Source: Gloeobacterales cyanobacterium (lineage in GTDB: Bacteria; Cyanobacteriota; Cyanobacteriia; Gloeobacterales; PMM-0068). Taken from it: a stretch of DNA of 64,000 bases. Numbering within the stretch: position 1 is the first letter of the stretch; each line of letters opens with the position of its first letter. This document shows positions 1 to 64,000 of the stretch, one piece after another. The DNA is taken from NCBI GenBank assembly GCA_038245785.1, contig JBBRSB010000007.1, positions 64,001-128,000 on the forward strand, in the 5' to 3' direction. The translations under genes and the position numbers were made by a program. The notes under the pieces were generated by a model. That model ran no database searches, was not told the DNA's origin, and worked only from the letters and a program-made list of their open reading frames with translations.

Positions 1-1264
1 CCTTCGTCACTAGATCGTCAAGGAGGGTGCCGATGTAAGAACTTTCACGAGACAGGTGCAGCAATTCCTTGCCGTGCACCAAGCGAGCCGCATTGATGCC
101 GCCGATGATTCCTTGAGCTGCCGCTTCTTCATAACCTGTGGTGCCATTTACCTGACCAGCACAGAACAATCCTTCCACCCGTTTGGTCATCAAGGTTGGA
201 AAGCATTGGGTCGCTGGAATATAGTCATACTCCACCGCATAGGCAGGACGCAGCATCACACAGTTTTCCATCCCTGGCAAAGTCTGGAGCATTTTTAGCT
301 GGACCGATTCGGGCAGACTGGTGGAAAAGCCTTGGACATAGAGTTCTGGGGTGTCTCTACCCTCCGGTTCGATAAAAATCTGGTGGGATTCCTTATCGGC
401 AAAGCGGACAATCTTATCTTCAATACTGGGACAATAGCGGGGACCTTTAGCATCGATATCACCGCTAAACATCGGGGACAAATGCAGATTTTCCCTAATC
501 ACCTGATGGGTCGCTGCCGTCGTATGGGTGAGATAACAGTTCATCTGCTCCCGCTCAACCCAAGCTTCCGGGTCAAAGCTAAACCAGCGCACCATGGCAT
601 CGGGCGGTTGCTCTTCCATTACCGAAAAGTCTACGGTTCGGCGGTCTACCCGCGCAGGCGTTCCTGTTTTGAGACGTCCGGTTTCAAAGCCCAAATCATG
701 CAGCTGTTGGGTGAGACCAAGGGCAGGAAATTCTCCAGCCCGCCCCGCATCCATCGATTTGCGTCCAATCCAAATCTTGCCTTGGAGAAAAGTGCCTGTG
801 GTGAGCACCACAGAGCGGCAACGAATATCGACACCAAAATAGGTGCCCAACCCTTCAACCGCTTCGTTCTCATCCATATATAGGTCCGTGACCATACCCT
901 GACGGACGGTGAGATTCGGAGTGCTTTCTAAGACCCGTTTCATCACCCGCGAGTATTCCAACTTATCCGTCTGAGCCCGCAAGGCCCATACCGCAGGCCC
1001 ACGGGAACTATTGAGAATTCTCTTTTGCAAGTAGCAACGGTCGGCCATTTTACCGATTTCACCGCCCAGGGCATCTACTTCATGCACCAACTGGGATTTG
1101 GCAGGACCACCAACCGCTGGATTACAGGGTTGCCAAGCCATAGTGTCCAAGTTCATCGTCATCAGCAGCGTGCGGCAACCAAGCCGAGCAGATGCTAGGG
1201 CCGCCTCACAGCCAGCATGTCCGGCCCCTACAATGACTACGTCAAATTTGTACAAGTATTCCAT
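1..1264 (-). CDS. mnmG: tRNA uridine-5-carboxymethylaminomethyl(34) synthesis enzyme MnmG/GidA (partial; 3' end runs off the window)
   Basis: The reverse complement from ATG at 1264 reads [22 protein letters not shown]..., then [25 protein letters not shown], the GidA signature. Absent from the ORF track because there is no stop in the window. Confidence 0.95.
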
Positions 1265-1335
1265 AGCTTGATTTTATGCGTTTAGAGTTCTGCTTTGCGA
1301 GATAATACGGTCTGTTTCCCCCATGGTTATATAGG

Positions 1336-2013
1336 ATGCGTGTTTCCTTCTTGGCGTTGCCTCTCATTTTTCTATTAGGAGCTTGTGGCAAAGCCATCAT
1401 CTCAGAGGAACCGAAAGAAGTAGAACCAGTCACCTATACACCCGGTAAATCCGTTAGTTTCAACCAAGACCCTAATAGCTATTTCTTGCTCAAATCCGAT
1501 GGCACGCCCTTTAAAGATGCTGCAGGGAAAGAAGCAAAAAGCCTGACAGTCGGGGAATACACCACTAAACTGAATGTTAGTGTCCTTCAATTTAGTGCAA
1601 CGGGTGCGACTACGCCAGAAGAGAAGGCCCCCCGCTACGCTTTGCGCGTTGTGCTCAAACCGGTAGCGACCAATCATGCCCTGAGTTCCGACCCACAATC
1701 GGTTTTCCTCGATGCCGATGGCAAAGGATTGCAGTTTCCCTTTGACTATGACGTCACCACCTTCCGCGACGCCACAGGCAAACAAGAAAATATTGACGTT
1801 GAACTAAAGCCCCAAGGAATCAAAAAGATTTTGGCCGCTAAAGAAATAGCCTTGAAAGTACGTTTATTTTCAGAACCGATGGCCACCGCTGGAGAATGTA
1901 CCAAGGCGGCTGCAGGCTCAGCCAAGCAGTTATCCTGCAAAAATCCCTATACGGGTCAAAAACTGACGGCCAAGAATTTACAGAGTTTGCAGGCGTTTGT
2001 CTCAGGGAAATAA
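1336..2013 (+). CDS. hypothetical lipoprotein
   Basis: 225 aa ORF; hydrophobic N-terminus ending in the lipobox LLGAC; divergent from mnmG. Confidence 0.7.
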   Translation: MRVSFLALPLIFLLGACGKAIISEEPKEVEPVTYTPGKSVSFNQDPNSYFLLKSDGTPFKDAAGKEAKSLTVGEYTTKLNVSVLQFSATGATTPEEKAPRYALRVVLKPVATNHALSSDPQSVFLDADGKGLQFPFDYDVTTFRDATGKQENIDVELKPQGIKKILAAKEIALKVRLFSEPMATAGECTKAAAGSAKQLSCKNPYTGQKLTAKNLQSLQAFVSGK

Positions 2014-2042
2014 TAGGTGGGCCTTGGGCAGTCCTCAAAAAT

Positions 2043-2069
2043 GAGGCCCCTGGGAAAAACAGGGGCCTC
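2043..2069. terminator. intrinsic terminator hairpin between convergent genes
   Basis: Perfect 10-bp stem GAGGCCCCTG/CAGGGGCCTC, with an A-run on the left (U-tract on the minus strand). Confidence 0.7.
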
Positions 2070-2087
2070 TGTCATTGGATTGTTCAC

Positions 2088-2768
2088 TTAGTTAGTAAGA
2101 CCCCTACCCTTATTCTTAGACCCCACACTAACCGCGAGTCGTGCTAATACATTCTCCACTCCCCTGCGCGCTTGTGTCAGATGAATCAGGTCGTTCGACA
2201 TGACAAAGAAGAAATTCGCAGACAAGAGCATAGCCTCGATTTCAAAAACTGCCTGATCCACTTCCGCCTTGGAATCTATTTCTCCGATTTCTTGCGCTTC
2301 AAGAATGCATTGCCCCAATAATGAAAGCCATCTGGCTATCACCTCAAAGACCCGATCGCGGGCTCGACCGGGGCGCGTGTCAAGTTCCGCAGCGACCGAA
2401 GCAAAAAAACACCCACCCGGAAAAACTCTGCGTTCGAGATGGGAAAGGTAGGCATCAGCCGCAGCCCTGAGCCGCTCAGTTCCCCCGTTTGCTCTCATCG
2501 CAGGTTGAAGCACTTCATGATCAAAAATTACTGCCGCCGTTTCGATCATCGCTAGCTCCAATTCTTCTTTGTCTTTGAAATGGGCATAGAGACCACTCTT
2601 GCTCATGCCTACCTCAGCAGCCAGATCTCCTAACGACAAGCCACTCAGCCCCTTTATGGTAGCCAGCCTCGTAGCAGTAAGCAGAATGGCCTCGCGGCTA
2701 TTCTGCCCTTTCGATCTGCGAGGCTCTTTTCCTTCCAAGCTATTTTTTGATGACGAAACATTACTCAT
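2088..2768 (-). CDS. TetR/AcrR family transcriptional regulator
   Basis: HTH motif ILLTATRL...LAAEVGMSKSGLYAHFKDKEEL and C-terminal GGCFF. ATG at 2768 preferred over the ORF-track start at 2804. Confidence 0.92.
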   Translation of the reverse strand: MSNVSSSKNSLEGKEPRRSKGQNSREAILLTATRLATIKGLSGLSLGDLAAEVGMSKSGLYAHFKDKEELELAMIETAAVIFDHEVLQPAMRANGGTERLRAAADAYLSHLERRVFPGGCFFASVAAELDTRPGRARDRVFEVIARWLSLLGQCILEAQEIGEIDSKAEVDQAVFEIEAMLLSANFFFVMSNDLIHLTQARRGVENVLARLAVSVGSKNKGRGLTN

Positions 2769-2771
2769 ATC

Positions 2772-2831
2772 TTGACAATAGCACGAACGGTCGTCATAAT
2801 CCAAGCAGGCAATAAAACGACCGTTCGTTTT
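2772..2831 (+). promoter_or_regulatory. sigma70-type promoter with two TetR-type operators
   Basis: TTGACA(2772-2777)-N17-CATAAT(2795-2800). ACGAACGGTCGT (2783-2794) and its exact reverse complement ACGACCGTTCGT (2817-2828). Confidence 0.8.
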
Positions 2832-2896
2832 TATGTACTTCCCTTAATGCTAAACAGACTGGAGAAAATCCAGAACCAACAAAGGAGGACTGAGAA

Positions 2897-3247
2897 ATGG
2901 CTTCGACGAAAGACGTGCTAGACCACCACTTAAAGTGCTTTGGTGAGAGCGACCTTAAGGGCATCCTCTCTGACTATGCGCCGGGTGCCGTCCTGTTTAC
3001 GCTGGACGGACCGCTCAAGGGAGCCGACGCGATTAGGCCGTTGTTCCAGGTGATGATTGCGGAGTTTGGAAAACCTGGCGCATCGTTCAGCATGAAGCAG
3101 CAGTTCGTCGAGGGCGACTATGCTTACATTCTGTGGACCGCAGAGACTGCCGATAACGTCTACGAGGTAGCCACGGACACGTTCGTTGTGCGGGATAGCA
3201 AGATCGTGGCCCAGTCCTTCACTGGCAAGATTACGCCCAAGGGCTGA
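2897..3247 (+). CDS. SnoaL-like / NTF2 family protein
   Basis: 116 aa; DLKGILSDYAPGAVL...GADAIR...DTFVVRDSKIVAQ pattern; strong RBS AAGGAGG. Confidence 0.85.
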   Translation: MASTKDVLDHHLKCFGESDLKGILSDYAPGAVLFTLDGPLKGADAIRPLFQVMIAEFGKPGASFSMKQQFVEGDYAYILWTAETADNVYEVATDTFVVRDSKIVAQSFTGKITPKG

Positions 3248-3334
3248 AAACACGCCTTCATTCCTAGAGGCCGCCCAACAATGCCTTGCAGCTGATTTAT
3301 GAATCATTTTTAAAAAGAAGTAGGGAGAAATACG

Positions 3335-4717
3335 ATGACAACGCTACTGAAAGAGACGATTGAGGGACTGAAGACCCAGGTGAAGGGTCATGTGCTGCTT
3401 ACTGATGATCCAAATTATGACGAAGTTCGCGAAATATGGAATGCGATGATCGATCGACGGCCTGCCGTCATTGTCCAGTGTGCAAAAGCCGATGACGTTC
3501 CCCCTATAATCACGTTTGCGAGAGAGAACGGGCTCGAAATCTCCATCAGGGGAGCTGGGCATAACATCGCGGGGAACGCTCTATGTGATAACGGTGTAAT
3601 GATTGATCTTTCAACCATGACAAATGTCCGCATTGATGCTCAGAACAGGCGTGCGTATGTCGAACCAGGTGCCACACTGGCTGATTTTGATAAAGCGGCA
3701 CAGGCACATGGATTAGCTACTCCAGTGGGAATCAATTCCACGACGGGTATAGCCGGTCTTACCCTGGGGGGCGGTTTCGGCTGGTTGACCCGTAAGTATG
3801 GACTGACGATCGACAATCTTGTCTCTGCGGAAGTGATCACAGCGGACGGGAATAAGATACGAGCAGGCGAAAATGAAAACACTGACCTTTTTTGGGCGAT
3901 TCGGGGGGGCGGCGGTAACTTTGGGATAGTAACTGAGTTCGAATTCGAGCTCCATCCTGTGGGCCCTGAAATATTGGCTGGATTGATCGTTTTTCCATTT
4001 AGCCAGGCCAAACAGGTGCTGACCCAGTATCGGAAATTTGCTGAATCCGCTCCCGAGGAGCTCAACGTGTGGGTAGTGCTTCGCAAGGCTCCGCCCCTGC
4101 CTTTTCTGCCTGAGAGTGTACATGGCCAAGAGGTCGTTGTACTAGCAGTCTTTTATGCAGGCGACATTGTAGAGGGGGAGAAACTGATTGAGCCGCTGCG
4201 CCGTTTTGGCGACGCCTATGGCGAACACATCGGTGCTCAGCCATACGTAGCGTGGCAGCAAGCTTTTGACCCCTTGCTTACACGCGGTGCGAGGAACTAC
4301 TGGAAATCTCATAATTTCACAGAGTTACAGGATGGTGCACTGGATGCAATCGTGGAATTCGCAGCCAAGCTACCCTCGTCACAGTGCGAAATCTTCATGG
4401 GATTCATTGCAGGGGCATCCAACCGCGTCTCGCCAGAGGCCATGGCCTATTTTCATCGGGATGCGAAGTTTGTGCTTAACGTTCACGGACGATGGGATGA
4501 TGCAGCGCACGATGCAACAGGGATTGCGTGGGCACGCGAGTTTTTCCAAGCTTCTGCACCCTATGCATCTGCGGGTGCCTATGTGAACTTCATGACCGAA
4601 GAGGAAGGCGGTCGCATCGCGGCGGCTTACGGAGCTAACTACGATCGCTTGATACAGATCAAGAAGCGCTACGATCCCGAGAACATTTTCCATCTAAATC
4701 AGAACATCAAACCCTGA
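3335..4717 (+). CDS. FAD-linked oxidoreductase (VAO/berberine-bridge enzyme family)
   Basis: RGAGHN covalent-FAD motif, GIAGLTLGGG, DLFWAIRGGGGNFGIVT and C-terminal YVNF...KKRYDPENIF. Confidence 0.93.
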   Translation: MTTLLKETIEGLKTQVKGHVLLTDDPNYDEVREIWNAMIDRRPAVIVQCAKADDVPPIITFARENGLEISIRGAGHNIAGNALCDNGVMIDLSTMTNVRIDAQNRRAYVEPGATLADFDKAAQAHGLATPVGINSTTGIAGLTLGGGFGWLTRKYGLTIDNLVSAEVITADGNKIRAGENENTDLFWAIRGGGGNFGIVTEFEFELHPVGPEILAGLIVFPFSQAKQVLTQYRKFAESAPEELNVWVVLRKAPPLPFLPESVHGQEVVVLAVFYAGDIVEGEKLIEPLRRFGDAYGEHIGAQPYVAWQQAFDPLLTRGARNYWKSHNFTELQDGALDAIVEFAAKLPSSQCEIFMGFIAGASNRVSPEAMAYFHRDAKFVLNVHGRWDDAAHDATGIAWAREFFQASAPYASAGAYVNFMTEEEGGRIAAAYGANYDRLIQIKKRYDPENIFHLNQNIKP

Positions 4718-4734
4718 GCTGGCTTAGATCAAAC

Positions 4735-4770
4735 AGAAAACCCGCAGAAACTAAATCCTACGGGTTTTCT
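4735..4770. terminator. hairpin, probable bidirectional terminator
   Basis: Perfect 10-bp inverted repeat AGAAAACCCG/CGGGTTTTCT between convergent genes. Confidence 0.65.
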
Positions 4771-4800
4771 CTAAGTAGCCAGATGGAATACAGAACACCC

Positions 4801-4840
4801 CCTATAGTCCCCCTTTGAGGGGGACGGCGATAGCCGGGGG
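4801..4840. repeat. REP-like palindromic dispersed repeat (copy 1)
   Basis: CCTATAGTCCCCCTTTGAGGGGGACGGCGATAGCCGGGGG; near-identical arms recur at 9291-9377. Confidence 0.75.
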
Positions 4841-4855
4841 TAGTTCAAAGAACGT

Positions 4856-5683
4856 CTACTTGAGGTTCAGTTGCGACTTGAAATTATCAAACTGCTTTTG
4901 AGTCAAGACTTTCTTCGCCACTAAATCATCCAAGGACTTATAGGGACGACCATCCACGATCTTCTTAGCGGTCACAGGGCCAATGCCTTTGACCTGCTGG
5001 AGGTCCTTTAAGGACTCCGTATTGACACTGATGATGGCAGTCGTGGACTTCTTCGTAGTTCCCTCAGTAGTTGCTTTGTCAGTGCCTGTTGCAGGAGCAG
5101 CCATAGCGGGAGCTGACTTCGAACCTTTTTCTGTTGTCGCTGGCTCCAGGGTTGTATTTTCTTTATCTTTGACGAGGGGAGCATCCGCCGGAGCTGTGGT
5201 TGCCTCGGCAGGTTTTTTAGTTCCTTTCTCGGATCCTTTCTCTTCCTTCATTGCCTTCTCGGGCGCAGGCGTAGTCGCGGTATCTTCAGCAGCCTTAGAT
5301 TTTCTGGTTTTTCTAGGTTTCTTCTCATCCGTAGAGCCCTTGGGGGTATCTGCAGCAGGAGTAGCAGAATCAGTTGCGGCAGGGGTAGCCGTAGCATCCT
5401 CTGTTTTCTTGATCTTTTTCGTTTTCTTGTCCGTAGAATCCTTCGAATCTTTCATTGCAGTACCTGAGTCTTTTGCAGGCTCAGTCGTGCTTGTTGCATC
5501 CGTGTTTTTCTCTTTACTTTTCTTAGTTCTAGTCTTCTTCGTTGTCTTACCTGCATCCTTCTCAGCAGCGGGAGCACTTGTGGCTGGCTTGTCGGGGGCT
5601 GCTACTGATTGAGCGATTACAGGCAGTGGCAAAAAAGTCGCCAAGGCAAGTAATAAAGCAGGGGCAAACTTCTTTAGGTTCAT
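4856..5683 (-). CDS. secreted ComEA-like helix-hairpin-helix protein with a long Lys/Thr/Ala-rich region
   Basis: Signal peptide MNLKKFAPALLLALA; C-terminal ISVNTESLKDLQQVKGIGPVTAKKIVDGRPYKSLDDL (HhH). Confidence 0.8.
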   Translation of the reverse strand: MNLKKFAPALLLALATFLPLPVIAQSVAAPDKPATSAPAAEKDAGKTTKKTRTKKSKEKNTDATSTTEPAKDSGTAMKDSKDSTDKKTKKIKKTEDATATPAATDSATPAADTPKGSTDEKKPRKTRKSKAAEDTATTPAPEKAMKEEKGSEKGTKKPAEATTAPADAPLVKDKENTTLEPATTEKGSKSAPAMAAPATGTDKATTEGTTKKSTTAIISVNTESLKDLQQVKGIGPVTAKKIVDGRPYKSLDDLVAKKVLTQKQFDNFKSQLNLK

Positions 5684-5868
5684 ACCCATTCCTACACAAA
5701 AAGATACGCTGAAATATACCAAAGTTCGACATTTTATCCAAACAAAAAGACGACCATAGAGATGACACAACGGTGACACACACATATCAAATTTAGATGG
5801 CAAGGTTTAGATGACAAGATACAACTCACGGTCCTTGGGCACACTTCCCTCTAGATAGAAAATTCAGT

Positions 5869-8800
5869 ATGAACAAACTCCCTATTTTTCATGATCCTTC
5901 AGGCCAGCGCTGGCGTTGGATTTCCTCTCTTTCCGTCATAGTGGGAATCATCTCCGCCATACTCTTAACCAGCTTTACGGTGAGCCTCCTGACCACTCCC
6001 CCGCGAGCTTTGCTACCATTCAAACTAGCGCATGGTCCCCTAAAAGCCATTAATTTTGACACTTCAAAAGTAGAAATCTTCAATAGACACTTAGGCAAGT
6101 CTTCCATCGCAACTTATAAGAAGTTAGCATTTCCCAGTCCTTCCCCTGTTTCTGTTGGTTTCTATGTCAATTGGGATGATTCTTCCTATGCCTCTTTAGC
6201 AAAAAATATAAATTATTTAGATTGGCTGATTCCTGAATGGGTGCATTTGAAAACTGGAAAAAATTCTCTTAGTTACGACATCGACAAGAAGGTTATTGAT
6301 CTAGTTAAAAACAAGCAATCCAACATAAAGATATTGCCCCTTGTCAATAATTTTGAACAAGAAGAATGGAAATCAGAAGCATTAACACAGTGGATTGGCG
6401 ATGCCGAATCCCGCACTTTGCTTGTTGATAGACTTACCCAATTCGTTCAGAAAAACGGTTTTGACGGGCTAACGATCGATTTTGAGAATGTGCCCAAAGC
6501 AAGCCAGAAAGACTTGCTGGCATTCATGTCAGAGCTTCACCAAGTCTTTGCGGCCCATGACTGGCTCGTTGTTCAAAGTGTTCCCTTTAATGATCCTGAT
6601 TGGGTCCTGCCTCGCTACGCTGCCGTGACGGATGATCTGATTTTGATGGCCTACGACCAACACTACACTTCAGGGCAAGCAGGACCGATTGCTTCACAGG
6701 ACTGGTTCAATGACACCCTAGACCAGCAAATGAGCAAGTTGGATCCGGCGCATACAATCATTAGCTTGGGAAACTACGGCTATGACTGGAAAACAGATAA
6801 GCAAGGCCATACCGAGGGCAACGATGTAACGTACCAAGAAGCAATGCTAACTGCACGCGATTCAGAGGCATATATTCACTACGATGCAACGATGAATCCG
6901 CACTTCGCTTACGAAGAAGAAGGCGATGTTCACCATGTATGGTTTCTCGATGCTGTAACTGCCTACAATCAGGTGCAGGCCTCTAAGGACTATCATCCTG
7001 CGGGCTATGCACTATGGCGTATGGGTTCAGAAGACCCCTCAATCTGGCAGTTTTTTAGCCATCAAAATCTAGGAAATGTCCCGAATAAAGAACTCGTTTC
7101 TTCCCTCAAAGATATTCACTTTGACTACGATGTGGACTTTGAAGGTACAGGGGAAATCCTTCAAGTCGCAGCCTTACCTACACAGGGGAAGCGAAAGCTC
7201 TCAACCAATCAGGAAGGCTTAATTGAGCACGAATCCTATACAAAATATCCATCGGCCTATGTAATCCAACGCACCGGAAACCAAGATCCTAAGGCGGTTG
7301 CACTGACCTTTGACGACGGACCAGACCTCCAATGGACGCCTCAGGTGCTGGCCGTGCTTAAGCAGAAAAAAGTACCTGCCACCTTCTTTATTGTTGGTCA
7401 AAATGCCAATCGCGCCTCTTGGCTGCTCAATCAGATTGTTCGGGACGGTCATGAACTCGGAAATCACACCTACACCCATCCAAACCTTGGGGCAGTGCCC
7501 AATCAAGTTACAGATTTAGAGTTAACGGCCACGGAACGCCTGGTCGAAAGCGTCACCGGACATCAAATGCGGCTATGGCGTGCTCCCTACTTTGGAGACG
7601 CAGAACCTAAAATTCCTAGTGAAGTAGAACCGATTCTTGAAGCACAGCGCAAACTCAATTACATTGCCGTCGGTTTGAGAGTTGATCCTGATGATTGGGA
7701 TACAGACAACCCTAATCCTGAGCTGCGAGCCAATCCAGGAAATATTACCCAGCGGACCATAGAGGGGATTACGTCCAAAGATCCGGACCAGCGGGGGCAG
7801 ATTGTGCTGCTGCACGATAGTGGCGGCGACCGCTCGGCAACCATAGCAGCCCTGCCACGCATTATTGACGAACTCCAGGCACGCGGATATCACTTTGTCA
7901 CGGTTGGTGCCCTGGCTGGACTCACCCCAGATGTGGTTAGTCCCACGGTTCCTAAAGATAACAGCATCACCAACTTCAGCAATGCTGTGGTCTTCTATGC
8001 AGGCGAGATATCTCAATGGGCGCTCTATTGGATTTTCACCGCTGGCATCATTCTGGGAATTACACGCATTGTCTTCATCACCACGATTGCCATTCTCCAT
8101 CGGCGGCGAGCAACCCCTTCTTTCTCCCCTACGTATAAACCCTACGTTTCGATCGTGGTGCCAGCCTATCGCGAGGAGAAAGTGGTTAATCGCACGATCA
8201 GCACCTTGCTAGCCAGCGATTATGAAGGTGAATTTGAAATCATCATGGTGGATGATGGCTCTCCAGACCGGACCTTTGAAGTGGTCAAAGAACAATTCAA
8301 AAACCATCCACAAGTTAGGGTCTATCAGAAACTAAACGGAGGCAAAGCTTCTGCCCTGAACTACGGCATCGAAAAAGCAAAGGGCGAAATTATTATTGCC
8401 TTGGATGCCGATACCCTCTTTCCTAAAGATGCCGTCCGTTTGCTCGTTCGCCATTTTGAGGACCCAAACGTAGGAGCCGTGGCTGGAAATGCAAAAGTGG
8501 GCAACCGGATCAATCTCGTCACTCGTTGGCAAGCTCTTGAGTACATCATTAGCCAGAATCTAGACCGGAGAGCGTTCGACTTTTTCAACTGCATCACTGT
8601 AGTTCCGGGAGCAATCGGGGCCTGGCGCAAAATAGATGTCTTGGCCGCAGGCGGATTCAGTTCTGACACCTTGGCGGAAGATCAGGACCTGACGATTGCC
8701 ATTCGCAAAAGGGGACAGGTCATTGCCTATGAAGAAAAGGCTCTGTGCTATACAGAAGCGCCCGATACCCTCACGACCCTTGCCAAACAGCGGTATCGCT

Positions 8801-9267
8801 GGGCTTTTGGCACCTTGCAGTGTGCCTGGAAACATCGAGATGCCATGCTATCGCCTAAGCAGGGGACTTTAGGTTTTATCGGATTGCCCAATACATGGAT
8901 CTTCCAAATTATCTTTTCTCTAATTTCACCGATCACCGATTTAGTGTTTATTGGCTCCATTGCCTCGATCTTCATCACCAAATGGCAACACCCCTATGAG
9001 TACTCGCCCGCCAATGCAATCGCCGTTCTGCTCTACTTTGTCCTCTTTATGGCCATAGATTTGGTGACATCTTTCATTGCCTTCCAGCTAGAAAAAGAAG
9101 ATACTTCTTTGATTATCTGGCTTGTTATCCAACGCTTCGTTTATCGGCAAGTGATGTACTACGTGATGATCAAATCTGTACTCAGTGCTTTGAAAGGATT
9201 AGCACCAGGCTGGGGAAAACTGGAACGCAAGGCTACCGCAACCAACATTTCAAAGAACTATGTTTAG
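5869..9267 (+). CDS. trifunctional GH18-like hydrolase / CE4 polysaccharide deacetylase / GT2 processive glycosyltransferase
   Basis: GH18: FDGLTIDFE, LMAYD. NodB: TFDDGP, HTYTH, RAPY, DDW, LLHD. GT2: DDGS, GKASALN, DADT, AED, QRYRW plus TM helices. Confidence 0.92.
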   Translation: MNKLPIFHDPSGQRWRWISSLSVIVGIISAILLTSFTVSLLTTPPRALLPFKLAHGPLKAINFDTSKVEIFNRHLGKSSIATYKKLAFPSPSPVSVGFYVNWDDSSYASLAKNINYLDWLIPEWVHLKTGKNSLSYDIDKKVIDLVKNKQSNIKILPLVNNFEQEEWKSEALTQWIGDAESRTLLVDRLTQFVQKNGFDGLTIDFENVPKASQKDLLAFMSELHQVFAAHDWLVVQSVPFNDPDWVLPRYAAVTDDLILMAYDQHYTSGQAGPIASQDWFNDTLDQQMSKLDPAHTIISLGNYGYDWKTDKQGHTEGNDVTYQEAMLTARDSEAYIHYDATMNPHFAYEEEGDVHHVWFLDAVTAYNQVQASKDYHPAGYALWRMGSEDPSIWQFFSHQNLGNVPNKELVSSLKDIHFDYDVDFEGTGEILQVAALPTQGKRKLSTNQEGLIEHESYTKYPSAYVIQRTGNQDPKAVALTFDDGPDLQWTPQVLAVLKQKKVPATFFIVGQNANRASWLLNQIVRDGHELGNHTYTHPNLGAVPNQVTDLELTATERLVESVTGHQMRLWRAPYFGDAEPKIPSEVEPILEAQRKLNYIAVGLRVDPDDWDTDNPNPELRANPGNITQRTIEGITSKDPDQRGQIVLLHDSGGDRSATIAALPRIIDELQARGYHFVTVGALAGLTPDVVSPTVPKDNSITNFSNAVVFYAGEISQWALYWIFTAGIILGITRIVFITTIAILHRRRATPSFSPTYKPYVSIVVPAYREEKVVNRTISTLLASDYEGEFEIIMVDDGSPDRTFEVVKEQFKNHPQVRVYQKLNGGKASALNYGIEKAKGEIIIALDADTLFPKDAVRLLVRHFEDPNVGAVAGNAKVGNRINLVTRWQALEYIISQNLDRRAFDFFNCITVVPGAIGAWRKIDVLAAGGFSSDTLAEDQDLTIAIRKRGQVIAYEEKALCYTEAPDTLTTLAKQRYRWAFGTLQCAWKHRDAMLSPKQGTLGFIGLPNTWIFQIIFSLISPITDLVFIGSIASIFITKWQHPYEYSPANAIAVLLYFVLFMAIDLVTSFIAFQLEKEDTSLIIWLVIQRFVYRQVMYYVMIKSVLSALKGLAPGWGKLERKATATNISKNYV

Positions 9268-9290
9268 TTCTAGGTGAATTAAGAAGACCT

Positions 9291-9377
9291 CCTATAGTCT
9301 CCCTTTGCCAGGCGTTAGCGTAGCGTCTCTGCAAGAGGCAGCCTTCTCGGAGGGTGGGGGACGGCTATAGCCGGGGG
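9291..9377. repeat. REP-like repeat (copy 2) with a 48-nt insert in its loop
   Basis: Arms CCTATAGTCTCCCTTTG and GGGGGACGGCTATAGCCGGGGG match 4801-4840; insert at 9308-9355. Confidence 0.75.
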
Positions 9378-9388
9378 TTTAAGCCCAC

Positions 9389-10261
9389 CTAACTGTTAGT
9401 TGCAGAGGAGTTCTCAAAGCCTAGCACCGTGTTGTATCCACCGCTATCAATAACAATTTCCCCCGTCAAATCGTAATTTCCTCTGTTTGCAATCGCTCGA
9501 AATACATCACAACGTCCTGCAGATATTCTCCATACGTCACGAGTTTTTTCATCGTCAGGGTTCGTTAGCGTTTCTCGACGCTCGGTCAAGAAACTATTGA
9601 GCCAAACTTTCTCATCTACTCCTTCTTTTGGAGTACCGCCTACCGATTGACGAGTACGTTCTAAGATAGCGAGTAGACCATCGGGATCATTGCCTCCCCC
9701 ATGCTGAATTATTGTATCGTAGACCGCTGCCCGAGCCAAAGCGGTATGAAGACCTAGCTCATTAGAGTACTGGACCGAAGGTTGGTAATAATATTGATCG
9801 GAAATAGCATCTTGAGCTTTTCTAAAAATGGGGTCTTGCGCTGCTGTCTTCCAGTCTTCGAAAAATCCATCTAGTCCTTCTTGGTCATTACTTCTTTCTT
9901 GATATAGTTCCTGCAGTCTCGGAATAAACTTTGTTAGTAAATTGTCTGGGTTTTGGCGAGTATATTCCTTCACTACAGCTAAGAGGTCTCCTGTAGCAGT
10001 AGTAAAACCTGCTCGACCAGCGGTAATGCCACGTCCATCACCTAGAGCTTCTACATAGGAATATCCAAAATCGAAAGAGCCGTTTTCAAAGAGATTAGTG
10101 AGTTGTTCCGCTCGATGTTTTTGAAAATCATCTAGGGGAGTATAATTTGTACCCGCGAGCATAGCTGTTAGTCGCCCAGAATTAGAGATTCCGAAGAAGA
10201 CCAAGAGACTAACGGCCACAATCAATACTCTGACGAAGGTCTGGTTATTTTTGCTAGACAC
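9389..10261 (-). CDS. chitosanase, glycoside hydrolase family 46
   Basis: LTNLFENG (catalytic Glu), GDGRGITAGRAGFTT (catalytic Asp), YDTIIQHG; N-terminal signal/anchor; GTG start with GGAG RBS. Confidence 0.9.
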   Translation of the reverse strand: MSSKNNQTFVRVLIVAVSLLVFFGISNSGRLTAMLAGTNYTPLDDFQKHRAEQLTNLFENGSFDFGYSYVEALGDGRGITAGRAGFTTATGDLLAVVKEYTRQNPDNLLTKFIPRLQELYQERSNDQEGLDGFFEDWKTAAQDPIFRKAQDAISDQYYYQPSVQYSNELGLHTALARAAVYDTIIQHGGGNDPDGLLAILERTRQSVGGTPKEGVDEKVWLNSFLTERRETLTNPDDEKTRDVWRISAGRCDVFRAIANRGNYDLTGEIVIDSGGYNTVLGFENSSATNS

Positions 10262-10407
10262 TCCCTAGCTCCTCAATGATTGCACAGCGCACTATTCATC
10301 AATAACACACATAATTTCACTCTAGGTCAGAGCGATGTTACTGAAATCCAACTCAAGAGATAACTCTGCCCGCTAAGGTAGGAGAAGCTCCTAGGGATAA
10401 CGACGCC

Positions 10408-11571
10408 CTAACTCTTCTTCTGCAGGAAAGGATACTCAATATATCGATGGGCTAAACAAGAAACTCCAATCGCAAGTACCCCACAGAAGAAGGCGAACAG
10501 CCAGAAAAGAGCTATCGGCAATTCTTTGAAAGGAAGCACCCCATTCAGCATATGACAGGCGACATAGAGCAAAATGCCATGCAAAAGATAGACGTCATAG
10601 CTGATGGTGCCTAAGAGCCGAGCGGCAGGCGCGGTTAACAGACCCCAGAGATTATTTCCATAGAGGAAGATTGCAAAGGCAATGGAAAAGCAAAATATCC
10701 GTGCAGGATTAGGTAGTACATGGAAAATTTCTCCTAGAACAGCTATGGCTAGACATAGAAGAGCAACTCCAGAGAGGAGCGGTTGAGCGCACAGTTTCTC
10801 CCAACGGACTCTAGGGTAGAGATGAGCAATCGCCATGCCGCATAAAAAGGACAGTAACGCCCCAGCATGCAGGGTGGGCAACCCTCGACTAAAGGCTACA
10901 ACGGCGAGACTGAGGCCTACAAATCGAAGGGGAGTGGCGAGAAAGGCAAGCAGGGGCAGGATTAAATAGAAATTCACTTCATAGGCTAAAGTCCACGCCA
11001 CCTCAGCATTAATCTGCCAAGTTGAGGTTCCATTGACATTCGGAAACAGATGGTATCCATAGAAAAGCGGAAAATTAAAGCCTTGGACCGTTATCCAATT
11101 ACCCATTGCAGACAAAGACATCAGTAAAGGCGCTTTGACCGAGAAATGCGATTGCACAATCGTCACAAGCATGATCAAAGCTAGAGAAAACCAATAGAGC
11201 GGGAAAATACGAAAAAATCGCCCTTGATAGAACTTTTTTAAATTCAAGCGGGGAGAAACGATCGCCTTCGACCAGAATAAAAATCCTGTAATCATGAAAA
11301 AGAACCAGACGGCTCCTTGCCCTAGAGCGTAATAAAAGGGCGAGGCCGGAGACCAGTTTCCTTCTCTAAGAAGAATGTAATTACAGGAGGCATGCGTAAA
11401 GAAAACGCCTAAGGCAAGAAATCCCCGCAGTCCATCCAGGGTTGGATATCGGGTTTTCTCTGAGCGTTGAACAGCTTCTTGAAAAAACTCTGATCGTTGA
11501 ACGATAAGTTGAGCCGTCCAGAAAAACAGTGGACTCAGAATAAAGTATGGCAGAAAGCCACTAAGTCCCAT
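10408..11571 (-). CDS. acyltransferase family 3 (OafA-like) membrane protein
   Basis: LDGLRG...H, FFMITGF, RFFRIFP, WTLAYEVNFY, GTISYDVYLLH, YIEYP. Confidence 0.92.
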   Translation of the reverse strand: MGLSGFLPYFILSPLFFWTAQLIVQRSEFFQEAVQRSEKTRYPTLDGLRGFLALGVFFTHASCNYILLREGNWSPASPFYYALGQGAVWFFFMITGFLFWSKAIVSPRLNLKKFYQGRFFRIFPLYWFSLALIMLVTIVQSHFSVKAPLLMSLSAMGNWITVQGFNFPLFYGYHLFPNVNGTSTWQINAEVAWTLAYEVNFYLILPLLAFLATPLRFVGLSLAVVAFSRGLPTLHAGALLSFLCGMAIAHLYPRVRWEKLCAQPLLSGVALLCLAIAVLGEIFHVLPNPARIFCFSIAFAIFLYGNNLWGLLTAPAARLLGTISYDVYLLHGILLYVACHMLNGVLPFKELPIALFWLFAFFCGVLAIGVSCLAHRYIEYPFLQKKS

Positions 11572-11744
11572 AGGCTCTCTTGGGTAGTGTTTCAGGGTTT
11601 ATGGATTGACGCTCACAATCTAGGGGCCTACTCTAACTAGCCCTAAAGACTATCACAACAGAGGTGTAGCACTGACCCACTGGAAAATGCCCAAGCAAAA
11701 CTATGTAGGCTGTGCTGTCTAGCTACCATCCACGAATTCAACCC

Positions 11745-12617
11745 TCAGTTGGCCGACATCCAGGTAATACATTGCTCTAGCTGCTTATGCATAGTTTCTG
11801 CCGCTGCGTGATGACGACGGCCATGACCAGGGAGTACCCATTCAAAGGAATAGCTCGTAAGCTTTTTCATTGACTGGACTAGCATAGGCCAGGAATACCA
11901 GCAGGCATTTCGAAAAGCTACGAGCTGGTTATAGCGATCGGACCAAGCCAGATGGTCTCCGGTGAAAAGGAACTTATTTTTGTAGAGCAGAACCGTATGA
12001 CCTTTGGTGTGACCGGGTACTGAAATAATCAGCAAATCAGAAGCTAAGGCAACGGGTTCAGTGCCCAAAAGCTGATTTTCCACTTCACGGGTATTTGGCC
12101 CAATGTCGTCCTTGTGCAAAATGCGTTCACAGCCGAAATGCTGATGAAACTTCTGATGGTCTGCTACATCGTCTCGGTGGGTCAAATAGAGGTAGCGAAT
12201 GCCCCCCATTGCTTCTAGCTGTTTGACCAAGGGTGCAGCAAAACGAGGAGAATCCACCAGCACATTACCTTCTGGTCGCTGAATCAGATAGCTTGCGGCC
12301 CCGTAGGAACTTTCCGCATGATAGCCGCAATGATAAACGTTTTCGGCAACCAAAATTGGAAAACTCTGCTGGACTGCTTTGATATCCATCGGCTTCTCCA
12401 CCGTTCCAATCGAAGCCGTAGGACAGGCTAACAGAGCTTGCATTGCGCGCAATCGTTCTTTTTCATTTTCTGGTTGGTGATAGACCGCAGACTGATCCCC
12501 CGCTTCATGGAAAACCTCAGGGGCCATCCAACGGCAGGTATCACAATCAATGCAGGTACTGTCTACATAAAGGTCCCCACTGATATTTTCGGGGCGACGT
12601 TGTTCTAGACGAGCCAT
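11745..12617 (-). CDS. ferredoxin-fused MBL-fold metallo-hydrolase
   Basis: CIDCDTC...CP ferredoxin domain; THRDDVADH, PGHTKGH, FTGDH, LPGHG. Start at MARLEQRR. Confidence 0.9.
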   Translation of the reverse strand: MARLEQRRPENISGDLYVDSTCIDCDTCRWMAPEVFHEAGDQSAVYHQPENEKERLRAMQALLACPTASIGTVEKPMDIKAVQQSFPILVAENVYHCGYHAESSYGAASYLIQRPEGNVLVDSPRFAAPLVKQLEAMGGIRYLYLTHRDDVADHQKFHQHFGCERILHKDDIGPNTREVENQLLGTEPVALASDLLIISVPGHTKGHTVLLYKNKFLFTGDHLAWSDRYNQLVAFRNACWYSWPMLVQSMKKLTSYSFEWVLPGHGRRHHAAAETMHKQLEQCITWMSAN

Positions 12618-12803
12618 AGGTTTATGCCTCTCTGCTAAGGCTCTAGTCACTCCATTGTCGCTATTTCAGCCAAGAGCCGCCACTGCTTGTAGCCTGCATA
12701 GCCCTAAAAATCTTACCTTCTGGAACCCAACGCTAGAAACTCGCATCCAAGTGAATAAAGAAGCAGACTGGAAAGAATTTGAGTTCTTTAATTAACGCTG
12801 ACG

Positions 12804-14333
12804 ATGACAGTACTCCCGCCCCTCATTCAACACATGCTCAAACCGGAGTTTTATCCTCATCCGGTGACGGAGCCGATTGAATTGATTCAGACCCATATTT
12901 CCTATGTCTTGCTGACAGGAGAATATGCCTATAAAGTTAAGAAGCCTGTGAATTTTAGCTTTTTAGATTTTACAGTCTTAGAAAAACGCAAATACTTCTG
13001 TGAAGAAGAACTGAGGCTGAATCAGCGAGGAGCTCCTCATTTATATTTAGAAGTCTTACCGATTACCAAAGTGGACCATCAGGTATCACTTAATGGGGAA
13101 GGAGAGCCTATAGAGTACACCTTGAAAATGTGTCAATTTCCACAGGAAGCCCTCTTCATTCATTTATTCGAGAAAGGGGAATTGACGGAAAAATGGATGG
13201 AAGACTTAGGTCGGGTTGTAGCCAAATTCCATGCCCAAGCCCAAACCAATGAGGCTATTCGCAGCTTTGGCAGTATTTCTCAAATTCGAGAAGCGATTGA
13301 CCAGAACTATGCACAGACCAAAAAATATATCAGTGGTCCGCAAACCCAGGAGCAATTTGACCAAACCCGAAACTTTACAGATAAATTCTTTCAAGAGCAA
13401 CAAGCATTATTCAATAACCGAGTAGCCAATAACCGAATTCGTGAATGCCATGGAGACTTACATTTAGGCAATATTTGTCTTTGGAAAGACCAAATTCTAC
13501 TATTCGATTGCATCGAATTCAATCAGTCTTTCCGCTTTGTAGATGTCATGTATGATGTGGCTTTTGTGGTCATGGATTTAGAGGCCCAGCAACGACCAGA
13601 GTTAGCAAATGCATTCTTAAATACCTATGTAGAAGAAACAGGAGACTGGGAGGGACTACAGGTTTTGCCTTTGTATCTCATTCGTCAAGCCTATGTGCGC
13701 GCAAAAGTAACTTCCTTTCTCCTAGATGAACCAGAGATAGCAGAAGAGGCAAAAGCAGAGGCGAAGAAAAAAGCGGCTTATTACTACCAGCTAGCCTGGC
13801 AATATACCCAAAATCATCAAGGACAGCTAATCCTGATGTCAGGACTCTCTGGTTCTGGCAAAAGCACCGTCGCTCGCTATTTTTCTCGACGACTGCGGGC
13901 TGTTCATATCCGTTCGGATGCTGTACGCAAACATTTGGGTGGCATCGCTCTTTATGAAAAAGGAGGAGAAAAACTGTACACACCAGCGATGACCGAGCAA
14001 ACCTATAAGCATCTATTAAACTTAGGGATAAGATTAGCGGGTCAAGGTTATGCTGTGATTCTAGATGCAAAATACGATCAGCAAATTTTTAGAATAACCG
14101 CTCTAGAGCAAGCCCAAGTGAATCATCTGCCCTTTCGTATTTTCTATTGCACTGCACCCCTTGAAGTTCTACGTGATCGCCTACAGAGACGCAAAGGGGA
14201 TATTACGGATGCTGGAGCTGATCTATTAGCGCAACAATTACAAACAACACAACCTTTTAAAGAACTAGAACAGCCTTATATCAAAGTATTAGATACTACT
14301 CAGGGTTTAGAGGCATTATGGGATTGCATATAA
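12804..14333 (+). CDS. bifunctional aminoglycoside-phosphotransferase-like / AAA (gluconate-kinase-like) protein
   Basis: THISYVLL, KVKK, ECHGDLHLGN, FDCIEF; C-terminal P-loop GLSGSGKS. Confidence 0.9.
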   Translation: MTVLPPLIQHMLKPEFYPHPVTEPIELIQTHISYVLLTGEYAYKVKKPVNFSFLDFTVLEKRKYFCEEELRLNQRGAPHLYLEVLPITKVDHQVSLNGEGEPIEYTLKMCQFPQEALFIHLFEKGELTEKWMEDLGRVVAKFHAQAQTNEAIRSFGSISQIREAIDQNYAQTKKYISGPQTQEQFDQTRNFTDKFFQEQQALFNNRVANNRIRECHGDLHLGNICLWKDQILLFDCIEFNQSFRFVDVMYDVAFVVMDLEAQQRPELANAFLNTYVEETGDWEGLQVLPLYLIRQAYVRAKVTSFLLDEPEIAEEAKAEAKKKAAYYYQLAWQYTQNHQGQLILMSGLSGSGKSTVARYFSRRLRAVHIRSDAVRKHLGGIALYEKGGEKLYTPAMTEQTYKHLLNLGIRLAGQGYAVILDAKYDQQIFRITALEQAQVNHLPFRIFYCTAPLEVLRDRLQRRKGDITDAGADLLAQQLQTTQPFKELEQPYIKVLDTTQGLEALWDCI

Positions 14334-15211
14334 ATATTCTTGCCCTAGGCATAGTGCTTACTTTTTCACTATCAGCCCATGCTCAAAAAATATCGAGTCC
14401 AATCAAAACCGGCGACTTATCTCCTCAAGAAGTAATTCAGGATTTAGCTCAAGCAAATGTAGTCTATTTGGGAGAAACCCACGATAGTCCAGCAGACCAC
14501 AAAGCGCAACTCGATATCATTCAACAACTCTATCAAAAAGACCCTAAGCTGGCGATTGGGATGGAAATGTTTCAGCGACCTTATCAACCTTTCATCGAAG
14601 GTTATCTCCAAGGGAAGCTAACCGAAGAGCAGCTGCAGAAAGAGAGTGAATATGAAAAGCGTTGGGGGTTTTCTTGGGAAAACTATGCCCCGATACTACG
14701 ATTCGCTAAGGATAAGCAAATTCCCGTCTTAGCCTTGAATACACCCACAGAAGTTACCAAAAAGGTATCTCGCAAAGGATTAAAGAGCCTTAAGATTGCT
14801 GATAAAAAGTTTATTCCACCTTTGTCCGACATCCGTACCGATAATGCAAAGTACCGAGCATTACTGAAAGAATCCTATGAATCATTTCACGGCCATCAAC
14901 AGGGAAGTAAGACAAGTAAATCTAAAGACCCCCAGGCATTTGAGCACTTCTTCCAAGCTCAAGTTCTCTGGGATGAAACAATGGCAGCAGTCGTCGCTCA
15001 ATTTCTAAGAAATACTCCCAGCTCCTATGTTGTTGTTCTCGCAGGCCAGGGTCACATTGCTTATGGCTACGGTATTCCCAGCCGAGTGGCACGGCGAATT
15101 AACACACTCTCCATAAAACCGATCGCGCAGCGGTCTGTTCTCCTCAATCTGTCCGAAGAGCTTTCTCAAGCAAAGCCACGGATGGCAGATTATTTTTGGA
15201 GAACTCCCTAA
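14318..15211 (+). CDS. ChaN family (Tiki/haem-uptake-like) exported protein
   Basis: VYLGETHD, GMEMF, ALN, QVLWDETMA, LAGQGH; signal peptide. Confidence 0.88.
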   Translation: MGLHINILALGIVLTFSLSAHAQKISSPIKTGDLSPQEVIQDLAQANVVYLGETHDSPADHKAQLDIIQQLYQKDPKLAIGMEMFQRPYQPFIEGYLQGKLTEEQLQKESEYEKRWGFSWENYAPILRFAKDKQIPVLALNTPTEVTKKVSRKGLKSLKIADKKFIPPLSDIRTDNAKYRALLKESYESFHGHQQGSKTSKSKDPQAFEHFFQAQVLWDETMAAVVAQFLRNTPSSYVVVLAGQGHIAYGYGIPSRVARRINTLSIKPIAQRSVLLNLSEELSQAKPRMADYFWRTP

Positions 15212-15248
15212 CTGCTATTTTCCATTGATTGTTGACTTGGGAGCAAAT

Positions 15249-16529
15249 CTAACCTGCCTTTGCTTCCTCGGTTTGTTGAGGAGACTGATTCTTCAGCATC
15301 GTATTGCCCTCAATGTAGCGTTCGTACCAGTTCATCAACGGCGTGGATGAGATGCCGTGCAGAATAACAGAAAGCACGATCGTCACAAATGTAATCCAGG
15401 CAATTTGTTCTCCAACATCCCCTTTCAAACCCTTGCCCAGAGCGTAAGCCAAATAGTAGATAGAGCCAACGCCGCGAATTCCGAACCAGCCATAAAGCCA
15501 GCGCGTGGCAGGATGAACAGGGAGTCCAATCGTGCTCATCCAGGCACCAAGCGGACGAATGAGAAACAGTAAGGGAATGGCTACAAGCAAGGCATTTCCA
15601 CCAAAGCGTAAAATGGGCTCGTGTCGCAGTAGCGATCCTAATAGCAGAATGGCACCAATCTCAGATAGCTTTTCAAGCCGCTCAATGAAGCGAAGTTGTG
15701 AGAGGGCTTTTTCTTGATCGCGGCGGCGTTGCATGGTCATTCCTGCAACAAATACTGCCAAAAAACCATATCCATGAACCAGTTCCGTCAGGGAGTAAGT
15801 GATGAGAATCGTACTCAAGGCGACGAAATCTTCGATCAAATCATCGGCGGGGCGATGAAGTTGAAGCCTGTAGTCAATCCATCTCACGGCTCTAGCGACG
15901 GCATAACCCATAACCGTGCCCGCAAAAATTGCCCATAGCAGGTCAACCACAACCCATTCTTTAACCCACTCTTGCCAGTTTGGATTTTCGAGTGCTCTCA
16001 GCCCAAAATAGACAAACGGAAAAGCGAGTGCATCGTTTAGTCCCCCTTCTGAGGTGAGTCCAAAGCGCAGTTCGTCTCGGTCGCTGGGGTCATATAACTG
16101 GACTTCCGAGGCAAGCACCGGGTCAGTCGGTGCTAAGATGGCGCCTAGCAAAATTGACGCTCCCCACTCTAGTTTTAGAATCCAATGTCCGATAGCGGCG
16201 ACCGCAAAAATCGAGATTGGCATCAACAGCCCAATCAGCCGTATCGTAGAGTCCCAGGCCCGAAGCTGTAGTGGGCGAGTCATCTTTAATCCACAACCGA
16301 AGAGAGATACCAGCACCACAAACTCTGCAGCGCGTTCTAAAAACTCGGCATCAGGGCGGATTTGAACCAGATTAAACCCGTACGGACTGAGGAGAATTCC
16401 GACGACAAGGTAAATCAGAGCATAGGAGAACGGTAGGCGAGAAATCCAACCTGACCCCAGGGTTATTGCGAGTAACAACAGACCGATAACCAGCAGATCA
16501 AGGATGTAAATATCCACAGGCAAATTCAA
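15249..16529 (-). CDS. CPA1 family Na+/H+ antiporter
   Basis: LAPTDPVLA, SEGGLNDALAFP, WFGIRGVGS; multiple TM helices. Confidence 0.92.
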   Translation of the reverse strand: MNLPVDIYILDLLVIGLLLLAITLGSGWISRLPFSYALIYLVVGILLSPYGFNLVQIRPDAEFLERAAEFVVLVSLFGCGLKMTRPLQLRAWDSTIRLIGLLMPISIFAVAAIGHWILKLEWGASILLGAILAPTDPVLASEVQLYDPSDRDELRFGLTSEGGLNDALAFPFVYFGLRALENPNWQEWVKEWVVVDLLWAIFAGTVMGYAVARAVRWIDYRLQLHRPADDLIEDFVALSTILITYSLTELVHGYGFLAVFVAGMTMQRRRDQEKALSQLRFIERLEKLSEIGAILLLGSLLRHEPILRFGGNALLVAIPLLFLIRPLGAWMSTIGLPVHPATRWLYGWFGIRGVGSIYYLAYALGKGLKGDVGEQIAWITFVTIVLSVILHGISSTPLMNWYERYIEGNTMLKNQSPQQTEEAKAG

Positions 16530-16867
16530 TATATGAATAGGGATTCTACTTTAAAGCTTCGCCTTACAGAAATTCATCCATCCTTTGACGGATTTGTGAT
16601 GACACTCCCCATGGTTTGCAAAAGTAGCCACGTTTACTGTCAATCATCATTTGCTCCAATCCTTCAGCAAATCTACACATTTCGGACGTGTCGGAAGAGA
16701 TTATTTAGAGCAAGAAAGTCCTATATTGTATCTCTGAAATCAGCCTAGAAATGCTTCCATTTAAATAGATTAGGCTGTGTGGTCAGATACAGGAAGAGAC
16801 CCGTTCAGATAAGCACATCACTATTTGTTTACAGAACTACGTAAATAACTACTATCTTAAATCAAGC

Positions 16868-16897
16868 CATAACCCAAAATTATCCTTTTCTTAAAGA
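16868..16897 (+). promoter_or_regulatory. putative cyanobacterial Pho box
   Basis: CATAACCC, ATTATCCT and CTTAAAGA at an exact 11-bp period (cf. CTTAACCT-N3 repeats), upstream of a phosphoesterase gene. Confidence 0.45.
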
Positions 16898-16952
16898 AGG
16901 CCTCATATTGTGGCAATGTGCATCATCAAACTTCTCTATAACTAGGAAATTT

Positions 16953-19900
16953 ATGTCAGTTTCTAGGAAGAATCGGGGTTTACTGTACAGTCTACTATTG
17001 GCAATGACTTTCGGTGTCGGAATTGTTCAAGAAACAAGTGCGCGGACAGTGCGACCCGTGGGCGATTTCCCCGGTGGTGCACTGCTTCCTACTGGGCAAG
17101 TGATTACGCCTAGCGCCGCACCGGGTTCCACTTTTGCCCCCCTCTCGACAGGTCTCCGTCCTGATGGCAGTGCCGATGCGTCTGGAGCCGTATCAACCCA
17201 ACTCAGCCCTGATGGCAAGACGCTTCTAGTGCTAACCAGTGGGTATAATCTGAATTTCAATAAGCAGGATAATACCAAAACAGCTATTACCTATCCGGTT
17301 TTGGATCCAGTTACTGGTCAGCCCAGCGCGATAACCACTGGCAAGGCAGAATGGGTTTTTGTCTTTGACGTAAGCCAGGGCAAGCTGGTCAAAAAGCAGC
17401 AAATCAATATTCCCAATACTTATAACGGACTAAGTTGGGCAGCAGACGGGCAGCACTTTTATGTGTCAGGCGGAATCGACGATCGCGTCTTCGTCTACAA
17501 ACTAGAAGGGGACAAATTCGTGCCCGATGCTCCATTTATCTTACTCGGTCACAACTCAAACCAAACTGCTCCGTTTCCTAAATACGATGGTGGCTTGCTC
17601 AAGGGCACACCTGCTGACGTGGCAAACGATTTGTTAAAAACCGGCGCTGTGGTGGCTGGGGTTGCCATTAGTCAAGACGGTAAAACTCTAGTTGCTGCTA
17701 ACTTCGAAAATGATTCCATTTCCATTGTCAATACTGAAACCCGACAAGTTGTGCAAGATATTAAGTTTTTTGTCCCTGGTGGTGAGGTTGCGACTGGAGA
17801 ATTTCCCTTTGATGTCACTATTAAGAACGATGCCAACGGTGCAGCGGAAAAAGTATTCGTGACCAGTCAGCGCGACGACGAAGTGCTGGCGGTGGAGATT
17901 GCGAGTCAAGCTGTCACTCGCATTCCAGTTGGTGCTCAGCCCAACAAAGCCATCCTTTCTCCGGATCAATCTCGTTTGTACATCGCCAATGGTAACAGCG
18001 ACAACGTTTCGGTAATTGATACCAAGACGAATCAAGTGGTGGATACGATTCCTCTGTATCGCAAGAATGACGAAGAAGAAAAGTACAAAGGTGCCAACCC
18101 CAACTCCCTAGCACTCAGCCCCGATGGCAAGACGCTGTATGTAACCCTCGGTGGTGAGAATGCTGTGGCAGTCGTCAACCTCAGCAACCGTCGGGTTATA
18201 GGTCGCATTCCCACCGGATGGTATCCCAATTCCGTCAGCGTCAGCGCTGATGGTAGAAAGCTATTTGTTGTCAATGCCAAAAGCAACATCGGCCCGGCTC
18301 CAGCGGCAGGGCGCACCACAGCTGCTGGGAAAGCGCGCAATACGACATCAAGAGCAGAATACACGTGGGCACTGGAAAAAGCGGGAATTGCCGTGATTCC
18401 GGTGCCTGATCGCGGTACGCTTGCCTATCTCTCTAACCAGGTTAATCAGAATAACGGTTTCCAAAATCGGGGCAAAGACAAGATGATGAAGTTCTTAAAC
18501 AAGAAAATTAAGCACGTCATCTATGTCGTTAAAGAAAATCGCACCTACGACCAGGTCTTAGGTGATTTACCCATAGGAAATGGCGATCCGGCCTTAGCCC
18601 TCTTTCCAGAGAGAATTTCTCCTAATCACCACAAACTGGCGACAGATTTTGTCACCTTTGACAACTTCTATGACAGTGGAGAATCAAGCGGTGTGGGTTG
18701 GAATTGGTCAACCTATGGGCGAACCACCGATTACACCGAAAAATCTCAGTCCGTGCTTTACGGCAATGCTGGGTTCAATGGCTTAACCTATGACTACGAG
18801 GGCACGAACCGCAATGTCAACCAAGCACTGCCCCAGACAGGAACCGACCTATTAAATAGTCGAGTAACAGGTCTCCTGGATCCATCTGGCAACTCCTCCA
18901 TCCTGCCGGGGCCTAAAGATGTGGATGCACCCCAAGGAGATGGGGATCTGGATGCTGGCGCAATTGGCGGCTACCTATGGGATGCAACACTGAGAGCGGG
19001 GCAAACGGTTCGCAACTACGGCTTTTTTATTGATCTGGTCTATTACGATACGAGTACGCCTCAAGTTGATCCCACCAAGCCTGATCCGAAAAATCCTTTA
19101 TATATTCCGATTTCTACAACGCCGTTTGCAGCAGGAATTCCGCAGTCTGTTGTTGGCAAAGTGGCTTTACGAGATATTACCGATGTCTTTTTCCGAGGCT
19201 ATGACAACAAAGGGGCAGACATCGATCGCATCAATGAATGGAAACGGGATGTGGCTGAAAAGGGTCTGCCCAACCTCTCCTTGGTGCGGATTATGCACGA
19301 TCACTTTGGCACTTTTGCGCAAGCGACATCAGGACTGAACACGGCTGAGTTGCAGATGGCAGATAACGACTATGCCCTTGGGCAATTGCTGGAAACCGTT
19401 TCGCGGTTACCAGAATGGAAGGAAACGGCGGTCGTGGTAGTAGAAGATGATTCCCAAGACGGTCCGGATCACGTTGACCCGCACCGGTCGATGGCATACA
19501 TTATCTCGCCTTACACCCGTCGCGGTGCCCTTGTCAGTACGAACTACAACACTGTGAGCCTGATTCGGACGATGGAAGATATCTTAGGCATTGGCTACCT
19601 GGGCATCACCGACGCCAACGCCGAAGCAATGTCCGATGCGTTTACCCAAAATCCCGACTTCACCCCGTACACAGCAGTTGTTCCGGGCAACCTATGTGCC
19701 GCCCCCGTGGATCCCAACTTAGTACCAGATTGTGGTAATCCTCAAGTCATCAAAACGGCAGCCGTGCCCATTCTAAAAAATGTTGCCTGGTGGAAAGACA
19801 AAACCAAAGATTTCTTCTTTGGCAAAGAAGACTCACTCGATGCCCAAAAGTTCAATCGAATTGTTTGGGCAGGGATTCGGGGTGAGAAAACTCCCTATCC

Positions 19901-20000
19901 AGAAAAGCGCAGTCGGTTAGACTTGCGCCAAAACCGCACTCAACTCCTACGAAAGTGGAGTTTGAGCAATGCTCAGGCATCCGTGAACTTGAAAAAATAG
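16953..20000 (+). CDS. exported YncE/YVTN beta-propeller + alkaline-phosphatase-superfamily phosphoesterase
   Basis: Repeated LSPDGKTL and IPVG/IPTG blades; KENRTYDQVLGD, DNFY, MHDH, DNDYALG, EDDSQDGPDHVD. ATG at 16953. Confidence 0.9.
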   Translation: MSVSRKNRGLLYSLLLAMTFGVGIVQETSARTVRPVGDFPGGALLPTGQVITPSAAPGSTFAPLSTGLRPDGSADASGAVSTQLSPDGKTLLVLTSGYNLNFNKQDNTKTAITYPVLDPVTGQPSAITTGKAEWVFVFDVSQGKLVKKQQINIPNTYNGLSWAADGQHFYVSGGIDDRVFVYKLEGDKFVPDAPFILLGHNSNQTAPFPKYDGGLLKGTPADVANDLLKTGAVVAGVAISQDGKTLVAANFENDSISIVNTETRQVVQDIKFFVPGGEVATGEFPFDVTIKNDANGAAEKVFVTSQRDDEVLAVEIASQAVTRIPVGAQPNKAILSPDQSRLYIANGNSDNVSVIDTKTNQVVDTIPLYRKNDEEEKYKGANPNSLALSPDGKTLYVTLGGENAVAVVNLSNRRVIGRIPTGWYPNSVSVSADGRKLFVVNAKSNIGPAPAAGRTTAAGKARNTTSRAEYTWALEKAGIAVIPVPDRGTLAYLSNQVNQNNGFQNRGKDKMMKFLNKKIKHVIYVVKENRTYDQVLGDLPIGNGDPALALFPERISPNHHKLATDFVTFDNFYDSGESSGVGWNWSTYGRTTDYTEKSQSVLYGNAGFNGLTYDYEGTNRNVNQALPQTGTDLLNSRVTGLLDPSGNSSILPGPKDVDAPQGDGDLDAGAIGGYLWDATLRAGQTVRNYGFFIDLVYYDTSTPQVDPTKPDPKNPLYIPISTTPFAAGIPQSVVGKVALRDITDVFFRGYDNKGADIDRINEWKRDVAEKGLPNLSLVRIMHDHFGTFAQATSGLNTAELQMADNDYALGQLLETVSRLPEWKETAVVVVEDDSQDGPDHVDPHRSMAYIISPYTRRGALVSTNYNTVSLIRTMEDILGIGYLGITDANAEAMSDAFTQNPDFTPYTAVVPGNLCAAPVDPNLVPDCGNPQVIKTAAVPILKNVAWWKDKTKDFFFGKEDSLDAQKFNRIVWAGIRGEKTPYPEKRSRLDLRQNRTQLLRKWSLSNAQASVNLKK

Positions 20001-20093
20001 TTAATCTACGGGCAATTTTCTCAAAAATATCGGTTCCAGAAATGTCTTCTGTAGGCAATCTCTGAGTCTTGTAGCTAACTAAAGGAGTTTCTT

Positions 20094-20366
20094 ATGAAAT
20101 ACTGGCCTGCTCTACTGCTTGTCTTCATCTTGTCAGCACCTGTGCTTGCTAGAGAAAAAGTGAATATCAATAAAGCACCGATTACAGTCCTTGATACTTT
20201 AGAGGTGGGCGGGACTGGGGCTTTATTCTCTGAACGGATTCAGGGGGCACGCCCTTACCAGAAACCAGAAGACTTAGTGACCAAGAAAGCTATCAGTCCT
20301 GCAGAGTTTGAGGCTATTAAAAATTTGATCACCGTGGGCGAAACCAATAGCGAGCCCAATAAGTAG
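20094..20366 (+). CDS. small secreted helix-hairpin-helix (ComEA-like) protein
   Basis: Signal peptide; KVNINKA...RPYQKPEDLV; RBS AAGGAG. Confidence 0.75.
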   Translation: MKYWPALLLVFILSAPVLAREKVNINKAPITVLDTLEVGGTGALFSERIQGARPYQKPEDLVTKKAISPAEFEAIKNLITVGETNSEPNK

Positions 20367-20468
20367 TTCTCTACTCGGTTTTACACCTTTGAACTGAGTT
20401 GTTGTTTCGCAATCTCTAGGATCGCTGGGGGAGTCCTGGCTCTGGTAATAATCGTAAGGAAAAAGATT

Positions 20469-22094
20469 ATGGTTAAGTCTTGGCTTGTAGCCGCAGCCAC
20501 GGCCTATTTGTCGAGTACAGCAGTCTTGCCTGTTGCTGCGCTGCCAGATACTTCCGTATCTAACTTGTTAGGAGACCATGCTTCTGTCAGTCAGGTAAGC
20601 TCTGTTTCAGAATTGACAGACGTGGACCCGAGTAGTTGGGCGTTTCAAGCGTTAAAGTCCTTGGTAGAGCGCTATGGCTGTGTTGAAGGATATCCCAGCA
20701 AGAAATACTTAGGCAACCGTCCTCTAAGCCGCTACGAACTTGCAGCAGGTTTGAGCGCTTGTCTAGATAAAGTAGGTGAACACATTGCAGCGGCAACGGA
20801 TTCTCTGACTCGCCAAGAAGACCTAGCAACTGTGCAGCGCATGCAGGAAGAGTTTAAGACTGAGTTATCAACTTTGCGCGGTCAAACAGATGTTTTAGAA
20901 GCTAAGACTAGAGAACTGGAGCAGCGTAGCTTCTCCCCAAACGTTAGACTCACGGGCACAGCTCTATTTGCAGCTACAGGAGGAGGTGCTGGCGATACCG
21001 TTACAAAGCTCAATGAAGATAGTGTGGGGGCCTTTGGAGACGCCGTAGGGGCTGGCGGTGTGGAAGAAGATGAAGTTGATGGCAAAGCTGCTAACGCCAC
21101 AGTCGTATCACGGACTCGTCTTGGCTTTACGTCTGTTTTCCCAGATGGTGACTTTCTATTCATCCTTCTATCAGCCTCTTCAGGAACCACGAGCGCAGAC
21201 GTTTTTGGGGGCGCTGGCGGACTTGCTTATTCCGGCGAGACAACCAATGGCCTAGGTTCTCCTGAGATAGACAGATTAGTATATAGCGGCAGGATTGGGG
21301 ACAATTTTCGTTACTTTATAGGCCCTGCGTTAGAGGCCTTTGATTATGTTGACAAAAATAGCTTTGCTGGAGAAGAAGGGTCGCGCGATTTTTCTAGTTC
21401 GGTGTTTGTTAACAATCCCCTTCTGTTTACCGTCGGTGAAGCTCCGGGCGCTTCCTTCACTTATGACTTCGCAAACAATCTCATTTTTCGGGTTGTATAC
21501 TCGGCTGCCGAAGGGGGACAGTCTTTTGGATTCGGAAGTGGAGGGCTTACAGGTGGGGGCACTCAGTTATTCACAGAGCTTGAAGTTCGTCCCTCAGAAA
21601 GTACAGCGATTCGCCTACAGTATTCCAATGCCACTGAACAAAATAAGGTCTTTGGTGCCCGTCTGCCTGGTGAGAGCATCCTCAATGCTCATCGGGATGC
21701 TTTTGGCGTAAACGCAGAATGGTTGATTACCCCAGCCCTGGGCATCTTTGGACGCTATGGCACAGCATCGATCACAGTGGCCAGCAATACGGATAGCTAT
21801 AGTCCTCTACAGGCCAACACTTTCCAAGTAGGCATAGCCTTACCCGATCTATTTGCGCCCGGAAATACTTTATCCCTAGCTGTAGGACAACCAGCTCGTG
21901 TTACCTCAGGCACGCGCAACGACTTGAGCTTGGTCCCCAGCGGTAATGAAACAGATTTTGAACTGTACTACAAGTTCCTGCTAGATAACGGCATAACCCT
22001 GACCCCAGATCTCCAAGTTATTAGTCAACCCAACAATATTGCCAATAACCCAACTTTAGTTATTGGCGCTTTGCGGGTCGTTTATCCCTTTTAA
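20469..22094 (+). CDS. cyanobacterial SLH-domain outer-membrane porin (iron-uptake/OprB type)
   Basis: SVSELTDVDPSSWAFQALKSLVERYGC SLH signature, coiled coil, beta-barrel ending in F. Confidence 0.92.
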   Translation: MVKSWLVAAATAYLSSTAVLPVAALPDTSVSNLLGDHASVSQVSSVSELTDVDPSSWAFQALKSLVERYGCVEGYPSKKYLGNRPLSRYELAAGLSACLDKVGEHIAAATDSLTRQEDLATVQRMQEEFKTELSTLRGQTDVLEAKTRELEQRSFSPNVRLTGTALFAATGGGAGDTVTKLNEDSVGAFGDAVGAGGVEEDEVDGKAANATVVSRTRLGFTSVFPDGDFLFILLSASSGTTSADVFGGAGGLAYSGETTNGLGSPEIDRLVYSGRIGDNFRYFIGPALEAFDYVDKNSFAGEEGSRDFSSSVFVNNPLLFTVGEAPGASFTYDFANNLIFRVVYSAAEGGQSFGFGSGGLTGGGTQLFTELEVRPSESTAIRLQYSNATEQNKVFGARLPGESILNAHRDAFGVNAEWLITPALGIFGRYGTASITVASNTDSYSPLQANTFQVGIALPDLFAPGNTLSLAVGQPARVTSGTRNDLSLVPSGNETDFELYYKFLLDNGITLTPDLQVISQPNNIANNPTLVIGALRVVYPF

Positions 22095-22296
22095 GTACAA
22101 CTCATTAGGAAAAAGAGGTTATGGAGCAGCAAATCATTGCGAGCACTATCAGGAGGATATTGCCGACTTTCAATGCCTTTCATCTTTTGGGACGTAGTGG
22201 AAGTGATTCTATTCCTCACAGGTGAACAGGTAGCGTGGCTTATGGGTGCGATTCTAGTATCATTAGCAGATATGTCTATTAAGGTCTCACGACGCT

Positions 22297-22854
22297 ATGC
22301 TTCAAGGCGTAAACCTCTATCTAATCGGCATGATGGGCTGCGGTAAATCCACCGTGGGCCGCGTTCTGGCAGAGGAACTTAAGTACCAGTTTTTTGACAG
22401 TGACCAACTCATAGAACAGGTGAGTAAGCAATCTGTTGCTCAAATTTTTGATGAACAAGGAGAAGTAGAATTTCGGACTTTGGAAACAGAGGTTTTGTCT
22501 AAGCTTGCGCCCTATACCCGTTTAGTCATTTCTACGGGAGGGGGTGCCGTTTTAAAACCGGAGAATTGGTCCTATCTGCACCACGGCGTCGTAGTTTGGT
22601 TGGATGTGGCGCCAGAGCTCTTATTCCAAAGAATTAAAAAAGATCCCAAGCGTCCCCTGCTACAAACCGCAGACCCTCTCCAAACCTTAAAGAATATTTT
22701 GGAACAGCGTCACTGCTTCTATAGTCAGGCGGATGTCCGAGTCGAAGTCCGTACCGATGATCCCGCGCAAAAAGTTGCTCAGCAGGTTTTAGAAAGTGTA
22801 AGGGCGCGTATAGAGCAAGATGCGCCAAATCGAGCCCAATTCTACGGTCGTTAG
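22297..22854 (+). CDS. aroK: shikimate kinase
   Basis: GMMGCGKS, FFDSD, GEVEFRTLE, STGGG, RPLL. Confidence 0.95.
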   Translation: MLQGVNLYLIGMMGCGKSTVGRVLAEELKYQFFDSDQLIEQVSKQSVAQIFDEQGEVEFRTLETEVLSKLAPYTRLVISTGGGAVLKPENWSYLHHGVVVWLDVAPELLFQRIKKDPKRPLLQTADPLQTLKNILEQRHCFYSQADVRVEVRTDDPAQKVAQQVLESVRARIEQDAPNRAQFYGR

Positions 22855-22902
22855 ATCATAGCTAAGGGCGTTAAATTATAGCTATGCACTCAGGCATGGC
22901 TA

Positions 22903-24426
22903 ATGACCACGGGTCCAGATAGCTTCTCGCTCTACTACCATCAACAGACCAAATACACTCCTGAAGGGATTGCACGCAGTGCGAAGCCTCTAGATTGGGA
23001 GAACCAGCCCTATCCCTTCAAGAGCTATCCGGTAGGCACTTCCCTCGATCTCAAGCCCTATCTCCTGCAAGCGGAGATACTCACCGAAGACCCGATCATT
23101 ATCGAAGAGCGCAAACGGATCTCAAAACTGCTCTATTTAAGTTATGGGGTAACGGCAGTCGTGCCCTATCCCGATAATCCCTTCTATATGCGCTCAGCCC
23201 CTTCTGCCGGAGGACTTTATCCAGCGGAAATTTACCTCGTCAGTCGGGGAACCCAAGGCTTTCCAGCAGGCTTATACAACTATCAAGTCAAAAACCATAG
23301 CCTGATCCGTTTTTGGGATAGTCCTGTCTGGGATAAATTTCTCCCCCCTTGCTTTTTACATCCTTATATCCGTCAAGCGACCTTAGCTTTAGTAACCACG
23401 ACCGTATTTGATCGGTCCCGCTGGCGTTACCAAGACCGAGCCTATCGCCGGGTCTACCTGGATACGGGTCACCTTTTAGGCAACATTGAACTTGCCAGTG
23501 CCTTGCTGGGGTTCCACGCTGGTCTGCTGGGCGGTTTCTATGACGATGGTTTGGCGGACCTTTTGTACCTGAATATTAAGGAGGAAGCTCCCAGTGCAGT
23601 GGTAGCTCTTCTAGAAAATCCTGGAGGAGAACGTACGGATTGGGAAGGAAGTTTAGTCCTTCCTTCTGAAAAATGTATCGATTACCCAGAGGTCGAATCG
23701 GGAGCGCTGTTGAACTTCATCCATAGCCACTCCAAAATTGGCCAATCTCCCAGGGGTCCACAGCCCGCAGAAGCTGAGCGGGATAAATACAATTTCCCCT
23801 TCTGCCTCAAAGTTTCCACAGAAGCAGAACCAATTATTTGGCAAGACAAACTGGAAGAAACGATTATTCAACGTCGCTCTACCCGCCAATTTACAGGGGA
23901 AGACCTGACAATCCGTGAACTGCAGCAGATTCTCAGTTTTACCTATCTACCCAGCAAATACGATAGCCAAGGATTCGATCCGAACCCGGAATACTTCGAC
24001 CTCTCGCTACTAGAAACTTTTGTGGCCGTCACCGGAGTTTTGGGCATTGATGAAGGTTGCTACTACTACGCCCCGCAAGCACGAGAACTGCGCCAAATTC
24101 GCTTTAAAAACTTCCGGCGAGAGATCAACTACCTCTGCCTGGGTCAGGATTTGGGACGAGATGCAGGAGCTGTCATCTTCCATACCGCTGACCTGAAAAA
24201 AGCCGTAGACCGCTACGGAGAGCGCGCCTACCGCTACTTGCATATGGATGCAGGACACCTGGGCCAACGCATCAACTTGGCAGCCATCCGCCTCGACTTA
24301 GGCGTGAGTGGGATTGCTGGCTTCTTTGATGACCAGGTGAATGAAGTCTTGGGCATCCCCGAAGACGAAGCTGTTCTATATATCACGGCGCTGGGCCGCC
24401 CATCTCGTCGGGGGAATGGCAGCTAA
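22903..24426 (+). CDS. SagB/ThcOx family tandem nitroreductase
   Basis: RSAPSAGGLYPAE, RRSTR, DAGHLGQR. Confidence 0.9.
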   Translation: MTTGPDSFSLYYHQQTKYTPEGIARSAKPLDWENQPYPFKSYPVGTSLDLKPYLLQAEILTEDPIIIEERKRISKLLYLSYGVTAVVPYPDNPFYMRSAPSAGGLYPAEIYLVSRGTQGFPAGLYNYQVKNHSLIRFWDSPVWDKFLPPCFLHPYIRQATLALVTTTVFDRSRWRYQDRAYRRVYLDTGHLLGNIELASALLGFHAGLLGGFYDDGLADLLYLNIKEEAPSAVVALLENPGGERTDWEGSLVLPSEKCIDYPEVESGALLNFIHSHSKIGQSPRGPQPAEAERDKYNFPFCLKVSTEAEPIIWQDKLEETIIQRRSTRQFTGEDLTIRELQQILSFTYLPSKYDSQGFDPNPEYFDLSLLETFVAVTGVLGIDEGCYYYAPQARELRQIRFKNFRREINYLCLGQDLGRDAGAVIFHTADLKKAVDRYGERAYRYLHMDAGHLGQRINLAAIRLDLGVSGIAGFFDDQVNEVLGIPEDEAVLYITALGRPSRRGNGS

Positions 24427-25346
24427 TGCTCGCTCACCGCAGCAACTAGCACACGGTGACGAGGAGTATTACAGGTTAGCGTCGGTTTAGTGAAGCCATT
24501 ATCGGCAATCGCTTGCTCCAGGTCAAAGGAGAAGTAATCATCCATGTAGGGTTCCGTACTCTTGAGCAGCGTCAGGATATAGGGAGGCATTTTTCCGTAA
24601 ATTTCGGACTTAGGATTCATATCCATTAGGGCGAAGTGTCCACCAGGACGAAGTACTCTCCTTGCCTCTTGAATAATCTGGATGGCAGCGGTTCGAGGAA
24701 GCTCATGGAATAGGAGACACGCGGATACGAGGTCTACAGAGGCTGAGGGTAAACCGGTGGACTCAGCAGGAGCATGGAGCCAGGTGGGAGCCGTTCGATC
24801 TGTGTCCCGTTTCTGAGAACGATACTGGGCTACGGCCAGGAAATAGGGCGACAGATCCACGCCTGTGATTTTTGCCTGTGGATAGAGGGCTTGCATTGCA
24901 AAGGTGCTCATACCCACGCTACAGCCCAAATCCAAAATATCTTGGGGCGCATTCGCTAGCTGGGCTTTGAGAATATCGTGATAGCTCTGCCGGAAGCGGG
25001 CATCCCCTTTGGCTCCTTCCTCGGGCCAGATGCGCCCATGGACAGCATAGGCCGCCACTTCCACTTCCGTTGCTGGTTCCCAGCCCAGGTTGCCCTCTTC
25101 ATAGGCATGGAAAGAGCGCACATAGTAGTCAGGATAGGAAAGATTGGGATTGTTAACTTGGTTAAACTCGGCAGTCCAATCTCTAGCGCGTAAGGCCGCT
25201 GCTTCTTGAGTCCACTGCACACCAATCGACTCGGCCCGTTTGATCATCATTTGACGGGCTTGGTGCTTTGCCAGATTAGCCAGGGGTTTGATGGAGAGGA
25301 TGCCGTTGACAAGGCGGGAGGAAAGTCTGGGAGTGGAAGCAACCAT
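24423..25346 (-). CDS. class I SAM-dependent methyltransferase
   Basis: ILDLGCSVG, GVDLSPY, FHELP, LRPGG. Confidence 0.92.
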   Translation of the reverse strand: MVASTPRLSSRLVNGILSIKPLANLAKHQARQMMIKRAESIGVQWTQEAAALRARDWTAEFNQVNNPNLSYPDYYVRSFHAYEEGNLGWEPATEVEVAAYAVHGRIWPEEGAKGDARFRQSYHDILKAQLANAPQDILDLGCSVGMSTFAMQALYPQAKITGVDLSPYFLAVAQYRSQKRDTDRTAPTWLHAPAESTGLPSASVDLVSACLLFHELPRTAAIQIIQEARRVLRPGGHFALMDMNPKSEIYGKMPPYILTLLKSTEPYMDDYFSFDLEQAIADNGFTKPTLTCNTPRHRVLVAAVSEH

Positions 25347-25450
25347 AGTAGTCCTAAGAACTGCTTTATTTTAATCGAGGGCAAGGAAGTAAGCGGGAAG
25401 GAATTGACAACCAAAATTAATTTGGGTAAGCGTAGGGTTAGATTTAATTA

Positions 25451-28294
25451 ATGGATGGTCTCACTCAAGCGCTACAACAGCATTTTGGCTTTACGGATTT
25501 TCGGGCTGGGCAGCGGCAGGTTATCGAACAGGTGCTGGCTGGGCAGCACACCCTAGCCGTTCTCCCCACGGGCCGAGGCAAATCCCTTTGCTATCAGCTC
25601 CCCGCCCTGATGGCTCCAGGAACCACGCTAGTCATCTCGCCCTTGATTGCCTTGATGCAAGACCAAGTGCAGGGTTTAGCCCGTCGCGGTATCCACCAAG
25701 CTACTTATTTAAACAGTTCGCTGAGTGCCAGTGAAGTCTATGAACGGCTACGGGGTATCCGCCAGGGTCAATACAAGTTGCTCTATGTCGCTCCGGAGCG
25801 TTTTGGCGACCCCCGCTTTCAGGAACTGCTAAACGAACTAACAATCAGCCTCTTTGTGATTGACGAAGCCCACTGTGTCAGCCAATGGGGCCACGATTTT
25901 CGGCCAGACTACCGCAACCTCGCAGGCCATCTAGATTCCCTAGGAGAAACGACGGTCTTGGCCTTGACCGCCACGGCCACTCCCCGCGTCCGCAAAGACA
26001 TCATCGCGAACCTCAGACGTCCCCTTCAAGAAGTGAGTGCGGATTTCGACCGTCCCAACCTCACATTCATCTGCCGCCAACCCTCCGACCAAAAAGCAAA
26101 AGACCGCGAAGTCCTGCGTTTGCTGAAAGAAAATTCGGGTTCCGCCATTATTTATGTCAGTAGTCGAGCAGAAGCAGACCGCCTAGGCGTTTGGTTAGAG
26201 CAGGAAGGTATGCGCACAGGAGTCTATCACGCAGGTTTAAACAATGAGACCCGTGCCCGAGTACAGGAGCAATTTCAACAGGACCAGCTCAGAATTTTGG
26301 TAGCGACCGTCGCTTTTGGCATGGGTGTGGATAAACCCGATGTCCGTCAGGTTATTCACTACAACCTTCCTACTTCTTTAGAAAATTACTATCAAGAAGC
26401 TGGACGTTCTGGACGGGATGGAGAAGCCAGCCAATGTACTTTGTTTTATGTTCCTAAAGATTACCAAATCCAGAAGTTTTTGATTGACCGAGACTATCCA
26501 GAAGAGGGAGATATCCGCACGGTTTATCGCCGCATTCATCGCAGCCCAGAACCGATTTCTAGAGAAGATATCCGGGCTGATTTTGAAACTAAAGATGAAA
26601 CCAAGGCCAATGCAGCCTTAAAGCTTTTATTAGACCAGGACTGGATCACAGAGGTCACCTCCGGTCATTACAAGACAACTCGCGCCGTCAATAGTCCCAA
26701 GATAGACCGTCGTGCCTTAGACGCCCGCCGAGAACAAACCTATATCCGGCTCAATCAGATTGTGGACTACGCCACAGGGCCGCGCTGCCGCCGTCAAGTT
26801 CTTTTGTCCTACTTTGGCCAGGATTATCACCCTCCTTGTGCCAGCTGTGATATCTGCATGGAAGGGAGAGACACTACGCCCGCCGTCGGCTCCCAGGAAT
26901 CAGACCAGATGGCCCGTGGCCTTTTAGAAGCCGTATCCCAATTTGATGGAAAATTTGGTCGCTCCACCATCAGCAAGCTTTTAACGGGCAGTCAAGCCAA
27001 ACAGATTCAGCAGTGGAATTTGAACCGTTCCCCTTGGTATGGAAAATTCAAAAATCACAGCCTAAAAGTCATAGATGACTGGCTCAAATATCTTTGTGCC
27101 CAAAAGCTGTTAGGCGTCACGATTGGCGAATATCCCAAACTTTATGTCATGAAAGAAGGACGCCAAGCCCTTACAGAAGAAGTGTGGATTGCGCTACCGG
27201 GATTGGGAGGAACTTCCCCAAAAAGCGTTAAATCATCCCTGGTCGATACCTACAGTACGCTTGCTGAGCCTGCCTTAGTCGAAGCATGCCTGGAGAGACT
27301 GCGAGAATGGCGTGGTCAGAAAGCGCGGGCTGCTGATGTTCCGCCCTTCCTGATTCTGCCGGATACTACGCTACGCCTCTTGGCCGAAAAGCAACCGCAA
27401 ACCATAGAACAGCTGCCCCAGATCAAAGGTTTAGGGCCAAAGAAAATTGAACAGTTTGGGCAGGAACTTCTAGAAATCCTGAACAGCGAAGACTTTCCTC
27501 AAGAGGAAGAAGAGCTGCACCCAAGAGAAGAGCGAGTAAGCGTAGAAGTCAGTCAAGAATTGTCCCCACTCCCGCTAGTCCCCGTTAGACAGTCTCTACC
27601 CGTGCAAGCTTCTACAACCCCAACTAAACCTGTTCCTCGCGCTGTAGGGCTCGCTATGCTGCGTGCAGTGGCTCAAAAGAGCCAATCGCGGACTCTTTTA
27701 TGTACAAGCCTACGCAAAGCTAAACCCTGCTCAGCACTTCCGGAAGATGAAGTATACAACTGCATTCATCTAATGATGGCCAAGGGCTATCTAGACCTAG
27801 AAGAAGACACTGTAGTCCTTACAGAACAGGGATACCAGGCCATTGGCCTTCAGCCGGAAGCAGCACTGACCCAGCAAGAACTGTCACAGGAAGATCCTCT
27901 AATCGAGTTGGAACGGATGGCGCAAGGAGGAGCAGTCCCTCCGCAAAAGGTGCTAGAGACTTTGCTGGCATCCCGTAGCGAACTAACCAACGAGGACTAT
28001 CTCCTACTTATCGAAGGATTAGCTTATTACCAAGTCTTAGCCCCGCTCTATCACTGGCTGGCAGAAGAATCTCAGGACCCGCTTATTCTCCAATCGTTAA
28101 TCACGGTCCTAGGGCATTTTGGAGAAGAAAAACGACTTTTGCCTCTGTTACAGCATGTAAATCCAGGGATACGCTTACACACAGTCCGCACTTTGAGTAA
28201 ATTAAGCAAGATGGAATTCTTAACAAAGGCTGCAGAACATGAAACAGATCCCCAAGTGCGGAGAGCTTACCGAGTAGCCTTGAAAAAGTGCTGA
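25451..28294 (+). CDS. recQ: RecQ family DNA helicase with RQC, HRDC and a C-terminal extension
   Basis: [35 protein letters not shown], Zn cysteines, [13 protein letters not shown]...GLGPKK. Confidence 0.93.
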
Positions 28295-28396
28295 AAACTC
28301 GTGCACAAATCTTATTAACTGAGGGCTACTAGCACATTGAAAACGCTCATATAGTGGTTTAGCTTGTAGATAACAAACCCGCTCCTAATCACGACT

Positions 28397-28633
28397 ATGA
28401 CCATGGTTATCATGCTTTATGGTGCAGCTACCCTATTTCTAGCGGTAGGTATAGGATTTTTATTGACCCGTACAGTTCGTATCTTTTCTGGGTCCCCCAA
28501 TCGTAGCGACTATCCGGAGCCCCCTACCCCTGTAAGTATGGTTAAGCCTCTTCAAAGTAGAGAAGAAGTGATTGCCATGCTCGAACGCCAGTTCCGAAAT
28601 AGTCCGTCTACGGATCCTAGGGACCGTAGATAA
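28397..28633 (+). CDS. small hypothetical membrane protein
   Basis: 78 aa with one N-terminal TM helix; stop overlaps the next start. Confidence 0.55.
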   Translation: MTMVIMLYGAATLFLAVGIGFLLTRTVRIFSGSPNRSDYPEPPTPVSMVKPLQSREEVIAMLERQFRNSPSTDPRDRR

Positions 28634-28938
28634 TGCGCCCAGCCCTTGACCCCCTTACATTCCCCGATGCAGCCTTCCAAGGTGACACGCTGGTAGTTAC
28701 GGTCGAAGGCCGTAATTTAGCTAACATTCATACCGCTCATGTTCGACCGGCTAAGGGGATGACGATTTCCTTAGGAGACCCCTTGGGCAAGGGCAAGCAG
28801 CCTATAAAGGCAAGTGCTGATCAATTAACCCTAACGCTTGAAATAGACCGCTCAACCCCGCCTGGAGAAAAATGGTTGTGGGTAGAGTCTGAGTATGGCA
28901 ATAGCCCTCAGCTAATGTTGATCGTCATGTTGCTGTAG
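28633..28938 (+). CDS. hypothetical protein, possible Ig-like/IPT beta-sandwich
   Basis: 101 aa; QGDTLVVTVEGRNL and alternating beta pattern; coupled to the upstream ORF. Confidence 0.55.
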   Translation: MRPALDPLTFPDAAFQGDTLVVTVEGRNLANIHTAHVRPAKGMTISLGDPLGKGKQPIKASADQLTLTLEIDRSTPPGEKWLWVESEYGNSPQLMLIVMLL

Positions 28939-28957
28939 CATCCTTTCCCCAACCCCG

Positions 28958-29575
28958 TTAAGCTTTTCTTTTGAAAGAATCAAAAAACGTTTTGACTTCA
29001 TCACTTTCTAGATCTTTAGCTTCTTTGACGGTGTAGATAATCTGATAAAGCTTGTTTTTGTCCATAATGTAATCGACACGACCATAGAACTTTTCTTGGT
29101 CCCGAACTCCTTCTACCCGTAAACTCCGATGTTTTTGGCTATCTGGAGAAGTTATATCTTTTTGAGAAGTTATCTGCCCACCATTTTTCTTGACCCGTTC
29201 TGCCAACACGTTAAACAAGTCAGTAGAGGACTTATTTTTGAGTATTTTTGTGTTAGAAAGGTCTGACACAATAACCGTGACTAGGCTGACTCCTTTGGCG
29301 AGTCGAGTCGCATTAAACGTGCTAGAAACCGCTGACTCTTCGCCAAAATCAATGAGAGAATCAGTCTTAGGGACTAGACGAAATCCCCCAGGGTAAACCA
29401 AGCTAAAATCAGAGCCTTCTGGAGAAACCGTCTTTGATTCCACAGGGACAAGACTAGATAGGGCACCACAGCTGACACAAAGCAGTAACGTCATTCCACT
29501 CAGAGCCGTCCCTAATTTGTTGAAAAGTGGACTCTTCTGGCTCCTAATCCCCCGAATATTCCCTCTAACGCTCAT
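28958..29575 (-). CDS. hypothetical lipoprotein (PsbP/DcrB-like fold possible)
   Basis: LLLCVSC lipobox-like motif; FSLVYPG...KLYQII...FFDSF. Start uncertain. Confidence 0.6.
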   Translation of the reverse strand: MSVRGNIRGIRSQKSPLFNKLGTALSGMTLLLCVSCGALSSLVPVESKTVSPEGSDFSLVYPGGFRLVPKTDSLIDFGEESAVSSTFNATRLAKGVSLVTVIVSDLSNTKILKNKSSTDLFNVLAERVKKNGGQITSQKDITSPDSQKHRSLRVEGVRDQEKFYGRVDYIMDKNKLYQIIYTVKEAKDLESDEVKTFFDSFKRKA

Positions 29576-29597
29576 TTCCCTACGGCCCCAGAACCTC

Positions 29598-30569
29598 ATG
29601 ACAGAAGACTATCACGCATCCCCCACTGAATTTACGCCTATCCCCCAAGCCCCGAAAGGATTCAAATCGGGCTTTGTCGGCATTGTCGGCAGACCCAATG
29701 TCGGAAAATCCACTTTGATGAACCGCTTAATCGGCGAGAAAGTAGCGATCACTTCTCCGGTGGCTCAGACCACCCGCAATCGATTGCAGGGGGTGCTCAC
29801 AACGCCCAATGCCCAAATCATCTTTGTGGACACGCCAGGAATTCACAAGCCCCATCATCTTTTGGGAGAAGTGCTCGTCTTCAATGCCCAGCAAGTGATC
29901 AATAGCGTGGATCTGCTGCTATTCATTGTCGATAGCACCGAACCCCCAGGCCCTGGAGATCACTTTATTGCAGAGCAACTGCAACACACCTCGGTTCCGG
30001 TCCTGATTATTGCCAATAAAGTAGACCAGCGTTCTCCCAAACGCGCCCTAGACCTGCAGCAGGGCTATCGAGAATTATTAGAGCCCTATCGAGAACCGAT
30101 TCCTGTCTCCGCGAGAACGGGTAAGGGCATGGAGAAATTACTCACCGCCATTGGCAATCGCTTACCCAAAGGCCCCTATTACTATCCACCGGACTATCTC
30201 ACTGACCAGCCAGAACGCTTCATCTGTGCAGAACTGATCCGGGAACAGGTGCTCTTGCTGACAGAACAGGAAATCCCTCACTCCGTAGCCGTAGTCATCG
30301 AATCGATGAAAGTCCGGCCTGCCCACACCCGCAAAAATTCTCCAATGATTACGCATATCCAGGCGGCTATTCATGTCGAGCGAGATTCCCAGAAAGGCAT
30401 CTTGATTGGCAAAGAAGGCCGCATGCTCAAAGAAATTGGCACTCAGTCCCGCAAACGCATGGAAAAGCTGGTGGACGGCTCCATATTTCTAGAACTCTTT
30501 GTGAAAGTAAATCCCCGCTGGCGTTCTTCGAATCAAGCCTTGAAAGAATTTGGCTACAAGAAAGAGTAA
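29598..30569 (+). CDS. era: GTPase Era
   Basis: GRPNVGKS, QTTR, DTPG, NKVD, KH motif IGKEG. ATG at 29598. Confidence 0.96.
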   Translation: MTEDYHASPTEFTPIPQAPKGFKSGFVGIVGRPNVGKSTLMNRLIGEKVAITSPVAQTTRNRLQGVLTTPNAQIIFVDTPGIHKPHHLLGEVLVFNAQQVINSVDLLLFIVDSTEPPGPGDHFIAEQLQHTSVPVLIIANKVDQRSPKRALDLQQGYRELLEPYREPIPVSARTGKGMEKLLTAIGNRLPKGPYYYPPDYLTDQPERFICAELIREQVLLLTEQEIPHSVAVVIESMKVRPAHTRKNSPMITHIQAAIHVERDSQKGILIGKEGRMLKEIGTQSRKRMEKLVDGSIFLELFVKVNPRWRSSNQALKEFGYKKE

Positions 30570-30672
30570 CCCCTCAGTCCCTCAACCCCTCAGTTCTAAT
30601 CTGGCACCCGCAACTTTCTCTTCCCAGAAAGGGCTCCCCTTGAGGGGAGCTGTCCCGCAGGGACTGAGGGGT
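30569..30672. repeat. REP/MITE-like element with 14-bp terminal inverted repeats
   Basis: ACCCCTCAGTCCCT (30569-30582) / AGGGACTGAGGGGT (30659-30672); internal GCTCCCCT-TG-AGGGGAGC hairpin. Confidence 0.7.
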
Positions 30673-30747
30673 CAGAATTCACAAAATATTGGTTGGACGG
30701 AACCCGCTCCAGAAAGGCTAGATTAGGCTTATTGGTGTGACAGGGAT

Positions 30748-32871
30748 ATGGCGTCTGAATTTTCTCCTCCGCGTAACAAATTTTTGAAGTCCTTCTTCAA
30801 CCCCAAATTTCTCTTCTTCGCCTTGCTCATCTTTGGGGTCGCCTCATGGATCGGGATTACCTGGGATCTGCCCAGTGCAGACCAGATCCGCAACTATGTC
30901 CCAAAATCCAGCGTCAAAATTCAGGCTGCGGATGGCTCAACTATTTATAACGGCGGGGCAGGACCAACCCGTAGAGTTTCCTATCAGGAAATCCCCAAAG
31001 ATCTGCGTGAGGCGATCGTCGCCACCGAAGACCGTCGCTTTTTTGAGCACAATGGAGTTGACTTCTTGGGAATTGGACGGGCACTGCTCCGAGATCTGCA
31101 ATCGGGAGGGCTAAAAGAAGGAGGGTCTACAATCACCCAGCAGCTAGCCCGGAATTTATTTTTGACTCAGGAGCGGACGCTCTGGCGCAAACTCAAAGAA
31201 GCAGCCATCGCTGCGCGCATTGAACAGGATTTTTCTAAAGAAGAAATTCTGACGCTCTATCTAAACCAGGTCTATCTGGGTTCAGGAGCCTATGGCGTTT
31301 CCGATGCTTCTCTCCTCTATTTCAATAAACCTGTTCAGCAATTGAAGCTCACGGAGTCTGCACTTCTAGCCGGTTTACCGCAAGCCCCCAGCCGTTACTC
31401 TCCGCTCATCAACAAGGAATTGGCCCGTAAACGGCGGGATATCGTGCTGAAAAACATGGTGGAAGCAGGATTTCTTAAACAAAGTGACTACCTCAAGGCC
31501 AAAGCCAGGCCCTTAACCATCAATCCCCGGCCGCAACTGCTTAAGAATCAGGCGGCCTATTTTACGTCCTATATCCAGTCCTTGTTGCCAGAAGTTTTGG
31601 GCACTACCGTTCAAGGAGGGCTAACCGTAGAAACCACCTTAGACCCTTTCATTCAAGCCCAAGCCCAGAGTGCCTTGACCCGAGCCTTAGCTCGCAATCA
31701 AGGGCGCAAAATAGAACAGGGAGCGATTGTTTCGATAGACCCCAACACCGGTGAAATCAGGGCTTTGGTCGGGGGGGAAGATTTTCAGAAAAGTCAATTT
31801 AACCGGGCGGTACAAGCCCTCCGCCAGCCAGGATCTGCGTTTAAGGTTTTTGTCTATACCCATGCCCTGGAGACAGGCATTGATCCTGGCACCGTCTATG
31901 TGGATGAACCCGTCCGCTTTGGCAATTATGAAGTCAAAAACTATGACCGGGATTATCAAGGCCCGATGACCTTAGTGAAGGCTTTGCAGGAATCTCGCAA
32001 TACCATTGCCGTCAAACTAATCGAACAAGTGGGAGAGCGGGAAACCATAGAAACGGCTCAACGGATGGGCATCAACAGTCCTTTACAAGCAAATCCAACC
32101 CTCGCCCTGGGATCTTCCGAGACCACGCTCCTAGAGTTAACCAGTGCCTACGGAACGCTGGCAAGTGGCGGTATCCGCACAGAACCAAGTGCTATTCGGC
32201 GCATCTTGGACCAATCGGGCCAAGTCCTCTACGAATCCAAACGCCAGCAGAACCAGGCTGTTACTCCAGAAGTAGCCTGGAGTATGACCAAGATGCTGGA
32301 ACAGGTAGTCAAGGGAGGAACAGGCAGAAGAGCTAACATTGGTAGACCTGTGGCTGGGAAAACAGGCACCAGCGAGAACAATCGGGACTTACTCTTCGTC
32401 GGCTATATTCCCCAGTTAGTCACCGGCGTCTGGCTAGGCAACGATGATAGTTCTCCCACCCGTGGGGCCAGCAGTATAGCAGCGGGCGTATGGGGAGAAA
32501 TGATGAATAAGGTAGCGAATAAACTGCCCGTCATCGCTTTTACAGAACCGAGTAACCTTTCTACTGACCTGCGTGACCGGGTATTGGCCGCAGCAGAAGG
32601 CCGACCCATCCCCTCCTACCTCCCGACCGACACAACAGGGGGCATTCCTCAGGACCAAGCGACAGAGCCGGCCCCTGCGCCTGTAGATCCCAACGTCGCC
32701 CCACCCCCTCAGGATTCAGTCCCTACAGACAATTCCCCTCATAACAGTGCGCCCTTAGATCCTTCTAATCCCCAATGTTTTGACCCTAATACTGCCTACA
32801 AAGGAGAGTCCGCCTGTGCGACGGGAGATGGCTTTGATGGCTATCGGGAGCAACGAAACCGAAAACGGTAG
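30748..32871 (+). CDS. class A penicillin-binding protein (PBP1A family)
   Basis: EDRRF.EH.G, GGSTITQQL, RKLKE, SAFK, SRN, KTGT. Confidence 0.95.
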   Translation: MASEFSPPRNKFLKSFFNPKFLFFALLIFGVASWIGITWDLPSADQIRNYVPKSSVKIQAADGSTIYNGGAGPTRRVSYQEIPKDLREAIVATEDRRFFEHNGVDFLGIGRALLRDLQSGGLKEGGSTITQQLARNLFLTQERTLWRKLKEAAIAARIEQDFSKEEILTLYLNQVYLGSGAYGVSDASLLYFNKPVQQLKLTESALLAGLPQAPSRYSPLINKELARKRRDIVLKNMVEAGFLKQSDYLKAKARPLTINPRPQLLKNQAAYFTSYIQSLLPEVLGTTVQGGLTVETTLDPFIQAQAQSALTRALARNQGRKIEQGAIVSIDPNTGEIRALVGGEDFQKSQFNRAVQALRQPGSAFKVFVYTHALETGIDPGTVYVDEPVRFGNYEVKNYDRDYQGPMTLVKALQESRNTIAVKLIEQVGERETIETAQRMGINSPLQANPTLALGSSETTLLELTSAYGTLASGGIRTEPSAIRRILDQSGQVLYESKRQQNQAVTPEVAWSMTKMLEQVVKGGTGRRANIGRPVAGKTGTSENNRDLLFVGYIPQLVTGVWLGNDDSSPTRGASSIAAGVWGEMMNKVANKLPVIAFTEPSNLSTDLRDRVLAAAEGRPIPSYLPTDTTGGIPQDQATEPAPAPVDPNVAPPPQDSVPTDNSPHNSAPLDPSNPQCFDPNTAYKGESACATGDGFDGYREQRNRKR

Positions 32872-33007
32872 TAAAAGCTTTCAAGTCCGAGGCTAATAAC
32901 CGAACAAACTGATCTAATTAAAGGGAATAGTAATGTTGGCACGCTCACAGACACTGACCATAAAGAATTTCCAGGAGTACATCAGATGAGTAAGCACTAT
33001 TAACTCT

Positions 33008-33856
33008 ATGGAAATGATCTTTGGGAGTGTAATCACCTCTGTCTTCTTTATATGCCTAGAAAAGCTTTTTCCTGCACAACAGCAAAGAACATTACGTGAG
33101 GGGTGGCATATTGATGTGGCCCACTTTGTTGTTAATTATTTTGCAGTCCAGCTTGGTGTGATTCTTGCTATCCTACCCGTATATTTATTATCATATTTCT
33201 TTAGCTGGGCTATCCCTCCTGGGGTACAAGCAGTCGTTACCAGTCAGCCCGGATGGCTGCAGTTTTTGGAAGCTTTCCTAATCGCTGAAATCAGCTCTTA
33301 CATTATCCATCGCTTAGTACATACTATCCCCTGGCTGTGGAAATTTCACTCAATTCATCACTGCAGCCCAGAGTTAGATTGGTTATCTGCCTTGCGATTC
33401 CATCCGATTGACTTGGTCCTAGAGAGGCTCTTTATTGTCGTTCCCCTATTTCTATTGGGTTTTAGCAAAGAGGTCCTTGAAGTATATGCACTGACTCGCA
33501 CCTTTCAGTCTTTGTTTATTCATACCAATATAAATTTTGATTTTCCTATACTACGCTGGCTGATTGCAACTCCTGAATCTCATCGCTGGCATCATGATGA
33601 AGCACCTGAGACACAGAATAAGAACTTTGGGCAACCCTTTATTGATTTCTTATTTGGCACACTCTACCTTCCTAAGGATAAGAAGCCTGCAATTTACGGT
33701 GTGAATGAACTTGTCCTAGATAGCTACAAAGAGCAGTTACTTTATCCGTTCCAGGTAAAGAAACAGAGACAGAATCAGATTAGCCTGATAGAAAGCGCAT
33801 CTCAGCAGAGTGAGCTTTTAGACTCTTCCATGTCCGAATCTCCTATTCAGAGATAA
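33008..33856 (+). CDS. sterol desaturase / fatty acid hydroxylase family protein
   Basis: His boxes HRLVH, HSIHH, HRWHH. Confidence 0.9.
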   Translation: MEMIFGSVITSVFFICLEKLFPAQQQRTLREGWHIDVAHFVVNYFAVQLGVILAILPVYLLSYFFSWAIPPGVQAVVTSQPGWLQFLEAFLIAEISSYIIHRLVHTIPWLWKFHSIHHCSPELDWLSALRFHPIDLVLERLFIVVPLFLLGFSKEVLEVYALTRTFQSLFIHTNINFDFPILRWLIATPESHRWHHDEAPETQNKNFGQPFIDFLFGTLYLPKDKKPAIYGVNELVLDSYKEQLLYPFQVKKQRQNQISLIESASQQSELLDSSMSESPIQR

Positions 33857-33906
33857 GTCAATTTAAAGAAGCTTTCCAGTAAGCGATTTGCCCTGGAGCT
33901 ATAGCC

Positions 33907-34326
33907 CTATCCTGGAAACGAGGAGAGAAAAGAGTAAACCGGGTGACTATACTCTTTAGCTTTCATCAAAATAAGAATCCGCCGAGTTTTTGTAGGATCA
34001 GTCAAGTTGACATTGTAAGACTGAAAATCAAGATCGTAATAATTGATTTTCCAACAATAATCAACATCATCCTGCACAACTTTGCCAAAGTCATGCGCAC
34101 CAACAGGATCATTCTCAGCAGTAAAGTCATCAAACTCCTGTACCTTGCTGATTAATTCACTGAGTTGCTCCTGAGGTAAATAACTTACTTCAGGAGTAAT
34201 CCGCCATGGATGACCACTTTCTGAAATCAGAGTAGTAAGCGTCTGTAACGTAATTTTCCAATGAGGATTTTTACGCAACTGGTCATTCAGTTGGGCAATA
34301 GCCTGTGTACTGGAAGTAACGTCCAT
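33907..34326 (-). CDS. DUF3768 family protein
   Basis: IAQLND.LR, FTAENDPVGAHDFG, WKINYYD, TRRIL...EY. Confidence 0.75.
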   Translation of the reverse strand: MDVTSSTQAIAQLNDQLRKNPHWKITLQTLTTLISESGHPWRITPEVSYLPQEQLSELISKVQEFDDFTAENDPVGAHDFGKVVQDDVDYCWKINYYDLDFQSYNVNLTDPTKTRRILILMKAKEYSHPVYSFLSSFPG

Positions 34327-34589
34327 AAATTGCTCCTTTTAACGCAGATTTGTGGAATCAGGCGAAAAGTGGCTTATACAAATCACACAGTATCGACAGA
34401 AAACAGAAAAAAGCGGCAGGGTTGAAAGGGTAACCAAAAGGGAATTCTCTATCTTCAAGATACTGCTCAAAAACCATGGAACACTACTGATTTTCAGAAC
34501 TTAACAGTGCGTGTTTAGGTAGATCGCAAAAGGCTCTGAGACCCTTCATCTCTTTATAAATAACGTTCAACCTTCAAAAATTGTCCATT

Positions 34590-35297
34590 TCAAAGTTTCG
34601 AAACAAGCTCAGCACGTCGTTCTTTCACAATTGTAGGAATATACCTATTTTTACTATCTTGATCTTCGAAACCAAGTCGCTGGTAAACATTACCACCTAT
34701 ACCGGGAAGAACTTCACCCTTAGCAGTGCGCTTTTCATCCTTAGCAAAGTAGAAAAATTGAAACTTATTATATACGGCTTTTTCGAATTCATTCTTTAGC
34801 TTTTGTTCTGCTTGAGCATGAATTACAGGCGCTACTATAAAGATTTTTTCAGGCTCAATACTTTGGATAAGATCGGAAAGATTTGTCTTGACGACACAAG
34901 CACCAGAAATAATAGACTTAACAATGATTAGATAATTCACATCTTCATTTGCTGGCTCTTGATATTTCCTAAGAATTGGTGCAACTTTTAAATCTTCCAT
35001 CTCAAAAGGAGAAAAGTGTTGATTCCAGAAACACGCAAAAGAAATTTTTCTAACCTTACCTTTTAAGGATTGAAGTATGCCTTTAGCTAAAAAATCAGCA
35101 TCTTCAACTGTGCATGCAAGATACACACTAGCCTGGTCACTACTAATCTGATCTAAAAGTGCATTACCTAAATTCAGTCCAATTTCAAACATAGCTTTCT
35201 TATACACTTCTGGCATCGCTTCTTTATTAACCAATGTGTCGAGTAAGTCGTGCACATTTTCGTACTGATAGAAGAGCTTTGAAAATTTCCTTTTCAT
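34590..35297 (-). CDS. uracil-phosphoribosyltransferase-fold protein with divergent active-site motifs
   Basis: Colinear with Upp: LIIVKSIISGA in place of LIVDPMLATG; C-terminal KDEKRTAKGEVLPGIGG resembles IDQGLNEHGYIIPGLGD. Confidence 0.7.
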   Translation of the reverse strand: MKRKFSKLFYQYENVHDLLDTLVNKEAMPEVYKKAMFEIGLNLGNALLDQISSDQASVYLACTVEDADFLAKGILQSLKGKVRKISFACFWNQHFSPFEMEDLKVAPILRKYQEPANEDVNYLIIVKSIISGACVVKTNLSDLIQSIEPEKIFIVAPVIHAQAEQKLKNEFEKAVYNKFQFFYFAKDEKRTAKGEVLPGIGGNVYQRLGFEDQDSKNRYIPTIVKERRAELVSKL

Positions 35298-36193
35298 ATT
35301 AAAAAACTCTCTAGTTCCTCAAAGGATTTGGGTCTGTCTCTTCTAACAAGTTTTTGGAAGTTTGCAAATTTCGCGGTATCACAGCTATACGGTAGTGTGC
35401 CCCTGCCGAGCCCGTTTTTAAATTCCCAATGCAGAAAGCCTTTCGAGAAGTTATAGGTGAAATCCTGAATACTGTCAAGGATCTCTTTGGTCTCAGCTCC
35501 TAAGTCAAAGGCTACATTAAGGGGAGGCCGTATGAATGAGGGGTTACAATCATGGGCTTTTGTCAACACTTCTAGAACAGAAGCATTAGACCTATCGCTT
35601 GAGCACCAAGCTCCAAGGAGTACTGTAGCAGCACACTCAATTTTATCTCTTTCAGGATTATCAGAACAACAGAGATACTCCACGGCTTTTTTGAATTCAG
35701 GTTCTTGATCAAGAACTTTCATTAGGCTGGAGTCATGACAAAAGTGAATTACCTGACTATATAGTTTAATATCTTCAGGCATCTCATCGGTTAATTTGTC
35801 TTTAAGATTTGGGGAAGATACTACTAAGCTAACTTCTGATTCTCTTTCCTTTGATTGATTTAGCTCATACTGTTTTTTAAAATCATCAGATATTGACTTT
35901 TCGCCCACATCCCAGCTCACACTTGATTTGTTTTTGAGTTGATAATGTTGGAGAGGGCTTTTTGTTTCTCGATTTATGATTAAGTCATCAACAAAAGCAA
36001 GAATTTGACTAGAGCAAATGATACTTTCCTGGCCCTCAATTACTTCCTTTGATAAACGAGCCAACTGATAAACAGTAAAGAAGTTTTCATAGGTATTACC
36101 CTTAGCATTGCTAGCTCCACCTCTATTCTTATTTTTCAAATATTGGAGAGTTTCATCACCAAAAAGCTTTTCGATATCTTTATCTTCGTACAT
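35294..36193 (-). CDS. putative PD-(D/E)xK dsDNA nuclease (Cap4/DUF4297-like N-terminal domain)
   Basis: RGGASNAKGNTYE...FVDDLII...HYQLKN. ATG at 36193 avoids overlap with argG; ATGA overlap with the downstream gene. Confidence 0.7.
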   Translation of the reverse strand: MYEDKDIEKLFGDETLQYLKNKNRGGASNAKGNTYENFFTVYQLARLSKEVIEGQESIICSSQILAFVDDLIINRETKSPLQHYQLKNKSSVSWDVGEKSISDDFKKQYELNQSKERESEVSLVVSSPNLKDKLTDEMPEDIKLYSQVIHFCHDSSLMKVLDQEPEFKKAVEYLCCSDNPERDKIECAATVLLGAWCSSDRSNASVLEVLTKAHDCNPSFIRPPLNVAFDLGAETKEILDSIQDFTYNFSKGFLHWEFKNGLGRGTLPYSCDTAKFANFQKLVRRDRPKSFEELESFLI

Positions 36194-36224
36194 ACAGACT
36201 GTGTTCGCGAGATTCCAAATTTGG

Positions 36225-37433
36225 TCACGGTTTGCGATGGACCTGGGACCAAACTCTGGTGGGCAAGCCCCAGACATAGATAAAGCCTTCTGCTGCCTTG
36301 TGGTCGAAGATATCGCTGGAAGTGTAGGTCGAAAGCTCTTCGCTGTAGAGTGAGAGGTCTGCTTTGCGTCCCACAACCGTGCAGGTTCCGCGATGGAGTC
36401 GGACTCTCGCTGTCCCAGTTACAACCTGTTGGGTTTCTCGTACAAACCCATCCAAGGCCATCTTAAGCGGGCTGTACCAAAGGCCGTTGTAGACCAACTG
36501 GGCATAGGTCGCTTCTATCTGCTGTTGCTTGTAGAAAGTGACTTCTTTGGGCAAGGTCAGCGCTTCCAGTTCTTGATGGGCACGAATCAAAACCAGCATC
36601 GCCGGGGATTCATAGATTTCGCGGGATTTGATACCGACCAAACGGTTCTCCAGCATGTCGATACGACCAACCCCGTTGTCTCCAGCCATCTGATTGAGAC
36701 GGTCTACCAGTTCAACAGGGCTTATTTTTTCTCCATCCAGCGTTACTGGAATTCCTTGAGCAAACTGGATTTCAACATAGGTAGGTTCCGCCGGACAGTC
36801 ATTCACTGACTTGGTCATGGCATAGACTTCTTCAGGAGGCTCGGCCCAAGGGTCTTCGAGAATGCCGCATTCAACCGAACGACCCAGAATATTCTGGTCG
36901 ATGGAGTAGGCAGACTTTTTCTTTACGGGTGAGGGAATGCCGTACTTTTCACCGTATTCAATCGTCTCTTGCCGCGAAAAACCCCATTCCCGTGCGGGAG
37001 CAAGCACTTTTAAGGTTGGGTCCAGTGCCGCAATCGACACATCAAAACGCACTTGGTCATTGCCTTTGCCCGTACAACCATGTGCCACCGCATCACAGCC
37101 TGTCCTGTGGGCAATATCCACTAAGATTTTGGCAATCAAAGGACGAGCCAGTGCCGTTGCCAAAGGATAACGGCCTTCGTAGAGCGCATTACTCTGCAGT
37201 GCCGGGAAAGCATACTGTTCGATAAATTCTTGGCGCACATCTTCGACGTAGGCTTCAGCAGCTCCTGATTTCAAGGCTTTCTGTCGGACAGCTTCCAGGT
37301 CCTCGCCTTGTCCCAAATCCGCTGAGAGCGCAACCACGGCTTCACAGCCCCATTCGTTCATTAAGTATGGAATGCAAACAGAAGTGTCCACTCCACCGGA
37401 GTATGCAAGAACGACTTTTTTAGCCCGCCCCAT
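36225..37433 (-). CDS. argG: argininosuccinate synthase
   Basis: [32 protein letters not shown]. Confidence 0.98.
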
Positions 37434-37490
37434 AAAGTCACCGAAAAAGTATCGTGATCATAGCCCATAGGGGTTGCATAGGACTAACCA

Positions 37491-37742
37491 GTGGCTTCAC
37501 GATCCCTAAAGCTAGGAGAACTCCATTCAATAAAGGCTTTAGAAGATCTGTGCAACCTTCCGCAAGTACGATGCCATGAACCAGTAGGTGACCGCTCAGG
37601 TCAGCTTTCAGTAGATTTGGATCATCCTTATCGTCTTATCTTCGAGCCTACTGAACCAATTCCAAGAAAGACAGATGGTGGGCTCGACTGGGAAAAAATA
37701 AACTCCATTATGATTCTTGGAATAGAGGATACCCATGAGTAA
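37491..37742 (+). pseudogene. higB: HigB-like (killer-suppression/RelE family) toxin, probably 5'-truncated
   Basis: RCHE..GDRSGQLSVDLDHPYRLIFEP...DGGLDW...IEDTHE is the C-terminal part of the family; the usual N-terminal strand and helix are missing. Confidence 0.7.
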
Positions 37743-38823
37743 TACTATTCAAAACCAGTACACACCGAATTACGTTGCACATCCAGGAGAAACACTTTTA
37801 GAAACTCTTGAAGCTCTTGGGATGTCTCAGGCAGATTTAGCAGATCGAACAGGTAGGCCCAAGAAAACCATTAATGAAATCATTCACGGAAAGTCAGCAA
37901 TCACTCCAGAGACCGCACTGCAGTTAGAGCGGGCTTTACGTGTGCCAGCCAGTTTTTGGAACAATCTCGAACGAAATTATCGAGAATTTCTAGCCAAACA
38001 GGAGGAGCAAAAGAAACTACAGGATCAAGTTGAATGGCTCAAGAAAATCCCTGTTAACGATATGAGTAAGCGAGGATGGATTCAGCTTTACAAAGACAAA
38101 ATCCAACAACTTCGGGAAGTCCTCACCTTTTTCGGAGTTGTCTCTCCTGAACGATGGAAAGAAGTATGGGGAAACATGCCCGTAGCCTTTCGGAGATCTT
38201 CTGCTTTTGAGAGCAGCCCTGGTGCGATTACAGCCTGGCTCCGCAGAGGAGAAATTGAAGCTCAAAATATTTACTGTGCATCCTATGACGCTGGGAAGTT
38301 TAGGAAAGTACTACAACAAATCCGTTCTTTAACTACTGAATCTCTAGAATTTTTTCAACCGGAAGTAGTGCGTTTATGTTCTAAAGTAGGCGTGGCTGTA
38401 GTATTTGTACCAGAGCTTCCCAAGACACATGTTTGTGGCGCAACACGTTGGTTAAAGTCTGATAAAGCGCTCATTCAACTTAGTCTCCGCCACAAGACTG
38501 ATGACCACTTGTGGTTCGCCTTTTTTCACGAAGCAGGTCATGTTCTTTTGCATGGAAAGCATGATGTTTTCCTTGAGACCGACAATAACGATGATCCCAA
38601 AGAGCAAGAGGCAAATGACTTTGCTGCGAACTTTCTAATCCCTGAGGCGGAATTACGAAAGTTCACTAGGTCAAATCATCAATACACCAAAGTGGCTATC
38701 CAGAAATTTGCGGCCGATATTGGAATTGCACCTGGAATTATTGTAGGGAGGCTTCAGCATGCCAAGCTTCTACCACAAACCCATTGCAACGACCTGAAAC
38801 GTCGATTTACTTGGGCAGTATAG
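37735..38823 (+). CDS. higA: HigA antitoxin (HTH) fused to an ImmA/IrrE-type metallopeptidase domain
   Basis: HPGETL...MSQADLA...INEIIHGKSAITPETALQLE...FWNNL; FFHEAGH (HExxH), E.EANDFA. Confidence 0.92.
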   Translation: MSNTIQNQYTPNYVAHPGETLLETLEALGMSQADLADRTGRPKKTINEIIHGKSAITPETALQLERALRVPASFWNNLERNYREFLAKQEEQKKLQDQVEWLKKIPVNDMSKRGWIQLYKDKIQQLREVLTFFGVVSPERWKEVWGNMPVAFRRSSAFESSPGAITAWLRRGEIEAQNIYCASYDAGKFRKVLQQIRSLTTESLEFFQPEVVRLCSKVGVAVVFVPELPKTHVCGATRWLKSDKALIQLSLRHKTDDHLWFAFFHEAGHVLLHGKHDVFLETDNNDDPKEQEANDFAANFLIPEAELRKFTRSNHQYTKVAIQKFAADIGIAPGIIVGRLQHAKLLPQTHCNDLKRRFTWAV

Positions 38824-38965
38824 TATTCACGATGCTCTGTAACTTTGTATATACTTCGAGGCAAGGGCCTGAAACCCAACCCGCAAGCTCGGTAAGGCCA
38901 TTAACCATGAGCCCTAGTGCTTTTGTGCTTTAAGATCTAATTAATTAAGGTTTCTTCCTACCGCC

Positions 38966-39901
38966 ATGTCATCCATCTTCGATTGGTTTGCAGACCGCCG
39001 TAAATCCCAGAATGCTCCGATCAGCCCGGAGCATCAGCAGCGGGAAATCGCTGATGGCCTGTGGACCAAGTGTGAAGAATGCAGTGCTCTGCACTACACC
39101 AAGGACGTACTTGAAAATAATTTGGTCTGTCCTTCCTGCCAGCATCACAACAAAGTCGATGGCCCTCAACGCATTGCCCAGCTCATAGACCACGGTAGTT
39201 GGAGCCCAATCAACGAACATTTACGGTCCATGGACCCTTTGCAATTTGAAGACATCAAACCCTATGCCGAGCGTCTCCAGCAAACCGTCCAAAAAACGGG
39301 ATTGACCGATGGAGCCTTAACGGGCTTTGGAGCGATTAAGGGCTACCCGGTGGGCCTCGGGGTAATGGATTTTCGATTCATGGGCGGCAGTATGGGCTCG
39401 GTGGTAGGCGAAAAGTTTACCCGATTGATCGAGCAGAGCACAGACCGAGGGGTGCCCGTGGTGATTGTCTGTGCTTCAGGAGGAGCGCGGATGCAAGAAG
39501 GAATGTTTAGTCTGATGCAGATGGCTAAAATTGCTGGAGCGCTCCAGCAACATCAAGAAGCCCGGTTGTTGTACATTCCCATACTCACCAATCCCACCAC
39601 CGGGGGCGTTACCGCTAGTTTTGCCATGTTGGGAGATATTATTCTCGCCGAACCGAAAGCGATGATTGGTTTTGCCGGTCGCCGCGTGATTGAACAAACC
39701 TTGCGCCAGAAATTACCCGACGATTTCCAAACTGCTGAATCCTTGATTCAGCATGGTTTTGTCGACCAAATTGTGCCCCGTCCAAAACTCAAAACCACCT
39801 TGGCGAAGCTACTGCGCTTACACCAGCGCCCTGATTACACCCATAAAATTAAAAGTTCTCAAGAAGTGCCTCCCTTAGTTCCACCCATTGCTCCCAGGTA
39901 G
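38966..39901 (+). CDS. accD: acetyl-CoA carboxylase carboxyltransferase beta subunit
   Basis: Zn finger CEEC...[37 protein letters not shown]. Confidence 0.98.
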
Positions 39902-40001
39902 GTTTGGCGTCAGGCGTGACAAACTGCATATTTAGTTCATACTGAACAGATTGGGTCTAGGTTTTCACGGTAATTTTTCGTACACCTAGAACCAGGTATA
40001 T

Positions 40002-41039
40002 ATGCTGAGTCGCATTGCTGAATATCACTTCTGGATGGGCCGTTACATCGAACGGGCAGAAAATACTGCCCGCATGGTTTTGGATAACTACCAAACGCAG
40101 CTAGACGCCAAGGAAGATGAAACGCGCTGGGGATTGATTCTTGATATTTTTGGCGAAGGGGAAGAGTACCAAAAACGCTATTCAGAAGAAATTGTCGCGG
40201 GCAAGGTAGAGCAGTTTTTAACCCTAGACATGACCAACCGTAGTTCTATTCTTTCCTGCATCACCCAGGCACGGGAGAATGCCAGAGGCATCCGCGACCA
40301 GATTTCATCAGAGGTCTGGCTGACCTTAAACCGACTTTATCTGGACCTCCGACAGCTTCAATGGGAAGGATTAGGAGACGCGAAGGCGGTTGATTTTTAC
40401 GAGAAGGTAAAAGAAAGCGCTCAGTTGATTCATGGTCTATTGCATAATACTTTGCTGCATGGAGCAGGCTGGAACTTCATTCGGACAGGGCGTTTTATAG
40501 AGCGTGCTGCTCTGGTAGTCCGCTTATTGCAGATACGCTATCAAGCCTACAACCCAGAGGGAATTGATAGACCAAACAACATTCAGCAGTGGTACTCCGT
40601 TTTGCGCTCCGTGAGTGCCTTTGAGGTCTACTGTAAGCTTCATCACGCTACTGTTACGCCCAGAAATGTCGTAGGCCTCTTAGTTTTTCATCCCCAATTT
40701 CCCCATTCACTTCATTACGCAGCAGCCCATCTCTATCGGTCCTTGGGAGCCATTCATAAAGACCGCATGTTCACGGGTATGGCAGGCACACCCAACGATG
40801 AAGCTCTACGCTTAGCAGGAAAACTTTTATCAAACCTGGAATATGGATCTTTAGATGAAGTTTACGAGATGGGGGTTGTAGCCTATCTCAAAGATTTTGA
40901 ACAAAAGCTCTATCCGATTAGCAACCTGATTAACCAGCAATATTTCTGGTCCCAACAGCCCCTAAACACAACGCCAGCTCCTACCATCCAGGTACAAAAG
41001 ACCTTGCAGTCTTCACCAGCCAAGGCGCTCCAAGTCTAG
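40002..41039 (+). CDS. alpha-E domain protein (DUF403)
   Basis: MLSRIAE..FWMGRYIERAENTAR, ARENAR.IRD.IS.E.W, GRFIERA. Confidence 0.92.
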   Translation: MLSRIAEYHFWMGRYIERAENTARMVLDNYQTQLDAKEDETRWGLILDIFGEGEEYQKRYSEEIVAGKVEQFLTLDMTNRSSILSCITQARENARGIRDQISSEVWLTLNRLYLDLRQLQWEGLGDAKAVDFYEKVKESAQLIHGLLHNTLLHGAGWNFIRTGRFIERAALVVRLLQIRYQAYNPEGIDRPNNIQQWYSVLRSVSAFEVYCKLHHATVTPRNVVGLLVFHPQFPHSLHYAAAHLYRSLGAIHKDRMFTGMAGTPNDEALRLAGKLLSNLEYGSLDEVYEMGVVAYLKDFEQKLYPISNLINQQYFWSQQPLNTTPAPTIQVQKTLQSSPAKALQV

Positions 41040-41672
41040 GTCACTTGCGGCTTTGCTCAGCGTCTCCGGGCTAAAATCTTGGAGATAAGGAATGGTACCT
41101 AGGACAGGAGTCAGGCATAAATTCTCGATCACCTTTTTGGGTGCCCAGTCAGGAGAGACATTAGGTTCAGGGCAACAGAGGATAATTCCCTTGAGGTCCA
41201 GCGCAAGGCTCCGGCAGTAGTGACTGTAGATAGCCAGATGTCCCAAGACCCCCAGGCGCACAGGAGCGACCAAGACAAAGGGTAAATGCCACTCTTGAAC
41301 CAATTCGCCCAAGGGCGTTTCTAAAGTCATCGGACACCCCAAACCGCCCGGTCCTTCCATCAACGTTAGGCTATGGGTGGTCTGCACCTCTTGAAATTTT
41401 TGCCAGATTTTTCCCAGCTCCACCCGTTGGCCTTCTTGGGCTGCAGCCAAAGGTGGTGCTAAAGGAGCCTCAAAAGATTGACCGCAGACCTTAGTAACTT
41501 CTGGTAAAACTTGTCCATAGGTTTCCATATCCCCAGGACCACACTGCACTAGTTTGAAAAGGGCCAGCGATTGTTCAGGATAGTAGCACTGCCAGTAGGC
41601 TGCCAGGCAAAGCGTCGTAATCGTTTTTCCGACACTAGTATCCGTAGCCGTTATCAGTAGTTGCCGATGCAC
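41013..41672 (-). CDS. bioD: dethiobiotin synthase
   Basis: ITATDTSVGKT, PLAP, MEGPGGL, LG.IPY. Confidence 0.92.
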   Translation of the reverse strand: MHRQLLITATDTSVGKTITTLCLAAYWQCYYPEQSLALFKLVQCGPGDMETYGQVLPEVTKVCGQSFEAPLAPPLAAAQEGQRVELGKIWQKFQEVQTTHSLTLMEGPGGLGCPMTLETPLGELVQEWHLPFVLVAPVRLGVLGHLAIYSHYCRSLALDLKGIILCCPEPNVSPDWAPKKVIENLCLTPVLGTIPYLQDFSPETLSKAASDLDLERLGW

Positions 41673-41737
41673 AGTGTTTCCCTATTGTTGGCATTCCACC
41701 AGCTTACCTAGGGTGTGGTCTTTGGGCTCTCCAGCTT

Positions 41738-42280
41738 TTAGAAACCGAGATTAATGCCTGTGCCCGGTGTGCGTATCCTTACTGCCCCATTTTGAATCTG
41801 GACCTGGGAGTTGGGCGTTGCGACATTTACAGAAGAGTTTCTGTCGTCGTTATCGTAATCATTGTAAGGATCGTAGGAATTGTTGGTTTGATACGTGCGT
41901 TGCTGACTAACGCCACCGTTATTCGTACCAGAGCTATAGGTAGACTGAGAGCTGCGGGAATAGCCCGTACCGTTAGGGCTTGTGGTGGTGGAGCTTCGGT
42001 TGTAGGTGTAGCCATTCCCATTGTTAGAGCTATAGTTTCCAGGACTGTAGAATCTATTGCCGCCCTGGCGTAAGCAAGAGGAGCGATAAAAGTCCAGCTT
42101 GCGGTCGTTTATGCCAAAAGACTTACCCTGACGCGCTTTCTTTTCCAGCTTGTGAGAGAGTTTTGCACAGAAGTTGTCATCATCGTCATCATCATGAGCT
42201 TTAGCACTCGGACTAAAGGCACTGCTGACCAAGCCCCCAAGTATTAACGTCAAAGCAAGTACATGAATAGTTTTAGACAT
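41738..42280 (-). CDS. secreted low-complexity hypothetical protein
   Basis: Signal peptide ending AKA, poly-Asp, S/N/G/Y-rich middle region. Confidence 0.7.
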   Translation of the reverse strand: MSKTIHVLALTLILGGLVSSAFSPSAKAHDDDDDDNFCAKLSHKLEKKARQGKSFGINDRKLDFYRSSCLRQGGNRFYSPGNYSSNNGNGYTYNRSSTTTSPNGTGYSRSSQSTYSSGTNNGGVSQQRTYQTNNSYDPYNDYDNDDRNSSVNVATPNSQVQIQNGAVRIRTPGTGINLGF

Positions 42281-42526
42281 GACGGCATTCCTTATATTAA
42301 GTAGCCCGTGTACGGAGTATGTTGATGGCCAATATACGCCTCAATCCTAGAATTCATCATGGTTGCAAGCGTATCCACAGTTGCGCATTCGCGTAAGGAT
42401 CTTGCGGGGTTGCTCTATAGCGCTAGAGCGTTAGCCAAAGACTCTTACCCTGTGGTGAAGATTATGAATCGCAGGCTTGGCCATAGAGTTTGATAATATA
42501 ATTCAGCTCCGAATAAGACCCTCAAA

Positions 42527-44107
42527 ATGCCCAAAGCGCTTGTTAGCGACCCCATAGACCAGGCAGGAATCGATATCCTGTCTCAGGTAGCCCAGGTGGA
42601 CGTGCGGACGGACCTCACCCCTGAGCAGCTCCTTGAATGTATTGGTGACTATGATGCTCTGATGATCCGTTCTGGAACCAAAGTGACCAAAGAGGTTATT
42701 GAACGAGGTCAACGCCTAAAAATTATTGGAAGAGCAGGTGTGGGCGTAGATAACGTCGATGTGCCTGCCGCTACGCGCAAAGGAATTGTGGTAGTTAACT
42801 CTCCAGAAGGGAATACCATCGCAGCTGCAGAACATGCCCTGGCGCTCATGTTGAGCCTTTCTCGCTATATCCCTCAAGCCAGCGTCCTCCTAAAGGACGG
42901 GAAATGGCAGCGTAATTCGTTCATCGGCACAGAAGTTTATAAGAAAACCTTGGCCGTCTTAGGTTTGGGGAAAATTGGTTCCCATGTTGCGCGGGTCGCA
43001 CGGGCGCTGGAAATGGATGTCATTGCCTACGACCCCTATATCTCCGAAGACCGGGCCAATCAGCTTGGCGTGCGTTTGGTAGATCTGCCTACCGCTTTCC
43101 GAGAAGCAGACTACATCACCCTGCATCTGCCCAAGACCAAAGAGACGGAAAACCTGATTAACAAAGATACGTTTGAGATCATGAAGCCAACGGCTCGAAT
43201 CATCAACTGTGCCCGTGGCGGCATTATCAACGAGCAAGACCTCTACGAAGCCCTTAAGGCTGGAAAAATTGCCGGGGCTGCCCTCGATGTATTTGCCGAA
43301 GAGCCCCTCAAGAATTCTCCTCTTTTCGAGCTGGACCGAGAGATTGTGCTTACCCCGCACTTGGGCGCGTCTACAGAAGAAGCGCAGAGCAACGTTGCCA
43401 TTGATGTAGCTGAACAAATCCGGGATGTCTTATTGGGCTTACCCGCTAAATCAGCCGTGAATATTCCCGGTTTCCGGCCCGAAATTCTACAGGAATACAG
43501 AGCGGACCTGCGCTTGGCAGAACTTTTAGGAACGCTGGCAGGTCAACTCGTGGGGGGTCGGGTCGATACCTTGGAGGTGCGCCTTCAGGGGGATTTGGCG
43601 GAAATGAATCCTCAGCCCATAGTCGTAGCCTCCCTCAAAGGACTCTTGACACCAGCCCTGAGAGAGCGCGTTAACTATGTAAATGCTTCTATCGAAGCGA
43701 AAGAACGGGGCATCAAAGTCATTGAAACGCGGGATGACTCTACACGGGACTATGCTCGGTCTTTGCACATTAGTGCCACAGCCGGTTCAGTCACAAAATC
43801 GGTCACAGGAGCGATTTTGGGAGATGAAGAGGCTCGCATCATCAATATCGATGGCTTCCCAATTAACGTAGCGCCGACCCAGTACATGTTGATTACCTTG
43901 CACCGCGATATGCCAGGGATTATCGGGAAGGTTGGTTCTCTGTTGGGCAGTCACAATGTCAACATTGCAGGAATGCAAGTTGGCCGCAAAATCATTCGCG
44001 GAGATGCGGTTATGGTCGTTTCCCTAGATGACCCCCTAGCCGATGGCCTGATTTCTGAAATTGTTCAGGTAGCCGGTATCCGAGAAGCTTCGATGGTGGA
44101 GCTGTAG
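42527..44107 (+). CDS. serA: D-3-phosphoglycerate dehydrogenase
   Basis: GRAGVGVDNVD, GLGKIG, NCARGG, TPHLGAST, C-terminal ACT domain. Confidence 0.97.
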   Translation: MPKALVSDPIDQAGIDILSQVAQVDVRTDLTPEQLLECIGDYDALMIRSGTKVTKEVIERGQRLKIIGRAGVGVDNVDVPAATRKGIVVVNSPEGNTIAAAEHALALMLSLSRYIPQASVLLKDGKWQRNSFIGTEVYKKTLAVLGLGKIGSHVARVARALEMDVIAYDPYISEDRANQLGVRLVDLPTAFREADYITLHLPKTKETENLINKDTFEIMKPTARIINCARGGIINEQDLYEALKAGKIAGAALDVFAEEPLKNSPLFELDREIVLTPHLGASTEEAQSNVAIDVAEQIRDVLLGLPAKSAVNIPGFRPEILQEYRADLRLAELLGTLAGQLVGGRVDTLEVRLQGDLAEMNPQPIVVASLKGLLTPALRERVNYVNASIEAKERGIKVIETRDDSTRDYARSLHISATAGSVTKSVTGAILGDEEARIINIDGFPINVAPTQYMLITLHRDMPGIIGKVGSLLGSHNVNIAGMQVGRKIIRGDAVMVVSLDDPLADGLISEIVQVAGIREASMVEL

Positions 44108-44220
44108 GGTGGAATGCTCAAGCGTAGAGATGTAACACTCTCTATAGCAGAGCCAAACGCTTCTGAATGGTTTGATAATGTAGGGATAGAGCTAGATCTC
44201 CCTTTTTGAGGACAATAATC

Positions 44221-44547
44221 ATGAGCGATGGAAGTCCTAAGCGAAATTTCCCTGAAGAAATTAACCTAATGGGCGGCCAATTGGTCGACAAGGTTAAAGA
44301 CTTAATCCAGGAAGGCAATGTCCGTCGGGTGATCATCAAAGACCAGTCAGGGAAGATCCGCCTGGAAATTCCTCTAACGGTTGGGGTGGTGAGTGCTGCA
44401 GGACTTACACTTTTTGCTCTCCCTCTAGCTGCCGTAGGGGCCTTAGCCGCTCTGGTCACCCAGGTCAAGGTTGAAGTAGAACGGTACGATGAGGACGACA
44501 AAGAGCCCGACAAAGGCCCGACCACCATTGATATTGATGGGGATTAG
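44221..44547 (+). CDS. DUF4342 domain protein
   Basis: LVDKVKDLIQEGNVRRVIIK...LEIPLTVG. Confidence 0.85.
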   Translation: MSDGSPKRNFPEEINLMGGQLVDKVKDLIQEGNVRRVIIKDQSGKIRLEIPLTVGVVSAAGLTLFALPLAAVGALAALVTQVKVEVERYDEDDKEPDKGPTTIDIDGD

Positions 44548-44580
44548 CTAAAAAAGGATGAGTTAAACCTTCTGGTTAGG

Positions 44581-44608
44581 GGCGCATCGTTAAGACGCGC
44601 CTATTTTT
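44581..44608 (+). terminator. possible intrinsic terminator
   Basis: GGCGC...GCGCC stem followed by TATTTTT. Confidence 0.45.
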
Positions 44609-44636
44609 GACCCAGCACATAGAAAGGAGAGCCAAA

Positions 44637-46916
44637 ATGGCGGCAGAGCTGTCACTCATCCTTGATTTTGTAACCGTCTTGGGGACTGCTTCGGTTGGAG
44701 GCTATCTAGCCAACCGTCTTGGTCAGCCTGTGCTGTTGGGATATCTGCTCGGTGGAGTGGTGATTGGTCCTGCGGGTTTTGGTCTGCTCCACGATGGCAA
44801 GGAAATCCAGGTCCTTGCAGAAGTTGGAGTGGCGCTCCTGCTGTTTACCCTTGGGGTCGAATTTTCCATTAAGGAGCTGCTGAAAGTCCGCAAAATTGCC
44901 TTAGGGGGCGGCACCCTCCAGATTCTACTCACCATACTTCTGGGCGGGGGACTGGCCTATGCGACAGGCTGGGCAGACACACTACCCAAGGCAATTTTCT
45001 TGGGGGCTGTCCTTTCTCTTTCTTCAACGGCGGTCGTTCTCAAAAGCTTGATTGAACGCAACGAAGTACAAACGGCTCATGGTCAGGCAATGCTGGCCAT
45101 CCTCATCGCCCAAGATCTGGGATTGGGGCTCATGTTAGCGGTGCTTCCTGCTCTTACTCAGCCTCCAGAGGCCCTCGGTAGCGCTTTGCTATGGGCTGTG
45201 CTGAAAGCCACGCTCTTTATCGCTGGAGCCGTAGTCGTGGGCATATGGATGATTCCACCGCTGATGAAACGGATTGCCCAGACGGGTTCACAGGAATTAT
45301 TTGTTCTTAGTGTCTTCGCACTCTGCCTGGGTGTGGCTGTGTTGACAGCATCGATCGGGTTAGGCATTGCGATGGGAGCCTTCGTTGCAGGATTGATGAT
45401 CTCTGAGGTGGAATACGCGGATCAAGCCCTAGACCGCGTATTGCCGATGCGGGATATCTTTGCGGCGCTGTTCTTTGCTTCCATTGGCACTTTGATCGAT
45501 CCAGCGTTTCTCTGGGCCAATATTCCTATCTTGCTCGGTCTGGTAACCATAGTCATGCTCGGCAAAGCTTTGATTGTGATTCCTCTCGTAGCCCTGTTTG
45601 GCTATCCGCTTAAGACAGCAATCATCGTCGGCCTGGGCATCAATCAAATGGGAGAATTCTCTTTTGTCTTGGCAAGCGTCGCCCAGAATTTAGGACTTTT
45701 TAGCGATAAGCTCTACGGCCTAACCGTGGGAACCACAGCCGTTACTTTAGTCATTACGCCCTTTTTACTCAAAACCTCTCCCTATATCTTTGATCGGCTC
45801 GAAGCCTTGCCCTTTATTGGCCCCTTCCTTAGCGCTAGTCAGACCCCTCAAACGGTTGGCATGGAGGAAGGGCTGTCTGGCCATGTGATCATCGCTGGCT
45901 ATGGACGGGTCGGCCAGACACTTTTGCGGATGCTCCGCTCTCAAGGACATCACGTTCTAGTGATCGACAATAATGAGGCAACCGTGCAGGCTTTGCGGGG
46001 AGAACTGGGCATTCCCTATGTCTATGGCGATGCCTCTAGCGAATTAGTCTTGAAGAAAGCACAGGTGACCCGAGCGAAAGCCCTTGCCATCACCTTGCCT
46101 GATCCGATGGCAACCCGTTTGACCTTAAAACGCGCCCTTAGCCTTGCGCCAGAGCTAGATGTCACCGTACGCGCCCACAATGATTCTGAAATTGAGGCTT
46201 TGTATCAATTAGGGGCTTGGGAAGTCGTCCAACCTGAATTTGAAGCATCCCTGGCCATGGGGACCCATATGCTCGTCAGCTTGGGGGGACAGACCCCTGA
46301 AGTGAGACAAGAGGTGGAGACGTGTCGTGCTGGGCATTACCGCACTATTCTGCCAGCACGGCCAGACTTTGTAGTGGCCAATGACCTGGCGATTGCCGTA
46401 GAGGGTTTAGAAGGAGATTGGTTTACGCTGAAGCCAGATAGCGCCTTGGTCGGACTTAGCTTGGCCCAAGCCGATATTCGCCGCTTGACTGGAGCAACGG
46501 TGATGCAGATCCAGCGAGAGCGTGAGATTAACCGTTTTCCTGATGCACAGACGATCCTGGCCCCTGGAGACCGATTGCTGGTCGTCGGTACCGATGTAGA
46601 AGATCGCGCCTTTCAAGCATTACTTACAGGTTCAGCGCAACCCAGCGCTGGACGGCCTGAACGCTGGGTTGAAATTCCAAAGGGTTCATCGGTGGAAGGG
46701 AAAAGTTTAGCTGACATAGACCTGCGCCAACGCCACGGAGTTATAGTCCAAGCCATTGAGAGGGAAGAACATATGTTCCGCTTCCCAGAGGCAGTGATGA
46801 AATTACGGGCTGGAGACCGTCTGAAAGTCTGTGGTCAAGCAGAAGCGCTTGAACAATGGGAGACAGAGTTGCAACAATTGTCTCCTAATGCACAAGGTTC
46901 TCCAGCCGATTCCTGA
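44637..46916 (+). CDS. CPA2 cation:proton antiporter with TrkA-N and TrkA-C domains
   Basis: LSLSSTAVV, IAQD, GEFSFV, GYGRVG, YGDA and two TrkA-C repeats. Confidence 0.93.
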   Translation: MAAELSLILDFVTVLGTASVGGYLANRLGQPVLLGYLLGGVVIGPAGFGLLHDGKEIQVLAEVGVALLLFTLGVEFSIKELLKVRKIALGGGTLQILLTILLGGGLAYATGWADTLPKAIFLGAVLSLSSTAVVLKSLIERNEVQTAHGQAMLAILIAQDLGLGLMLAVLPALTQPPEALGSALLWAVLKATLFIAGAVVVGIWMIPPLMKRIAQTGSQELFVLSVFALCLGVAVLTASIGLGIAMGAFVAGLMISEVEYADQALDRVLPMRDIFAALFFASIGTLIDPAFLWANIPILLGLVTIVMLGKALIVIPLVALFGYPLKTAIIVGLGINQMGEFSFVLASVAQNLGLFSDKLYGLTVGTTAVTLVITPFLLKTSPYIFDRLEALPFIGPFLSASQTPQTVGMEEGLSGHVIIAGYGRVGQTLLRMLRSQGHHVLVIDNNEATVQALRGELGIPYVYGDASSELVLKKAQVTRAKALAITLPDPMATRLTLKRALSLAPELDVTVRAHNDSEIEALYQLGAWEVVQPEFEASLAMGTHMLVSLGGQTPEVRQEVETCRAGHYRTILPARPDFVVANDLAIAVEGLEGDWFTLKPDSALVGLSLAQADIRRLTGATVMQIQREREINRFPDAQTILAPGDRLLVVGTDVEDRAFQALLTGSAQPSAGRPERWVEIPKGSSVEGKSLADIDLRQRHGVIVQAIEREEHMFRFPEAVMKLRAGDRLKVCGQAEALEQWETELQQLSPNAQGSPADS

Positions 46917-46997
46917 AGTTGGCAGGAAACACTTTGGTCCCAACTAGTATCTTGAGTAGGGTATAACTTATACGAATCTGCCAAAGACGGGATTGTC

Positions 46998-47480
46998 ATG
47001 GACCAAGTTCGCACTCCTAAACAGCAAGACCTGGGCTTTTCCCAAGCAGAGTTAATCCAGATGATTCATAGTCGGGACTGGAAACTTGAGGCTGTAGCAT
47101 TTTCCCAAATTGTCCATCAAAAGCTTTGGCATCGGGCAGATTGGCAAGATAAGAAGGGAGAGCCTTTTGTCAGTTTTCCTCGCTTCTGTGCTGAATATCG
47201 ATGGGCCACGAACACAGCCTATGACCGAGCCCATCTTGCACGCAATCCTCGTTTTGAAGTTATTCGAGAATTTGACATTACGATGTCCACCGCTCAGCGA
47301 CTATATGCGGTCAGTGACCGTTTATTCGGAATCTTAGTACAGGCTTTGAAGCTGGAGCTACCGACTAGTGTAGTCCAGCAAATCCTCAGCCTTCCTAGTC
47401 CTACAGAAGCTAAGGCCAAAGTGATGGTTGAAGCACAAATTATAAAACTGCAGAAACTTTTACAACTTTTAGATACATAG
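46998..47480 (+). CDS. hypothetical protein, possibly mobile-element-derived DNA-binding protein
   Basis: 160 aa; I...KLW...F.SF..FC.......AY pattern; no family recognised with confidence. Confidence 0.55.
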   Translation: MDQVRTPKQQDLGFSQAELIQMIHSRDWKLEAVAFSQIVHQKLWHRADWQDKKGEPFVSFPRFCAEYRWATNTAYDRAHLARNPRFEVIREFDITMSTAQRLYAVSDRLFGILVQALKLELPTSVVQQILSLPSPTEAKAKVMVEAQIIKLQKLLQLLDT

Positions 47481-47915
47481 AGCCTCTAGACCATTAGCTC
47501 TTGTGAACGTGTGGACTGGCTCCACGCTTCCATCCTGTAAAATACCCGTATCTAAACTGACAAATGAACCATCGTGCCACGCCATTTGTGCAAGCACAGC
47601 CCTATCTCCATCCCAGGCTTCTAAAACGGACCAAGACTCTATAAAAGAATGCTGTTCAAACGAACAGGAACCAAATTCCATGCGTATATGTTGAATACTG
47701 AAAGCACTTGGCAAAACTATCTCATAGAGAGGTTGAAACCATTGCTCTCGAGAGAGATTGGTAGCAGCTCCTTCACTAGAGAAAAGAAAGCTTTCTATAG
47801 ATCCTTTACCCCATAAACCAAGGACTAACTGCTTTTCCAAAAAGCCTATATGTACTTGCTCCAAATAGAGCGGCATAGCTATAACTTCTGTCTCAGAATA
47901 CATGCTTTTATCCAT
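47469..47915 (-). CDS. hypothetical protein
   Basis: ORF of about 148 aa convergent with 46998-47480; start uncertain. Confidence 0.45.
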   Translation of the reverse strand: MDKSMYSETEVIAMPLYLEQVHIGFLEKQLVLGLWGKGSIESFLFSSEGAATNLSREQWFQPLYEIVLPSAFSIQHIRMEFGSCSFEQHSFIESWSVLEAWDGDRAVLAQMAWHDGSFVSLDTGILQDGSVEPVHTFTRANGLEALCI

Positions 47916-48237
47916 AAATTTTCGGCAAAACAAGAAGTAAAACGTTGCTATCCAGTTACAAAACTGATTCTTAATGTGCCGACTAAAGTTCAGCTAAAGC
48001 TCCGTATATATTCGGTAATTGTACTGGTGCTCTCCCCGAAGGCACACCAGTATACTTACAGAGAAGCTACCCGAATCTGATTTTCGGATTAGGGTGTTTG
48101 TTCCTTAACCAGGGATTAACGAACGGCTTCTGGGCTATGACAATCGAGCATGGGAGATATGGGCCATTCCAGGCAATATCTCCCAGTAAAACTACTTAAC
48201 TACTCCACGGTTCCTTCACTAAAAAGGGATTATTTTT

Positions 48238-49947
48238 ATGAAACTAATGCCTTTGCATTGGCTAATAGGTGTTGCTCTTATTACTGGATTCTTTGGACTA
48301 TCTCTCCGAAAGGAGGCACTCGCTAAAGATCACCAGCACATTTCTCGAAAGGAAAAGCTAGCGCAAGCGCAACCTGCAGGGCAAGCTTGCGCTCAAACAG
48401 CACCCGGCAGTATTGTCGAAGACCCAGTGGAGATCAACATTGATAAAGGCACAGACATTACCGTCAACGCTGACCCCAATAATCCTGATCGAAACTGTTT
48501 CCTCTACAACGATAAAAAAGATGGTTTGCAGGAAGCACCGACGCTCAGAGTCAAGCCAGGTCAAAGTATCAATCTAAACTTAAAAAACGCATTGCCTACA
48601 CTAGCTGGACAAGTTCAGCCAAACAATAATCCCTGCCCCTGGGATGGAGGAATGCCTCCGCAAAATGCAACCAGCCTCCACTATCATGGACTGAACGTCT
48701 CGCCACAATGTGGACAGGATAATTCTGTTCAGACGGTGATCGTGCCAGGAAAGACGTTTAGCTACAACATCCCCATCCCCAAAGACGACCCTCCTGGGCT
48801 TTACTGGTATCATCCCCACGTTCACATGCAGGCTGAAAGTCAGGTTCTTAGTGGGCTAACAGGCAATATCATTGTTGAAGGCATTGGCAAGTTTAACAAG
48901 CAGGCGGATAAACTCCCGGAACGAGTTTTTGTGCTGCGCGATTTAAGGCCCCTACAGGATTTTTCTAACGAACCTGCACCCTTTGAACCACCTGCAAAAG
49001 ACGTTTCGATCAACTCCGTCCCAATCCGCTATCTAGGCCAGGGGAAATATGATCCGCCTGCCGTTATTCAAATGAGACCTAATGAAGAACAGTTTTGGCG
49101 TGTAGCAAACACCTCGGCCGATAATATTCTGGATTTACAGGTCACCTACGATGGCGCTGTTCAACAGATTAGCCTAGTTGGGATGGATGGCGTTCCTGTC
49201 AATGCAGATGTAGCTAAACCCGAAGGCCAAACATTGCCTGCCAACCACGTTTTACTTAGTCCTGGCGGTCGCGCTGAATTCATCATTAAGGGACCTGGAT
49301 CGCAGGTCAAAGACGCCAAGTTTCTAACGCTGAAATACGACACCAAGGCTGATGTTGATCCGCAGCGCACCATCGCCAAGATTGAGATGGTAGGTAAACC
49401 TGCGAAGAGTAAGGTTAAGCAAGCAGTTGACCTAGCTCAAGTCACAGGCGACCGTTTCTACGGATTGAATCAAGTCAGTCCAAACAACGCACGCACGCTC
49501 TTCTTCTCTCAGGAAGATTTTCCAGACCCGACGCCAACCGATCCCGGTGCCACCAGAACAGAGTTTTACATGACGGAAGAGGGAAAAACGCCTCAGGTTT
49601 ATATGATGGGCAAACCACCTGCCATCACTGTCAAGGAAGGAACCACAGAGGATTGGACCGTGGAGAATCGTGCTACAGAAGCCCATGTCTTCCATATTCA
49701 TCAGATTCACTTTCTGGTTCTAGACAGCAGTCAACAAGCTTCCGATGTGGGGATGGTGCGCGATACGATCACGATTCCTGCTTGGAGCGGCAGTGGCCCC
49801 TACCCCAAGGCCAAACTGCGCATGGACTTTCGGGGAGAGGGCACAGGCAAGAAAACGACAAGTATTGCCGGGCTCTTCTTCTATCACTGTCACATCTTGG
49901 AGCATGAAGACGGAGGCATGATGCAAGAGATTGAAGTTAAGCGCTAA
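48238..49947 (+). CDS. multicopper oxidase (laccase-like), exported
   Basis: HYHG, YWYHPH, HVFHIHQ, YHCHILEHEDGGMM. Confidence 0.95.
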   Translation: MKLMPLHWLIGVALITGFFGLSLRKEALAKDHQHISRKEKLAQAQPAGQACAQTAPGSIVEDPVEINIDKGTDITVNADPNNPDRNCFLYNDKKDGLQEAPTLRVKPGQSINLNLKNALPTLAGQVQPNNNPCPWDGGMPPQNATSLHYHGLNVSPQCGQDNSVQTVIVPGKTFSYNIPIPKDDPPGLYWYHPHVHMQAESQVLSGLTGNIIVEGIGKFNKQADKLPERVFVLRDLRPLQDFSNEPAPFEPPAKDVSINSVPIRYLGQGKYDPPAVIQMRPNEEQFWRVANTSADNILDLQVTYDGAVQQISLVGMDGVPVNADVAKPEGQTLPANHVLLSPGGRAEFIIKGPGSQVKDAKFLTLKYDTKADVDPQRTIAKIEMVGKPAKSKVKQAVDLAQVTGDRFYGLNQVSPNNARTLFFSQEDFPDPTPTDPGATRTEFYMTEEGKTPQVYMMGKPPAITVKEGTTEDWTVENRATEAHVFHIHQIHFLVLDSSQQASDVGMVRDTITIPAWSGSGPYPKAKLRMDFRGEGTGKKTTSIAGLFFYHCHILEHEDGGMMQEIEVKR

Positions 49948-50138
49948 TTATCTCTAACGATTCATCCGCTGTGTACAGATTGCACCTTCTCTATGGGGGC
50001 TTTCCGTGTGCAGCGGCTATTTGATATTTGAGCCTATAAACACTCTTGTGCCCTTAAATCCTAATTTCCATGAGCAACAGAGAGAGTAGGAAAAAGTGAG
50101 CTGAACTAAACTGATATAACCTGCACTGCGTACTCCCT

Positions 50139-51101
50139 ATGAGATCAGCTCCATTCCGCAGAAGACTAAAAGCATTCCGACGTCCTCCCTCTCCTGTACG
50201 CATTGTGAGCCAAAATGGACGCTTCGAGTTTAAGGGCATAGGAACCTGGTATTCCTATTGGCGCGACCCTTATCATCTGCTGCTGACAGCTCCCTGGTTT
50301 ATATTTCTAGTTCTGATAGCGCTGGCCTACATAGGGATCAATACTCTATTTGCTTTGGCCTACTTAGCAGGTGGAGACAGCATCAACAACGCTCGTCCTG
50401 GCTCTTTTGCTGATGCTTTTTTCTTCAGTGTGCAAACCTTTGCCTCGATTGGCTATGGGGCCATGACGCCCAAAACCTTCTATGCCAATATTTTGGTTTC
50501 TTTTGAGGCCTGGGTAGAGCTTTTGGGCCTTGCCGTGATTACAGGACTCGCCTTTGCTCGCTTTTCTCGGCCCACTGCTCGCGTGCTCTTCAGCGAGGTG
50601 GCTGTGATTACTCCCTACGAAGGAATACCCACTTTGATGTTCCGAGCCGCTAATCAGAGGCGCAATCAAGTTCTAGAAGCACAGATGCAGGTGTACTTTA
50701 TGAGAGAAGTGATCAGTGCTGAAGGTCAAAGTCTCTATCGTATTTTTGATTTGAATTTAGTACGCAGGCAAATACCGAATTTTAGGCTTACCTGGACCGT
50801 CATGCACCCCATTGATGAACAGAGTCCACTCTATGGGTCCACTTTAGAATCCCTAGCAGAAGCCAAGGCACAACTCGTCATCTCTTTGAGCGGCGTTGAT
50901 GATGAGCTTTCCCAAACCATCTACGCTCGCCATACCTATGGGGTGCAAAACATCTTAGAGAATCACCGCTTTGTAGACATTATTCATTACACCGAAGAGG
51001 GCGAACGCTACTTTGATTTCACCAAGTTTCATGATGTAGAACCAATCCCGGACAAGAAAAACCATGAGGAGTCGCAGACATCTTCTCCTATTACAAAGTG
51101 A
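50139..51101 (+). CDS. inward-rectifier potassium channel (KirBac)
   Basis: DPYHLLL, FFFSVQTFASIGYG, FARFSRP, PTLMFR..N.R, HPIDEQSPL. Confidence 0.94.
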   Translation: MRSAPFRRRLKAFRRPPSPVRIVSQNGRFEFKGIGTWYSYWRDPYHLLLTAPWFIFLVLIALAYIGINTLFALAYLAGGDSINNARPGSFADAFFFSVQTFASIGYGAMTPKTFYANILVSFEAWVELLGLAVITGLAFARFSRPTARVLFSEVAVITPYEGIPTLMFRAANQRRNQVLEAQMQVYFMREVISAEGQSLYRIFDLNLVRRQIPNFRLTWTVMHPIDEQSPLYGSTLESLAEAKAQLVISLSGVDDELSQTIYARHTYGVQNILENHRFVDIIHYTEEGERYFDFTKFHDVEPIPDKKNHEESQTSSPITK

Positions 51102-51156
51102 GCCTAACCTAATACAGCCGTTTAGAATTGGTCGGTTGCAATAAACTTTACCATAG

Positions 51157-52383
51157 TCAGACAATGACCTTCTCGAGATGCTTTCGCACTTCACCATTAC
51201 CAACGTAGTGTGTCAGCAAGCGGTAATCATGAAGTTCCTTTCGTACACGACCAGCAATAATCGCTGGATGAATTCCTAGTTCATGCGCAAGCTCAACTAC
51301 CTCTGATGGCGTCGGTTTAGAGCAAATTGAGCTTTGGTTCCATATTTCAGAGGAAATTAAAACCTCTTGTGCCCATTGATCAGCCTCACATTCCTTATCG
51401 TCTAACTCAACGGTCTTTACATCTCTAAGACTAAGGTCATCAATAAAAATAGCTTCTGTATCCCCTTTCATGTGCAGCACAACATGCGCTAGTTCATGAC
51501 ATACACAGAACCAAAAATTGTCTAGTCTGTCATAACGAAGCGTTAGACCTATCACAGGAGTGCCATTCGGGAGCTTTAGGGCAGCACCGTCTAGATGGGT
51601 GCGTGGAAGGTGCTGCAGGTAAATAAGATATATACCCTTATTGGCGAGGTACTCCTTCGCAAGCTTTGGACCTTCCTTAGACCAACTCAGCTTCACTAAA
51701 TTACGGGCAACATCCTTTGTGATAGAGCCTTCCTGATAGACCACTGGTAAGGATGTCTCACGCGCTGTTGCAAAAAGCTGCCAACACCAAGCCTTTAGAG
51801 CATAGGGATCCATATTTGCGTTCTGTCGGGTTCCATCATTTTTTCGATAAAGAATTGAAGGCAGGGCGTTGGAGCCTCCGGCCCTCTCAATCAGGTTACG
51901 TATAATTTCTTCTGCTCTATCTTTAAAGTCACGCCCTTTTTCAATCCATCCCAACTTGGCCATTGCGGCTAGAGGGAACTTCGACCAGTCTTCTTCGGAT
52001 GTCTCAGGAAACGACGCTCCTTGCTGGCGCAAAAGCACCTCTGCTGGTATTCCCAAATGTTCATTTAGAGCACGGATCATGTGCAGCGTTAAAGGACGTT
52101 TGCCTGACAGCACTTCTGAAACCTTGGCTCGGCTCCCCATAAAAGGAACTAAATCCCGTGGTGACAAGCCTGCTTGGTCCATACGGAAGCGGATCGCTTC
52201 AATCGGATCAGGCAAATCCATCGGGAAGTGCTGTTCCTCATACAGCTCCACCAGGGTTGCAAGAACTTCTAAGCTATCTGCTTCAGGGCTTCCTTTTTCT
52301 GCATCCATCAAAGACTCAATCCGCGCTAGCGCGGCGTTGTAGTCCTCTTCTGATCTGATTGGTTTTATAGCAGCGTTCATCAT
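51157..52383 (-). CDS. higA: HigA-type antitoxin fused to an ImmA/IrrE-type metallopeptidase domain
   Basis: IKPIRSEEDY..AL, PDPIEAIRFRM, SEVLSGKRPLTL; LRYDRLDNFWF...HELAH. Confidence 0.92.
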   Translation of the reverse strand: MMNAAIKPIRSEEDYNAALARIESLMDAEKGSPEADSLEVLATLVELYEEQHFPMDLPDPIEAIRFRMDQAGLSPRDLVPFMGSRAKVSEVLSGKRPLTLHMIRALNEHLGIPAEVLLRQQGASFPETSEEDWSKFPLAAMAKLGWIEKGRDFKDRAEEIIRNLIERAGGSNALPSILYRKNDGTRQNANMDPYALKAWCWQLFATARETSLPVVYQEGSITKDVARNLVKLSWSKEGPKLAKEYLANKGIYLIYLQHLPRTHLDGAALKLPNGTPVIGLTLRYDRLDNFWFCVCHELAHVVLHMKGDTEAIFIDDLSLRDVKTVELDDKECEADQWAQEVLISSEIWNQSSICSKPTPSEVVELAHELGIHPAIIAGRVRKELHDYRLLTHYVGNGEVRKHLEKVIV

Positions 52384-52682
52384 ATTGTCTCCGGATCAAT
52401 CTTGTCATACTGTTTGTGGGTGCCAATAAACCGGACGTAAATCACTTTGCCAGCAAAATTGATATGAACTACAAGCCGATACTTGTTACCTGAAATGTTG
52501 AATACTACCCGGCCGCCTTTCAAAATACTGGCACTGCGGTATTGCTCTTTTACCTCGGCAGGGCTAGACCACTGCGCTTTCTTTGCTTCTTGATACCAAG
52601 CCTCCAATGGGCCTTGGGCATCATGGTATTCTGGCTTGCTTTCCCAGAATTCGCGAAGCGTACTTCGCTTGATAATCCTCAC
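52380..52682 (-). CDS. higB: HigB family mRNA interferase toxin
   Basis: MRII....LREFW...L.AWY...RVVFNISGNKYRLV...FIGTHKQYDKI; ATGA overlap with higA. Confidence 0.94.
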   Translation of the reverse strand: MRIIKRSTLREFWESKPEYHDAQGPLEAWYQEAKKAQWSSPAEVKEQYRSASILKGGRVVFNISGNKYRLVVHINFAGKVIYVRFIGTHKQYDKIDPETI

Positions 52683-52743
52683 TTAGCACTCTGATAGGTG
52701 CTCATTGCAACAAGCCTTCACAACGCTCCCCAGACAATAGCAT

Positions 52744-52776
52744 AGCACTATGCTCCCAGAAAAGGAACATAGTGCT
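52744..52776. promoter_or_regulatory. inverted repeat upstream of higBA, probable autoregulatory operator
   Basis: AGCACTATG-CTCCCAGAAAAGGAA-CATAGTGCT with perfect 9-bp arms. Confidence 0.6.
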
Positions 52777-52839
52777 TCGTAAGCATATAGAGATCAGAGA
52801 AGCCCCTTACAACCGGACTCAGCACAGTAGCTACACCAA

Positions 52840-54132
52840 CTAAATCACCGTACCGTCAGCAATTACTCCATTTTTAGGAACGACAACGATGCCACTACGG
52901 ATATAGAACGTGCCTTCAGCATCGCCCCCTTCTTCCACTTGGTCTTTGTTGAGAATTTGGACCTGAGCGCCAATCCGAGCGTTTTTATCGATGATGGCTC
53001 CCTTGATATGCGAGTTCTCACCAATCCCTACAGCAGGCAGACCCGATGCTCGGCTCGTCTCTCGATCAGCGGCCCGCTCATAGAAATCAGCGCCCATCAG
53101 CAGGGCATCTTCAATCACAACCCCTTGACCAATTCGGGTCCGCACGCCTACTACAGAATGATGAATTCTTGCCTCTTTGATCAGGCATCCTTCAGAAATA
53201 ATGGACTGAGATATCTGACTATTGAGAATTTTAGAAGGTGGTAGGAACCGGGGTCTAGTATAAATAGGCGCATCCTCCTCATAGAAGCTAAAGGGCGGAT
53301 TTGGCTGGTCTGTTAAAGCCAGATTCGCTTCATAGAAAGAACGTACTGTTCCAATATCTTCCCAATAACCATCGAACAAATAAGCCTGAACATTGCAGCC
53401 GTTACTAATCGCTTTCGGCAGAATATCCTTGCCAAAGTCAGTCTGGCTTTCATCGCTTTCTAGCAATTGAATCATCGCCTCTTTACTGAAGACATAGATA
53501 CCCATAGAAGCGATATAGGGCTTGCGGAGCGCAACTTCAGGATCCAATCCCAAAGTTGTTGTATCCACGCGAGCATCAATCAGCGCTTGCCCTTCTGGTT
53601 TTTCTACAAAAGATAAGACCTCACCCGCTGGACTTGTTTTGATCAAGCCAAAAGAAGAAGCATCCCGTTCCTCCATCGGCAGGACAGCGAGGGTAATGTC
53701 TGCTTTCTTTTCTCGGTGGTGCTCTACAAATTTGCTGTAGTCCATCCGGTAGAGATGGTCCCCCGAAAGAATCAAATACTCTGAGACATCAAACGAACGA
53801 AGCAGCCAGAGATACTGGCGTACAGCATCGGCGGTACCTTGAAACCAGTTTGGATTTTCATCGGTTTGCTCTGCCGCAAGCACTTCAACAAATCCATCGG
53901 AAAACAAATCGAATGTATAGGTCTGAGAAATATGTCGATTCAGAGAAACTGAATTGAACTGTGTCAAAACGTGAATTTTTTGAATACCAGAATTGATGCA
54001 ATTGCTCACGGGGATATCAATCAAGCGATATTTCCCCCCTAAAGGCACCGCAGGCTTTGCTCTCCTCTTTGTTAAGGGATATAGCCGCGATCCCTTGCCA
54101 CCGCCCAAAATGATAGCCAAAACCCGCTTCAT
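52840..54132 (-). CDS. glgC: glucose-1-phosphate adenylyltransferase
   Basis: [50 protein letters not shown]. Confidence 0.97.
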
Positions 54133-54368
54133 CATCATGCGTCCTCTTTTTATTTCCTCTCCTATACAGCGTATGATGCCGCAATCCCAGACAGGGGGAC
54201 CCCCGCAATCAAAATTAAGATATACCAATTTCGCTTCACGGAGGATCAGAACCCTATCGGTAGCGGGGAAACAAATTTGCACAAAAGCCTGAATTCAGCT
54301 CTACACACTTGACAAAGCTGAATTATCTATAGATCATACATGTGTGAGGAATCTACATGTAGAGATTT

Positions 54369-54623
54369 ATGGCCCGTCCCCGTCAGTGCCCCTGTTGCCA
54401 TCGTTCCCTTCAATCCATCGCTCAGTTGGATGATGGACTAGTCCGCTGCGAATGGCACGGCCTTTTTCATTGGGAGCCTCGTTATCGTCGTCTGAGGCAT
54501 TTAACCAGCCGCCAGGCATGGAACGTAGACATTACCGGACAAATCATCGCTCCTGGAGGATTCTCAAGGGGACTAGGGTCCAGAACAAAGTCTAAGCCAG
54601 TACAACTTCCAGACCTTCCCTAA
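54369..54623 (+). CDS. small putative Zn-ribbon protein resembling the TIGR02652/DUF2396 N-terminus
   Basis: CPCC...CEWHG.F...P....L.HL.S...W. Confidence 0.5.
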   Translation: MARPRQCPCCHRSLQSIAQLDDGLVRCEWHGLFHWEPRYRRLRHLTSRQAWNVDITGQIIAPGGFSRGLGSRTKSKPVQLPDLP

Positions 54624-54632
54624 TTCACTTAA

Positions 54633-55163
54633 CTATTTAGAGGCTTTAGCAGCTCCTTGAACCTGCTTTAAGGTATCCAGAACTTCCTCGCTGTGACGGA
54701 AAGGATTGACTAGAACAAAGGTCTTGCGCAGCTTACCTTGAGGGTCAATCAGGAACGTGCTGCGCTGTCCACCCTCCGACTGATACTGCTTTGCTAGCGT
54801 TTCCTTTTGGTCAGAGACGAGCGGAAATTTTAAACCGACCGTATTGCAAAACTTTTTGTGGGACTCGATAGAATCTGCACTAACGCCTAAAACCTGGGCA
54901 TTCAGAGCTTGATACTTAGGCATGTCATTTTGGAATTTGCGCGCTTCGATAGTACATCCAGGCGTAAAGTTTGCTGGATAAAAATAGAGCACCAACCACT
55001 TTCCCCGAAAGTCCTCGATCCTGAGATTTTTTCCTTGACTGCTGGGCAGGTCAAAACCAGGAGCCAGATGTCCTACCTCCAAATTAGCGGCAACTGCCGA
55101 AGGCACCGAAATACAAGCAGCTGTTAAAGACAAAGCTAGAGGCAAGAGCGCGCGACAAAGCAT
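54633..55163 (-). CDS. peroxiredoxin (BCP/PrxQ), exported
   Basis: LVLYFYPANFTPGCTIEA, GVSAD; signal peptide. Confidence 0.92.
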   Translation of the reverse strand: MLCRALLPLALSLTAACISVPSAVAANLEVGHLAPGFDLPSSQGKNLRIEDFRGKWLVLYFYPANFTPGCTIEARKFQNDMPKYQALNAQVLGVSADSIESHKKFCNTVGLKFPLVSDQKETLAKQYQSEGGQRSTFLIDPQGKLRKTFVLVNPFRHSEEVLDTLKQVQGAAKASK

Positions 55164-55534
55164 AGAAGTATTCTTAGAAACTTTTCATTAGCATAACGCT
55201 TGATATTAAGAACCGTATATTTTCTTGCCTTGATATAAAGTTCTTTGAGGAATTACAACAATGCTGCACATTCTTCAAGAATATTTCTCATAAGACTTCT
55301 TCTTTTTAATAAGGAATTCTGTACATTTTTAGAAATTCTCTGGACCTCTCTTCCATAGACAAACGCTCTCTGGGTAGAGCTTTGAAGCGATAGAGCATGT
55401 TGTCGCTCCCTTCCTGTTTAGCTTAGTAAAGTTTTACCTGAGAAATGAATTTAGGTTAACAGCCCGTAATGCTTGCGCGTTAGAGGCTCCAAGAGTCGCG
55501 GTACACTGCATTTTAGGACGCAAGAAGTATCGCC

Positions 55535-55954
55535 ATGTCTGAGAAACGAGTAGAAGAGTTCCAAGCGCTTTTGGCCGGGAGCAATCGTGTTGGTCAAATC
55601 CGAGCAGCCCTTGATCTGGTTAGCTTAGGCAATCAACAAGCAGAAGATATTTTGATTTCCGCTTTAGGCAACAGCAATGAACATTCCCGTGCCTGCGCCG
55701 CTATGGCTTTAGGCAAAATGAGGAGCGTCAGAGCCTTGCCAAGATTGGAGAAACTTTTGCAGGGCAATGCTTTCGCCCATTTTTTCCGAGAGCGTTCCCC
55801 AGAAGTACGGCAGACTATTGCCTTTGTATTAAGTCAGATTAGTCAACCCAGTTCGATTCCAGCGCTGAAATATGCAGCGCAAAATGATGAATCAGCAGAA
55901 GTACGGACTGAGGCAGAAGCAGCTCTAGAGCGACTTACCATTAAATCTACGTAG
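55535..55954 (+). CDS. HEAT/PBS-lyase repeat protein
   Basis: R..AA.ALG, EVRQ..A..L and EVR..A..AL repeats. Confidence 0.85.
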   Translation: MSEKRVEEFQALLAGSNRVGQIRAALDLVSLGNQQAEDILISALGNSNEHSRACAAMALGKMRSVRALPRLEKLLQGNAFAHFFRERSPEVRQTIAFVLSQISQPSSIPALKYAAQNDESAEVRTEAEAALERLTIKST

Positions 55955-56125
55955 ATATACTTAGCTTTAATGGTATGCTGCAGGACAGTCAGCAGAAAGG
56001 GGCTCCTAGTATGCTTGTCTAAAATGCGTGGTTGTACGCTCCCAAACACTGAGTTTATGCTGCAGTATAGAACCTAAAATCACCGCAAGTAGTCTACTTT
56101 CAAAATCGTGAGGGGTTTCCTTAAA

Positions 56126-57505
56126 ATGCGTGTAACGGTCGTAGGGACGGGATATGTTGGGTTGGTTACGGGAGCATGTTTAGCGGAGATTGGTCATCAG
56201 GTTGTCTGCATAGACAACAATGAATCAAAAATTGAGGCCTTAAATAAAGGGCACATCCCAATCTATGAACCTGGGTTAGAAGATATCGTCCGTCGTTGTT
56301 CAGGCAAAACGCTTTCCTTTACAACTGATCTTGGACCAAATGTCCGTTCTGCAGAAGTAATTTTCATTGCAGTAGGCACTCCCTCGACTCCGACCGGAGA
56401 AGCAGACCTTCGCTATGTAGAAGCCGTAGCCAAAGCAATTGGTCAGCACTTAGATGGTCAATACCGGGTCATCGTCAATAAATCCACTGTCCCTATTGGG
56501 TCTGGAGACTGGGTCCAGATGCTCATTTTGGATGGGGCTGCTCAGGCAGTAGCGCAGCAAGCTGTCGGAGTGGGAGCAACTGCCTCCAAACCTGAGGAGC
56601 TAAATTTTGATGTAGTCAGTAATCCTGAGTTTCTACGGGAAGGCACTGCGGTCTGGGATACCTTTAATCCAGACAGAATTGTAGTCGGGTCCGGTAGTGC
56701 ACAGGCAGTAGAGCTAATGCAACGCCTTTATAGACCGATTCTTGACCGGGAGTTTGCAGCAGATAAAACCCTAGGTCCTGTGCCTTTTGTAGTCACAGAT
56801 CTTTCCTCTGCGGAAATGATCAAGTACGCAGCCAACGCCTTTTTGGCGACCAAGATTAGCTTCATCAATGAAGTGGCTAATATTTGCGAGCGGGTGGGCG
56901 CTGATGTCACTCAGGTCGCCCGAGGGATGGGATTGGATTCTCGGATTGGAACCAAGTTTCTCAATGCAGGACTCGGTTGGGGTGGAAGCTGCTTCCCGAA
57001 AGATGTTTCAGCCTTGGTCCACACCGCAGCAGATTACGGCCACGAGACCAAAATCCTGAAAGCAGTGATTGAGGTTAACGAAAGCCAGCGGTACCACGTA
57101 ATCGAACGACTCCAGCAAGAGCTGAAAGTTCTGAAGGGTAAAACGATTGGCCTTTTGGGACTGACCTTCAAACCCGATACAGACGATATGCGGGATGCTC
57201 CTGCTTTGACCCTGATTCATCAGTTGAGCAAGCTGGGCGCGAAGGTAAAAGCCTATGACCCCATTGTTTCTGCCTCCGGCATCCGAGAAGGTCTTTCTGA
57301 TGTTTTGGTGGAAACTGACGTGCTCCGACTGGCCCAGGGCTGTGATGCCTTGGTTCTAGTCACAGAATGGAAAGAATTCCAATCTATGGACCTGGAGGCG
57401 ATGGCTAATCTTATGCACCGGCCTGTCCTCGTGGATGCTCGGAACTTCTTAGACCGTGACGCTGTTTCCAAGGCAGGTTTCTTCTATATCGGGGTGGGGA
57501 GATGA
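56126..57505 (+). CDS. ugd: UDP-glucose 6-dehydrogenase
   Basis: [33 protein letters not shown]. Confidence 0.96.
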
Positions 57506-58455
57506 GAATTTTAGTTACCGGGGGAGCAGGCTTTATCGGCTCCCATCTCATTGACCGTCTCTTGGAGCAAGGTCATGAAATAATCTGTGTCGATAATCTT
57601 TTCACAGGAAGAAAAGAAAATATCGTGCAGCATTTGGACAATCCGAAGTTCGAATTTATCCGTCACGATATCATCGAGCCCATCCTTCTCGAGGTAGACC
57701 AGATCTATAACCTGGCCTGCCCTGCTTCCCCAGTTCATTACCAGCACAATCCTGTCAAGACCATCAAGACCAATGTCCTGGGAACCTTGAACATGCTGGG
57801 TTTGGCAAAAAGGGTAAAAGCCCGCATTCTTCAGGCCTCCACCTCTGAGGTCTATGGCGATCCTCATATCCATCCTCAGGAAGAAGCATACTGGGGAAAT
57901 GTAAACCCGATTGGCATTAGAAGCTGCTATGACGAAGGCAAAAGGGTAGCGGAAACGCTTATGTTTGATTACCATCGTCAGAACAATGTGGACATCCGGG
58001 TAATTCGCATTTTCAATACCTATGGACCTCGGATGTTAGAAAATGATGGGCGGGTTGTCAGTAACTTTATTGTCCAATCGCTCAGAGGCGAACCGTTAAC
58101 AGTTTACGGAGAGGGACAACAGACTCGTAGTTTCTGCTATGTAAGCGACCTTGTGGAAGGCATGATGCGCTTGATGAATAGCGAACACATCGGGCCTATC
58201 AATATTGGTAATCCTGGAGAATTTACGATTCTAGAACTAGCTCAAAAAGTAAAGGCTATGACTGGAAGCAAATCCGAGATTATTTATAATCCTCTACCTC
58301 AAGATGACCCGAAACAGCGGCAGCCTGATATTACTAAGGCCCAAAATCTACTGGGATGGAATCCAGGAATCCCTCTAGAAGTTGGCTTAGAAAGAACCAT
58401 CGGTGATTTCGCTCAACGGATGGGTGTTCAGACAAAGATCAAGTCAGCGCTGTAA
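57502..58455 (+). CDS. UDP-glucuronate decarboxylase (UDP-xylose synthase)
   Basis: [32 protein letters not shown]. Confidence 0.95.
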
Positions 58456-58505
58456 TTCCCCCTTCCTCCCTTAAATAAGGCTACGGTGTATACAGATCTT
58501 GGAAT

Positions 58506-58576
58506 CGCCCCCCTGCCCCCCAAAGTTGGGGGGTTCTGTACTCAAAGTCCCCCAACTTTGGGGGATTTAGGGGGCG
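58506..58576. repeat. cyanobacterial double-hairpin REP-like repeat
   Basis: Outer CGCCCCC/GGGGGCG enclosing CCCCCCAA-AG-TTGGGGGG and TCCCCCAA-CT-TTGGGGGA. Confidence 0.75.
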
Positions 58577-58598
58577 GTTCAAATGAAGGGGGTTCTTT

Positions 58599-60194
58599 TT
58601 ATAAGGGAGCAACTTTGAGGAATTTCACTTTGGGGTTGCGTTCTATCATATTGTCGCAGCCCCATTCATTCTTGAAGAGAATCACAAATCGACCATGCTG
58701 GTCTTTTACGCCAACAGTATCAAAGTACCAATCCAGGTTTGCAATATCCTCTGGCGTCCCTTCGATCCAGCGGGCTAGACGATAGGGCAAGGGTTCCAAG
58801 ATAGTTTCGACATTATATTCACTTTCTAAACGAAAACGGACCACATCGAATTGCAGTTGACCAACAGCTGCAAGAATCGGGTCTCGTTTAGCATCATCTT
58901 GGTAATACATCACCTGGACAGCCCCTTCTTCTTGCAGCTCACTCAGGCCCTTTTGAAATTGTTTGTACTTAGAAGGGACAGGGTTACGCAGCAGTGCAAA
59001 GTATTCAGGGGCAAACTGAGGAATGCCTTCAAACTGAAGTGAGGTCCCGGCACAAACGGTATCTCCAATTGCAAAGACACCAGGGTTCATCAAACCGACA
59101 ATGTCTCCGGCATAGGCTTCCTCAACTATTTCACGGTCTTGAGCAAAGAGTTTTTGAGGGCGGGTAAGACGAATTTTCTTACCAGAGCGCATATGCTGGA
59201 CGGTCATATCTTTTTCAAAACGTCCTGAACAAACCCGAATAAAAGCAACCCGGTCACGGTGCTTGGGGTCCATATTGGCCTGGATTTTGAAGACAAATCC
59301 ACTAAACGCTTCTTCATCCGGACTAATCACTCCCTGACGGGTCAATTGGGGACCAGGGGCAGCAGCGTACTGAATAAACGTATCGAAAAACAGCTGCACT
59401 CCAAAATTGGTCATCGCTGAGCCAAAAAAGACAGGAGACAGCAGTCCTCGGTGTACTCGTTCTAAATCAAATTCTTCTCCAGCACCTTCTAGGACTTCCA
59501 TATCGTCCAGGAGTTGCTTATAGAGTTCTGCACCAATAAGCTCTTTTAGCGCTCCATCATAGAGGTCACGCACCTGGACAGGCGCCTGTTTCTTGCCTCT
59601 AGAGACTCGCTCGAAGAGGTGCACGCTGTGGGTAAGGCGGTCATAAACCCCACGGAAGGTATCTCCAGAACCAATCGGCCAATTGGCAGGATAGACCCCG
59701 ATGCCCAGCGTGCGCTCAATTTCATCTAAAAGCTCCAGGGGCTCTCGGCCTGGGCGGTCCATCTTATTGACAAAGGTGAAAATGGGCAGCCCCCGCATCC
59801 GGCAGACATCGAAGAGCTTTCGCGTCTGAGGCTCAATCCCTTTAGCCGCATCAATCAGCATGACCGCATTGTCTGCTGCCGCTAAGGTGCGATAGGTATC
59901 TTCACTAAAATCTTGGTGGCCTGGAGTATCGAGGAGGTTTATATACCAGTCGTGATAAGGAAACTGCAAAACCGTACTGGTAATTGAAATTCCCCGTTGT
60001 TTTTCCAGTTCCATCCAGTCAGAAGTGGCTCTGCGCTGGTCTCCCCGCGCTTTAACAGCACCTGCCAAGTTAATCGCTTCTCCGTAGAGGAGGAGCTTCT
60101 CAGTCAGCGTAGTTTTTCCCGCGTCGGGGTGGGAAATAATCGCAAAGTTACGACGACGGGATACCTGTTCGGCAAGAGCGGTCAGAGCAGTCAT
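58599..60194 (-). CDS. prfC: peptide chain release factor 3
   Basis: [47 protein letters not shown]. Confidence 0.97.
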
Positions 60195-60325
60195 GATTCT
60201 TCTGGGGTCCAAGCCTATACAGCCTAACAAGAATCAGGGAACACCGCTTGTTCCTCAATCGAACTAAATCGAATTTGTTATGAGGCAGGCATCGGACCTG
60301 TCTGATCCTTCGACATTAGGCTGAA

Positions 60326-61210
60326 CTAACTTGAAATTCTTCTTAACTTACCCTGCATCATTTCTATAGTAGGAATGAGGCGCGATATTTTTTTGGAAAT
60401 TGCTCCCGTGCCCAACAGATTCGTGGGTCTTTTACCCCTATACGCAGTTCGATCAAGGATGTCGAAAAATCGCTCCTTGAACTTATAGTCATAATCAGCA
60501 TGCCAGGGCTTCACTCTGCCAAGAAAGTGAATAATCCCATCGTTAAAATTCTCAGGAGCCTCATATTTAGATGTATTCCATTTCGCCTCTAAATTTAGCC
60601 ATTTATCTTCCACGACAATGTTGAGTGCATCCTGATCCATTCCATCAAGAAGATCGTACTTTTCAACCCCGATTTTGATTGCTCGCGAACCAACTTCATC
60701 CTTCCTCCAAGCATCAAGATCAATTAGCATGACTCCAGAGTTGAAATACAATGACGGATTTTTTAGCCCCAGCTTATCTTTGAAGCGCACAAGTTGAACC
60801 TCATTAAACGAAGAAATATCACGAACACAGCCTGTAATATTCCCTATCAAATCAGTATTGTAGAGTTCTGTAATGTCTGAAAAAACAATCAAATCAGTAT
60901 CTAGATACAGGCAACGAGAAAGATTGGGAAGATACTCATCCATGTATAGACGAGCATAAGCTGTTTTACTTTTTACGAAAAGTGTTGTGCGAAAAGGGGC
61001 AACCTTACGCTCATCCAAAGGGAAAAATTCTATCGTCCCAGCATTTGGCATTTTCCAAGAATTAAGCAAGTCTAGTTGTTCGCTTTCCTTTAAGTTCACT
61101 GACAGGATATAGACATTGCAAGTCGTGCTGCAATGTTCGAGAACAGAGCGAATCGTAACGGCTAATCCCCACAAATTGTTGGAATCTGTTGCTAAAACAA
61201 GATTAATCAT
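60326..61210 (-). CDS. glycosyltransferase family 8
   Basis: YARL, LYLDTD, YFNSGVMLIDL, DQDALN, IIHF.G..KPW. Confidence 0.93.
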   Translation of the reverse strand: MINLVLATDSNNLWGLAVTIRSVLEHCSTTCNVYILSVNLKESEQLDLLNSWKMPNAGTIEFFPLDERKVAPFRTTLFVKSKTAYARLYMDEYLPNLSRCLYLDTDLIVFSDITELYNTDLIGNITGCVRDISSFNEVQLVRFKDKLGLKNPSLYFNSGVMLIDLDAWRKDEVGSRAIKIGVEKYDLLDGMDQDALNIVVEDKWLNLEAKWNTSKYEAPENFNDGIIHFLGRVKPWHADYDYKFKERFFDILDRTAYRGKRPTNLLGTGAISKKISRLIPTIEMMQGKLRRISS

Positions 61211-61361
61211 GAAATTTTCCTTAATTGAGTGGCTGGAATAATCATTTAGTAGAACTAGTTGGTTAGATGTTTGAGCGTGCGTCAAAATTTATCCTAGAGG
61301 AGCAATAGAGAGAGCCTTTTTTCTAGGATTCGAGTTGTGATTCTTATGCCGATTCCGATTT

Positions 61362-62201
61362 CTAAAGGCCTAAACCATACTTCATCTTGAGGGCAAGAAG
61401 AGATTTGAGGACAATCACAGGAAAAGCACTGTATCTCCTTGTCACCAACAAGAAATGATGACGGGCTAACCAGATAATTAGTCGATGCCGATCAATCACC
61501 AGAGAAGTCGCTGTCTTGGTTACGGACAGGTCATGGATGCGATAGAGATAGGAAGGTTCGGAGAAACCCTTTACGGAGTATCCATACATGACATTCCAGA
61601 TGAGGGCGATCGCATCTGCGAGATCGGTGTCGATCGCGGGCACTTGCTGGACTATTTTCGTGCGAAACACAAAACCGGGGAAGTTGCCGAAGTGCGAGTG
61701 TTTATTCGATAGAAAGATCCGGAGCCACCCACTATAGTCCTCTTCGGCGGGTGGTTTTGACCAACTGAGCAAGCCTCCAGTCTCTTTCCCCTCCGAATTG
61801 ATAATCAGGGCATCACTGGCAGCGATACCGTGTTTTTCACTCTGGCTCAGCCAGTCGATCGACCGCTGGAGATGATGCGGCAACCAGATATCGTCGTCGT
61901 TGTGCACTGCAACGAAATGCGTCTCCATTTCCTGCAAGCCTAAGCGGAAATGCTCCATGATAGAAAGCTTGCCACTGCGCCGTACATAGCGCACCAGGTG
62001 ATCGGGGTTGCGCTGGCGAAACTCCTCCAGCAGAGCTTCATTGGCCTGCGCCGATGCGTCATTCGTAGAGTTGTCCGAAAGTACCAAGCGCCACTGCCGA
62101 TAGACCTGCGCTTCAATCGACTTGAGGGTCGAGGAAAGGTAATGGGGACGGTTACGGGCGAGCAGAAAAATAGTAACGGGGATCTCGGTAATAGTATTCA
62201 T
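61362..62201 (-). CDS. glycosyltransferase family 2
   Basis: RNRPHYL...SIEAQ, SDNS, NDDDIW, YRIH. Confidence 0.88.
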   Translation of the reverse strand: MNTITEIPVTIFLLARNRPHYLSSTLKSIEAQVYRQWRLVLSDNSTNDASAQANEALLEEFRQRNPDHLVRYVRRSGKLSIMEHFRLGLQEMETHFVAVHNDDDIWLPHHLQRSIDWLSQSEKHGIAASDALIINSEGKETGGLLSWSKPPAEEDYSGWLRIFLSNKHSHFGNFPGFVFRTKIVQQVPAIDTDLADAIALIWNVMYGYSVKGFSEPSYLYRIHDLSVTKTATSLVIDRHRLIIWLARHHFLLVTRRYSAFPVIVLKSLLALKMKYGLGL

Positions 62202-62352
62202 CTGGACAGGGCCTCTGATCAAAATTAAGAGCTGTGACGTCTTGGACGAGTACACCCAAAACCCTACCCGTCACAGCAGGACAGGCAAAAAGCATTGTCA
62301 GTGGATAACCAGTAGATAAATAGAGAAGAAGTAGACCTGGTAGTAAGGTTAG

Positions 62353-63177
62353 CTATTTAGTCTCTGGTATTTGTGCAGCAAAAGTATGAACTGCTTGCAC
62401 CAAATCTTCTGGAGTACCAATGTCCAGGTAAGGGTCACCATCAAAAATCTCTGCTTCTACGCGCAAACCGTTGTCTATTGCCGCCTGAATCAGATTGCCC
62501 ATCGGGATTTCAGTTTGTTGGACTATATTTTTCTGCACTGAATCAGCAGCAATCACTGCCAGATATTGATGCATGAATTCTGTAAAAACGGGGTTCCATA
62601 CAGCGGTACACCAACTGTAGTGAGCAGTACTCTGGGCAGGTTTTTCTATGATCTGACGGACTCTCCCCTCAGTATCAAAGTCGACCATTCCTCCTTTCTC
62701 GGAATTTTCGAGGGGCCATACACCGACAACAACATCAGCCTTGCTCTTGAAAAGGCGTGTTAGCAAACGCTTAAATGCATCCTCAGGCTGAAAGAGAATA
62801 TCAGGAAAGCCCAAGGCTATAACGGCATGGTTGACGAAAGGATAGGCCTGATCCAAGGTGTAGGGAACGCCAAAGGGCAAGCGCATCATCAGGTAGCCTA
62901 GATTCATATCCAAAAGCAGGCCATCCCCAAAATAGGCGGGAATATCCCATTTACCGCTGCGCAGTACAAAATAAGCTTTGCGGATGCCCGCCCGCCGCAT
63001 TTTCTCCAGTAAATAATGACAAACGACTTTCGGTCTTGCGCTGCCATCTTCTAAATAGCGAAAGCCAATCGGGTACAGCTCTTTGCTACCTGGAAGAGGA
63101 GAGATCCGAGTCGCTTGTCCTCCTGCAGGTAGCAGCCCAATCACTTCCTGTTGCTCGTTGTCGTTGCCTACCATCAT
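62353..63177 (-). CDS. sugar-phosphate nucleotidyltransferase
   Basis: GLLPAGGQATR.SPLP.SKEL, GFPD, IEKP, YLDIGTPEDL. Confidence 0.9.
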   Translation of the reverse strand: MMVGNDNEQQEVIGLLPAGGQATRISPLPGSKELYPIGFRYLEDGSARPKVVCHYLLEKMRRAGIRKAYFVLRSGKWDIPAYFGDGLLLDMNLGYLMMRLPFGVPYTLDQAYPFVNHAVIALGFPDILFQPEDAFKRLLTRLFKSKADVVVGVWPLENSEKGGMVDFDTEGRVRQIIEKPAQSTAHYSWCTAVWNPVFTEFMHQYLAVIAADSVQKNIVQQTEIPMGNLIQAAIDNGLRVEAEIFDGDPYLDIGTPEDLVQAVHTFAAQIPETK

Positions 63178-63201
63178 CTGTCAGTAAAAGGACACAACTT
63201 C

Positions 63202-64000
63202 TTACTTAACAGCCGCAGGTGCTTTTGAGGGCGCAAAATACGCATTCTGTTCAGCCCTCAACTTATCGCAGAGTCTACCTACAGGCAGTTCCACATCCTC
63301 ATAGGTGAGCACTTGGTCTTTAGCAACATCTCGTTTCAAACGACAGTCTTCAGCTAAGCCCATCGGTAAGAGGTTTTGCGCCCGCGTTATCTCAGCATTT
63401 TCACATTGACCATAGGTCATGTAGTAGCCAATCCCATCCAGGGTTTCTCCTGCTTTCAGGTCTATTTTGGCTGTAGTGACAACCTCTACCAAGGGTCCTG
63501 CCAGAGGTGCCATAACGGCATCCTGGAACAGGACCGCACGAGCCACAGACAGCGGTACCTCAAAGTGACAAAGATGATAGGGCGTGTAGAAACTGTAGAG
63601 CGGACCTTCTCCTAACTTGTATAAATTCAGATAGTGCTGCTGCTTTGGGTCATCGTGGGTTGCGAATACGAATACACCGGGACCAGGCTTGGTCCCAACC
63701 ACATAATCAACAATGCCACCCAGTTGTTTGAGCTGCTCAACGTCATACATAGAGGTCATGTCATCAACATGTCCCTTAAAGTCGTATCCCAACATGCCGC
63801 GCTTAGCGATGGTCATTCCGGTGGCATTAGCCACTATGGCTTGTTCAAAGGAGATTTTTGTCCCGTCGGCAAAGCTCGTCACCATGTGAGGTTTTTGCCC
63901 CCACTGCTTGGCAAAAGCTTCCTGCGTGGTTGGATTACGGTACGGGTCCTGGAGACCTTTAATGTTTCCGCACAGTAGGGGTGTCAGTCCAATACTCTGG
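63202..64000 (-). CDS. homoserine-dehydrogenase-like NAD(P)-dependent oxidoreductase with a C-terminal SAF domain (partial; 5' end outside the window)
   Basis: SFADGTKISFEQ.IVANATG, PYHLCHFE, AK.DLKAGETLDGIG; the frame continues to the window edge. Confidence 0.88.
   Translation of the reverse strand, partial: QSIGLTPLLCGNIKGLQDPYRNPTTQEAFAKQWGQKPHMVTSFADGTKISFEQAIVANATGMTIAKRGMLGYDFKGHVDDMTSMYDVEQLKQLGGIVDYVVGTKPGPGVFVFATHDDPKQQHYLNLYKLGEGPLYSFYTPYHLCHFEVPLSVARAVLFQDAVMAPLAGPLVEVVTTAKIDLKAGETLDGIGYYMTYGQCENAEITRAQNLLPMGLAEDCRLKRDVAKDQVLTYEDVELPVGRLCDKLRAEQNAYFAPSKAPAAVK

Follow-up and report, generated by a model that had tools for sequence, protein, structure and literature searches.

Two genes that overlap by four nucleotides follow argG in the window (the whole stretch of 64,000 nucleotides that was analysed). 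The question is whether they form a defence system in which a nuclease is held and triggered by a protein with the fold of a uracil phosphoribosyltransferase (UPRTase). The pair looks like a candidate immune module, apparently undescribed, with a predicted anti-phage role. If it does protect against phages, it is a compact two-gene system that joins a familiar nuclease effector to a new type of controller, a catalytically disabled salvage enzyme. It would then offer a tractable case of a metabolic enzyme fold becoming an immune sensor or restraint.

Layout and composition of the locus

The preliminary description of this DNA placed an ATGA overlap at 35294-35297, started the pair 31 bp past argG and called it AT-richer than argG. 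Both the coordinates and the GC content agree with this account, and the locus is laid out as follows.

36225-37433, minus strand: argG open reading frame
36194-36224, minus strand: spacer of 31 nt from the stop of argG to the start of gene 1
35294-36193, minus strand: gene 1, 299 aa, a candidate Cap4/HamA/LmuA-type PD-(D/E)xK nuclease with a predicted C-terminal docking domain
35294-35297, minus strand: ATGA stop/start overlap of 4 nt that couples genes 1 and 2, read directly from the sequence
34590-35297, minus strand: gene 2, 235 aa, a UPRTase-fold protein with replaced active-site residues

A promoter and terminator scan called no promoter-like or terminator-like site on the minus strand of the spacer. 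Gene 1 could be extended to a longer, TTG-started reading frame (to 36376) that overlaps argG. We rejected this form as unsupported, because the homologues share the M-Y start of the 299-aa form, with M1 and Y2 nearly invariant in their alignment. The GC content of the gene pair is 0.368, lower than that of argG (0.518) and of the window (0.479). The pair is the most AT-rich stretch of the window, and just 0.08% of 1604-bp segments are equally low in GC. Its neighbours in the window (argG, a fatty-acid hydroxylase and a DUF3768 protein) are ordinary or uncharacterised, and the HTH/M78 gene beyond argG is the only window neighbour with a PADLOC match. There are no tRNA genes in the window.

A nuclease fold and an altered UPRTase fold

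Judged by the fold of its model and an intact catalytic set, gene 1 is best read as a putative DNA endonuclease of the Cap4/HamA/LmuA class. Two parts of the protein can be told apart.

35519-36121, minus strand: nuclease core, roughly residues 25-225 of gene 1, where Cap4, HamA, Avs3 and LmuA align (model residues 25/34 to 220/252)
35297-35653, minus strand: C-terminal region, gene 1 residues 181-299, the predicted gene 2 interface in the complex model

The gene 1 model has a pLDDT of 92. Its top Foldseek matches are HamA, LmuA and Cap4 (LmuA 9hr5_A, E 7.4e-4). VIA gave the highest score to Cap4 (6vm6_A, Z 11.0, rmsd 3.8, 170 aligned), followed by HamA (8zue_A, Z 10.0), the Avs3 nuclease (8dgc_A, Z 9.8) and LmuA (9ux8_C, Z 9.4; 9hqx_A, Z 7.3); the C-terminal 75 residues were barely covered by these fold comparisons. 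Residues G25, G32, Y35, E36, F67, H83, Q85, L86 and K87 are invariant across 58 aligned homologues, at least 90% of which also conserve D69 and D70. In the model, the catalytic-type residues E36, D69/D70, Q85 and K87 lie in helix 34-54 and within or immediately ahead of strands 71-75 and 81-87. They follow the acidic, acidic, (E/Q)xK pattern on an alpha-beta-beta-beta core and are the predicted catalytic set. Gene 1 had initially been assigned to the PD-(D/E)xK nucleases of the Cap4/LmuA kind, and the fold matches together with these conserved residues bear this out.

Sequence searches contributed little. PADLOC returned a weak domain match of gene 1 to LmuA (E 0.0035). No Pfam family matched it at E<=1, and the gathering score of PF14130 (Cap4/DUF4297-type) was not reached; a Bacteriovorax homologue scored 23.1 bits against this family, below the cut-off of 26.2. 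For both proteins, NCBIfam, PHROGs and PDB phmmer at E up to 10 gave nothing useful, and the Pfam search only a chance-level match to Mmc1_C. A further observation is no more than a lead: in an Atlas cluster close to gene 1 (score 0.94), 40% of the members have the Pfam family PF20276 (CTD1).

Gene 2 is best read as a descendant of UPRTase in which the PRPP- and uracil-binding residues have been swapped for a different, strictly conserved set. Three segments matter here.

34953-35027, minus strand: gene 2 residues 91-115, a conserved loop that corresponds in position to the flexible loop or arm of PRTases; predicted nuclease docking site (alignment and models)
34881-34934, minus strand: gene 2 residues 122-139, the remodelled PRPP-motif loop, with K127-S128 where UPRTases have D/E-P
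34668-34706, minus strand: gene 2 residues 198-210, PGIGG..Y.RLGF, the counterpart of the uracil-binding PGLGDAGDR loop of UPRTases (hhalign)

The kinship is clearest in the structure. Over residues 6-212, the gene 2 model (pLDDT 84.6) matches 14 UPRTase entries with Z 16.0-20.4 and rmsd 2.4-3.2 (178-194 residues aligned), against Z of at most 12.1 for other PRTases and about 10 for PyrR chains. UPRTases are also its top Foldseek matches (3g6w_C, E 1.3e-10). An alignment of the gene 2 family with 22 cyanobacterial UPRTases in hhalign is collinear over 170 columns and weak (E 3.6e-4, probability 37%); with the single upp of the host genome, only the N-terminal helices align (probability 3%). 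Hence, the end-to-end UPRTase alignment first drawn by eye stands for the fold and finds a weak echo in the profiles, but sequence searches were silent on it: Pfam including PF14681, NCBIfam and PDB phmmer all failed to identify gene 2 as a UPRTase. The PADLOC match of gene 2 to the retron PRTase_III-A is weak as well (E 1.8e-4, 19 bits) and limited to residues 101-189.

The PRPP motif (D/E-P-M-L-A-T-G-G) and the uracil loop (P-G-L-G-D-A-G-D-R) are invariant or nearly so in the 22 UPRTases. The hhalign alignment pairs K127, S128, S131 and G132 of gene 2 with UPRTase E/D138, P139, T143 and G144, and G194, P198, G199 and G201 with G201, P205, G206 and G208, while G202 faces the invariant D209. 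The UPRTase invariants D/E138, P139, T143 and D209 are thus K127, S128, S131 and G202 in gene 2, and if the alignment is continued by hand without gaps, D212 falls on Y205. This weak alignment upholds the changes initially noted in the counterparts of VDPMLATG and PGLGD. The reading of ILRAG as TVEDA is less certain: the mapping of the LRAG arginine to E65/D66 comes from the secondary-structure register and the earlier alignment, and hhalign places the segment otherwise, at low confidence. Across 67 homologues, T63, E65, A67, D68, S128, I130, P198, G199, G201, G202, Y205 and R207 are invariant, and K127, S131, G132 and A133 are conserved in at least 90%. Given this exchange of residues, UMP synthesis is not expected. 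The ligands first proposed for gene 2 are speculative. Since the PRPP motif has lost its acidic residue and the uracil loop its aspartates, PRPP or uracil is unlikely to be bound in the ancestral mode. Gene 2 is not the ordinary UPRTase of its host either. A genome-wide search with PF14681 retrieved a separate, normal upp (contig C54, 219 bits) and two weak matches elsewhere, with gene 2 not among them.

Relative to UPRTase, gene 2 has gained a C-terminal helix (213-235) and an enlarged loop (91-115). The monomer model gives this loop a low pLDDT (58 and 59 by block), and many of its residues are conserved (W91, N92, F95, S96, P97, F98, A106, P107, I108, K111, Y112, Q113, E114 and P115). Both additions appear at the interface when the two proteins are modelled together. 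The preliminary description had called for such a model, and an interaction is predicted: ipSAE was 0.90, 0.90 and 0.89 in three runs, against 0.01 for the best of three controls. Among solved complexes, 116 of 157 attain this mark, and among mismatched pairs 2 of 215 do; with our own alignments as input, these calibration counts apply only approximately. The runs have at least 96% of their contacts in common, with partner pLDDT of at least 91. Neither protein has a relative in the PDB by sequence, so this result is unlikely to stem from a remembered complex.

In the complex model, the C-terminal domain of gene 1 lies on loop 91-115 and the extra C-terminal helix of gene 2. The gene 1 interface comprises residues 156, 181-184, 186-187, 190-191, 193-195, 197-198, 216, 218, 220, 244, 259, 261-266, 268, 292, 295-296 and 298-299, including the invariant D183, K184, L193 and G265. 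The loop of gene 2 contributes residues 91, 93, 95, 97-98, 100 and 103-115. The C-terminal domain of gene 1 makes no contact with the nuclease active site. Gene 2 leaves this site free as well, and its remodelled pocket is outside the interface. Because gene 2 does not cover the active site, inhibition is something that we infer rather than see in the model, and the modelled complex could equally be the active form.

Inheritance and neighbourhoods of the pair

The two genes travel together. Of 91 related loci, 77 have a gene 1 match along with gene 2. The 4-nt overlap is kept in 55 of these, the genes are adjacent at other spacing in 17, and in 5 the spacing could not be scored. The distribution is sporadic. 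Of 401 genomes of the phylum, 11 have gene 2 and 9 have a gene 1 match, the 9 all being among those 11 (seven full-length matches and two remnants); gene 1 is absent from all 390 genomes of the phylum that lack gene 2. The association is therefore that of a conserved pair, as the first account of the locus had anticipated. The family is also present in Pseudomonadota, Bacteroidota, Myxococcota and Bdellovibrionota at 38-52% identity. It amounts to 241 clusters at E<=1e-10 among 1.84 billion representatives, and the gene 2 family profile retrieves 338 proteins at E<=0.001 from the same number. The system spreads over cyanobacteria, where few defence systems have been tested, and several proteobacterial orders.

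Loss is asymmetric. Gene 2 often persists beside a decayed gene 1, and orphan copies of gene 2 occur. For example, four loci (L004, L005, L016 and L051) retain pieces of the gene 1 3' end directly against gene 2, and in L004 an IS splits gene 1. No fusion of the two genes was found among 392 collected proteins. Some longer forms of gene 2 include an M78 peptidase, DUF2188 or receiver domain or continue into a helicase; these may be artefacts of gene calling or read-through. In two loci (L071 and L011), a 318-aa protein upstream of gene 2 was considered as an alternative effector sharing the C-terminal domain of gene 1. It is unrelated (hhalign probability 0.1%) and has no Pfam or PADLOC match.

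The surroundings of the pair differ between genomes. None of the other loci examined has argG as a neighbour of the pair, and the flanking genes vary between them. In many genomes, known defence loci are found around or beside the pair. It is placed between HmaC and HmaB in L059, between HmaA and HmaB in L022, and between a DrmMI-like methylase and a DruE-like helicase (DISARM/Druantia-like) in six loci (L013, L017, L042, L043, L044 and L047). It directly adjoins type III RM (L063 and L064), Dsr2 (L062), PDC-M01A/B (L077), HEC-02A (L023 and L029) and PDC-S69 (L065). Gabija is found directly upstream in L071, a locus without gene 1. A tyrosine integrase is at most four genes away in 7 loci. The frequent position within methylase-helicase systems (Hma, DISARM-like) raises the question of whether the pair supplies these systems with a nuclease.

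These examples do not amount to a robust statistical enrichment. Raw PADLOC matches (E<=1e-8) were found in 37 of 80 test loci and in 13 of 19 random control loci (Fisher p 0.98). We rejected this count as a test for defence islands, because with matches in 13 of 19 random controls it is uninformative. A strict criterion (E<=1e-50, profile coverage of at least 70%, no generic or mobile families) retained 23 of 80 test loci and none of the 19 controls (p 0.004), but it was picked after seeing the data. When the excluded families are counted, the figures become 24 of 80 and 3 of 19 (p 0.17). In all these comparisons related loci are not mutually independent. Hence, defence genes are near the pair in individual loci, and enriched around it only under a post hoc criterion.

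Explanations weighed and known systems compared

We consider that the pair is probably a self-contained conflict module, most likely anti-phage, built on a toxin-antitoxin-like logic in which gene 1 is the effector and gene 2 the restraining and probably sensing partner. In the uninfected cell, gene 2 would keep the nuclease inactive by sequestering its C-terminal domain. This restraint would resemble the one in Lamassu, where LmuA has its oligomerisation domain sequestered by LmuB/LmuC. A nucleotide-like ligand or a phage factor may then alter the remodelled pocket of gene 2 and so shift the loop. The nuclease would be freed or activated and cut DNA, and the infection would be aborted. A narrower proposal, which we put forward tentatively, makes the pseudo-UPRTase a receptor: a pyrimidine, as nucleotide or nucleobase, or an unusual nucleotide produced in phage infection, would occupy the pocket and release or switch on the nuclease via the loop that closes over the substrate in PRTases. 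If true, this would be a new class of immune sensor, linking the state of the nucleotide pool directly to DNA destruction with no need for a cyclase, SMC protein or helicase.

Among the alternatives, the one that survives best, though unlikely, is a constitutive two-subunit enzyme akin to restriction, in which gene 2 is a specificity module that recognises a base or nucleotide within nucleic acid and there is no release step. For example, gene 2 might direct the nuclease to a modified pyrimidine of phage DNA. The free active site and the pocket outside the interface in the complex model fit this reading, as does the frequent position of the pair in methylation-based loci (Hma, the DISARM-like island, type III and IIG RM). 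PRTase folds linked to nucleic acids also exist: gene 2 matches PyrR with Z about 10, and a ComFC-like protein acts in DNA uptake, according to the available part of the source (PMC5512222). However, we identified no DNA-binding feature in gene 2. Moreover, in the genomes searched gene 1 never occurs without gene 2, and it decays where gene 2 persists, which fits a toxic effector under restraint better than a harmless enzyme that is guided to its target.

It appears rather unlikely that the pair is a toxin-antitoxin or addiction cassette for the stability of genomic islands and mobile elements, with a nuclease toxin, a pseudo-UPRTase antitoxin and no role in phage defence. Such a cassette would account for the overlapping two-gene layout, the tight complex predicted by the model, the orphan gene 2 and decayed gene 1 copies, the integrases or transposases near several loci and the GC content, low relative to the host. 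Against it, the pair is found repeatedly inside or beside bona fide defence systems. To our knowledge, and judging by the titles of the matched PDB entries, the nuclease effector class of Cap4, LmuA, HamA and Avs3 is so far known from defence systems. It is important to highlight that addiction and defence roles can coexist.

It is very unlikely that gene 2 remains an enzyme, using some new chemistry to make or destroy a nucleotide-like signal that switches on the nuclease, or acting itself as a metabolic toxin like the PRTase ShosT. Its pocket-lining motifs are indeed conserved as strictly as in an enzyme, there is the weak PADLOC match to the PRTase of type III-A retrons, and catalytic PRTases are known in defence, as the accessible portions of two reports describe for ShosT (PMC11961720) and for OpnC of Ophion (bioRxiv 10.1101/2025.09.30.679545). 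But the acid of the PRPP motif is a lysine, D209 a glycine and, by the hand extension, D212 is on Y205, all in place of residues invariant in the 22 UPRTases. In structure, UPRTases (Z up to 20) are also far nearer to gene 2 than other PRTases are, and the defence PRTases form one clade of classical PRTases in the available part of the latter report (bioRxiv 10.1101/2025.09.30.679545). Finally, a housekeeping pair for nucleotide salvage or DNA repair, co-transcribed with argG across a 31-nt gap with no terminator-like or promoter-like site called on the minus strand, is scarcely credible when the pair is present in 11 of 401 genomes of the phylum against 31 of 31 for upp, its GC content is far below that of the host, argG is not its neighbour in the other loci examined and the genome has its own upp.

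We return to the preferred reading, a conflict module of effector and restraining partner, to compare it with known systems. PADLOC-DB v2 gave no match to a named system beyond the two weak domain matches (LmuA and PRTase_III-A). In full-text literature searches, within the main-text passages covered, we found no defence pair of a nuclease and a UPRTase-like protein. This concurs with the preliminary description, which knew of no such pair.

For gene 2, the nearest relative in fold is Upp. Gene 2 keeps the G..PG.G backbone of the C-terminal loop, but the acid of the PRPP motif and the aspartates of the uracil loop are replaced, and it has no Pfam match. A PRTase fold acting as a regulator has a precedent in PyrR, which senses nucleotides, binds RNA and keeps its PRTase residues; PyrR has no known link to a nuclease or to defence. 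The PRTase fold itself is found in several anti-phage systems (retron type III, ShosT, PsyrT, OpnC of Ophion and DS-32A). Their reports describe these proteins as effectors or toxins and show catalysis for some of them, whereas gene 2 is without the classical catalytic residues. Their partners, according to the same texts, are an RT/ncRNA, a DprA-like antitoxin, rSAM and PHP proteins, or NADAR, and that of gene 2 is a nuclease. Neither a reverse transcriptase nor a DprA-like (ShosA-type) protein was found among the neighbouring ORFs of the window.

For gene 1, Cap4 of CBASS and HamA of Hachiman are the best structural matches of the nuclease core. The fold match to Cap4 covers only its nuclease part (chain residues 14-291), and gene 1, with 299 aa, is much shorter than the matched Cap4/HamA-type chains (420-530 aa). 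It has no SAVED or CARF domain in Pfam, and among the scanned neighbours there is no CD-NTase and no match to the HamB helicase; the conserved partner is gene 2. The closest parallel in architecture is Lamassu. LmuA has the same nuclease fold as gene 1, and both combine an N-terminal nuclease with a C-terminal domain that is bound (in gene 1, predicted to be bound) by a partner. No match to LmuB was found among the PADLOC-scanned neighbours (within 3-4 genes) of the 80 related loci or of the window. According to the available part of the Lamassu report, LmuB/LmuC sequester the oligomerisation domain of LmuA until activation (bioRxiv 10.1101/2025.03.14.643221). Lamassu relies for this on the SMC-like LmuB/LmuC, whereas the partner of gene 1 is a UPRTase-fold protein of 235 aa.

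Layout and inheritance of the two genes

The pair lies immediately past argG on the minus strand, and its surroundings in the window are as follows.

Features of the window around the pair
33008-33856: fatty-acid hydroxylase gene, GC 0.418, inside the low-GC stretch
33907-34326: DUF3768 gene, GC 0.400, inside the low-GC stretch
34590-35297, minus strand: gene 2 (235-aa translation, UPRTase-like)
35294-35297, minus strand: ATGA overlap of the gene 1 stop and the gene 2 start, from sequence inspection
35294-36193, minus strand: gene 1 (299-aa translation, nuclease-type)
36225-37433, minus strand: argG, with its stop 31 nt upstream of the gene 1 ATG

The preliminary description had reported two AT-rich genes coupled by an ATGA overlap, 31 nt past argG, and this layout was borne out: the GC content of the pair is 0.368, lower than in argG (0.518) and in the window as a whole (0.479), and just 0.08% of windows of equal length are as low. 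A site scan called neither promoter-like nor terminator-like sites on the minus strand of the argG-gene 1 interval. A longer gene 1 frame starting at a TTG at 36376 and overlapping argG is not supported, because homologues share the M-Y start of the 299-aa form. The low-GC stretch is broader than the pair (32750-36220) and also contains a 263-nt spacer of GC 0.384. There are no tRNA genes in the whole 64-kb window.

Both genes have many cyanobacterial homologues (48-85% identity), and named homologues of the two carry consecutive locus tags. We gathered 91 loci with gene 2 relatives (handles of the L013 type), 11 from a sample of the phylum, including the window, and 80 from a genome collection; some of the 11 come from the same genomes as loci among the 80. 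In 77 of the 91, gene 2 is accompanied by a gene 1 match: 55 keep the 4-nt overlap, 17 are adjacent at another spacing, and in five the spacing is shaped by the chosen ORF start or a 159-nt gap. The pair is thus conserved as a unit. The gene 1 ORF is absent from the other 14 loci, and in four of these (L004, L005, L016, L051) tblastn detects the 3' end of gene 1 (40-78 codons) directly against gene 2.

Across 401 genomes of the phylum, gene 2 occurs in 11 (10 of 156 genera) and gene 1 in nine, all within those 11; seven of the gene 1 matches are full length and adjoin gene 2, the other two being remnants of the C-terminus. Gene 1 was not found in any of the 390 genomes lacking gene 2. Gene 1 is interrupted at L004:2190-3564 by an insertion sequence that encodes a DDE transposase and is broken into two pieces at L026:9571-10004, with gene 2 intact in both cases; gene 1 copies are also shortened in several Coleofasciculus loci. 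Such asymmetric loss would be expected of a gene 1 that does harm when gene 2 is missing; the counts are small and the loci mostly recruited via gene 2. The computation shows joint inheritance of the pair and dependence of gene 1 on gene 2.

Outside cyanobacteria, the pair occurs at 38-52% identity in Gamma- and Betaproteobacteria, a Bacteroidota MAG, Nannocystis, Bacteriovorax and others. A quick maximum-likelihood tree, rooted at midpoint only, places the cyanobacterial copies as one supported group (SH-aLRT 96, 49 rows) nested among proteobacterial ones. Near-identical gene 2 copies are found in MAGs labelled as distant taxa: Beijerinckiaceae and Microcystis (L055, L056), Bifidobacteriaceae and Inhella/Ideonella (L074, L072/L073), and Paceibacterota and Paraburkholderia (L081, L082). 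Contaminated bins seem a likelier source of these copies than recent transfer.

A nuclease and a UPRTase derivative predicted to bind each other

Searches of gene 1 against Pfam, NCBIfam and PDB sequences gave no match, and its sole library signal was PADLOC LmuA (DUF4297; E 0.0035, residues 22-105). Its structure model, built from 58 homologues (pLDDT 92), retrieved HamA (8zue_A, E 6.3e-4), LmuA (9hr5_A, E 7.4e-4) and Cap4 (6wam, 6vm6) at the top of the Foldseek ranking. A second, independent fold search over 48,161 representative chains gave Cap4 6vm6_A (Z 11.0, rmsd 3.8, 170 aligned), followed by HamA (Z 10.0), the Avs3 nuclease (Z 9.8) and LmuA 9ux8_C (Z 9.4), with restriction enzymes ranking below (Z about 6); these matches span residues 25-225 and barely cover the last 75 residues. 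E36, Q85 and K87 are invariant in the 58-homologue alignment and D69 and D70 at least 90% conserved, and the model sets all five on or beside the expected helix and strands. The suggestion of a Cap4/LmuA-type nuclease is therefore supported by these fold matches (Z 9.4-11.0) and residues, and the model identifies gene 1 as a Cap4/HamA/LmuA-type nuclease with a predicted intact catalytic set. A distant relative, in L087, scores 23 bits on Pfam Cap4_nuclease, under the 26.2 cut-off.

Gene 2 likewise matched nothing in Pfam, NCBIfam or PDB sequences, and PADLOC PRTase_III-A covers its residues 101-189 only (E 1.8e-4). Its model (pLDDT 84.6) aligns over residues 6-212 with 14 UPRTase entries at Z 16.0-20.4, against 12.1 or less for other PRTases, and Foldseek also puts UPRTases nearest. 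By hhalign, the profile of the gene 2 family is collinear with that of 22 true UPRTases from the phylum over 170 columns, a weak alignment (E 3.6e-4, probability 37%). The proposed likeness to UPRTase thus holds by fold. The proposed change of functional residues is supported as well: hhalign pairs gene 2 K127 with D/E138, the acidic residue of the PRPP motif, and S128 and G202 with the UPRTase-invariant P139 and D209. S131 and G132 are paired with T143 and G144, while G194, P198, G199 and G201 are paired with G201, P205, G206 and G208, conserved on both sides. An ungapped extension of the alignment sets Y205 opposite D212. The earlier proposal that VEDA stands in place of LRAG agrees with the strand-loop-helix register, but hhalign sets the segment elsewhere, at low confidence. 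That the PRPP-motif acid and the uracil-loop aspartates have been lost argues against binding in the ancestral mode. The substitute residues are themselves invariant across 67 family members, so selection maintains the pocket for a purpose other than PRPP chemistry.

A normal upp (the UPRTase gene; 219 bits) lies on another contig of the same genome, and upp is present in all 31 sampled genomes of the phylum. The gene 2 profile finds 338 proteins at E ≤ 0.001 and 241 at E ≤ 1e-10 among 1.84 billion representatives, and a protein-atlas look-up gives real UPRTase clusters scores of only 0.83-0.84. Gene 2 is a UPRTase derivative, not a UPRTase. The computation shows an intact defence-type nuclease with a UPRTase-derived partner whose non-canonical pocket is conserved.

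Three complex predictions for gene 1 and gene 2 gave ipSAE values of 0.90, 0.90 and 0.89, with at least 96% of contacts in common and a partner pLDDT of at least 91; the best of three controls reached 0.01. Of 157 solved complexes 116 reached this mark, as did 2 of 215 mismatched pairs; the calibration holds only roughly here because we supplied our own alignment for each protein. Since neither protein has a sequence relative in the PDB, a remembered solved complex is unlikely. The predictions support binding. The modelled interface on gene 1 is wholly C-terminal (residues 156, 181-198, 216-220, 244, 259-268 and 292-299); the invariant D183, K184, L193 and G265 are among these residues. On gene 2 it comprises residues 91-115, 138-145, 169-170 and 214-235. 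Residues 91-115 form a strongly conserved loop, poorly ordered in the monomer model, at the position of the PRTase flexible arm, and an extra C-terminal helix falls in 214-235. The catalytic residues of gene 1 and most of the remodelled gene 2 pocket lie outside the predicted interface.

Genomic neighbourhoods

We called ORFs in the 80 collection loci, clustered the neighbours and scanned 321 representatives against PADLOC. Cluster members were counted via their representative, clustered neighbours to four genes per side and singletons to three. Controls were drawn from five complete genomes of the same class: 19 arbitrary 20-kb regions with 112 proteins, handled in the same way. Raw PADLOC matches (E ≤ 1e-8) do not separate the two sets (37/80 test loci, 13/19 controls; Fisher p 0.98). 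A strict criterion chosen post hoc does (23/80 against 0/19; p 0.004); it requires E ≤ 1e-50 with the best stretch covering 70% or more of the profile, and leaves out Cas12/TnpB, Tns, PD-T4-6 kinase, mad and TPR/HEAT families. With these families counted the values are 24/80 and 3/19 (p 0.17). Related loci in these counts are not independent. The defence-island enrichment named as a check in the preliminary description thus appears by the post hoc criterion but not in the raw count, and the statistical case is weak. Raw matches in control loci (L135-L153) came from kinases (PD-T4-6), histidine-kinase-like mad3, TnpB (Cas12f), PDC-S03 and TPR/HEAT proteins; as 13 of 19 arbitrary neighbourhoods carry one, matches to single HMMs gauge defence islands poorly in this phylum.

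More convincing than the counts is a qualitative observation: the pair recurs inside multi-gene defence loci of different kinds. A three-gene set flanks it in L013, L017, L042, L043, L044 and L047, and partially in L015, L028, L032, L034, L045 and L050. The set comprises an SNF2 helicase resembling DpdE/DrmD (E 1.6e-209), a methylase resembling DrmMI (E 5.5e-87) and a DruE-like helicase (E 5.7e-95) with an MZB/DUF1998 domain (Pfam); the pair usually has the methylase on one side and the large helicase on the other. Elsewhere it lies between HmaC and HmaB (L059:2034-14103) or, in opposite orientation, between HmaA and HmaB (L022:920-11588). Directly adjoining systems are type III RM (L063, L064), Dsr2 (L062), PDC-M01A/B (L077), HEC-02A (L023, L029) and PDC-S69 (L065); type IIG enzymes (L073, L080), PifA and a GajB-like helicase (L082) lie at most three genes away. 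Gabija GajA/GajB stand directly upstream in L071, where gene 2 occurs without gene 1, and a tyrosine integrase family recurs within four genes in seven loci.

The composite cyanobacterial island of SNF2 helicase, N6 methylase and DruE-like helicase (roughly 1,700-1,800 aa) matches no single canonical system (DISARM, Druantia, Dpd). Both this DISARM-like island and Hma (helicase-methylase-ATPase) are without an obvious nuclease. At L043:10001-15763 the gene 2 frame continues stopless into the DruE-like helicase (1,920-aa ORF), which may reflect a genuine fusion, loss of the stop codon or a MAG assembly error. A 318-aa protein occupies the place of gene 1, immediately before gene 2 and after the complete Gabija, in a Sericytochromatia MAG (L071:8992-9948, with L011 being the same gene); it has no Pfam or PADLOC match and no similarity to gene 1.

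The window neighbours of the pair are argG, the DUF3768 protein and the fatty-acid hydroxylase. Past argG, 37491-38823 (plus strand) holds an 83-aa ORF and an HTH_3/Peptidase_M78 (ImmA/IrrE-type) gene matching PADLOC PD-Lambda-2_B (E 4.3e-37). At L033:6561-7664 the pair has a similar gene two genes upstream, and at L010:496-2199 (minus strand), as in representative P0245 (564 aa), the gene 2 frame carries an M78 peptidase domain at its C-terminus. Such recurrence may reflect a genuine link or chance. DpdE-like, DrmMI-like and DruE-like genes occur on other contigs of the window's genome (C39:4978-11735 and C36:2415-7466) without the pair, which is therefore an autonomous module there.

Proposed working and comparison with known systems

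We think it somewhat probable that the pair is a defence or toxin-antitoxin-like nuclease system in which gene 2 restrains gene 1. The model predicts with confidence a heterocomplex formed through the nuclease C-terminal domain and the flexible loop of gene 2. Gene 2 would restrain the nuclease by gripping that domain, a signal sensed at the pocket beside the loop would release or activate it, and the nuclease would then cut DNA. The parallel is Lamassu, where LmuB/LmuC sequester the LmuA oligomerisation domain until activation and freed LmuA assembles an active tetramer (bioRxiv 10.1101/2025.03.14.643221).

It is unlikely that the complex is a constitutively active, restriction-like enzyme to which gene 2 contributes the specificity subunit, though the modelled complex would suit this. 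Slightly less likely again is a plain addiction cassette, where the asymmetric loss stands beside the recurrence in varied defence loci. That gene 2 is still catalytic is improbable, with the fold retained and the motif residues replaced, and a housekeeping pair is highly improbable.

Restraint of gene 1 by gene 2 remains our preferred reading. Gene 1 groups structurally with the Cap4, HamA and LmuA effectors, but the pair has neither the SAVED domain nor the cyclase of CBASS, nor HamB of Hachiman, nor LmuB/C of Lamassu. Gene 2 has the UPRTase fold, yet the family model does not recognise it and its catalytic motifs are altered. Known defence PRTases are those of retron type III (PMC7736814), ShosT (PMC11961720, PMC12961424), PsyrT and OpnC (bioRxiv 10.1101/2025.09.30.679545), and DS-32A, with a NADAR partner (bioRxiv 10.1101/2025.01.08.631726); they all have other partners and are catalytic effectors where studied. 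As the preliminary description had held, we found no nuclease and UPRTase-like pair in the literature searched or PADLOC-DB v2; it may be listed somewhere as an unnamed candidate. The pair is a real, coherent two-gene module that joins a known effector class to a new kind of partner.
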